A stretch of 19,605 nt of DNA from positions 1-19,605 of the forward strand of contig JAHKLH010000006.1 of assembly GCA_029856635.1 (NCBI GenBank), written 5' to 3'. The notes under the pieces were generated by a model. It made no database searches. It saw only the letters and a program-made list of their open reading frames with translations, and was not told the origin of the DNA. The DNA is from Candidatus Njordarchaeota archaeon (lineage in GTDB: Archaea; Asgardarchaeota; Njordarchaeia; Njordarchaeales; JAHKLH01). The position numbers and the translations under genes were made by a program. Positions within the stretch are counted from its first letter, which is position 1. The number at the start of each line of letters is the position of its first letter. Shown piece after piece: positions 1 through 19,605 of the stretch.

Positions 1-22
1 TCTCTAATTAACGGAATATTGA

Positions 23-96
23 GCGCGGGTGGTCGAGGGGTAAGATGCCGGCCTGCCAAGCCGGTGACGCGGGTTCGAATCCCGCCCCGCGCACCA
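23..96 (+). tRNA. tRNA-Gly (anticodon GCC), with genomically encoded CCA
   Basis: Cloverleaf read by eye. Acceptor stem GCGCGGG (23-29) pairs with CCCGCGC (86-92). Anticodon stem CCGGC (48-52) pairs with GCCGG (60-64); loop CUGCCAA gives anticodon GCC. T arm GCGGG-UUCGAAU-CCCGC (69-85). 4-nt variable loop, discriminator A93, CCA at 94-96. No intron. Confidence 0.93.
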
Positions 97-100
97 AATT

Positions 101-108
101 CTTTTTTG
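101..108 (+). terminator. Oligo-T tract downstream of tRNA-Gly (candidate archaeal terminator)
   Basis: cTTTTTTg run directly after the tRNA 3' end. Archaeal RNA polymerase typically terminates at T-runs. Confidence 0.35.
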
Positions 109-149
109 TGTATAATGTAATTCTTACTTTGATTGCTTGGTGTTAATCT

Positions 150-860
150 TTGGAAGAAAGAGAGAAACAAGTATTTGTTTTGATTGAATACCAAGGAAGT
201 TACAATATTGGGGCTTTCATAAGAGCTTCAAATAAGTACGTTCTTGTCCCCCCTGACTTAGAAGACAAATATGTTACCGCAATCGAAAGAGTTATGAATG
301 CTCCGGTTTATAAGCTCGAAATAATGGAATCGCCACTTTTGGGCTTATACGTGGTAGGGAATTCTCATGGTGTCATTCTTCCTCATGATGCGTCAGATGA
401 TGACGTTAAGCTGTTCAAAGAAACATTGAATCTCCCGGTTGAGAGAGTAAAATTCGTTGGATACGAGAATGCTCTTGCGAATATATTTCTGGTCAATGAT
501 AAGGGTGGTGTTGTACATAGTAAATTTTTTGAAAGAAACAAAGAAAACATCAAAATCATAGAGGATGTACTCGACATTGAAATTGTTCCACATGACTTCT
601 CTTTCGATGTTGTGGGCTCTGCATGTGTGGCTACAAATAAGGGTTGTTTATGTCATCCTTTAATGAAAGAAGATGAACTACGTGTGATAAGTGATGTTCT
701 TAAAGTCAATGCTATTGCACAAGGTTCAGTAAATATGGGAATGGGTTTCATAGGAATAGGCATGGTTGCTAATGACTCAGGGATTATAGCTGGATTAAAG
801 ACAACAGGTATTGAGTTATCCCGTGCCTATACAGTACTAGTCCTTGGACGTGCTATCTAG
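150..860 (+). CDS. eif6: Translation initiation factor 6 (aIF6/eIF6)
   Basis: Provided ORF with a TTG start. Full-length resemblance to the archaeal aIF6 family, for example ...YQGSYNIGAFI..., ...LANIFLVNDKGGVVH..., ...VATNKGCLCHPLMKEDEL... The length of about 230 aa is typical. Confidence 0.9.
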   Translation: MEEREKQVFVLIEYQGSYNIGAFIRASNKYVLVPPDLEDKYVTAIERVMNAPVYKLEIMESPLLGLYVVGNSHGVILPHDASDDDVKLFKETLNLPVERVKFVGYENALANIFLVNDKGGVVHSKFFERNKENIKIIEDVLDIEIVPHDFSFDVVGSACVATNKGCLCHPLMKEDELRVISDVLKVNAIAQGSVNMGMGFIGIGMVANDSGIIAGLKTTGIELSRAYTVLVLGRAI

Positions 861-874
861 GTTTTTCGGTTTTT

Positions 875-930
875 AATTCAGACGGGCTACAGGTCATCAC
901 ACTTCAGTAACGCCAGGAGTCATCATCCAC
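875..930 (-). ncRNA. C/D box sRNA (2'-O-methylation guide), sRNA-1
   Basis: Minus-strand read: ggAUGAUGA (C, 926-920), 12-nt guide CUCCUGGCGUUA, CUGA (D', 907-904), AGU, GUGAUGA (C', 900-894), 12-nt guide CCUGUAGCCCGU, CUGA (D, 881-878). Exact archaeal C-12-D'-3-C'-12-D architecture. End coordinates are approximate. Confidence 0.82.
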
Positions 931-948
931 CAAAATATAGAGTCACTA

Positions 949-958
949 CATTTTTAAA
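949..958 (-). promoter_or_regulatory. Candidate TATA box for sRNA-1 (TTTAAAAATG)
   Basis: An A/T box lies about 20 nt upstream of the sRNA 5' region. The same TTAAAA(A)TG core occurs upstream of the other two C/D sRNAs. Confidence 0.4.
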
Positions 959-1347
959 TGTTACTCATTTCTTGCTCGTATAAAAATTTTGGTGATTTTA
1001 AAGTGAAGAAAAATTTGTATGAGATGCGAATTTTCATGTTAGATTTGTCTGATATAATTTTTGAACTTATTGATAATAACTTAGTTAATTTTAAAAAGAA
1101 GCTTGCTGAACTTATTCCAAAGCTTATTGATTGTTTAGAAAGAAATGAGGAAGCATGCATTAAAAATAATGTTGCTGAACTTTTCTATATAATCTCAGAG
1201 TTTAGTGGGTTTCTTTCAAAAGAAAGTTTTAAGCGTTTCGCGGAATTAAAGAAAGAATCTGCTAGATTGGCGAAATATGCATTATCTGATGAAAGGATTA
1301 GAAGAATGCTTATTTCTTTCTTTTTTGGTCTTTTAGAGGAAACTTAA
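958..1347 (+). CDS. Hypothetical small helical protein (start uncertain; ATG at 1024 is an alternative)
   Basis: Provided ORF with K/E/I/L-rich composition like neighbouring genes. I recognise no family. The annotated ATG overlaps the putative sRNA-1 TATA box. Confidence 0.45.
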   Translation: MLLISCSYKNFGDFKVKKNLYEMRIFMLDLSDIIFELIDNNLVNFKKKLAELIPKLIDCLERNEEACIKNNVAELFYIISEFSGFLSKESFKRFAELKKESARLAKYALSDERIRRMLISFFFGLLEET

Positions 1348-1404
1348 GAATCAGAGCTGGCGCCTGTCATCATTTTTTCAGCGTAAACCTCCCTCATCAT
1401 CCAA
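1348..1404 (-). ncRNA. C/D box sRNA, sRNA-2
   Basis: Minus-strand read: ggAUGAUGA (C, 1400-1394), 12-nt guide GGGAGGUUUACG, CUGA (D', 1381-1378), AAAA, AUGAUGA (C', 1373-1367), 12-nt guide CAGGCGCCAGCU, CUGA (D, 1354-1351). End coordinates are approximate. Confidence 0.82.
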
Positions 1405-1422
1405 AAGATAAAACGCATTGTG

Positions 1423-1431
1423 CATTTTAAG
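1423..1431 (-). promoter_or_regulatory. Candidate TATA box for sRNA-2 (CTTAAAATG)
   Basis: A/T box about 20 nt upstream of the sRNA-2 5' region, between the MgtC-like gene stop and the sRNA. Confidence 0.35.
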
Positions 1432-1475
1432 AATGTCTTTCTTAATATCTCGATAATTGTCCAGCGTGGAAATGG

Positions 1476-2810
1476 CTATATTACAATTAAACTAAATACC
1501 AAAAGCAAGGTAATCAAAAGTATCACACTAACAGCAATGCTAAGAAGCAATTTACCAGATGCTCCTGCGAGTTTAGTCCAAAATATCTTATTTCCGACGG
1601 CTGATGCAGTTCCTGCAATGATTCCCATTATTGCTAAACGATCCGAAATGATTCCACTTGTAAAAAGAGTAATTGCACTTAATGCTACTCCGAGATTACT
1701 TACAAATCCACCTATTGTACAAGCAAGAATGAAGCCGACATTTGGAATTATCTGTTGGATCGCAATGATGAAAAATACAACGCCCGCGAAAGTTGCTGTA
1801 AACTTAATCGCCGAACCCCATTTAAGAGGATTTTCAAGGATAATTTTCTCTCTTATTTCTGGTATTTCTGGAGTTTTACGAGAGATCAAAAGGGAGATCA
1901 ACATACCAATCATAGCTGTTGGCAATAATATCTCAAAAAGGGGTAAAAGCAAAGTTGTATTCCACGCGAGAATTCCTACTAAAATGAGTGTTCTTAAAAT
2001 CATTGTTGAGTTTGCGAGAATTATTGTTGAACTGAGGAAGATTCGAGATTTACTAGCAAGTTCTGTACTTTTGTCCTTAAAGAAGCTAATGATGTTAACA
2101 GAAGTTGCTTCCGAGTGAGCAAATGATCCTATAATCGTGAAGGTGATAATCCCACGTTTTAATCCAAGGATTCTAACTGCCACGTAAGCGGCAAAACTAA
2201 GTGATAAGACTAAGACGAGAAAAAGGTAAAATATTTGTAAGTTAACAACATGGAATATTGGATCCGTAACTGAGGGGACGATAGGCCAAAGAAAGAAGAA
2301 GAGTAAGCCTATTTCAATTGCAGAGCGTATTTCTTCGTATCTAAGTGACGTCAATATTGTTTCAATTCTTTGCTTAATTGTTAATATAAATACAACAAAA
2401 ACAGTTATAGCTACCGCAAAAAATGCTTGGTTTAAAGCTACAAGTGCTCCAATAAAAAAGGTGAGTGCAAATGCAACAGACGTTGTGACGCCTGGTTCTC
2501 TAAAAAGAGAATATTTGACAAAGCTATAGAAGCCAAGTAGTATTAGAAAACTTGAAATACCTACTATTATTGACCACCACGCGCCGTTTACGTAAAGGTG
2601 AACTGAGAGATATGCAAGTAAAGAGGTGAGACCGAAAGTTCTCACACCTGGTTTTCTTCTTTCCTCATCTTTTATTGCAAGAAATTGTCTTTCTACGCCA
2701 ATAATTGCTCCTAATAAGAACGATAAAAGAGCGCCTATGTATTCATTCTCCAAAATTCCATTCATAAGTCTCACATTTACTTTTGACAATATCTTTAACG
2801 TGATTATCAT
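1476..2810 (-). CDS. MgtC/SapB-family integral membrane protein with DUF4010-like extension
   Basis: Provided 444-aa ORF, polytopic and hydrophobic throughout. The N-terminal motif ...FLLGAIIGVERQ... is typical of the MgtC family. The long multi-TM C-terminal part resembles MgtC+DUF4010 fusions. Confidence 0.7.
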   Translation of the reverse strand: MIITLKILSKVNVRLMNGILENEYIGALLSFLLGAIIGVERQFLAIKDEERRKPGVRTFGLTSLLAYLSVHLYVNGAWWSIIVGISSFLILLGFYSFVKYSLFREPGVTTSVAFALTFFIGALVALNQAFFAVAITVFVVFILTIKQRIETILTSLRYEEIRSAIEIGLLFFFLWPIVPSVTDPIFHVVNLQIFYLFLVLVLSLSFAAYVAVRILGLKRGIITFTIIGSFAHSEATSVNIISFFKDKSTELASKSRIFLSSTIILANSTMILRTLILVGILAWNTTLLLPLFEILLPTAMIGMLISLLISRKTPEIPEIREKIILENPLKWGSAIKFTATFAGVVFFIIAIQQIIPNVGFILACTIGGFVSNLGVALSAITLFTSGIISDRLAIMGIIAGTASAVGNKIFWTKLAGASGKLLLSIAVSVILLITLLLVFSLIVI

Positions 2811-2895
2811 GTGCTTGCTGAATATTACTCTTACATGAGCTTCCTTATAAAAAACCGAGTAATATTCAAGAAGTTAAAAAAATAGGGAGAAATAC

Positions 2896-3645
2896 GTGCG
2901 CATAGTTATATTGAGTAGCGATAATTATTTCAAAAAACACCAGGTATCCTTAGATGAGATCCTATCCTATGGAGAGTATGGAGAATTTCTTGGTGATGCC
3001 ATTTCCAAAGGCTTAAAACCGGTGAAAGCATTAAGAATGCTTTACAAGAATGGAAGTAGTTTTCTTGAGCTTCGAGAACGATTAAAAAAACATGATATAT
3101 CTGTTGAACTCTATTTCATTGCACCATTTGGTGTACTTCGCGAAAACGATTTAATTATTCCTTATGCTCCTAAGCTGAATGAACTAACTATGGAGAAACT
3201 TGCTTTCTTCTTTACGGAAAACAACATTATCGAATGTGTACAAAAAATCTTAGAAGAAGAGCCAGATATAATAATCATTGCATTGCCCTACAAGATAATA
3301 AAAGCACTAGGTGTGCTCAGTTACATTTCTCGTAATACAATTGCTATAATTATCTCTGATAAGGTATCTCCAATGTATGAAAGAAACATTGGATTCCTAG
3401 TAAATAAACCATTTTCTCCAAAAACCTGCGCAACAATAATTTCAAAGTTGCTTAGAAGAATTCTTTGGTTAGCGAAAGAGAATAAAATTAAAGATATTCT
3501 CGCAGAGCGTTCTGCAAATAAACTGATAAGTAATTATTTAGAGGAAAGAAGAGACTTAAGTTTGATGAAATATATTCTTCAAGGGGAAAAGAATGACAAA
3601 AAGGAAAATTGCAATACCCGGAGAAAAGCTTTGTTCAGTGACTAA
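2896..3645 (+). CDS. Hypothetical protein (249 aa), 3' end overlaps the csl4 start by 53 nt
   Basis: Provided ORF with a GTG start. No family recognised. Composition is coding-like. Confidence 0.55.
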   Translation: MRIVILSSDNYFKKHQVSLDEILSYGEYGEFLGDAISKGLKPVKALRMLYKNGSSFLELRERLKKHDISVELYFIAPFGVLRENDLIIPYAPKLNELTMEKLAFFFTENNIIECVQKILEEEPDIIIIALPYKIIKALGVLSYISRNTIAIIISDKVSPMYERNIGFLVNKPFSPKTCATIISKLLRRILWLAKENKIKDILAERSANKLISNYLEERRDLSLMKYILQGEKNDKKENCNTRRKALFSD

Positions 3646-4201
3646 AGCTATACCTGGAGAAAACGTGATTGTGAACCGTCAAAAAATATACTCAGTTGCA
3701 TTTGGCGAAGTGATATTAGATAAAGAAAATCACATACATGTTTTTCCATTGCGAGAAGTAAACTTTCCAAGGAAAAATGATTTAGCACTCGGTATTGTGT
3801 ATAACACTACTGAAATTCTGGTTTGGATACGATTAGTATGCGCTCTCAGAAACAATAAAATAATACCATATAACGGCATATTCACCGGAGTTATTCACAG
3901 GTCACAGACAGGCATGGTGGGCGATCCCCGACAAATTTTTGGACTTGGTGATATTGTACTTACTCGCGTATTAAGTTCAGAGTTTATCCCTTTAATGCTT
4001 TCAACACGGGAACCCGAGACTGGTATCGTTGCGGGCTATTGTAATAAAGATGGAGTTCCTTTAGAAAAAAGAGATGAGCAATTATTTTGTCCATTATGCA
4101 AAAAAACAGTAAGGAAGAAAATGTCTATTCACTATAATTTCAAGCAATTCAGAGCACTTTTCTTTCAGTATTATGAAGTAAAAAGAACATACGTGGTTTA
4201 A
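3593..4201 (+). CDS. csl4: Exosome complex RNA-binding cap subunit Csl4
   Basis: The N-terminal ...IAIPGEKL... segment, a central S1-like segment (...GIVYNTTE...GVIHRSQ...GDIVLTRVLS...) and the C-terminal zinc-ribbon region GIVAGYCNKDG...LFCPLCKK...RKKMS match Csl4 architecture. Confidence 0.8.
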   Translation: MTKRKIAIPGEKLCSVTKAIPGENVIVNRQKIYSVAFGEVILDKENHIHVFPLREVNFPRKNDLALGIVYNTTEILVWIRLVCALRNNKIIPYNGIFTGVIHRSQTGMVGDPRQIFGLGDIVLTRVLSSEFIPLMLSTREPETGIVAGYCNKDGVPLEKRDEQLFCPLCKKTVRKKMSIHYNFKQFRALFFQYYEVKRTYVV

Positions 4202-4456
4202 ATGAACAACATCTTAAAGCTTATTAGTTTAGGTTTCCTGCCACCAAAATTCTCAAAAGAAGAACTAGAATCCACGCTTTTCTACTTAATATGGGATCAA
4301 TTTAGAGGATTCTGTACTTTTGCACAGACGATTACGCTCACTCCGCCAAGATTCTTCTGTAGCAAGCTCAAAAGAGAATGTTCCTTTGATGAGTGCCCAA
4401 TCATAGCCGAAGCACTTCAGCGTTATGAACGCAAATTAAGATTGAGAATGACCTAA
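4202..4456 (+). CDS. Hypothetical 84-aa Cys-containing protein; start abuts the csl4 stop
   Basis: Provided ORF. Its ATG immediately follows the csl4 TAA (TAAATG). Four Cys residues lie in the C-terminal half. No family recognised. Confidence 0.45.
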   Translation: MNNILKLISLGFLPPKFSKEELESTLFYLIWDQFRGFCTFAQTITLTPPRFFCSKLKRECSFDECPIIAEALQRYERKLRLRMT

Positions 4457-4513
4457 GCAAAGGTAGCTCGCACTTTTAAAGCGAATACTTATTTTGTTTT
4501 TGGGCATCACAAA

Positions 4514-5008
4514 ATGGTAGATTATTTAGATTTGATTGTCCGTATTTCCCTTGCCGAAAAACGATTAAAAAAGGTTCTTCGTAAAATGGAAAAGCAACGA
4601 AAAAAATTGTATGAGAATGTCAAAAAAGCAGTTATAGACGGTGATGAATTATCGGCTAGAAATTATGCAACACGTATTGTATCCCTCATAAAGCAAGAAA
4701 GAAAATTACAAAAGTTTCTCGATTACCTAGAACAAGCCAAATTAAGGATCGAGAAAGCACACATTTTGTCAGAACTAGGTGGAGTAATCAGCACTCTCGA
4801 AAAGCTTGAAAGAGTTAGTGGGCTTGAGGATGATCGCTTAGAAGAATTTATGCGAAACTTGGAGTTATCAGAATCCCTTGAGACGCGAGTGGAAGATGAG
4901 GAATTAGTTGAAAAAATAGTACAACAAGCGAAAACTGAATCAATAAAGGAACTGGAGGAGTTGCTTCCTTCACCAGAGGGTGAAAGCATTGAACTCGAAG
5001 AAAAATGA
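4514..5008 (+). CDS. ESCRT-III / CdvB (Snf7-family)-like coiled-coil protein
   Basis: The pattern ...RKMEKQRKKLYENVKKAVIDGDELSARNYATRIVSLIKQERKLQKF...LEQAKLRIEKAHILSELGGVISTLEKL... parallels the alpha1-alpha3 core of crenarchaeal CdvB/ESCRT-III as I recall it. The tail is acidic and ends ...ELLPSPEGE. Confidence 0.68.
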   Translation: MVDYLDLIVRISLAEKRLKKVLRKMEKQRKKLYENVKKAVIDGDELSARNYATRIVSLIKQERKLQKFLDYLEQAKLRIEKAHILSELGGVISTLEKLERVSGLEDDRLEEFMRNLELSESLETRVEDEELVEKIVQQAKTESIKELEELLPSPEGESIELEEK

Positions 5009-5579
5009 AAAAAAGAAAGAGTACATCAGCAAATTTGAAAGTGAGTTAGACAAATACGTAAAGAAGGAAAAAGAAAAGATGCTTCGATCACTTATTTCCC
5101 TTTATTACCGATTAAAAGAAAAAGGAACTGTAGGTACGAAAGTAGGATCAATTTTACTTCATCTTAGACTTAGAATAGAGGGGTTTACGCGAGAAGATGA
5201 ATCTGTAAGAAGTCTAGAGCATTTTTTGCTTGAGATAATTGATGCGCTGGAAGGTGTAGCAAGTTTACGTGAAATTATGGTTGAAATGAATAAAAAAGGG
5301 TGGAAAATCCGCACTAATGACTTGCTAACGATTATTTATAATCTAGCTAGAAGAGGTATTTTCTCAGTTATGGGAGGCGTTGTTGTAAAAGGTAATATAA
5401 CTGAAACTAGATTAACGAATAAAATCATCAAAGAGTTGCACACTTCTCCAATAACGATTGAACAATTAGCGCAAAAATTACAAAGGGACGTGAATGTTAT
5501 ACATGCCATCGTGAATTCGCTAAAACGAATGGGGATCATAACCATGGGAGAAAATGGGAAAATTCTTCTAGTTAGATGA
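4980..5579 (+). CDS. Tandem winged-helix protein (ESCRT-II Vps25/EAP30-like or CdvB-wH-like; function unresolved)
   Basis: Provided ORF. There are two consecutive wH-like segments (...SLREIMVEMNKKGWKIRTNDLLTIIYNLARRGIF... and ...ITIEQLAQKLQRDVNVIHAIVNSLKRMGII...). It overlaps the upstream ESCRT-III-like gene. The start is uncertain: GTG 4980, or TTG 4989 with GAGG 9 nt upstream. Confidence 0.58.
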   Translation: MKALNSKKNEKKKEYISKFESELDKYVKKEKEKMLRSLISLYYRLKEKGTVGTKVGSILLHLRLRIEGFTREDESVRSLEHFLLEIIDALEGVASLREIMVEMNKKGWKIRTNDLLTIIYNLARRGIFSVMGGVVVKGNITETRLTNKIIKELHTSPITIEQLAQKLQRDVNVIHAIVNSLKRMGIITMGENGKILLVR

Positions 5580-6089
5580 TTTCTTCTTTTTCTTCTTACT
5601 TGGTTTTATTATCATAACATCCGCCAAAGTTAATGGACGTGGCTTTTTCAATTTAGCATCGAAAGAAAGAAGTTCAAGCTCTGCAGAAATGTCTTCCCTT
5701 AAATGTATTTTAAGAATTTTCTCCAAACGGTTAACAATTTCTTCTGAGGGAATGGCTTCGTTGTCTTCGATTTTCTTCAGAAATGAAGGTGAAATTGAAA
5801 GCATTTTGGCTAACTTTTCACGTGATAAACCTTTTGCTAAACGCGCTTGCTTTATTTTTTCACCATAATTTTCAACAAGATTAACTCTAAGTTCTATGGG
5901 AATTGTTTGTTTTCTTTCAAGTTTTTTAGGACGAGTTATGGTAATTCTCCTCATCTTTGGTGCTGAGGTAATACGTCGAGCACGAGTCAATTTTGCACAA
6001 TTTTCGCATAGAATTAATGTTGCTCCATTTACCTCGTACACTTTTGGCCTTGAAACAGAGCGACCACATATCTCGCAATAGTAGGGCAT
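5568..6089 (-). CDS. mbf1: Multiprotein bridging factor 1 (archaeal MBF1: N-terminal zinc ribbon plus C-terminal XRE-type HTH)
   Basis: MPYYCEICG...CENC zinc ribbon, plus HTH ...IKQARLAKGLSREKLAKMLSISPSFLKKIE... I trimmed the start to the ATG at 6089, which is preceded by AAGGAG. The TTG at 6107 in the ORF track is less likely. Confidence 0.85.
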   Translation of the reverse strand: MPYYCEICGRSVSRPKVYEVNGATLILCENCAKLTRARRITSAPKMRRITITRPKKLERKQTIPIELRVNLVENYGEKIKQARLAKGLSREKLAKMLSISPSFLKKIEDNEAIPSEEIVNRLEKILKIHLREDISAELELLSFDAKLKKPRPLTLADVMIIKPSKKKKKKSSN

Positions 6090-6127
6090 TATATTTCTCC
6101 TTAACAAAAATAATTAAGGGAAAAATA

Positions 6128-7627
6128 TTGAAGTTAGAAAGACGGTTTTATCAACTTTATATAGTTCATCAAATAAAGAAATGCTTAGAAAGAAACGAGA
6201 ATTGTATTGTGGAATTAGATGCTGGTCTTGGAAAACGTGTTATAATGTATCTTCTTGCAAAACACTTACCAGATAAAAATATCTTGATAATCACACCATC
6301 TAGAGCATCATTGGCGGATACTGCAATATTCTTTGAGGAAATGTCCAGAACTGAGAAGATTAATATGCGATTTGATTACCTAAAGCAAGGTATGCCTCAT
6401 CAACTACGCAAAAAAGTACTCGAAGAAAGCAGAGTAGTGTTATCAACTCCAATAACCCTAACGCGAACATTAAGTCGATATCCTGAATTAGCTCAAAAGT
6501 GGGATTTAGTCATAATTAACGAGGTAGACAAAATTGTTAAGAGAATTGCTTATGCTGAGGAAACTAGTGACATGGAGGATACTGTACCTAGATTAACAAC
6601 TGCTAACAGATTTTCAGTAACAAAAGGAGTAAGAAAAACAAAGCTTACTTATCCATGGAACGAATTAATAAAGCTTATTTCCAAAAAGTGCATAATTGTA
6701 GGAATGAGTGGAACTCTAAGAGATAAACATATAATCCATACGGGTGAGAAAATAACGCTAAAGGATGAGATAAAAACATTACTAGAAACAGTCTTTAGAG
6801 CCAAAAAAACAAAAATAATAACCATGGACGAACTTCTTAAAAAAACAGATGTATGGAGATATACCCAAAAGAATCTAACAATCATACGCACAATAGCTAT
6901 TCATGATGAAAAAATTCAAACCATTGATAGGATACTTTCAGAAGAAATTGAAAGTATTCTCAAAAGATTGGCTAAAAAAGAACATACGAATGATTACACG
7001 GTCATAGAGAAAGCTATTTCTCTCTTGGAAGATGAGCCTACAAAATTTAAATTAATACGTCTTGTCCTTGCTCGAAGGTTCTTAGTTGCAACCTATCCGC
7101 AACACTATATTCAATTTCTGAATAAGTCGTTCATTAAGCAATTATTAGAAAGAAAAACAAATAAGGAGTTCAATGAATTGATTCCAAAAGAATCTTCAAA
7201 AATCAAAAAGCTTTGTGAAATTGTTGAAGCATGGGTTAAACAAGGGTTCAAGGTTGCGATTTTGTCTTCTTTCGTTAGAACTACTCAGCGTATAGCAAAG
7301 GCTCTTAGAGAAAGGAACTTGAAAGTGTTCACACTAACTGGAGCCACATTAGACAAAGAGGAAGTTCTAAGAGAATTCAAAAATAATGGAGACGTACTTT
7401 GCTTTAGCCCAGTTGGCGAGAGAGATATAGATCTTCCCGTGGATGTTCTTATAATCCATGATGTTATTCGTACCACAAAAACGATGTATCAGCGGATGAA
7501 ACGAGGAAGACGTTCATTTGTTTTGATTACTTTTTACAGTGGAACACATGAGGAGCAAAAAGTATCTAGTCTTCTAATTGAAGTTAGGCGAAAATACCCT
7601 TGGACAATTAGAGTTTATAAGGAGTGA
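6128..7627 (+). CDS. SF2 helicase-like protein (Hef/FANCM/ERCC4-helicase-like) with atypical motifs I and II
   Basis: Motif I-like ELDAGLGKR (GKR codons at 6230-6238), motif II-like IINEVD (6518-6529), SGT motif III and motif VI QRMKRGRR (7490-7513). The ORF-track 5' extension overlaps mbf1. An in-frame TTG at 6128 follows AAGGG, and there is no in-frame ATG before 6243. Confidence 0.72.
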   Translation: MKLERRFYQLYIVHQIKKCLERNENCIVELDAGLGKRVIMYLLAKHLPDKNILIITPSRASLADTAIFFEEMSRTEKINMRFDYLKQGMPHQLRKKVLEESRVVLSTPITLTRTLSRYPELAQKWDLVIINEVDKIVKRIAYAEETSDMEDTVPRLTTANRFSVTKGVRKTKLTYPWNELIKLISKKCIIVGMSGTLRDKHIIHTGEKITLKDEIKTLLETVFRAKKTKIITMDELLKKTDVWRYTQKNLTIIRTIAIHDEKIQTIDRILSEEIESILKRLAKKEHTNDYTVIEKAISLLEDEPTKFKLIRLVLARRFLVATYPQHYIQFLNKSFIKQLLERKTNKEFNELIPKESSKIKKLCEIVEAWVKQGFKVAILSSFVRTTQRIAKALRERNLKVFTLTGATLDKEEVLREFKNNGDVLCFSPVGERDIDLPVDVLIIHDVIRTTKTMYQRMKRGRRSFVLITFYSGTHEEQKVSSLLIEVRRKYPWTIRVYKE

Positions 7628-7881
7628 AATTAAAATGCAGATTTTAGTTTTTAAATAGCCGAAGGAGGTGTATAGGAATTTAGAAGTATGATGGAATCTA
7701 GAACGATTGATAAATTATTCCTAACTAGAAAGATGCCCGTTTAGGTAATTGAGAAAAATCAATCAAGTTAAAGTGTCATTTTACACTGTAAATATTACAA
7801 AATTTATAGAAACTGCATGTGTGGAGAATCTCCCAAAGAACATTTAAATAGTAATCCCCTTAATTATGCATAGTTGAAGTA

Positions 7882-8247
7882 ATGGAGGTTACCATGGGGA
7901 CCCGAACGTTCCATACGGGTGAAGCTCGAAAGTTTCTTCACGAATTTACTAGACAATTACAAGTTGTAGTTAGAACAGGAAAAATAAAATTTGGTTTTAG
8001 ATCAACCCTTCGATGCATTCAGAGAGGATATGCAAAGCTTGTCATTGTTGCAAAGAACCTACCCGACGAAAAGAAAAAATTACTCTGGTACTTATGTAAA
8101 TTAACAAATGTGCTTTTCTATGAAGCACCAGTAAATACTGATGAACTTGGAGAAATGGTTAGGCGACCACACAGAATAGCATCACTTGTTATACTTGATG
8201 TGGGTTCTTCAAACATACTCAAATTAGTACAGAGTGCCCCAATATAG
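7882..8247 (+). CDS. rpl30e: 50S ribosomal protein L30e
   Basis: ...TGKIKFGFRSTLRCIQRGYAKLVIVAKNLP...VLFYEAPVNTDELGEMVRRPHRIASLVILDVGSSNIL... matches the L30e family end to end. An alternative ATG lies at 7894. Confidence 0.88.
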   Translation: MEVTMGTRTFHTGEARKFLHEFTRQLQVVVRTGKIKFGFRSTLRCIQRGYAKLVIVAKNLPDEKKKLLWYLCKLTNVLFYEAPVNTDELGEMVRRPHRIASLVILDVGSSNILKLVQSAPI

Positions 8248-8268
8248 TTTTTGAAAGGAGGAATTTTT

Positions 8269-8688
8269 ATGTCACGCGGCTTCAAAATAATGGACCCAGC
8301 GCTGTTCGCAGCAGTAAGTCTTTTTTCTACAACCACCAATATGTTTCCGTTTGATTACTATGAAACAGATAATTTGCTTACATTTCTAGTGAGAGAGGAT
8401 GAATTTCATCCAGTACCAAAAACAGTCTTACAAGAATTATCACGCCAGCTTAAGAAGAGAGTTAGAGTTGTAGCATTTTCTGAAGATCTTGAAACATTTG
8501 TTAAACGATTATTTGCTCCAGCAAAAGTTGAGTGGATTCGCGAAAAAGCAGGTGCCAAGAGGATTCTTCTAGTAAAGGTTGATGCATTTCAAAAAGGAAT
8601 TGCACTTGGAAGAAATGCGGCAAAACTTAAAACAGCGAGATACTTTCTTAACAAGTACTTTAAAATTGATTCAATCCGAATAGTTTAA
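8269..8688 (+). CDS. nusA: Archaeal NusA-like transcription termination/antitermination protein (two KH domains)
   Basis: The conserved rpl30e-nusA adjacency is present. ...VRVVAFSEDLETFVKRLFAPAKV... and ...GIALGRNAAKLKTARYFL... match the archaeal NusA KH pattern. Start set at the ATG at 8269, with AGGAGG 7 nt upstream. Confidence 0.8.
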   Translation: MSRGFKIMDPALFAAVSLFSTTTNMFPFDYYETDNLLTFLVREDEFHPVPKTVLQELSRQLKKRVRVVAFSEDLETFVKRLFAPAKVEWIREKAGAKRILLVKVDAFQKGIALGRNAAKLKTARYFLNKYFKIDSIRIV

Positions 8689-8739
8689 CTTTTCTTCGAT
8701 TGTACAAAAAGCATCCACATTTTTCTTCAGGCGTTTTTC

Positions 8740-9444
8740 ATGGAAGTACGAATTGGAGCATCTGGTTGGCGATGGACTCTAGGTGATTTCTCCAGGTACA
8801 GAATGCTCGCGCCGTTTAATGCAATTGAAATAGACTATACCTTCTATAAAATACTAAGTCAACGAGAAGTTCAGAAATTTCTTCTTGAGGGAGGAAACCT
8901 AAAATGGGCAGTTAAGGTTCATAGGAGCATAACACATCGTTATTTTTTTGATGAAAATGCAATCAAATTTTTTAGGAGATTTAAAAAATCTCTTAAGTTA
9001 ATGGAAGATCGGAAAATGATAGAATTTTACGTGTTTATAATACCGCCAGCACTAAAACCATCTCAAGAACTCTTATTTCGTATTAAGAAATTTATATCAG
9101 CATCAAATATTTCGAATAAAGCAGCATTTGAATTCAGATCAAGGGAATGGTATTCAGAGGAATGGCTTAAGGAAATGCAGAAACTTGGAATTACTGTAGT
9201 TTCGGTAGATGCTCCGGGTTTTCATTATTTTGTTAAAACAACAAATAAAATCTATGTTCGGCTTCATGGTAGGCGGAATTGGTTTTTTGATGTTTACAAT
9301 AATGAGGAATTAGATGAGATTTTGCTTGAAATAAAGAAGCTACTACCAGCAGATGTTATTTGGATTATCCTAGATAACGATCCTGGTATTTTGAAAAATG
9401 GGACATATTTACTTTCAAGATGGGAGGAAATTTTTCACATATGA
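8740..9444 (+). CDS. DUF72 (UPF0759) family protein
   Basis: ...RIGASGWRW...FNAIEIDYTFYK...WAVKVHRSITH...VRLHGR... follows the DUF72 signature pattern. Confidence 0.72.
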   Translation: MEVRIGASGWRWTLGDFSRYRMLAPFNAIEIDYTFYKILSQREVQKFLLEGGNLKWAVKVHRSITHRYFFDENAIKFFRRFKKSLKLMEDRKMIEFYVFIIPPALKPSQELLFRIKKFISASNISNKAAFEFRSREWYSEEWLKEMQKLGITVVSVDAPGFHYFVKTTNKIYVRLHGRRNWFFDVYNNEELDEILLEIKKLLPADVIWIILDNDPGILKNGTYLLSRWEEIFHI

Positions 9445-9465
9445 AAAAATCTTATAGGAATGATA

Positions 9466-11055
9466 TCACGTGAAGAGCATAGAGACGTCTGGTGCTTCTT
9501 TTCTTGGAATGAAACCAAGCTCGTTTTCTACAATTTCATTTAGCTTTTGATGCGAATTTAAGAATTTCTCGCAGTGTGCTGTTTTTAGTAATTCTTCTAT
9601 GTCTGGCGAAATTCGAGCATTTAAATGAAATAATGTTCGGGCCAAAAGATATATGCATATATTTCGTAGAGTATTCTTTAATTTCTTGGCAATTTCAATT
9701 TGTTCTAGAATAGATTGTGCTAGTTTTTCTGAGAAAATTTTAGCTATATTTTTGCTTTTTTCACTTAATGAAGCCAAAAAGATGATCATTGTATCAAAGA
9801 GAAATATTTCGGGTATTCCGAGTAAAAAATAAATTCCAAAAGAAGCGAGAGGATCTCTCCTTGCGTTATAAAATTCATTAATAAACTGAAGTGGCTTTTC
9901 GAATAAAGAATAACGTAAGAAAAACCTAATTTCATTAAATGTAACTTGAATTATCTCTATTGTTTCGAGTGGTGAGAAAAGGATTATATTAGGAGATAAT
10001 TCCGTTAGAGCATCGAGTGCTGGTGGTATTTTGGGAAAGATAAATGCATGAAGGTCTGGAGGAATTTTCAAGAATATAGACGAGTTTATTCCCAATAAAC
10101 GGAGTTTTTCATTAAGTATCTTTTCCCCGACTATTTTAAAAACATCTACAAAGGAATAAGAATCAAGTAGTAATCTCAATAGGTTTTTTGTAATCCAAAC
10201 TGCCAAGTCATCATATTTTCTATTAGAGAGCTTATCGGATATAATCCTAAAGGCATTTTTAAGCATCGTTTTTAGTTTTTCCATTCTTTCTCTAGCATCC
10301 TTCTCAATTGGTTGTAATAATGTTACCGAAATTGCTTCAGATAAAAATGCGATAGTAGGTAAAATAGTTAAAATTTCTTTATCTGACATAAGACCTATTG
10401 TTTCTAAATATTTCTCAGGAGACAATATATACTTCGCAAATGGTTTCTGAATACTTTCTATGTCACCAGAAGTAACCCTTAATGCAAGTAATAGATTAGT
10501 TAATGCTACCATAAATGAACGGATAAATCCAATATTTTTCATAATTTCTCTCAAGAATGCTGGTACATTAGCGAGCTTTGTAATGACATCTTCAGAAACT
10601 TTTAAAGGAAGGATCTTAACAATCTGCTTGGGAAGAACTCTTCGAGCATGGACGTTTGACAGACAGAATAGATATGTAGAAAGCCATTGCGAAAGCAAAG
10701 CCCATGCAACGTCATTCATGTTTATTTTCGTGAAATTTTCACATAAAATGGCGATAGTTTTAAACCAGTTATTTATATTTTCTGTCTGTAAAACTAAGGA
10801 ATCTCCCTTAGTTTTTGCAATAGGGTTTGAAATACGTTCGAGCGTCGCATTGACAATTTGTCTAATAAATGCGTCCTTTTCGGTCTGAGAAGTATCTGTA
10901 AGCAAGAGAAGATCGTATGGGGTTAGATATCTTGGAAATAGTAATGCCTTTATGCATGCAATAATTACTGGATTTTTCATTTTGTAATCCCTTCGAAATT
11001 TGGAATCAGTGCGGTGCTCGATCCTCATGAAGCGATCAGAGCAGGTCCGTCTCAT
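9466..11055 (-). CDS. Hypothetical large all-alpha protein (orphan; alternative ATG start at 10980)
   Basis: Provided 529-aa ORF, uninterrupted, with leucine/isoleucine-rich helical repeat-like composition. No family recognised. Confidence 0.6.
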   Translation of the reverse strand: MRRTCSDRFMRIEHRTDSKFRRDYKMKNPVIIACIKALLFPRYLTPYDLLLLTDTSQTEKDAFIRQIVNATLERISNPIAKTKGDSLVLQTENINNWFKTIAILCENFTKINMNDVAWALLSQWLSTYLFCLSNVHARRVLPKQIVKILPLKVSEDVITKLANVPAFLREIMKNIGFIRSFMVALTNLLLALRVTSGDIESIQKPFAKYILSPEKYLETIGLMSDKEILTILPTIAFLSEAISVTLLQPIEKDARERMEKLKTMLKNAFRIISDKLSNRKYDDLAVWITKNLLRLLLDSYSFVDVFKIVGEKILNEKLRLLGINSSIFLKIPPDLHAFIFPKIPPALDALTELSPNIILFSPLETIEIIQVTFNEIRFFLRYSLFEKPLQFINEFYNARRDPLASFGIYFLLGIPEIFLFDTMIIFLASLSEKSKNIAKIFSEKLAQSILEQIEIAKKLKNTLRNICIYLLARTLFHLNARISPDIEELLKTAHCEKFLNSHQKLNEIVENELGFIPRKEAPDVSMLFT

Positions 11056-11119
11056 CAGTCTAAAACATTAAAACAGAGAAAATATATTTATTGAGCAATT
11101 ACACTATTGGTGGAAAACT

Positions 11120-11758
11120 GTGGTGCATAAAAAGCATAAGAGCTTAGTGCTGATGAATTTTATTGTGATTGTAGTCTTTTGCCTGCTGTTGTTTTCTATC
11201 AACGCTTATGAACTAAAAACAGACACAGCAGATATAATTGTGACACGTGTTGCGGATAAGTTTATCGCAAAACCAAATGAAAACATAACTCTGAGTACGA
11301 TTATATACAATAGAGGCTATTGGACTATCACAGAAGTGAAATTTTTCTTCATAGTTCCGTTTCCATCAAGAGTAATTTCTTACAGTTCCGACAATTTCAC
11401 AAATGTTTCAATCAGTAGAATTCGTCCAGGATTTAACATTAGCATTCGATCCACGCGTGGGATATTACCTAAAACTACATATATACACAATGTGACAATC
11501 GTTTTTGAAACAGATGGAAATTACACGATTACAGGGGGCCGGCTTGTTTTAACTATGAAAAAAGGTGAGTATGTTCTTGAAAAAGTAGTTTTTCAAGTAA
11601 ATGATATTCATATTATCATAAAATCCGCAGTGTTGTCTCGACGAAAAGTACCAGAAGAAGGAACTATAGATGCAACTTTCTCAATCATTATCTTACTTAT
11701 TACGCCATTTATATTGATGAAAATTAGTGATTTGGTAGCACGAGCTATGAAGAGATAA
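11120..11758 (+). CDS. Hypothetical membrane-anchored beta-rich protein (N-terminal signal/TM, C-terminal TM)
   Basis: Hydrophobic N-terminus LVLMNFIVIVVFCLLLFSINA. The central part looks beta-sandwich-like and carries many N-x-S/T sequons. C-terminal TM FSIIILLITPFILM followed by basic residues. Confidence 0.55.
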   Translation: MVHKKHKSLVLMNFIVIVVFCLLLFSINAYELKTDTADIIVTRVADKFIAKPNENITLSTIIYNRGYWTITEVKFFFIVPFPSRVISYSSDNFTNVSISRIRPGFNISIRSTRGILPKTTYIHNVTIVFETDGNYTITGGRLVLTMKKGEYVLEKVVFQVNDIHIIIKSAVLSRRKVPEEGTIDATFSIIILLITPFILMKISDLVARAMKR

Positions 11759-11793
11759 TCGAAAGTAATAATAAAATTTCTGGTTTCGTTTCT

Positions 11794-13206
11794 TTACCTT
11801 GGTGTTCTTATTAACTCCTCTAGCTCCCCTAATAACCGCATATGTTTTATGAAATCTTCTTCAGTAATTCTAATTTTCTGCATTCGAGCATTCTCAAGTA
11901 CATTCAGTAAACGTAGAAAACGATCTCTGTATCTCTCGTGGAATGTCGATGAAATATGTGAGAATTCCTCAATAATTTCAAGAATTTTTTCCTTGGCAAT
12001 ACCATGTTTTCTTTTCATTTCAAAAATCAGATAAGCAATATACATGGAAAGTGCTGAAACAAAATCACGCTTTTGTATAAAGAACCTCAATCGTTCTCTA
12101 AATTCAGATATAAGCTCTCGGCGTTCTGGTTTAAGTATTGGAATTTTTGGACTTACTGCATGCCCAGCAAATCCCAATAATATTGAAATCAATATTATTG
12201 GAATAACGGGAGCTAGGAACCAGCTGGTACTCAACCAAAGGAGTCCAGAAAGCCAAAGTCCTAACCAGAATACGGGCTCAAAGGGTGTTTTAGAAAGATG
12301 GCTTTCATCAAATATCACTAATTTCTCTTCACAGACTTGAGATAGCCATTCGAACAAATTCAAAATAAATTTTTCATTATCACATCCAATTTTAGAAGCT
12401 TCATCTAAGACATCATTTGTAAATATGTCTGGATCAGAAATCATGGCAAAGCGTACACTAGCAAAATCACCAATGATGCTTAAGCTGAAAGAAATTCCTC
12501 CCCATTCGTTAGGATCCGGTGTAGCGCTTCCTTCTTTGGCGTCTTTAAGCGATGTTTCAAGCCAAGAGTACTGAGTAGATGCCAAAAATCCAGCTTCTCC
12601 TGGCAAAGGTACAAATCGTTCACTTCCATTTTCTAATTTAAATTTTGCTACAATTACTGACGGAAAATTAGTTAAAATTGCATTAACTCCACGCAAAATA
12701 CCATAAGGATCATTAAATCGAGTTATTATTGGAGCAGCTGGGGTTTTATAATAGCTTTCTGCATCCATTAGAACAGCAGATCTATTAAAGTATAGACCAA
12801 CGAGTTGGAATTTTTGACCGGGGATAGTATATGAGAGCATAGTCCAAATTCCATCGAGTAAGCTATTTGCTTGACCAAAATCATCAGCAATTAATAATGC
12901 TCCACCGTGCATGCCAAGATACGAAAGTAATGATATTACCTCGTACTGTGAAAACTCTATAGCAGGGCCAATAATAACAATTATCGCACTTTCATTTACC
13001 TTTGATAATGCTTGTAATGATGAAATAATGGTCATGACTCTGAAGCCATTTCTTTCTAATAAGCTCTTAAGTTTGCTTAAACCAAAACGTCCATTATTAC
13101 GAATAGAATATGGAGCAAAGCTTAAGTTTGGAAATATTCCAAAGACTAACAGGGAATATATAGAAAAGAGAAAAACAATCATCATTAGAGCCCTAATACT
13201 GTTCAT
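11794..13206 (-). CDS. DUF4350-like membrane protein
   Basis: N-terminal TM, then ...GLSKLKSLLERNGFRVMTI...AIIVIIGPAIEFSQYEV..GGALLIADDFG..., the pattern I associate with DUF4350. There is a later TM segment. Start trimmed to the ATG at 13206 (MNSIRAL...), 5 nt after the upstream gene's stop. Confidence 0.6.
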   Translation of the reverse strand: MNSIRALMMIVFLFSIYSLLVFGIFPNLSFAPYSIRNNGRFGLSKLKSLLERNGFRVMTIISSLQALSKVNESAIIVIIGPAIEFSQYEVISLLSYLGMHGGALLIADDFGQANSLLDGIWTMLSYTIPGQKFQLVGLYFNRSAVLMDAESYYKTPAAPIITRFNDPYGILRGVNAILTNFPSVIVAKFKLENGSERFVPLPGEAGFLASTQYSWLETSLKDAKEGSATPDPNEWGGISFSLSIIGDFASVRFAMISDPDIFTNDVLDEASKIGCDNEKFILNLFEWLSQVCEEKLVIFDESHLSKTPFEPVFWLGLWLSGLLWLSTSWFLAPVIPIILISILLGFAGHAVSPKIPILKPERRELISEFRERLRFFIQKRDFVSALSMYIAYLIFEMKRKHGIAKEKILEIIEEFSHISSTFHERYRDRFLRLLNVLENARMQKIRITEEDFIKHMRLLGELEELIRTPR

Positions 13207-13211
13207 GTGTA

Positions 13212-15497
13212 CTACCTCTCTTTGCGTTTTAACACAAAACTTAACCAATTTCTAATCGCGATTAATGATTTTACTAATAACTCCAATTCTCGATGGGATA
13301 ATATCCTATCAGCAAATACTATTTTCTCGTAGGAATTTACAAGATTATTTAATGAAGAAGCAATTTTCTTTGGGGCATGCCGAGATATATGACTAACAAA
13401 CTCCCGGAATGTCATCCATGGTGTCCACTTAACATTTAGGAATTCACCGATTTCATCACATAATCTTATGATATTAAGTGCAATCTTACCCCAATTTCGC
13501 CTATCAATTTCATCAATTGTAATGTCAATTAGCCTCATTATCTCAGAGATTTTTTCACGAGGCTTTGGTATCATTAGTTTCTTAAAGTAAGGAAAAGACA
13601 CAGCAATTACTAGTGCTAAGAGCAGTGTAATGAAAATGGGCCTTAAATCAGAGGGAGATGGTGTTATTTCTTCTTCTGGTGCTATTACGCTTACGTGAAT
13701 ATGCAACTCATACTTCTGTGTTTCTTCATTTTCCGGAACACTTAACCTGAAAATTATTTCAACGGTTTCATTTAACTGCAAAAATATAACTTTAGACACA
13801 TAGATTTCGATATTTTTTCTAGAAATATTACTGATTTCAATAGTGCAAAGAATAGTTTCATTATATGGTCTCAAGAAATTATCCAATATCGTGATGTTTA
13901 TTTCCAAGGTTACAGATTTTGCAAAGAATTCTAACTGAGAGGATGCGTTATGAGACACCACAGCACCATCGATGAGATCCCATGAAAACATTGTAGTGTT
14001 TACTCTAATGAACGCTGCTAGAAATCTCCAAATCAATACCTGTGTTGTATAATTCTTGGTAAAATAGAAACGCGAATCTGGTGATATAATATTTATTCCA
14101 ATAGTTACATTCGGCTCCATTAAATCTGCGGGGATTAAAATGTTCACATGAAAACGACCTAAGCTATCAGTGAGCACATTTTGTTGAAAGAAAAGAAATG
14201 TTGATGTTTTTGCAAAAATTAATAAAGAGGCGTTTCCTATGTATTTTCCTGATGGAACATCAACAACATGCCCGCTGATGCTTAAATAATCTCCAGCACG
14301 AACATAGTGCTTGCCTATGTTTACATCAACCACAGAAAGAATAGTGTATACGGTCATTGTTAAAATAGATGAAAAGTCGCTAGTGCTTGGATCTGTGTCA
14401 TTGAAAGTTAATATGTAATTCCCAACGGGAAAAGAAGGCGTTATGTTTAACAAAAATGTAAAACTTCCATCAACTGAAGTGTTTATTAGATAACTTTCGT
14501 TAAATGTAGATCCCCTTAGTGTAAACACTAACTGCGTAGCTTCCGGATCCCCCGTTGCATTTATATATTTTCCAGACACAATCACGTATGTATAATTTCT
14601 AAGAACCCTCAATGATGTGCTTCCATTAATCCTAGCACTAATTACACATGCCCATTTTACATTAAAGCTATCAAAATCCAAAGAACGGGGAATGCCAGAA
14701 ATGTTTGTTCTGTCTACAACATACTGTTCCTCGGCGATAAGATACTGAGCAGAGGGAATACTGCTTGCAATTGCATTGTAATTCGTGCCATTATACCAAA
14801 ATTCAGCTTGAACTTCATATCGTCCCTCACTTGTGAAATTGTAAATCAGCGTAAAAGAGCCATCTGTTCCTGTTGTTACATTAAATTGCTCAACAGAAGT
14901 GTTTAATTTAACATACAAAGATATGTTAATTGATTCAACTTTTAACTTCGTACCATTATCCATAACCAAAGATACAGTGATTTTAACATTTTTTTCAAAT
15001 GATGCTAAATTTCTCTTACTTAATTTAATATCAACGGAAATCTTACCCAAAATTGTTATTTCATATAATTTACTCGTTGGGCCAAATCCAGCTAGAGGAT
15101 TTCCAGGGTAATATATCCAAACAGTAGCATTTCCTATAGGATACGTAGACAAAACGGGAAATGAAACATTGAAATACCCCTGTGAATTCGTGCTAAAAGT
15201 TCCAATGAAAACAGATTTTCCACTACTAAAGTTAAGATAAACTTCAATTTGGTCATTGGGAATAGGTTCTCCAGTTTCTGGAGAGACTAATTGACCAGTA
15301 ATATTTACAAAATCCTCTCCGCGAACAAAGAATCCAAGCCAGTCAGAACTAGTTGCTCTTATTAAATTATCAAAGCTATTTTGTTTTGTTTCAGAAACTG
15401 CTTGCAGGCTTGAACTATTGATACATATATTGCCTCTAATGCCGAGCACTACATACAGTAGAGGGATCAAAAGAACTATTGTAGTTTTGAATCTCAT
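13212..15497 (-). CDS. Large secreted/surface protein with repeated beta-sandwich (carboxypeptidase-regulatory-like) modules, C-terminal TM and a DUF4129-like cytoplasmic tail
   Basis: It has a signal-like N-terminus, recurring ...G.V....G.PI.N..V......T...G.F...... modules and dozens of N-x-S/T sequons. TM LRPIFITLLLALVIAVSF. The tail ...WTPWMTFREFVSHIS...LNNLVNSYEKIVFADRILSHRE... resembles DUF4129. Confidence 0.62.
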   Translation of the reverse strand: MRFKTTIVLLIPLLYVVLGIRGNICINSSSLQAVSETKQNSFDNLIRATSSDWLGFFVRGEDFVNITGQLVSPETGEPIPNDQIEVYLNFSSGKSVFIGTFSTNSQGYFNVSFPVLSTYPIGNATVWIYYPGNPLAGFGPTSKLYEITILGKISVDIKLSKRNLASFEKNVKITVSLVMDNGTKLKVESINISLYVKLNTSVEQFNVTTGTDGSFTLIYNFTSEGRYEVQAEFWYNGTNYNAIASSIPSAQYLIAEEQYVVDRTNISGIPRSLDFDSFNVKWACVISARINGSTSLRVLRNYTYVIVSGKYINATGDPEATQLVFTLRGSTFNESYLINTSVDGSFTFLLNITPSFPVGNYILTFNDTDPSTSDFSSILTMTVYTILSVVDVNIGKHYVRAGDYLSISGHVVDVPSGKYIGNASLLIFAKTSTFLFFQQNVLTDSLGRFHVNILIPADLMEPNVTIGINIISPDSRFYFTKNYTTQVLIWRFLAAFIRVNTTMFSWDLIDGAVVSHNASSQLEFFAKSVTLEINITILDNFLRPYNETILCTIEISNISRKNIEIYVSKVIFLQLNETVEIIFRLSVPENEETQKYELHIHVSVIAPEEEITPSPSDLRPIFITLLLALVIAVSFPYFKKLMIPKPREKISEIMRLIDITIDEIDRRNWGKIALNIIRLCDEIGEFLNVKWTPWMTFREFVSHISRHAPKKIASSLNNLVNSYEKIVFADRILSHRELELLVKSLIAIRNWLSFVLKRKER

Positions 15498-16207
15498 ATC
15501 CGCCGCCGTGAGCGAAGTTTTTGAAGCTCCCGATTTATATACGAACGTACTCTGTTATAAAGATCGGGTACATGAGCTTCCCTTTCAATAAGTCTAATAG
15601 CACTCTCAACAATTTTCATAATCTCTGGATCCGCCTTTATCCAAATAACACCATTTGCACCAACGCGAATATCAGCATGTGTTAATTGCTTAATCATATT
15701 AATTAATTTTCCTTGTTTGCCAATAATTGCAGGAATTTTTGTTATATCTACGAAAATAAGCTTGCCACCAACGAGTTTACCAAGATCTGATGCTGCAGCA
15801 CTAAGCTGTGGAAGTGCGCCTCTTTCTGCTAAGATAACTTTAGCACAAACTACATCTCCCACATCCAAAAAACTCCTTATGTTTTCTCTCATTGGATCTA
15901 TAGGTCTACCTAAGAAATCTACTGCATCTAATCTTGCGACCTGATCAGCACCAATATCAACGTACCATGTAACGGGACCATAATCAACAACTTTTCCTAT
16001 CACTATGTCTCCCACCTTTGGAATATACTGATGATATCGAAGAGGAATGACCTTAACAGTCCTTTTTCGAAAATCAATGTGTGCAATACCCATAACATAC
16101 GCCCTAACAACATCACCATCTTTATAGGCCCCAAACTCTGTTCTCCATTGAGTACCCCTAACAATAGGTTCGCCAGGGATAACTATGCTACGATGCTTGG
16201 AACTCAT
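15494..16207 (-). CDS. rrp4: Exosome complex RNA-binding subunit Rrp4 (N-terminal, S1 and KH domains)
   Basis: ...IVIPGEPI..., S1 segment ...YIPKVGDIVIGKVVDYGPVTWYVDIG... and KH segment ...KIPAIIGKQGKLINMIKQLTHADIRVGANGVIWI... Confidence 0.9.
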   Translation of the reverse strand: MSSKHRSIVIPGEPIVRGTQWRTEFGAYKDGDVVRAYVMGIAHIDFRKRTVKVIPLRYHQYIPKVGDIVIGKVVDYGPVTWYVDIGADQVARLDAVDFLGRPIDPMRENIRSFLDVGDVVCAKVILAERGALPQLSAAASDLGKLVGGKLIFVDITKIPAIIGKQGKLINMIKQLTHADIRVGANGVIWIKADPEIMKIVESAIRLIEREAHVPDLYNRVRSYINRELQKLRSRRRI

Positions 16208-16292
16208 TCAAGACTCCTTCACAAATAATCTTTAACACAAAAAAGAAATCCAGTTTTTTATTGATACGAAAAAGTTTTGAAAAGCATTAGAA

Positions 16293-17039
16293 GTGATTAG
16301 AATGAAAAAAGGCGAAGTCCAATTACTTGATGAACAAAAAAGAAGACATGATGGGAGAGCGCCGAATGAAACACGACCAATATCAATGAAAGTAGGCGTT
16401 TTAGATAGAGCTGATGGTTCAGCATTAGTAGAGTTCGGCAAAACAAAAGTATTAGCCGCAGTTTATGGTCCAAGAGAGGTTCATCCAAGACACCTAGCAC
16501 TTCCCGATCGAGCATTATTGAGAGTTTCATACCGTATGGCAACATTTTCTACATGGGAAAGAAAACGCCCCACTCCCTCTAGGCGCGAAATAGAATTAAG
16601 TATGGTAATTGCAAGTGCGCTCGAACCAGCATTATTTCTAGAAAAATATCCAAAATGTGCAATTGATGTGTTCTGTCTTGTAATCGAAGCTGATGGCGGC
16701 ACACGTACTACAGCAATTAATGCAGCATCTTTAGCGTTAGCAGATGCTGGTATTCCAATGAGAGGATTAGTTGTAGCAATAGCTGTTGGAAGAGTTGGTG
16801 ATACCATCATAGTTGACCTAGATGAGGTTGAAGACAATTACGCTGAGTCAGATATGCCGATTGCAATGCTATTTCCACAAGAAGAAATTACACTTTTACA
16901 GATGGATGGAACAATGTCACCACATCTTTTCGAGCAAGCATTAGAAACTGCAAGACAAGTGCTGAGGAATGTTTACTCTCTTCAAGTAAAAGCTCTAAAA
17001 GAAAGAGCGCTTAAAGCTAGAACAAAGGTTGTATTATAG
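16293..17039 (+). CDS. rrp41: Exosome complex exonuclease Rrp41 (RNase PH-like catalytic subunit)
   Basis: ...DGRAPNETRPI...ADGSALVEFGKTKVLAAVYGPRE.HPRHLALPDRALLRVSY...PSRREIELS...ADGGTR...ASLALADAGIPMR... closely matches archaeal Rrp41. GTG at 16293 or ATG at 16302. Confidence 0.93.
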   Translation: MIRMKKGEVQLLDEQKRRHDGRAPNETRPISMKVGVLDRADGSALVEFGKTKVLAAVYGPREVHPRHLALPDRALLRVSYRMATFSTWERKRPTPSRREIELSMVIASALEPALFLEKYPKCAIDVFCLVIEADGGTRTTAINAASLALADAGIPMRGLVVAIAVGRVGDTIIVDLDEVEDNYAESDMPIAMLFPQEEITLLQMDGTMSPHLFEQALETARQVLRNVYSLQVKALKERALKARTKVVL

Positions 17040-17915
17040 GTGAATTTCATGGCGGAGGAAGAAAGAAAAATCATTCCCAGCATTATCAAGGAAAATATTC
17101 TTGAATTACTGAAAGAAGAAAAAAGAATTGACGGAAGAAAACTATTCGAATTCAGGAAGTTAAGAATAATCCCTGGGCCAATTGAGAAAGCAGAGGGAAG
17201 CGCATTAGTGCTCTTAGGAAACACAAAAGTGCTTGTTGGAGTAAAAATGTCACTAGGAAAACCATTTCCAGACACACCTAATGAAGGAGTACTCGTAGTA
17301 AATGCCGAATTTCAACCAGTTGCTTCTCCTTATTGGGAACTTGGTCCAAATGAATATGCAATTGAACTAGCGAGGGTAGTGGATCGCGCAATAAGATCGT
17401 CAGGAATGGTAGCATTAGATGAACTTGTCATACATCCCGGCGAACTCTGCTGGGTAATAAACGTGGACATATATCCAATAGACGACAATGGAAACTTAAT
17501 TGACACAGCATTAATTGGAGCTGTAGCAGCATTACTAACAACAAGAGTTCCTGAAATAGATTTTTCAAGCGGAAAACCACAGTTAAAAAGAGAAGAAGGA
17601 AAACCATTACCAATACGCGACATACCAATATCATGTACATTCGCAAAAATAGGCGAACAAATGGTACTAGACCCAAACAAACAAGAAGAGTGTCTCATGA
17701 GTGCAAGACTAACAATAGCAGTAAACTCCGCTAATGAAATATGCACAATCCAGAAAATGAAAGGAGGAGGATTCACAATCGATGATATCATTAGAGCAAA
17801 AGACATAACAATTCAAAAAGCAAAAGATCTACGAAGAGAAATACAGAAACAAGTAGCAGAAAAAGCAAGAGGAGAAGAAATCTGGAAAGAAATCAGAGAA
17901 GTACTTACAAGTTAA
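17040..17915 (+). CDS. rrp42: Exosome complex subunit Rrp42 (RNase PH-like, non-catalytic)
   Basis: ...RIDGRKLFEFRKLRI...AEGSALVLLGNTKVLVGVK... has an RNase PH fold pattern and lies immediately after rrp41. GTG at 17040 abuts the rrp41 stop; an ATG at 17049 is an alternative. Confidence 0.9.
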   Translation: MNFMAEEERKIIPSIIKENILELLKEEKRIDGRKLFEFRKLRIIPGPIEKAEGSALVLLGNTKVLVGVKMSLGKPFPDTPNEGVLVVNAEFQPVASPYWELGPNEYAIELARVVDRAIRSSGMVALDELVIHPGELCWVINVDIYPIDDNGNLIDTALIGAVAALLTTRVPEIDFSSGKPQLKREEGKPLPIRDIPISCTFAKIGEQMVLDPNKQEECLMSARLTIAVNSANEICTIQKMKGGGFTIDDIIRAKDITIQKAKDLRREIQKQVAEKARGEEIWKEIREVLTS

Positions 17916-17920
17916 AAATG
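17912..17920 (+). promoter_or_regulatory. Candidate TATA box for sRNA-3 (TTAAAAATG), overlapping the rrp42 stop codon
   Basis: A/T box about 22-27 nt upstream of the sRNA-3 5' region. It shares its core with the boxes upstream of sRNA-1 and sRNA-2. Confidence 0.4.
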
Positions 17921-17940
17921 AATCAACAGTATAATATATT

Positions 17941-17995
17941 GGGATGATGAATTTAGCCTTGTCTGAAGAATGATGAGCGATGGGCAGTCTGACAA
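17941..17995 (+). ncRNA. C/D box sRNA, sRNA-3
   Basis: gggAUGAUGA (C, 17944-17950), 12-nt guide AUUUAGCCUUGU, CUGA (D', 17963-17966), AGA, AUGAUGA (C', 17970-17976), 12-nt guide GCGAUGGGCAGU, CUGA (D, 17989-17992). Confidence 0.85.
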
Positions 17996-18175
17996 AACTA
18001 CAAAATCATGGCTAGAAAATTATCACAACCATATATTTTCGAAAATTAGTTTTAGATCATCACTAACATAACAGAAGAGGTAACAAAAAATCCTTTCCTT
18101 ATAACTCGTTAACCCTTAGTTACAAGATTCCCCAACAGAAACATTAAACAAAAACAATTTCAGTTAAAGATTAAG

Positions 18176-18185
18176 CTTTTTATAT
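18176..18185 (+). promoter_or_regulatory. Candidate TATA box (TTTTTATATG region) for the 5S rRNA precursor
   Basis: TATA-like box about 25 nt upstream of where the sequence turns GC-rich (about 18207-18212). T-runs at 18384-18387 and 18404-18408 follow the GC-rich block. Confidence 0.5.
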
Positions 18186-18215
18186 GTTAACTCATTCTAT
18201 ACATAACGGTCTAAG

Positions 18216-18371
18216 GCGGGCTCCCCGGAAGCTAAGCCGCGCCACGACGGGCTGCTAGGAGGGTGCGCGAGCCCCTCCGAAGGCTCGTTGCTGCCAGCTC
18301 CATTCGGGGCTGGCGGCCACAGGGCGCGGGATAACGCCCGTTCCCATTCCGAACACGGAAAGGAGCCCGTC
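18216..18371 (+). other. 5S rRNA precursor unit, including leader/trailer processing helix and BHB-like motif
   Basis: Leader GGCGGGCUCC (18216-18225) pairs with trailer GGAGCCCGUC (18362-18371): 10 bp including one G-U. Inside it lie the 3-nt bulge A18359-A18361, central helix C18226:G18358, C18227:G18357, G18228:C18356 plus a G18229/A18355 mismatch, and the 3-nt bulge A18230-G18232. Confidence 0.6.
18232..18360 (+). rRNA. 5S rRNA, circularly permuted gene (order: 3' half, 4-nt loop, 5' half)
   Basis: 18306-18360 GGGGCUGGCGGCCACAGGGCGCGGGAUAACGCCCGUUCCCAUUCCGAACACGGAA is a canonical archaeal 5S 5' half. 18232-18301 GCUAAGCCGCGCCACGACGGGCUGCUAGGAGGGUGCGCGAGCCCCUCCGAAGGCUCGUUGCUGCCAGCUCC is the canonical 3' half. 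Helices I, II (GGCGCGG/CCGCGCC), III (UUCC/GGAA), IV (GGAGGG/CCCUCC) and V (ACGGGCU/GGCUCGU) all form only after rotation. Confidence 0.85.
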
Positions 18372-18484
18372 GTCCTTGATTAATTTTCATTAAAATTCTC
18401 CTATTTTTAGTTCAATGTCAACGAAATTCTTTATTAAGGTTTAAAGGTATCTTAAGTGAGTATTTGTGAGAGAATGGTGATGAG

Positions 18485-19147
18485 ATGTCTGGAATAAGAA
18501 GCGAAATTCGTGTTCGAATTTCAAGTGATGTTAAAGAGATGGAAAAGCTCGGCGAAACTAAGCTAGCTCCTATTTCAGCTTATGTGAAATACGGTGTCCA
18601 CATAGGTACAAACAAACTAACTAAGGACATGCGTCGTTTTGTATACAAGAAGAAACATGGAGTTTGGCTTCTAAATATTATACAAACTGACGAAAGGCTT
18701 CGGCTTGCTGCAAGGCTTTTATCCCTCTATGATTCAGAAGACGTTGCCGTTTTTGCACTAAGATTATATGCACAAAAACCAGCTCTTAAATTTTCCAAAT
18801 ACACGGGATTTAAATGTTTCATTGGACGCGCCACACCAGGAACACTAACAAACCCTGCACTTGTTAGTTATACCGAGCCAGAAATCATTCTAATCACTGA
18901 CCCAGCAAAAGAGAGACATATTATTGAAGAAGCAAATTTGAGAGGAATTCCTATTATTGCACTCGTTGATACAAATAATACTCTCTCCTGGGTTGACTTT
19001 GCAATTCCATCAAATAACAAGGGAAGAAAAGCATTAGCATTTGTCTTTTGGTTATTAACAAATGCCATATTGAGAGAAAAGGGACTTTTGCAAGAAAATC
19101 AAACAATTGATGAAACTCCAGAAAGCTTTATGGTAATGCTAGCATAA
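18485..19147 (+). CDS. rps2: 30S ribosomal protein S2 (uS2)
   Basis: ...YVKYGVHIGT...VWLLNIIQTDERLRLAARLL...ILITDPAKERHIIEEANLRGIPIIALVDTNNTLSWVDFAIPSNNKGRKALAFVFWLL... is the uS2 family signature. Confidence 0.92.
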   Translation: MSGIRSEIRVRISSDVKEMEKLGETKLAPISAYVKYGVHIGTNKLTKDMRRFVYKKKHGVWLLNIIQTDERLRLAARLLSLYDSEDVAVFALRLYAQKPALKFSKYTGFKCFIGRATPGTLTNPALVSYTEPEIILITDPAKERHIIEEANLRGIPIIALVDTNNTLSWVDFAIPSNNKGRKALAFVFWLLTNAILREKGLLQENQTIDETPESFMVMLA

Positions 19148-19301
19148 GAAGGCAAACCAGAATTTTTAACGCAATATTGCTTAGGATTATTAATGATATA
19201 ATTCAGAGTCTTTTCTTAGAAATTGAAAGTAAAAGATTGTTACAAAAATAATGAAATTCATTAGAAGAAATTGTAAAAATTATTTAACAAAGGAAACGAT
19301 T

Positions 19302-19605
19302 TTATTCTTCCTCGGAGGACTCTGGCGTCTTTGTCTCTTCGCCCTTCTCTTCAAAAGCTGATTTGGCCGCTATTATGTCATCTATTCTCAGAATTGTCAT
19401 TGCAGCCTCAACAGCAGCTTTATAGACGGTTTTTCTTACTCTGATGGGATCGAATATTCCGGACTTTGTTAGATCCTCAACCTTTAGTGTGAATAGATTT
19501 ATACCATATCCATGTTCGCCCCTGGCATGGTGTGCACGTAGTTCTGCAAGGGTTTCAATTACATCAAGACCGCCGCTTTCAATTAAAGCTGTTGCTACTC
19601 TTTCA
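19302..19605 (-). CDS. Thermosome (group II chaperonin) subunit, C-terminal fragment truncated by the window end
   Basis: Not in the ORF track. My minus-strand translation gives ...ERVATALIESGGLDVIETLAELRAHHARGEHGYGINLFTLKVEDLTKSGIFDPIRVRKTVYKAAVEAAMTILRIDDIIAAKSAFEEKGEETKTPESSEEE, with stop TAA at 19304-19302. This is a classic thermosome equatorial-domain C-terminus. Confidence 0.9.
   Translation of the reverse strand, partial: ERVATALIESGGLDVIETLAELRAHHARGEHGYGINLFTLKVEDLTKSGIFDPIRVRKTVYKAAVEAAMTILRIDDIIAAKSAFEEKGEETKTPESSEEE

What the first reader, a model, noticed from the sequence alone, without database searches (positions are those of the whole stretch)
18232..18360. Circularly permuted 5S rRNA gene: the 3' half is encoded upstream of the 5' half
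Read on the + strand, the GC-rich block contains every conserved 5S element, but in rotated order.
- First comes GCUAAGCC-GCGCC...UGCGCGAGCC...GCUGCC, which is the helix II 3' strand, helices V/IV with loop E, and the helix I 3' strand.
- Then comes GGCGGCCACAG-GGCGCGG...CCCAUUCCGAACACGGAA, which is the helix I 5' strand, helix II 5' strand and helix III with loop C.
- Joining A18360 to G18232 recreates the universally conserved ...CCGAACACGGAAGCUAAGCC... stretch. It also gives a 129-nt molecule that aligns position by position with archaeal 5S as I remember it (for example the Haloarcula marismortui type).
- A 5-nt direct repeat CGGAA sits at both boundaries (18227-18231 and 18356-18360). This is what a tandem-duplication-then-trimming origin would leave.
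- The unit has its own TATA-like box and downstream T-runs.

Permuted tRNA genes (Cyanidioschyzon, Thermofilum), permuted SRP RNA genes (Thermoproteus) and permuted mitochondrial 5S are established precedents. I am not aware of a permuted archaeal 5S rRNA.
Basis: partly seen in the sequence, partly recalled or inferred. Interest (0 to 1): 0.92.

Follow-up and report, generated by a model that had tools for sequence, protein, structure and literature searches.

The report
Circularly permuted archaeal 5S rRNA gene
This archaeon encodes its 5S ribosomal RNA with the back half ahead of the front half, flanked by a conserved stem that looks built for the tRNA-splicing enzymes to cut and rejoin the ends, so the working molecule is probably a closed RNA circle, which has not been described for 5S rRNA.

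Summary

- **Permutation.** In genomic order Rfam finds no 5S at its curated threshold, only two weak partial hits in reversed order. After rotation the sequence matches a profile of 13 ordinary archaeal 5S end to end and forms 24 of 24 pairs of a structure derived from those 13 alone.
- **Not an artefact.** Four other assemblies about 96% identical to the window carry the same arrangement; two lie inside 53-81 kb contigs.
- **Conservation.** Eleven more sequence types from relatives share it, down to 60% 5S identity. Their neighbouring genes (ESCRT, Ras/Arf GTPases) point to thermophilic Asgard archaea.
- **New here.** A leader-trailer helix abuts both ends: 12 of 12 pairs compensated, 98% paired. 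It is followed by invariant CCG/CGG pairs and 3-nt bulges (AA|G, AA|A), a relaxed bulge-helix-bulge motif. Cutting by the usual rule gives the canonical ...CGGAA-GCUAAGCC... junction.
- **Helix I** is capped by a paired extension and a small, often UUCG or GNRA, loop.

I infer cleavage by the splicing endonuclease, ligation by RtcB, and a circular 5S. No RNA data were available and whole genomes were not scanned. I found no report of this.

The parts
18179..18184 (+). TATA-like box TTTATA, about 30 nt upstream of the leader helix; presumed archaeal promoter of an independent transcription unit
   Evidence: Sequence. A TTTATA/TTTAAA/TATAAA box lies upstream of the junction in all 11 loci with enough upstream sequence, at 45-65 nt in the window and eight relatives and further upstream in L020 and L120. 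Function as a promoter is inferred.
18215..18224 (+). Leader strand of helix A (GGCGGGCUCC), pairs with 18362-18371
   Evidence: 10 contiguous pairs. Across 12 sequences all 12 helix positions show changes on both sides and 97.9% of cells are paired. Slid controls for the whole 16-pair structure give 24-46%.
18225..18228 (+). Leader CCGG: 5' strand of the central helix of the bulge-helix-bulge-like motif; pairs with 18355-18358 (ACGG), 3 Watson-Crick pairs plus G.A
   Evidence: CCG is invariant in 12/12 although the adjacent helix A sequences differ completely. The minimum-energy two-strand fold forms these pairs in 12/12.
18229..18231 (+). 5' bulge A-A-G; predicted cut between 18230 and 18231, leaving G18231 as the 5' end of the excised RNA
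   Evidence: AA and G are invariant. Cut position inferred from the rule 'after the second bulge base' and from the canonical 5S junction GGAA-GC. Not closed by an outer helix on its 3' side.
18231..18298 (+). 3' part of 5S rRNA (RF00001 positions about 52-120): base of helix III, loop B 3' side, helix II 3' strand, helix V, loop E, helix IV, loop D, helix I 3' strand
   Evidence: Rfam partial hit, model 33-120. Profile hit, positions 45-114. Pairing.
18299..18308 (+). Cap that closes helix I: 3 extra pairs (U.G, C-G, C-G) and loop AUUC (18302-18305). It replaces the free 5' and 3' ends of an ordinary 5S.
   Evidence: Hairpin of 12 pairs, -24.0 kcal/mol. In all 12 sequences helix I is a closed hairpin of 11-13 pairs with a 3-4 nt loop: cUUCGg in three, GNRA in two.
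18309..18360 (+). 5' part of 5S rRNA (RF00001 positions 1-51): helix I 5' strand, loop A, helix II 5' strand, loop B, helix III, loop C, ending ...CGAACACGGAA
   Evidence: Rfam partial hit from model position 1. Profile hit, positions 3-51. Pairing.
18359..18361 (+). 3' bulge A-A-A; predicted cut between 18360 and 18361, leaving A18360 as the 3' end of the excised RNA
   Evidence: AAA is invariant in 12/12, including A18361, which is outside the 5S and so under no 5S constraint. It is a 3-nt bulge between two helices in 12/12 two-strand folds.
18362..18371 (+). Trailer strand of helix A (GGAGCCCGUC)
   Evidence: As for 18215-18224. In the 96%-identical relatives the trailer reads GGAGCCCGCC, turning the window's G.U into G-C.
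18384..18408 (+). T runs (TTTT 18384-18387, TTTTT 18404-18408); presumed archaeal termination signals
   Evidence: Sequence. Runs of four or more T lie within about 10-60 nt after helix A in 8 of 11 relatives. Function inferred.

Best explanation
This is a functional 5S rRNA gene whose two parts are encoded in swapped order.

Shown:
- The gene order is 3' part (18231-18298), then a short cap that closes helix I (18299-18308), then the 5' part (18309-18360).
- After rotation it is a complete archaeal 5S in sequence and structure.
- The arrangement is real in the DNA and conserved, with compensatory changes, in at least 12 sequence types of related thermophilic archaea that carry Asgard-type genes.
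- The transcript's flanks form a strongly covarying helix that abuts both ends of the 5S body. It is followed by invariant CCG/CGG pairs and two invariant 3-nt bulges (AA|G at the 5' end, AA|A at the 3' end).

Inferred:
- The unit is transcribed from its own TATA box.
- Leader and trailer pair, and present a relaxed bulge-helix-bulge motif to the tRNA splicing endonuclease (EndA).
- EndA cuts after the second base of each bulge.
- The RNA ligase RtcB joins A18360 to G18231. This restores the continuous ...CGGAA-GCUAAGCC... strand between helix III and helix II.
- Because helix I is already closed by the cap, the product is a covalently closed circle of 130 nt.
- I think it most likely stays circular in the ribosome. 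The cap is a paired extension with extra-stable tetraloops in several lineages and has no conserved cleavage feature.

My confidence by step:
- permuted functional 5S gene: about 0.97
- ends brought together by the conserved helix for processing: about 0.9
- EndA cleavage and ligation: about 0.7
- circle is the mature form: about 0.5
For: Permutation:
- No RF00001 match at gathering score in the window or in five related loci, while 13 ordinary archaeal 5S in the same run score 65-106 bits.
- Two partial RF00001 hits in reversed order.
- A profile of the 13 canonical 5S hits rotated sequences full length (58-72 bits) and native ones as two reversed pieces.
- RNAalifold on six rotated sequences gives the 5S three-way junction, with 22 of 38 pairs compensated.
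- A structure predicted from the canonical 5S alone is 24/24 paired in the rotated window sequence and 99.3% paired over 12 rotated sequences.

Reality of the DNA:
- Four other assemblies about 96% identical to the window (two in contigs of 81 and 53 kb), from ENA, JGI and Logan samples, and one 85% identical, all carry the same arrangement.

Conservation:
- 12 sequence types with 60-98% pairwise identity.

Processing motif:
- Helix A has 12/12 pairs with changes on both sides and is 97.9% paired. For the 16-pair structure, 0/500 shuffles reach the observed value on four of five measures (9/500 on the fifth), and slid controls give 24-46%.
- Leader CCG, AA and trailer A are invariant.
- Two-strand minimum-energy folds give helix A + AAA bulge + CCG/CGG in 12/12.
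- The two predicted cuts independently give the canonical 5S junction.

Cap:
- Closed hairpin in 12/12, with cUUCGg or GNRA loops in five.

Promoter-like boxes and T runs.

Precedent:
- The permuted SRP RNA gene of Thermoproteus is processed at a leader-trailer BHB by the splicing endonuclease and stays circular (PMC4731332).
Against: - No RNA data. Neither the junction, nor the ends, nor circularity has been observed.
- The motif is relaxed. The fourth pair of the central helix is Watson-Crick in only 3 of 12 sequences (G.A or A.A in the others).
- The 5' bulge is not closed by an outer helix.
- The body's CGG can also pair with helix III's own CCG, so the motif competes with the 5S fold.
- Which type of splicing endonuclease these organisms have is unknown.
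- CCG/CGG cannot covary because CGG is fixed by the 5S, so that pairing rests on conservation only.
- Whole genomes were not searched for a co-linear 5S. Only 212 kb of neighbouring sequence was, with none found.
- The rotated sequence could not be scored with the Rfam covariance model itself.
Confidence: 0.6

Rival explanations
1. Circular intermediate, linear product. The transcript is cut and ligated as above, but the circle is then opened in the helix I cap (18299-18308). This gives an ordinary linear 5S with ends in helix I, as permuted tRNA genes do after their circular intermediate.
For: - Permuted tRNA genes and archaeal 16S/23S precursors are re-opened after circularisation (PMC4267664 text; PMC10515664).
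- The cap sits exactly where normal 5S ends lie.
Against: - The cap has no conserved sequence. Its loops differ between lineages (AUUC, UAGA, UUCG, GUUA, GCAA, GUAA, UUUG), and several are extra-stable tetraloops on a fully paired extension. That looks like selection for a closed end.
- The A/U-rich cleavage motif described for methanogen 5S maturation is absent from this G+C-rich cap.
Confidence: 0.17
2. Permuted linear 5S without ligation. The flanks are trimmed, but the ends at 18231 and 18360 stay unjoined, so the mature molecule is a linear 5S. Helix I is closed and a nick sits between helix III and helix II, held together by base pairing and proteins, as in permuted mitochondrial 5S.
For: - Brown-algal mitochondrial 5S is permuted in the final product as well (PMC4267664).
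- The 3' end would still be held in helix III and the 5' end in helix II.
Against: - The bulge-helix-bulge-like geometry, with invariant 3-nt bulges placed so that the cuts give exactly the canonical junction, is what endonuclease-plus-ligase substrates look like.
- In archaea such cleavage products are generally ligated by RtcB (PMC4731332).
- A nick at a thermophile's helix junction would be destabilising.
Confidence: 0.15
3. Rearranged pseudogene. A normal co-linear 5S gene elsewhere in the genome does the work and this locus is a relic.
For: Whole genomes could not be scanned, so a second 5S gene is not excluded.
Against: - The arrangement is kept in 12 sequence types down to 60% identity, with conserved loops A, C and E and compensatory changes in all helices.
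- The flanking helix covaries.
- Promoter-like boxes are conserved.
- No co-linear 5S lies in the 212 kb held from these lineages.

None of this is expected of a decaying relic.
Confidence: 0.02
4. Assembly artefact. A mis-join within a 5S gene or a tandem 5S pair produced the apparent permutation.
For: Some metagenome contigs of relatives break inside or next to the 5S (L132, L134, L137, L130). One contig (L133) has a leader that does not match its trailer, apparently a strain-level chimera.
Against: - The same arrangement appears in four assemblies about 96% identical to the window (two in 81- and 53-kb contigs), from different samples and assemblers, and in many more distant relatives.
- Leader and trailer are complementary in each, which a mis-join would not create.
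Confidence: 0.01

Closest known systems
Permuted SRP RNA gene of Thermoproteus tenax / T. uzoniensis (Plagens et al. 2015, PMC4731332)
   Same: - A universal structured RNA is encoded in circularly permuted order.
- Leader and trailer fold into a bulge-helix-bulge motif at the new termini.
[quoted passage not shown]
- The mature RNA stays circular, and the original ends are closed.
- The host is a thermophile.
   Different: - Here the RNA is a ribosomal RNA (5S), not SRP RNA.
- The hosts carry Asgard-type genes and are not Thermoproteales.
- Here nothing has been shown at the RNA or enzyme level.
- The motif here lacks the outer helix at the 5' bulge, and its central helix has a non-Watson-Crick fourth pair in most sequences.
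Circularly permuted tRNA genes (Cyanidioschyzon merolae, Soma et al. 2007; Thermofilum pendens, from my own knowledge)
   Same: The 3' half is encoded upstream of the 5' half. A BHB-type motif is formed by leader and trailer. Expression goes through a circular RNA.
   Different: In tRNAs the linker between the halves is removed by RNase P and tRNase Z to give a linear product. Here the linker is a 10-nt paired cap with no recognisable processing signal.
Circular pre-16S/pre-23S rRNA and circular or permuted mature 23S rRNA in archaea (PMC10515664, PMC12918454, PMC7758197)
   Same: An rRNA is excised at a BHB in a leader-trailer processing stem by EndA and circularised by RtcB. In some lineages the circle, or a permuted derivative, is the form found in the ribosome.
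   Different: Those genes are co-linear with the RNA, so circularisation is not needed to restore sequence order. 5S is explicitly described as not taking this route (PMC12918454).
Permuted mitochondrial 5S rRNA of brown algae and other stramenopiles (Valach et al. 2014, PMC4267664; Rfam mtPerm-5S)
   Same: It is a 5S rRNA whose helix I is closed into a hairpin and whose ends lie elsewhere.
   Different: - There the ends lie at the three-way junction between domains alpha and gamma, and the final RNA is itself permuted and unligated.
- It is organellar and A+T-rich, with no BHB.
- The window gave no match to any other 5S-type Rfam family.
Heterogeneous circular RNAs from ordinary 5S genes in Sulfolobus and Halobacterium (PMC12558985, citing Danan et al. 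2012)
   Same: They are circular RNA species containing 5S sequence in archaea.
   Different: Those come from co-linear genes, have variable junctions, and are interpreted as degradation-related. Here a single precise junction is dictated by gene structure.

Membership tests
5S rRNA (Rfam RF00001) | Full-length match to the covariance model at or above its gathering score (38 bits) in genomic order | tested here: not met
   No hit at gathering score. With the permissive threshold there are two partial hits of 23.2 and 14.6 bits in reversed order. The same negative result holds for L020, L055, L067, L072 and L100, while canonical archaeal 5S in the same run score 65-106 bits.
5S rRNA (Rfam RF00001) | Co-linear full-length sequence similarity to known 5S once the order of the halves is restored | tested here: met
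   A profile of 13 canonical archaeal 5S covers positions 3-114 of the rotated window sequence (58.6 bits, E 3e-19). The five other rotated sequences tested score 58-72 bits. The Rfam model itself could not be run on a rotated sequence.
5S rRNA (Rfam RF00001) | Three-way junction with helices I-V and conserved loops A, C and E | tested here: met
   RNAalifold on rotated sequences gives helices I, II, III, IV and V, with 22/38 pairs compensated. A structure derived only from canonical 5S is 24/24 paired in the window sequence. Of Rfam's 41 highly conserved positions, 33 are identical.
5S rRNA (Rfam RF00001) | Incorporation into the large ribosomal subunit | not testable with these tools
   Needs ribosome purification or cryo-EM.
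Permuted archaeal/eukaryal RNA genes restored by splicing endonuclease and ligase (permuted tRNA, Thermoproteus SRP RNA) | 3' part of the RNA encoded upstream of the 5' part in one transcription unit | tested here: met
   A single TATA-like box lies upstream and T runs lie downstream.
Permuted archaeal/eukaryal RNA genes restored by splicing endonuclease and ligase (permuted tRNA, Thermoproteus SRP RNA) | Leader and trailer pair with each other right next to the new termini | tested here: met
   10-16 contiguous pairs in 12/12 sequences. 12/12 positions are compensated and 97.9% of cells are paired. For the 16-pair structure, slid controls give 24-46% and 0/500 shuffles reach the observed value on four of five measures.
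Permuted archaeal/eukaryal RNA genes restored by splicing endonuclease and ligase (permuted tRNA, Thermoproteus SRP RNA) | Bulge-helix-bulge motif: central 4-bp helix flanked by at least one 3-nt bulge (definition as in PMC4731332) | tested here: inconclusive
   - The 3-nt AAA bulge between helix A and the central helix is present in 12/12.
- The central helix has 3 invariant Watson-Crick pairs. The fourth position pairs in 3/12 and is G.A or A.A in 9/12.
- The second bulge (AAG) sits at the symmetric position but has no outer helix.
- This fits relaxed variants, not the strict motif.
Permuted archaeal/eukaryal RNA genes restored by splicing endonuclease and ligase (permuted tRNA, Thermoproteus SRP RNA) | Cleavage by the splicing endonuclease and ligation of the termini (junction reads, circular RNA) | not testable with these tools
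   No transcript data or enzymes are available here.
Mitochondrial permuted 5S (Rfam mtPerm-5S, Valach et al. 2014) | Ends at the junction of domains alpha and gamma, helix I replaced by a terminal hairpin, match to the mtPerm-5S model | tested here: not met
   The permissive Rfam scan of 18150-18450 lists only RF00001 among 5S-type families. The break here lies between helix III and helix II (domain beta), not at the three-way junction.
Kink-turn (L7Ae-binding) motif, considered for the 3-nt bulge | 3-nt bulge followed by tandem sheared G.A pairs | tested here: not met
   The bases after the AAA bulge are GG, GA, UC, CC, CU and so on, and pair canonically with the leader.

The most novel reading that the evidence does not exclude
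In these thermophilic Asgard-type archaea the only 5S rRNA gene is the permuted one. Its product is cut and sealed by the tRNA-splicing machinery and then works in the ribosome as a covalently closed 130-nt circle. That would make EndA and RtcB obligatory ribosome-biogenesis factors for 5S, and it would be the first natural circular 5S rRNA. The rearrangement would also be a rare genomic change that marks a clade.
Probability: 0.45. Interest if true: 0.92.

Novelty: new variant of a known kind. Interest (0 to 1): 0.85.

Why it matters
- **First case for 5S.** 5S rRNA is regarded as the one archaeal rRNA that does not pass through BHB cleavage and circularisation (PMC12918454). No permuted archaeal rRNA gene and no obligatorily circular 5S turned up in the literature searches.
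- **A third class of substrate.** If the inferred pathway is right, the tRNA-splicing machinery restores a third class of universal RNA, after tRNA and SRP RNA. These organisms' ribosomes would then carry a closed-circle 5S.
- **Practical consequence.** Standard tools (Rfam/Infernal and the annotation pipelines built on them) miss this gene. Genomes of these lineages will therefore be scored as lacking 5S rRNA and fail 'high-quality' completeness criteria. A dedicated model would fix that.
- **Phylogeny.** The rearrangement is also a discrete character that could help place thermophilic Asgard lineages, whose labels in public records disagree (Crenarchaeota, Nitrososphaerota, Promethearchaeati).

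Tried and rejected
1. **First genome-wide pattern** (TAAGCC, gap, CCCAYNCCGAACNCGGAA). It was too permissive. Most of the 119 hits were ordinary 5S genes that happen to have a TAAGCC 85-115 nt upstream (apparently often the 23S 3' end), plus tandem 5S pairs in actinobacteria. Five real permuted loci were still recovered. Adding the trailer's A made the metagenome scan specific: 8 of 10 hits were real.
2. **Strict BHB registers.** I tried registers in which the central helix is formed by the first bases of the 5S body and the trailer. None of the six possible junction registers pairs, judged by hand. The register that works puts the central helix between the leader and the 3' end of the body.
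3. **Rfam model on the rotated sequence.** I replaced it by a profile HMM and structure counts. Merging Infernal's two partial alignments gave 28/34 pairs, with helix II out of register because each half was aligned alone.
4. **MAFFT on full precursors** put gaps in the window's leader and broke the register of helix A. I replaced it with equal-length 60-nt termini constructs.
5. **Kink-turn reading of the AAA bulge:** rejected.
6. **Naming the organism.** Look-ups of the window's own uS2 product found nothing on record.
7. **L133** has a leader that does not pair with its trailer. It looks like a strain chimera and was left out.
8. **Sigma-70 promoter and intrinsic-terminator scan**: not applicable to archaea and uninformative.
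Full report
**What is at the locus**

The window is a 35.6% G+C contig. Between the exosome genes (Rrp4 on the minus strand; Rrp41 and Rrp42 at 16293-17915) and the uS2 gene (18485-19147) lies a 69% G+C island. Two coordinates need correcting. The G of GCUAAGCC is 18231, not 18232, so the unit is 18231-18360 (130 nt). The upstream CGGAA is 18226-18230.

**Is it a permuted 5S?**

- Rfam finds no 5S in the window at its gathering score.
- With the permissive threshold, RF00001 gives two weak partial matches in reversed order: model positions 33-120 at about 18224-18299, and positions 1 onward from 18309.
- The tool cannot score a rotated sequence, so I built a profile from 13 ordinary archaeal 5S genes that Rfam had recognised at 65-106 bits in other loci.
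- That profile hits the rotated window sequence end to end (58.6 bits). It hits the native sequence only as two pieces in reversed order (33.8 and 17.8 bits).
- RNAalifold on six rotated sequences returns the 5S three-way junction, with 22 of 38 pairs compensated.
- A structure predicted from the 13 canonical 5S alone (24 pairs in helices I, II, III and IV) is 24/24 paired in the rotated window sequence and 99.3% paired over 12 rotated sequences.

**Is it real DNA, and is it conserved?**

- The window is a whole 19,605-bp contig on record in NCBI and JGI.
- Four other assemblies about 96% identical to it carry the same arrangement. Two are in contigs of 81 and 53 kb, and the four come from different samples and assemblers (ENA, JGI, Logan). 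One 85%-identical relative does too.
- Two pattern scans and neighbour look-ups brought in further examples. In all there are 12 sequence types with 60-98% pairwise identity of the 5S body.
- A more divergent candidate lies in a Helarchaeota genome (L100).
- All sit in 37-40% G+C DNA with 66-71% G+C RNA, the signature of thermophiles.
- Neighbouring genes in relatives include ESCRT components (EAP30, Snf7) and Ras/Arf-family GTPases. One record is labelled Promethearchaeati, so the lineage is most likely Asgard. I could not resolve the class.
- No co-linear 5S lies in the 212 kb held from these lineages. That is not a genome-wide test.

- The leader GGCGGGCUCC (18215-18224) pairs with the trailer GGAGCCCGUC (18362-18371).
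- In every relative a helix of 10-16 pairs occupies the same place, with completely different sequences.
- On an ungapped alignment of the termini, all 12 helix positions show changes on both sides and 97.9% of cells pair. For the 16-pair structure, four of the five measures are reached by none of 500 shuffles (the fifth by 9), and sliding the partner strand drops pairing to 24-46%.
- Between this helix and the 5S body the leader reads CCG-R-AA in all 12 sequences, and the trailer begins with an invariant A.
- CCG pairs with the CGG that ends the 5S body. This leaves AAA (18359-18361) as a 3-nt bulge on one strand and AAG (18229-18231) at the symmetric position on the other.
- Two-strand minimum-energy folds give this structure in 12 of 12.

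This has the geometry of the archaeal bulge-helix-bulge motif: two 3-nt bulges on opposite strands, four positions apart, each 3' of its central-helix strand. Cutting after the second bulge base is the rule as I know it. It also fits, by my hand reading, an intron-bearing tRNA-Ser about 350 nt upstream of the permuted 5S in L020. Applied here, it gives ends at G18231 and A18360. Joining these gives exactly the canonical ...CGGAA-GCUAAGCC.... So two independent rulers agree: homology to 5S, and the geometry of the motif.

The motif is relaxed:
- The fourth central pair is Watson-Crick in only 3 of 12 sequences.
- There is no outer helix beyond the 5' bulge.
- The body's CGG can alternatively pair within helix III.

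**The direct repeat**

The CGGAA repeat is not conserved. Five of 12 leaders read CGAAA. It is better explained by the near-palindromic CCGG/CGG pairing plus the AA bulges than as a scar of tandem duplication. Duplication remains a reasonable origin.

**The other end of the molecule**

Where an ordinary 5S has its free ends, helix I here continues for 2-5 more pairs and is closed by a small loop (window: 18299-18308, loop AUUC). All 12 sequences have a closed hairpin of 11-13 pairs. The loops differ, and include cUUCGg in three lineages and GNRA in two. That looks like selection for a stable closed end, not for a cleavage site.

**Transcription signals**

A TTTATA, TTTAAA or TATAAA box lies upstream of the junction in every locus with enough upstream sequence. 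It is 45-65 nt upstream in the window (18179-18184) and eight relatives, and further upstream in L020 and L120. T runs follow the trailer in most loci. In one sub-clade the gene lies just downstream of tRNA genes.

**Most likely mechanism**

1. The unit is transcribed on its own.
2. Leader and trailer pair.
3. The splicing endonuclease cuts in both bulges.
4. RtcB joins A18360 to G18231.
5. Because helix I is capped, the product is a 130-nt circle.
6. I think the circle is the mature form.

Steps 1 to 6 are all inferred. What is shown is the permuted order, its conservation and the structures on which the steps rest.

Rivals:
- The circle is re-opened in the cap.
- The ends are never ligated.
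- The locus is a pseudogene. This is very unlikely given the covariation.
- The arrangement is an assembly artefact. This is excluded.

**Comparison with what is known**

- The closest precedent is the permuted SRP RNA gene of Thermoproteus. There a leader-trailer BHB is cut by the splicing endonuclease and the RNA stays circular (PMC4731332).
- Permuted tRNA genes work through a circular intermediate but are re-opened.
- Archaeal 16S and 23S precursors are circularised at BHB motifs, but from co-linear genes. 5S is explicitly described as not taking this route (PMC12918454; PMC10515664).
- Mitochondrial permuted 5S has its break elsewhere and is not ligated (PMC4267664).
- The circular 5S species seen in Sulfolobus and Halobacterium are heterogeneous and thought to be decay products (PMC12558985).
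- Searches for 'permuted 5S rRNA' with archaea, 'circular 5S rRNA', and combinations with Asgard, BHB and splicing endonuclease found no report of this arrangement. Rfam 15 has no family that recognises it.

**Verdict**

This is a real and conserved circularly permuted 5S rRNA gene. It is a new variant of a known kind of system: permuted RNA genes repaired by the tRNA-splicing machinery. The gene-level finding is very well supported. The processing pathway is well motivated but untested.

Noticed in passing
L100 (Candidatus Helarchaeota archaeon Hel_GB_B, SUPR01000030.1), minus strand, about 1174-1301 in locus coordinates: A much more divergent 5S (47% G+C, in 29% G+C DNA) also appears permuted. 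Its rotated form hits the canonical profile full length (57.9 bits), and Rfam finds no 5S at its threshold. It has a long interrupted leader-trailer stem and the same CCG/CGG pairing. The trailer begins with G, not A, and the exact junction is unclear. The arrangement may therefore extend beyond the main clade.
   Followed up: partly
L020 1879-2235; L072 3069-3239; L120 4511-4852: In one sub-clade the permuted 5S lies 75-110 nt downstream of a cluster of tRNA genes ending in tRNA-Gly(CCC), so it may be co-transcribed with them. The L020 tRNA at 1879-1974 reads as tRNA-Ser(GCU) with a 14-nt intron at 37/38. By my hand reading, its bulge-helix-bulge also has a mismatch (U.U) in the central helix.
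   Followed up: partly
L133 about 6523-6720 (minus strand): This contig's 5S body and trailer match L131, but its leader matches the L121 type and does not pair with the trailer (3 mismatches). It looks like a strain-level chimera formed across the conserved 5S. Several related contigs also end inside or next to the 5S (L130, L132, L134, L137).
   Followed up: partly
window 4980-5579 (+) and 5568-6107 (-): An ORF with a winged-helix C-terminus has a weak EAP30/Vps36-family match (E 0.007). Beside it is an HTH_3 / HVO_2718-like regulator. Relatives have the same regulator next to clear EAP30 and Snf7 (ESCRT) genes. This is the main hint in the window itself that the organism is an Asgard archaeon.
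   Followed up: partly
window 15494-17915 and 3593-4201: The exosome genes are split over two strands: Rrp4-like (minus, 15494-16207), then Rrp41 and Rrp42 (plus). A separate ORF with a weak match (below Pfam's cutoff) to the Rrp4/Csl4-type N-terminal domain lies 12 kb away.
   Followed up: no
window 13212-15497 (-) and 11794-13248 (-): There is a 761-aa protein with CarboxypepD_reg, MG2 and Ig-like domains, followed by a DUF4350 / ABC_transp_aux protein. Both are conserved next to the exosome genes in the 96%-identical relatives. Function unknown.
   Followed up: no
L143 about 4200-7200: In a more distant relative (uS2 56% identical; neighbours include E3_UFM1_ligase and OST3/OST6 domains) a 3-kb stretch with no called genes has 50-58% G+C in 36% G+C surroundings. 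It may be an unlinked 23S rRNA gene. No 5S of either kind lies in this 11-kb locus.
   Followed up: no
L031, L043, L058, L077, L091 (Mycobacterium, Mycolicibacterium, Sanguibacter); L116 (Halorussus) 6210-6461: The first pattern scan picked up what look like two 5S-type segments in tandem about 120-135 nt apart in several actinobacteria. In Halorussus, Rfam confirms a full 5S next to a shorter second 5S hit (54.5 bits). Such tandem pairs are the kind of intermediate from which a permuted gene could arise.
   Followed up: no
window 23-96: A 73% G+C tRNA-Gly(GCC) without an intron lies upstream of an eIF6 gene (150-860).
   Followed up: no

What the first reader, a model, noticed from the sequence alone, without database searches (positions are those of the whole stretch)
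18216..18371. Leader/trailer helix plus two 3-nt bulges has BHB splice-site geometry; predicted cuts regenerate the canonical 5S junction
- Leader 18216-18225 (GGCGGGCUCC) pairs with trailer 18362-18371 (GGAGCCCGUC).
- On the 3' strand, immediately inside that helix, is the bulge A18359 A18360 A18361.
- Next is a short central helix: C18226:G18358, C18227:G18357, G18228:C18356, with G18229 opposite A18355.
- On the 5' strand follows the bulge A18230 A18231 G18232.

This is the strand arrangement of an archaeal bulge-helix-bulge motif: outer helix, 3' strand bulge proximal, 4-position central helix, 5' strand bulge distal. As I recall, the splicing endonuclease cuts after the second nucleotide of each bulge. 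If so, the released piece is G18232...A18360. Ligation (RtcB-type) would then give exactly ...CACGGAA-GCUAAGCC... The inner helix is not evident and the central helix has only three Watson-Crick pairs. It is therefore a relaxed bulge-helix-loop-like motif, which would need a broad-specificity endonuclease (alpha2beta2 or epsilon2 type).
Basis: inference. Interest (0 to 1): 0.85.

Follow-up and report, generated by a model that had tools for sequence, protein, structure and literature searches.

The report
Permuted 5S rRNA with BHB motif
An Asgard (Njordarchaeales-like) archaeon encodes its 5S ribosomal RNA with the two halves in swapped order, and a conserved tRNA-intron-type cutting motif at the ends should excise and re-join the RNA into a circle with the normal 5S sequence, a maturation route I could not find described for 5S rRNA.

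Summary
The sequence strings are right, but the 5' coordinates are one too high: leader helix 18215-18224, CCGG 18225-18228, AAG 18229-18231. The locus is a circularly permuted 5S rRNA gene. The 3' half (18231-18301) precedes the 5' half (18306-18360), and helix I is closed by a 4-nt loop.

I found 16 distinct homologues in metagenomes and one MAG. All have the same layout: a 10-16 bp leader/trailer helix, then CCGR-AAG on the 5' strand and NCGG-AAA on the 3' strand.
- All 12 outer-helix pairs scored show compensatory changes.
- The discarded nucleotides CCG, AA and A are invariant.
- Cutting after bulge nucleotide 2 gives CGGAA-GCUAAGCC in every case.
- The rotated product folds into the canonical five-helix 5S.

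tRNA introns on the same contigs use the same strand arrangement, one of them in relaxed form. The organisms are Njordarchaeales-like Asgard archaea, a superphylum reported to have broad-specificity (alpha-beta)2 EndA.

The best reading is EndA/RtcB excision and circularisation, as shown for permuted SRP RNA and proposed for permuted tRNA. No RNA or enzyme data were available. I found no report of this for 5S in the searchable literature. Interest is high.

The parts
18177..18185 (+). TATA-like box (TTTTTATAT) about 33 nt upstream of the leader helix. It implies a stand-alone transcription unit starting a few nt before 18215.
   Evidence: Comparable TTTAAAAA / TTTATAAA / TTTTTATA boxes lie 33-45 nt upstream of the helix in most homologues. 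Inferred from sequence, not tested.
18215..18224 (+). Leader strand of the outer helix h (GGCGGGCUCC). Discarded after cleavage.
   Evidence: It pairs with 18362-18371. All 12 aligned pairs covary in 16 homologues.
18225..18228 (+). 5' strand of the BHB central helix H (CCGG). It mimics 5S helix III strand CCGU 18338-18341. Discarded.
   Evidence: CCG is invariant in 16/16 sequences although it is not part of the mature RNA. Position 4 is G or A.
18229..18231 (+). 5'-strand 3-nt bulge AAG. Predicted cut between A18230 and G18231; G18231 becomes 5S position 52.
   Evidence: invariant. The cut rule was checked on tRNA introns of the same lineage.
18231..18301 (+). 3' half of 5S rRNA (Rfam positions about 52-120). 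It holds the helix III proximal strand, helix II 3' strand 18237-18243, helices V/IV with loop E, and helix I 3' strand 18290-18301.
   Evidence: RF00001 partial hit, model 33-120. (helices II, IV, V and I covary).
18302..18305 (+). 4-nt loop AUUC capping helix I. It joins the ancestral 3' and 5' ends.
   Evidence: Homologues have UUCG, GCAA, GUAA, UAGA and similar 3-4 nt loops.
18306..18360 (+). 5' half of 5S rRNA (Rfam positions 1-51). It holds helix I 5' strand 18306-18317, helix II 5' strand 18323-18329, helix III and loop C 18336-18358, and the bulged AA 18359-18360.
   Evidence: RF00001 model positions 1-51 aligned with high posterior..
18355..18358 (+). 3' strand of BHB central helix H (ACGG). 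In the mature RNA the same nucleotides pair with 18338-18341 in native helix III.
   Evidence: The two conformers are within 0 to 2.7 kcal/mol, with the BHB form slightly favoured.
18359..18361 (+). 3'-strand 3-nt bulge AAA. Predicted cut between A18360 and A18361.
   Evidence: invariant, including the discarded third A.
18362..18371 (+). Trailer strand of the outer helix h (GGAGCCCGUC). Discarded.
18384..18387 (+). First T run downstream (TTTT), a plausible archaeal oligo-T terminator.
   Evidence: Several homologues have T4-5 directly after the helix. Inferred.

Best explanation
Window 18215-18371 is a stand-alone gene for a circularly permuted 5S rRNA precursor.

Proposed pathway:
1. Transcription starts a few nucleotides upstream of 18215.
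2. Leader and trailer pair into a 10-bp helix.
3. The leader tetranucleotide CCGG then pairs with ACGG at the 3' end of the 5S body. It transiently takes the place of the native helix III strand CCGU.
4. This presents two 3-nt bulges, AAA on the 3' strand and AAG on the 5' strand, four positions apart. That is a relaxed bulge-helix-bulge motif of type hBH(L).
5. The archaeal splicing endonuclease EndA, presumably the (alpha-beta)2 type reported for Asgard archaea, cuts after the second nucleotide of each bulge, at 18230|18231 and 18360|18361.
6. RtcB joins A18360 to G18231.

The product is a 130-nt covalently closed RNA. It has the canonical ...CACGGAA-GCUAAGCC... sequence, native helix III with its AA bulge can now form, and the old helix I ends are capped by a tetraloop.

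Shown here: the permutation, the 5S fold of the product, the conserved motif geometry, and the same geometry in tRNA introns of the lineage. Inferred: cleavage, ligation, and whether the circle is the final ribosomal form.
For: Permutation. Rfam 5S matches the two halves in swapped order and nothing reaches the gathering score.

A family, not a one-off. There are 16 distinct sequences from ENA, JGI, Logan and NCBI assemblies. The window sequence is identical in three independent assemblies.

Motif.
- The outer helix is 10-16 bp and always abuts CCGR and AAA.
- 12/12 pairs have compensatory changes, and 0/500 shuffles reach the observed score.
- The discarded nucleotides C, C, G, A, A of the leader and A of the trailer are invariant, while no outer-helix column is invariant.
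- The six sequences with U at the 3' position have A opposite, giving four Watson-Crick pairs.

Energetics. The BHB conformer is 0 to 2.7 kcal/mol more stable than the native helix III conformer in all 16 precursors.

Product.
- The rotated, spliced RNAs are 57-70% identical to conventional archaeal 5S. Those are 62-65% identical to one another.
- RNAalifold returns helices I-V, with pairs 32:58 and 33:57 spanning the junction.

Internal control. tRNA-Ile on L141 has a strict hBHBh' intron. tRNA-Ser on L133 has a relaxed hBH-loop intron with an AAA 3' bulge. Both have the same polarity and the same cut rule.

Lineage and enzyme. Best named hits are Njordarchaeales, and Snf7, EAP30, Arf and Ras neighbours occur on related contigs. 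Asgard EndA is reported as (alpha-beta)2 with the L1 loop (PMC5829648).

Precedent. Permuted SRP RNA in Thermoproteus is cut at a leader/trailer BHB by EndA and functions as a circle (PMC4731332). Permuted tRNAs mature through a circular intermediate (PMC3978253).

Independent hint. Aenigmatarchaeota-like 5S genes carry a BHB-type insertion at the same helix III spot.
Against: - No transcript, junction read or enzyme assay is available.
- Three of the four central-helix pairs never vary, so they carry no covariation signal. The fourth is non-Watson-Crick in the window and in 10 of 16 sequences.
- There is no inner helix h'.
- The central helix competes with native helix III, and neither RNAfold nor RNAalifold chooses it unprompted.
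- The U/A association at position 4 may be a single evolutionary event in one clade.
- EndA and RtcB genes were not seen in the DNA held. The EndA type is taken from literature on other Asgard lineages.
- The repeated CGGAA (or A run) at both ends means several cut registers give the same junction.
Confidence: 0.75

Rival explanations
1. The RNA is a linear permuted 5S. It is not cut by EndA, and the leader/trailer helix stays in the mature molecule as an extra arm projecting from the helix III AA bulge. This would resemble the brown-algal mitochondrial permuted 5S, which is permuted in the final product too.
For: Mitochondrial permuted 5S rRNAs remain linear and permuted (PMC4267664). The native helix III conformer with the outer helix attached is energetically feasible. 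There are no RNA data.
Against: In this model the leader CCGRAA would be a single-stranded linker, yet it is invariant while the adjacent helix turns over completely. The helix varies in length from 10 to 16 bp. The geometry copies the tRNA-intron BHBs of the same lineage. From general knowledge, not tested here: the helix III AA bulge is a ribosomal-protein contact region, so a 10-16 bp arm there would probably clash.
Confidence: 0.1
2. EndA/RtcB make a circle that is only an intermediate. A second nuclease then opens or removes the helix I cap loop, giving a conventional linear 5S with ends in helix I. This would parallel permuted tRNAs and the 16S/23S circular pre-rRNAs.
For: Permuted tRNAs are reopened by RNase P and tRNase Z (PMC3978253). 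Circular 16S/23S pre-rRNAs are generally thought to be re-linearised (PMC12918454).
Against: The cap is only 3-4 nt and is often a UUCG or GNRA tetraloop on a helix I that is 11-12 bp long where counted. That looks like a structural cap, not a spacer with a processing signal. No tRNA-like element is present. Circular SRP RNA and circular 23S show that circles can be final forms.
Confidence: 0.12
3. The leader/trailer helix is a processing stem for a nuclease other than EndA, or ends are trimmed by exonucleases up to the helix. This would leave a nicked, un-ligated permuted 5S held together by helices II and III.
For: Leader-trailer helices flank rRNAs generally (PMC11404451). Other nucleases, tRNase Z and FAU-1, act on archaeal pre-5S.
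Against: This does not explain the fixed 3-nt/4-position/3-nt geometry, the invariant discarded nucleotides, or the match to the lineage's tRNA BHBs. From established knowledge: EndA products (2',3'-cyclic phosphate and 5'-OH) are the natural RtcB substrates.
Confidence: 0.03

Closest known systems
Circularly permuted SRP RNA gene of Thermoproteus tenax / T. uzoniensis (Plagens et al. 2015, PMC4731332)
   Same: A non-coding RNA gene has its 3' part upstream of its 5' part. Leader and trailer fold into a BHB. A heterotetrameric EndA cuts it and the ends are ligated, restoring a conserved helix. The circle is the functional form.
   Different: The RNA here is 5S rRNA, a ribosome component, not SRP RNA. 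The host is Asgard (Njordarchaeales-like), not Thermoproteales. The central helix is made by a leader mimic of a native helix strand. Nothing has been shown experimentally here.
Circularly permuted tRNA genes (Cyanidioschyzon merolae and other algae; Thermofilum pendens) (PMC3978253)
   Same: The gene order is leader, 3' half, linker, 5' half, trailer. A strict or relaxed BHB forms at the junction. Maturation goes through a circular RNA. A tandem-duplication or intron origin has been proposed.
   Different: The tRNA circles are reopened at the acceptor stem by RNase P and tRNase Z. Here the linker is a 3-4 nt tetraloop with no evident reopening signal.
BHB motifs in archaeal 16S/23S processing stems, circular pre-rRNAs, and permuted or circular 23S (Pyrococcus, Thermococcus, Methanosarcina)
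   Same: A leader/trailer helix carries a BHB. EndA excises the rRNA and ligation gives a circular rRNA species. In some lineages 23S stays circular or permuted in the ribosome.
   Different: Those genes are collinear, and circularisation joins the normal ends. The cited literature states that the pathway applies to 16S and 23S but not to 5S rRNA (PMC12918454). Here circularisation is needed to restore the RNA's internal order.
Permuted mitochondrial 5S rRNA of brown algae and other stramenopiles (Valach et al. 2014, PMC4267664)
   Same: It is a 5S rRNA in which helix I is replaced by a closed hairpin, so the termini lie elsewhere.
   Different: The termini lie at the alpha/gamma domain junction, not in helix III. 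There is no BHB and no splicing machinery. The final product is linear and permuted. It is organellar.
BHB introns in archaeal tRNA, rRNA (16S/23S) and mRNA
   Same: The recognition motif and cut rule are the same. An internal example is the tRNA-Ile and tRNA-Ser introns on the same contigs.
   Different: Here the flanks are discarded and the 'intron-like' inner piece is the functional RNA.

Membership tests
5S rRNA (Rfam RF00001) | Collinear match to the covariance model at or above the gathering score (38 bits) | tested here: not met
   As encoded, the gene gives only two partial hits in swapped order: 23.2 bits (model 1-51 is real, the rest spurious) and 14.6 bits (model 33-120). Relatives also give no gathering-score hit. 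This is expected for a permuted gene.
5S rRNA (Rfam RF00001) | After joining A18360 to G18231 and opening the cap loop: collinear alignment with conventional 5S and the five-helix, three-way-junction fold with a conserved loop C | tested here: met
   A2 alignment with five conventional archaeal 5S genes (71-99 bits each). Identity is 57-70%. RNAalifold returns helices I-V, and 25 of 34 pairs have compensatory changes. CCCAUUCCGAACACGGAAGCUAAGCC spans the junction.
Bulge-helix-bulge motif (substrate of archaeal splicing endonuclease EndA) | Two 3-nt bulges on opposite strands | tested here: met
   AAA 18359-18361 and AAG 18229-18231. Both are invariant in 16/16 homologues.
Bulge-helix-bulge motif (substrate of archaeal splicing endonuclease EndA) | Central helix H of exactly 4 base pairs between the bulges | tested here: inconclusive
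   The spacing is 4 positions in all sequences. The window has 3 Watson-Crick pairs plus G.A. Six homologues have 4 Watson-Crick pairs (CCGA/UCGG). Three pairs are invariant, so they give no covariation. H competes with native helix III but is isoenergetic or slightly favoured.
Bulge-helix-bulge motif (substrate of archaeal splicing endonuclease EndA) | Flanking helix h of at least 2 bp closing one bulge | tested here: met
   10 bp in the window and 10-16 bp in homologues. 12/12 pairs covary.
Bulge-helix-bulge motif (substrate of archaeal splicing endonuclease EndA) | Second flanking helix h' (strict hBHBh' form) | tested here: not met
   No pairing is possible between 18232 onward and the bases up to 18354. 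The motif is therefore the relaxed hBH / BHL form as defined in PMC3978253. A relaxed hBH-loop intron exists in tRNA-Ser on L133.
Bulge-helix-bulge motif (substrate of archaeal splicing endonuclease EndA) | Strand polarity (3'-strand bulge next to h, 5'-strand bulge distal) and cuts after bulge nucleotide 2 giving a correct product | tested here: met
   The polarity is identical to the tRNA-Ile intron on L141, where the rule reproduces the canonical 37/38 splice. Here it gives CGGAA-GCUAAGCC in 16/16 sequences.
Bulge-helix-bulge motif (substrate of archaeal splicing endonuclease EndA) | Actual cleavage by EndA and ligation by RtcB | not testable with these tools
   This needs an enzyme assay or RNA-seq.
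Permuted ncRNA genes restored by BHB-mediated circularisation (tRNA, SRP RNA) | 3' half encoded upstream of the 5' half, with the ancestral ends joined by a short linker | tested here: met
Permuted ncRNA genes restored by BHB-mediated circularisation (tRNA, SRP RNA) | Leader and trailer form the BHB at the permutation junction | tested here: met
   (relaxed form).
Permuted ncRNA genes restored by BHB-mediated circularisation (tRNA, SRP RNA) | Host encodes a broad-specificity EndA ((alpha-beta)2 with L1 loop, or epsilon2) | not tested
   No EndA gene is in the window or in the loci examined. Support comes from the literature for four other Asgard genomes (PMC5829648), and indirectly from the relaxed tRNA intron on L133.
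Permuted ncRNA genes restored by BHB-mediated circularisation (tRNA, SRP RNA) | Circular junction detectable in cellular RNA | not testable with these tools
   No transcript data are reachable.
Mitochondrial permuted 5S (mtPerm-5S) | Termini at the alpha/gamma junction, with a linear permuted final product | tested here: not met
   The breakpoint here is in helix III (beta domain), between Rfam positions 51 and 52.

The most novel reading that the evidence does not exclude
In Njordarchaeales-like Asgard archaea the only 5S rRNA gene is permuted, and the mature 5S rRNA in the ribosome is a covalently closed circle made by the tRNA-splicing machinery. The arrangement would have descended from a BHB intron in helix III, like the one seen in Aenigmatarchaeota-like 5S genes. 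This would be the first circular 5S rRNA, and the first essential rRNA whose very order depends on EndA/RtcB.
Probability: 0.45. Interest if true: 0.9.

Novelty: new variant of a known kind. Interest (0 to 1): 0.8.

Why it matters
5S rRNA is the one archaeal rRNA stated to be exempt from BHB-dependent excision and circularisation (PMC12918454). A listing of natural RNA permutations up to 2023 gives only the organellar case for 5S (PMC10085705).

If this holds:
- It extends EndA/RtcB 'un-scrambling' from tRNA and SRP RNA to a core ribosomal RNA, in the Asgard lineage relevant to eukaryote origins.
- It explains why standard annotation (Rfam, and pipelines built on it) would miss 5S in these MAGs.
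- It predicts a circular 5S in a thermophile ribosome.
- It gives a concrete, testable substrate in which a leader sequence mimics a native helix strand to create a transient splice motif.
- The intron-bearing 5S in another phylum offers a plausible evolutionary intermediate.

Tried and rejected
- The genome-contig scan with TAAGC-N(90-120)-loop C was swamped by ordinary 5S genes that have a chance TAAGC upstream.
- An exact look-up of the window's uS2 protein failed.
- Cluster look-ups gave no taxon names.
- A paper search for the MAG name was uninformative.
- Unconstrained RNAfold and RNAalifold do not predict the central helix. They pair the invariant nucleotides otherwise, so support for H rests on conservation, geometry and constrained energies.
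- My first constrained-fold script used wrong helix I coordinates. I redid it from the alignment.
- I looked for a conventional 5S (normal CGGAAG.TAAGC junction, or an Rfam hit) in 206 kb of DNA from the lineage and found none. This is not a whole-genome answer.
- I checked whether named Njordarchaeales contigs carry a 5S next to Rrp41/Rrp42. They do not, because synteny differs there.
- Assembly artefact or pseudogene was rejected: identical sequence in three assemblies and covariation in every helix.
- L002's mismatched leader is best read as a chimeric assembly of L134-like and L001-like strains.
- L083 (alphaproteobacterial) and L143 (a conventional-order 5S variant with A after GGAA) were pattern false positives.
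- The literature searches used all 10 allowed queries and found no archaeal permuted, circular or intron-containing 5S.

Full report
**What is in the sequence.**
The region 18190-18386 is one of only two G+C-rich islands in a 36% G+C window; the other is a tRNA-Gly. It lies between the exosome genes Rrp41/Rrp42 and ribosomal protein uS2.

The 5' coordinates are one too high:
- GGCGGGCUCC is 18215-18224.
- CCGG is 18225-18228.
- AAG is 18229-18231.

The 3' coordinates are exact: ACGG 18355-18358, AAA 18359-18361, GGAGCCCGUC 18362-18371. The leader and trailer form a 10-bp helix with one G.U pair. RNAfold finds this helix unaided, and the region folds with z = -4.79 against dinucleotide shuffles.

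**It is a circularly permuted 5S rRNA gene.**
At gathering threshold Rfam reports only the tRNA. With permissive thresholds RF00001 matches twice, in swapped order. Bases 18309-18360 align to model positions 1-51, and bases from about 18224 to 18299 align to model positions from about 45 to 120. The ancestral ends, helix I, are joined by the loop AUUC (18302-18305) on a 12-bp helix.

The breakpoint falls between model positions 51 and 52. That is directly after the conserved bulged AA of helix III.

**It is a conserved family.**
A 99%-identical uS2 gene on another contig (L012) is preceded by a 5S that differs at several positions. Three of the differences are double, compensatory changes in the outer helix. 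Contigs of 63%-identical uS2 relatives also carry permuted 5S genes.

A permutation-specific pattern scan of JGI metagenomes found 12 more. One NCBI MAG, JANJXX010000007.1, has one as well. In total there are 16 distinct sequences.

The window's own sequence is identical in three independent assemblies.

No homologue reaches the Rfam gathering score, so routine annotation would miss them. No conventional 5S junction was found in 206 kb of DNA from the lineage.

**Geometry and covariation.**
Every member has the same layout:
- an outer helix of 10-16 bp;
- on the 5' strand, CCGR followed by AAG;
- on the 3' strand, NCGG followed by AAA.

On the alignment A1, the count of structure pairs gave these results:
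- Outer helix: 12/12 pairs have changes on both sides and 97.9% of cells are paired. Sliding the partner column by 1-3 gives only 40-50% paired for the whole structure. No shuffle out of 500 reached the observed covariation score.
- 5S helices I, II, IV and V also covary.
- Central helix: three invariant pairs (C:G, C:G, G:C). The fourth position is A:U in the six sequences whose 5S has U there, and G.A or A.A in the other ten.

Native helix III pair 133:147 switches U:A to A:U. So the same 3' nucleotides serve two alternative helices.

The nucleotides that would be thrown away are invariant: C, C, G, A, A in the leader and the third A of the 3' bulge. No outer-helix column is invariant. I take this as the strongest sign that the motif itself is under selection.

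Constrained folding puts the BHB conformer 0 to 2.7 kcal/mol below the native helix III conformer in all 16 precursors. The motif is therefore accessible before cleavage, and after cleavage only the native fold remains.

**Is this BHB geometry?**
The definition in the literature is two 3-nt bulges separated by a 4-bp helix, with flanking helices h and h'. Relaxed forms lack one element (PMC3978253; PMC7714728).

- tRNA-Ile(GAU) on L141 reads CCCGG | CUGA | UA^A ... UCAG | AG^A | CCGGG, with a 7-bp inner helix.
- tRNA-Ser(GCU) on L133, about 350 nt upstream of the 5S, reads UCGGC | CUGC | UA^G auuuau GUAG | AA^A | GCCGA, with no inner helix.

In both, the 3'-strand bulge is next to the outer helix, the 5'-strand bulge is distal, and cutting after bulge nucleotide 2 reproduces the canonical 37/38 splice. 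The 5S motif has exactly this arrangement. Like the tRNA-Ser intron it lacks h', and it even shares the AAA 3' bulge.

**The product.**
Cutting at 18230|18231 and 18360|18361 releases 130 nt (126-133 nt in homologues). Joining the ends gives CGGAA-GCUAAGCC in all 16.

I opened the products in silico at the cap loop and aligned them with five conventional archaeal 5S genes, which score 71-99 bits each. The alignment is collinear, with 57-70% identity. That is the same range as the conventional genes show among themselves. RNAalifold returns the canonical helices I-V, including pairs that span the ligation junction and the AA bulge.

One caveat applies. CGGAA in the window, or an A run in the other clade, is present at both ends. 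Two to six equivalent cut registers would therefore give the same product.

**Transcription unit.**
A TATA-like box sits 33-45 nt upstream of the helix in the window and in most homologues. T runs follow the helix closely in several. This suggests a stand-alone precursor only slightly longer than the helix-to-helix span. It is inferred, not shown.

**Who carries it.**
The best named relatives of the window's Rrp41 are Candidatus Njordarchaeales, Njordarchaeum guaymaensis and Njordarchaeia. Contigs with permuted 5S genes also encode Snf7, an EAP30 (ESCRT-II) domain protein, and Arf- and Ras-family GTPases. These are Asgard hallmarks.

Asgard archaea are reported to have (alpha-beta)2 EndA with the L1 loop that confers broad substrate specificity (PMC5829648). 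I did not find EndA or RtcB in the DNA held.

**Mechanism proposed.**
1. The leader and trailer pair.
2. The leader CCGG displaces the native strand CCGU (18338-18341) from ACGG.
3. EndA cuts both bulges.
4. RtcB ligates the ends.
5. Native helix III forms.

Whether the circle is final is open. The cap is a 3-4 nt loop, often UUCG or GNRA. That argues for a permanent structural cap rather than a second processing site.

**Comparison with the known.**
- The closest precedent is the permuted SRP RNA of Thermoproteus. Its leader/trailer BHB is cut by recombinant EndA, and the circular RNA is functional (PMC4731332).
- Permuted tRNA genes mature through a circular intermediate.
- BHB-bearing 16S/23S processing stems give circular pre-rRNAs.
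- For 5S, the literature I could search says the BHB/circularisation route does not apply (PMC12918454).
- The only known natural 5S permutation is the organellar one. It has a different breakpoint, no BHB and a linear product (PMC4267664; PMC10085705).
- Ten searches found no archaeal permuted, circular or intron-containing 5S. Subscription-only papers are not covered.

**Side finding bearing on origin.**
The same metagenome scan returned conventional-order 5S genes (42-48 bits, above the gathering score). They come from Aenigmatarchaeota-like contigs and carry a 22- or 32-nt insertion, counted between the predicted cuts, in helix III. The insertion reads CACG | GAA | hairpin | CGUG | AAA | GUUAAGC. 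It has a 4-bp H, two 3-nt bulges and an inner helix that differs in sequence and length between variants. Cutting by the rule gives CACGGA-AGUUAAGC. This looks like a BHB intron one nucleotide away from the permutation breakpoint. It fits the idea that permuted genes descend from intron-bearing ones, as the SRP RNA authors also suggest.

**Verdict.**
It has not been tested biochemically.
- Confidence in EndA/RtcB excision and circularisation is 0.75.
- Novelty: a new variant of a known kind.
- Interest: 0.8.

Noticed in passing
L138 1226-1362 (-), L145 5236-5381 (-), L146 7907-8043 (+), also L147 and L150: These are conventional-order 5S rRNA genes (Rfam 42-48 bits) from Aenigmatarchaeota-like contigs with 33-35% G+C. 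They carry a 22- or 32-nt BHB-type insertion (between the predicted cuts) in helix III: CACG|GAA|hairpin|CGUG|AAA. Predicted splicing restores CACGGAAGUUAAGC. This would be a 5S rRNA intron, which I could not find described, located one nucleotide from the permutation breakpoint.
   Followed up: partly
L141 11699-11561 (-); L133 4512-4607 (+): Intron-containing tRNAs lie on the same contigs as permuted 5S genes. tRNA-Ile(GAU) has a 65-nt strict hBHBh' intron. tRNA-Ser(GCU) has a 13-nt relaxed hBH-loop intron. In the U-type clade (L071, L133, L142, L149) the 5S sits just downstream of a tRNA cluster.
   Followed up: yes
L002 6612-6392 (-): The leader (CCAGCGCUCUAGG) does not match its own trailer (CUCGGAGUACCGG), but it resembles the leader of L134. 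This is probably a chimeric metagenome assembly of two strains rather than a decayed helix.
   Followed up: partly
window 23-96 (+): An intron-less tRNA-Gly(GCC) (Rfam 70.8 bits). It is the only other G+C-rich island in the window.
   Followed up: yes
window 15494-17915 and 3593-4201: The exosome genes are arranged unusually. The Rrp4-like gene (S1+KH) is on the minus strand, divergent from Rrp41-Rrp42. A second ORF with an ECR1_N (Rrp4/Csl4 N-terminal) domain lies 12 kb away. In named Njordarchaeales contigs Rrp4-Rrp41-Rrp42-L37ae are co-directional and no 5S follows. The 5S has therefore moved: it sits next to PCNA and an Arf GTPase in L001, L009 and L141.
   Followed up: partly
window 18225-18228 versus 18338-18341; alignment A1 columns 16 and 147: In the clade with A at 5S position 46, the leader's fourth H nucleotide is G or A and never U. 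The central helix therefore always ends in a purine-purine mismatch there. In the other clade it is a perfect A:U pair. The reason is unexplained.
   Followed up: partly
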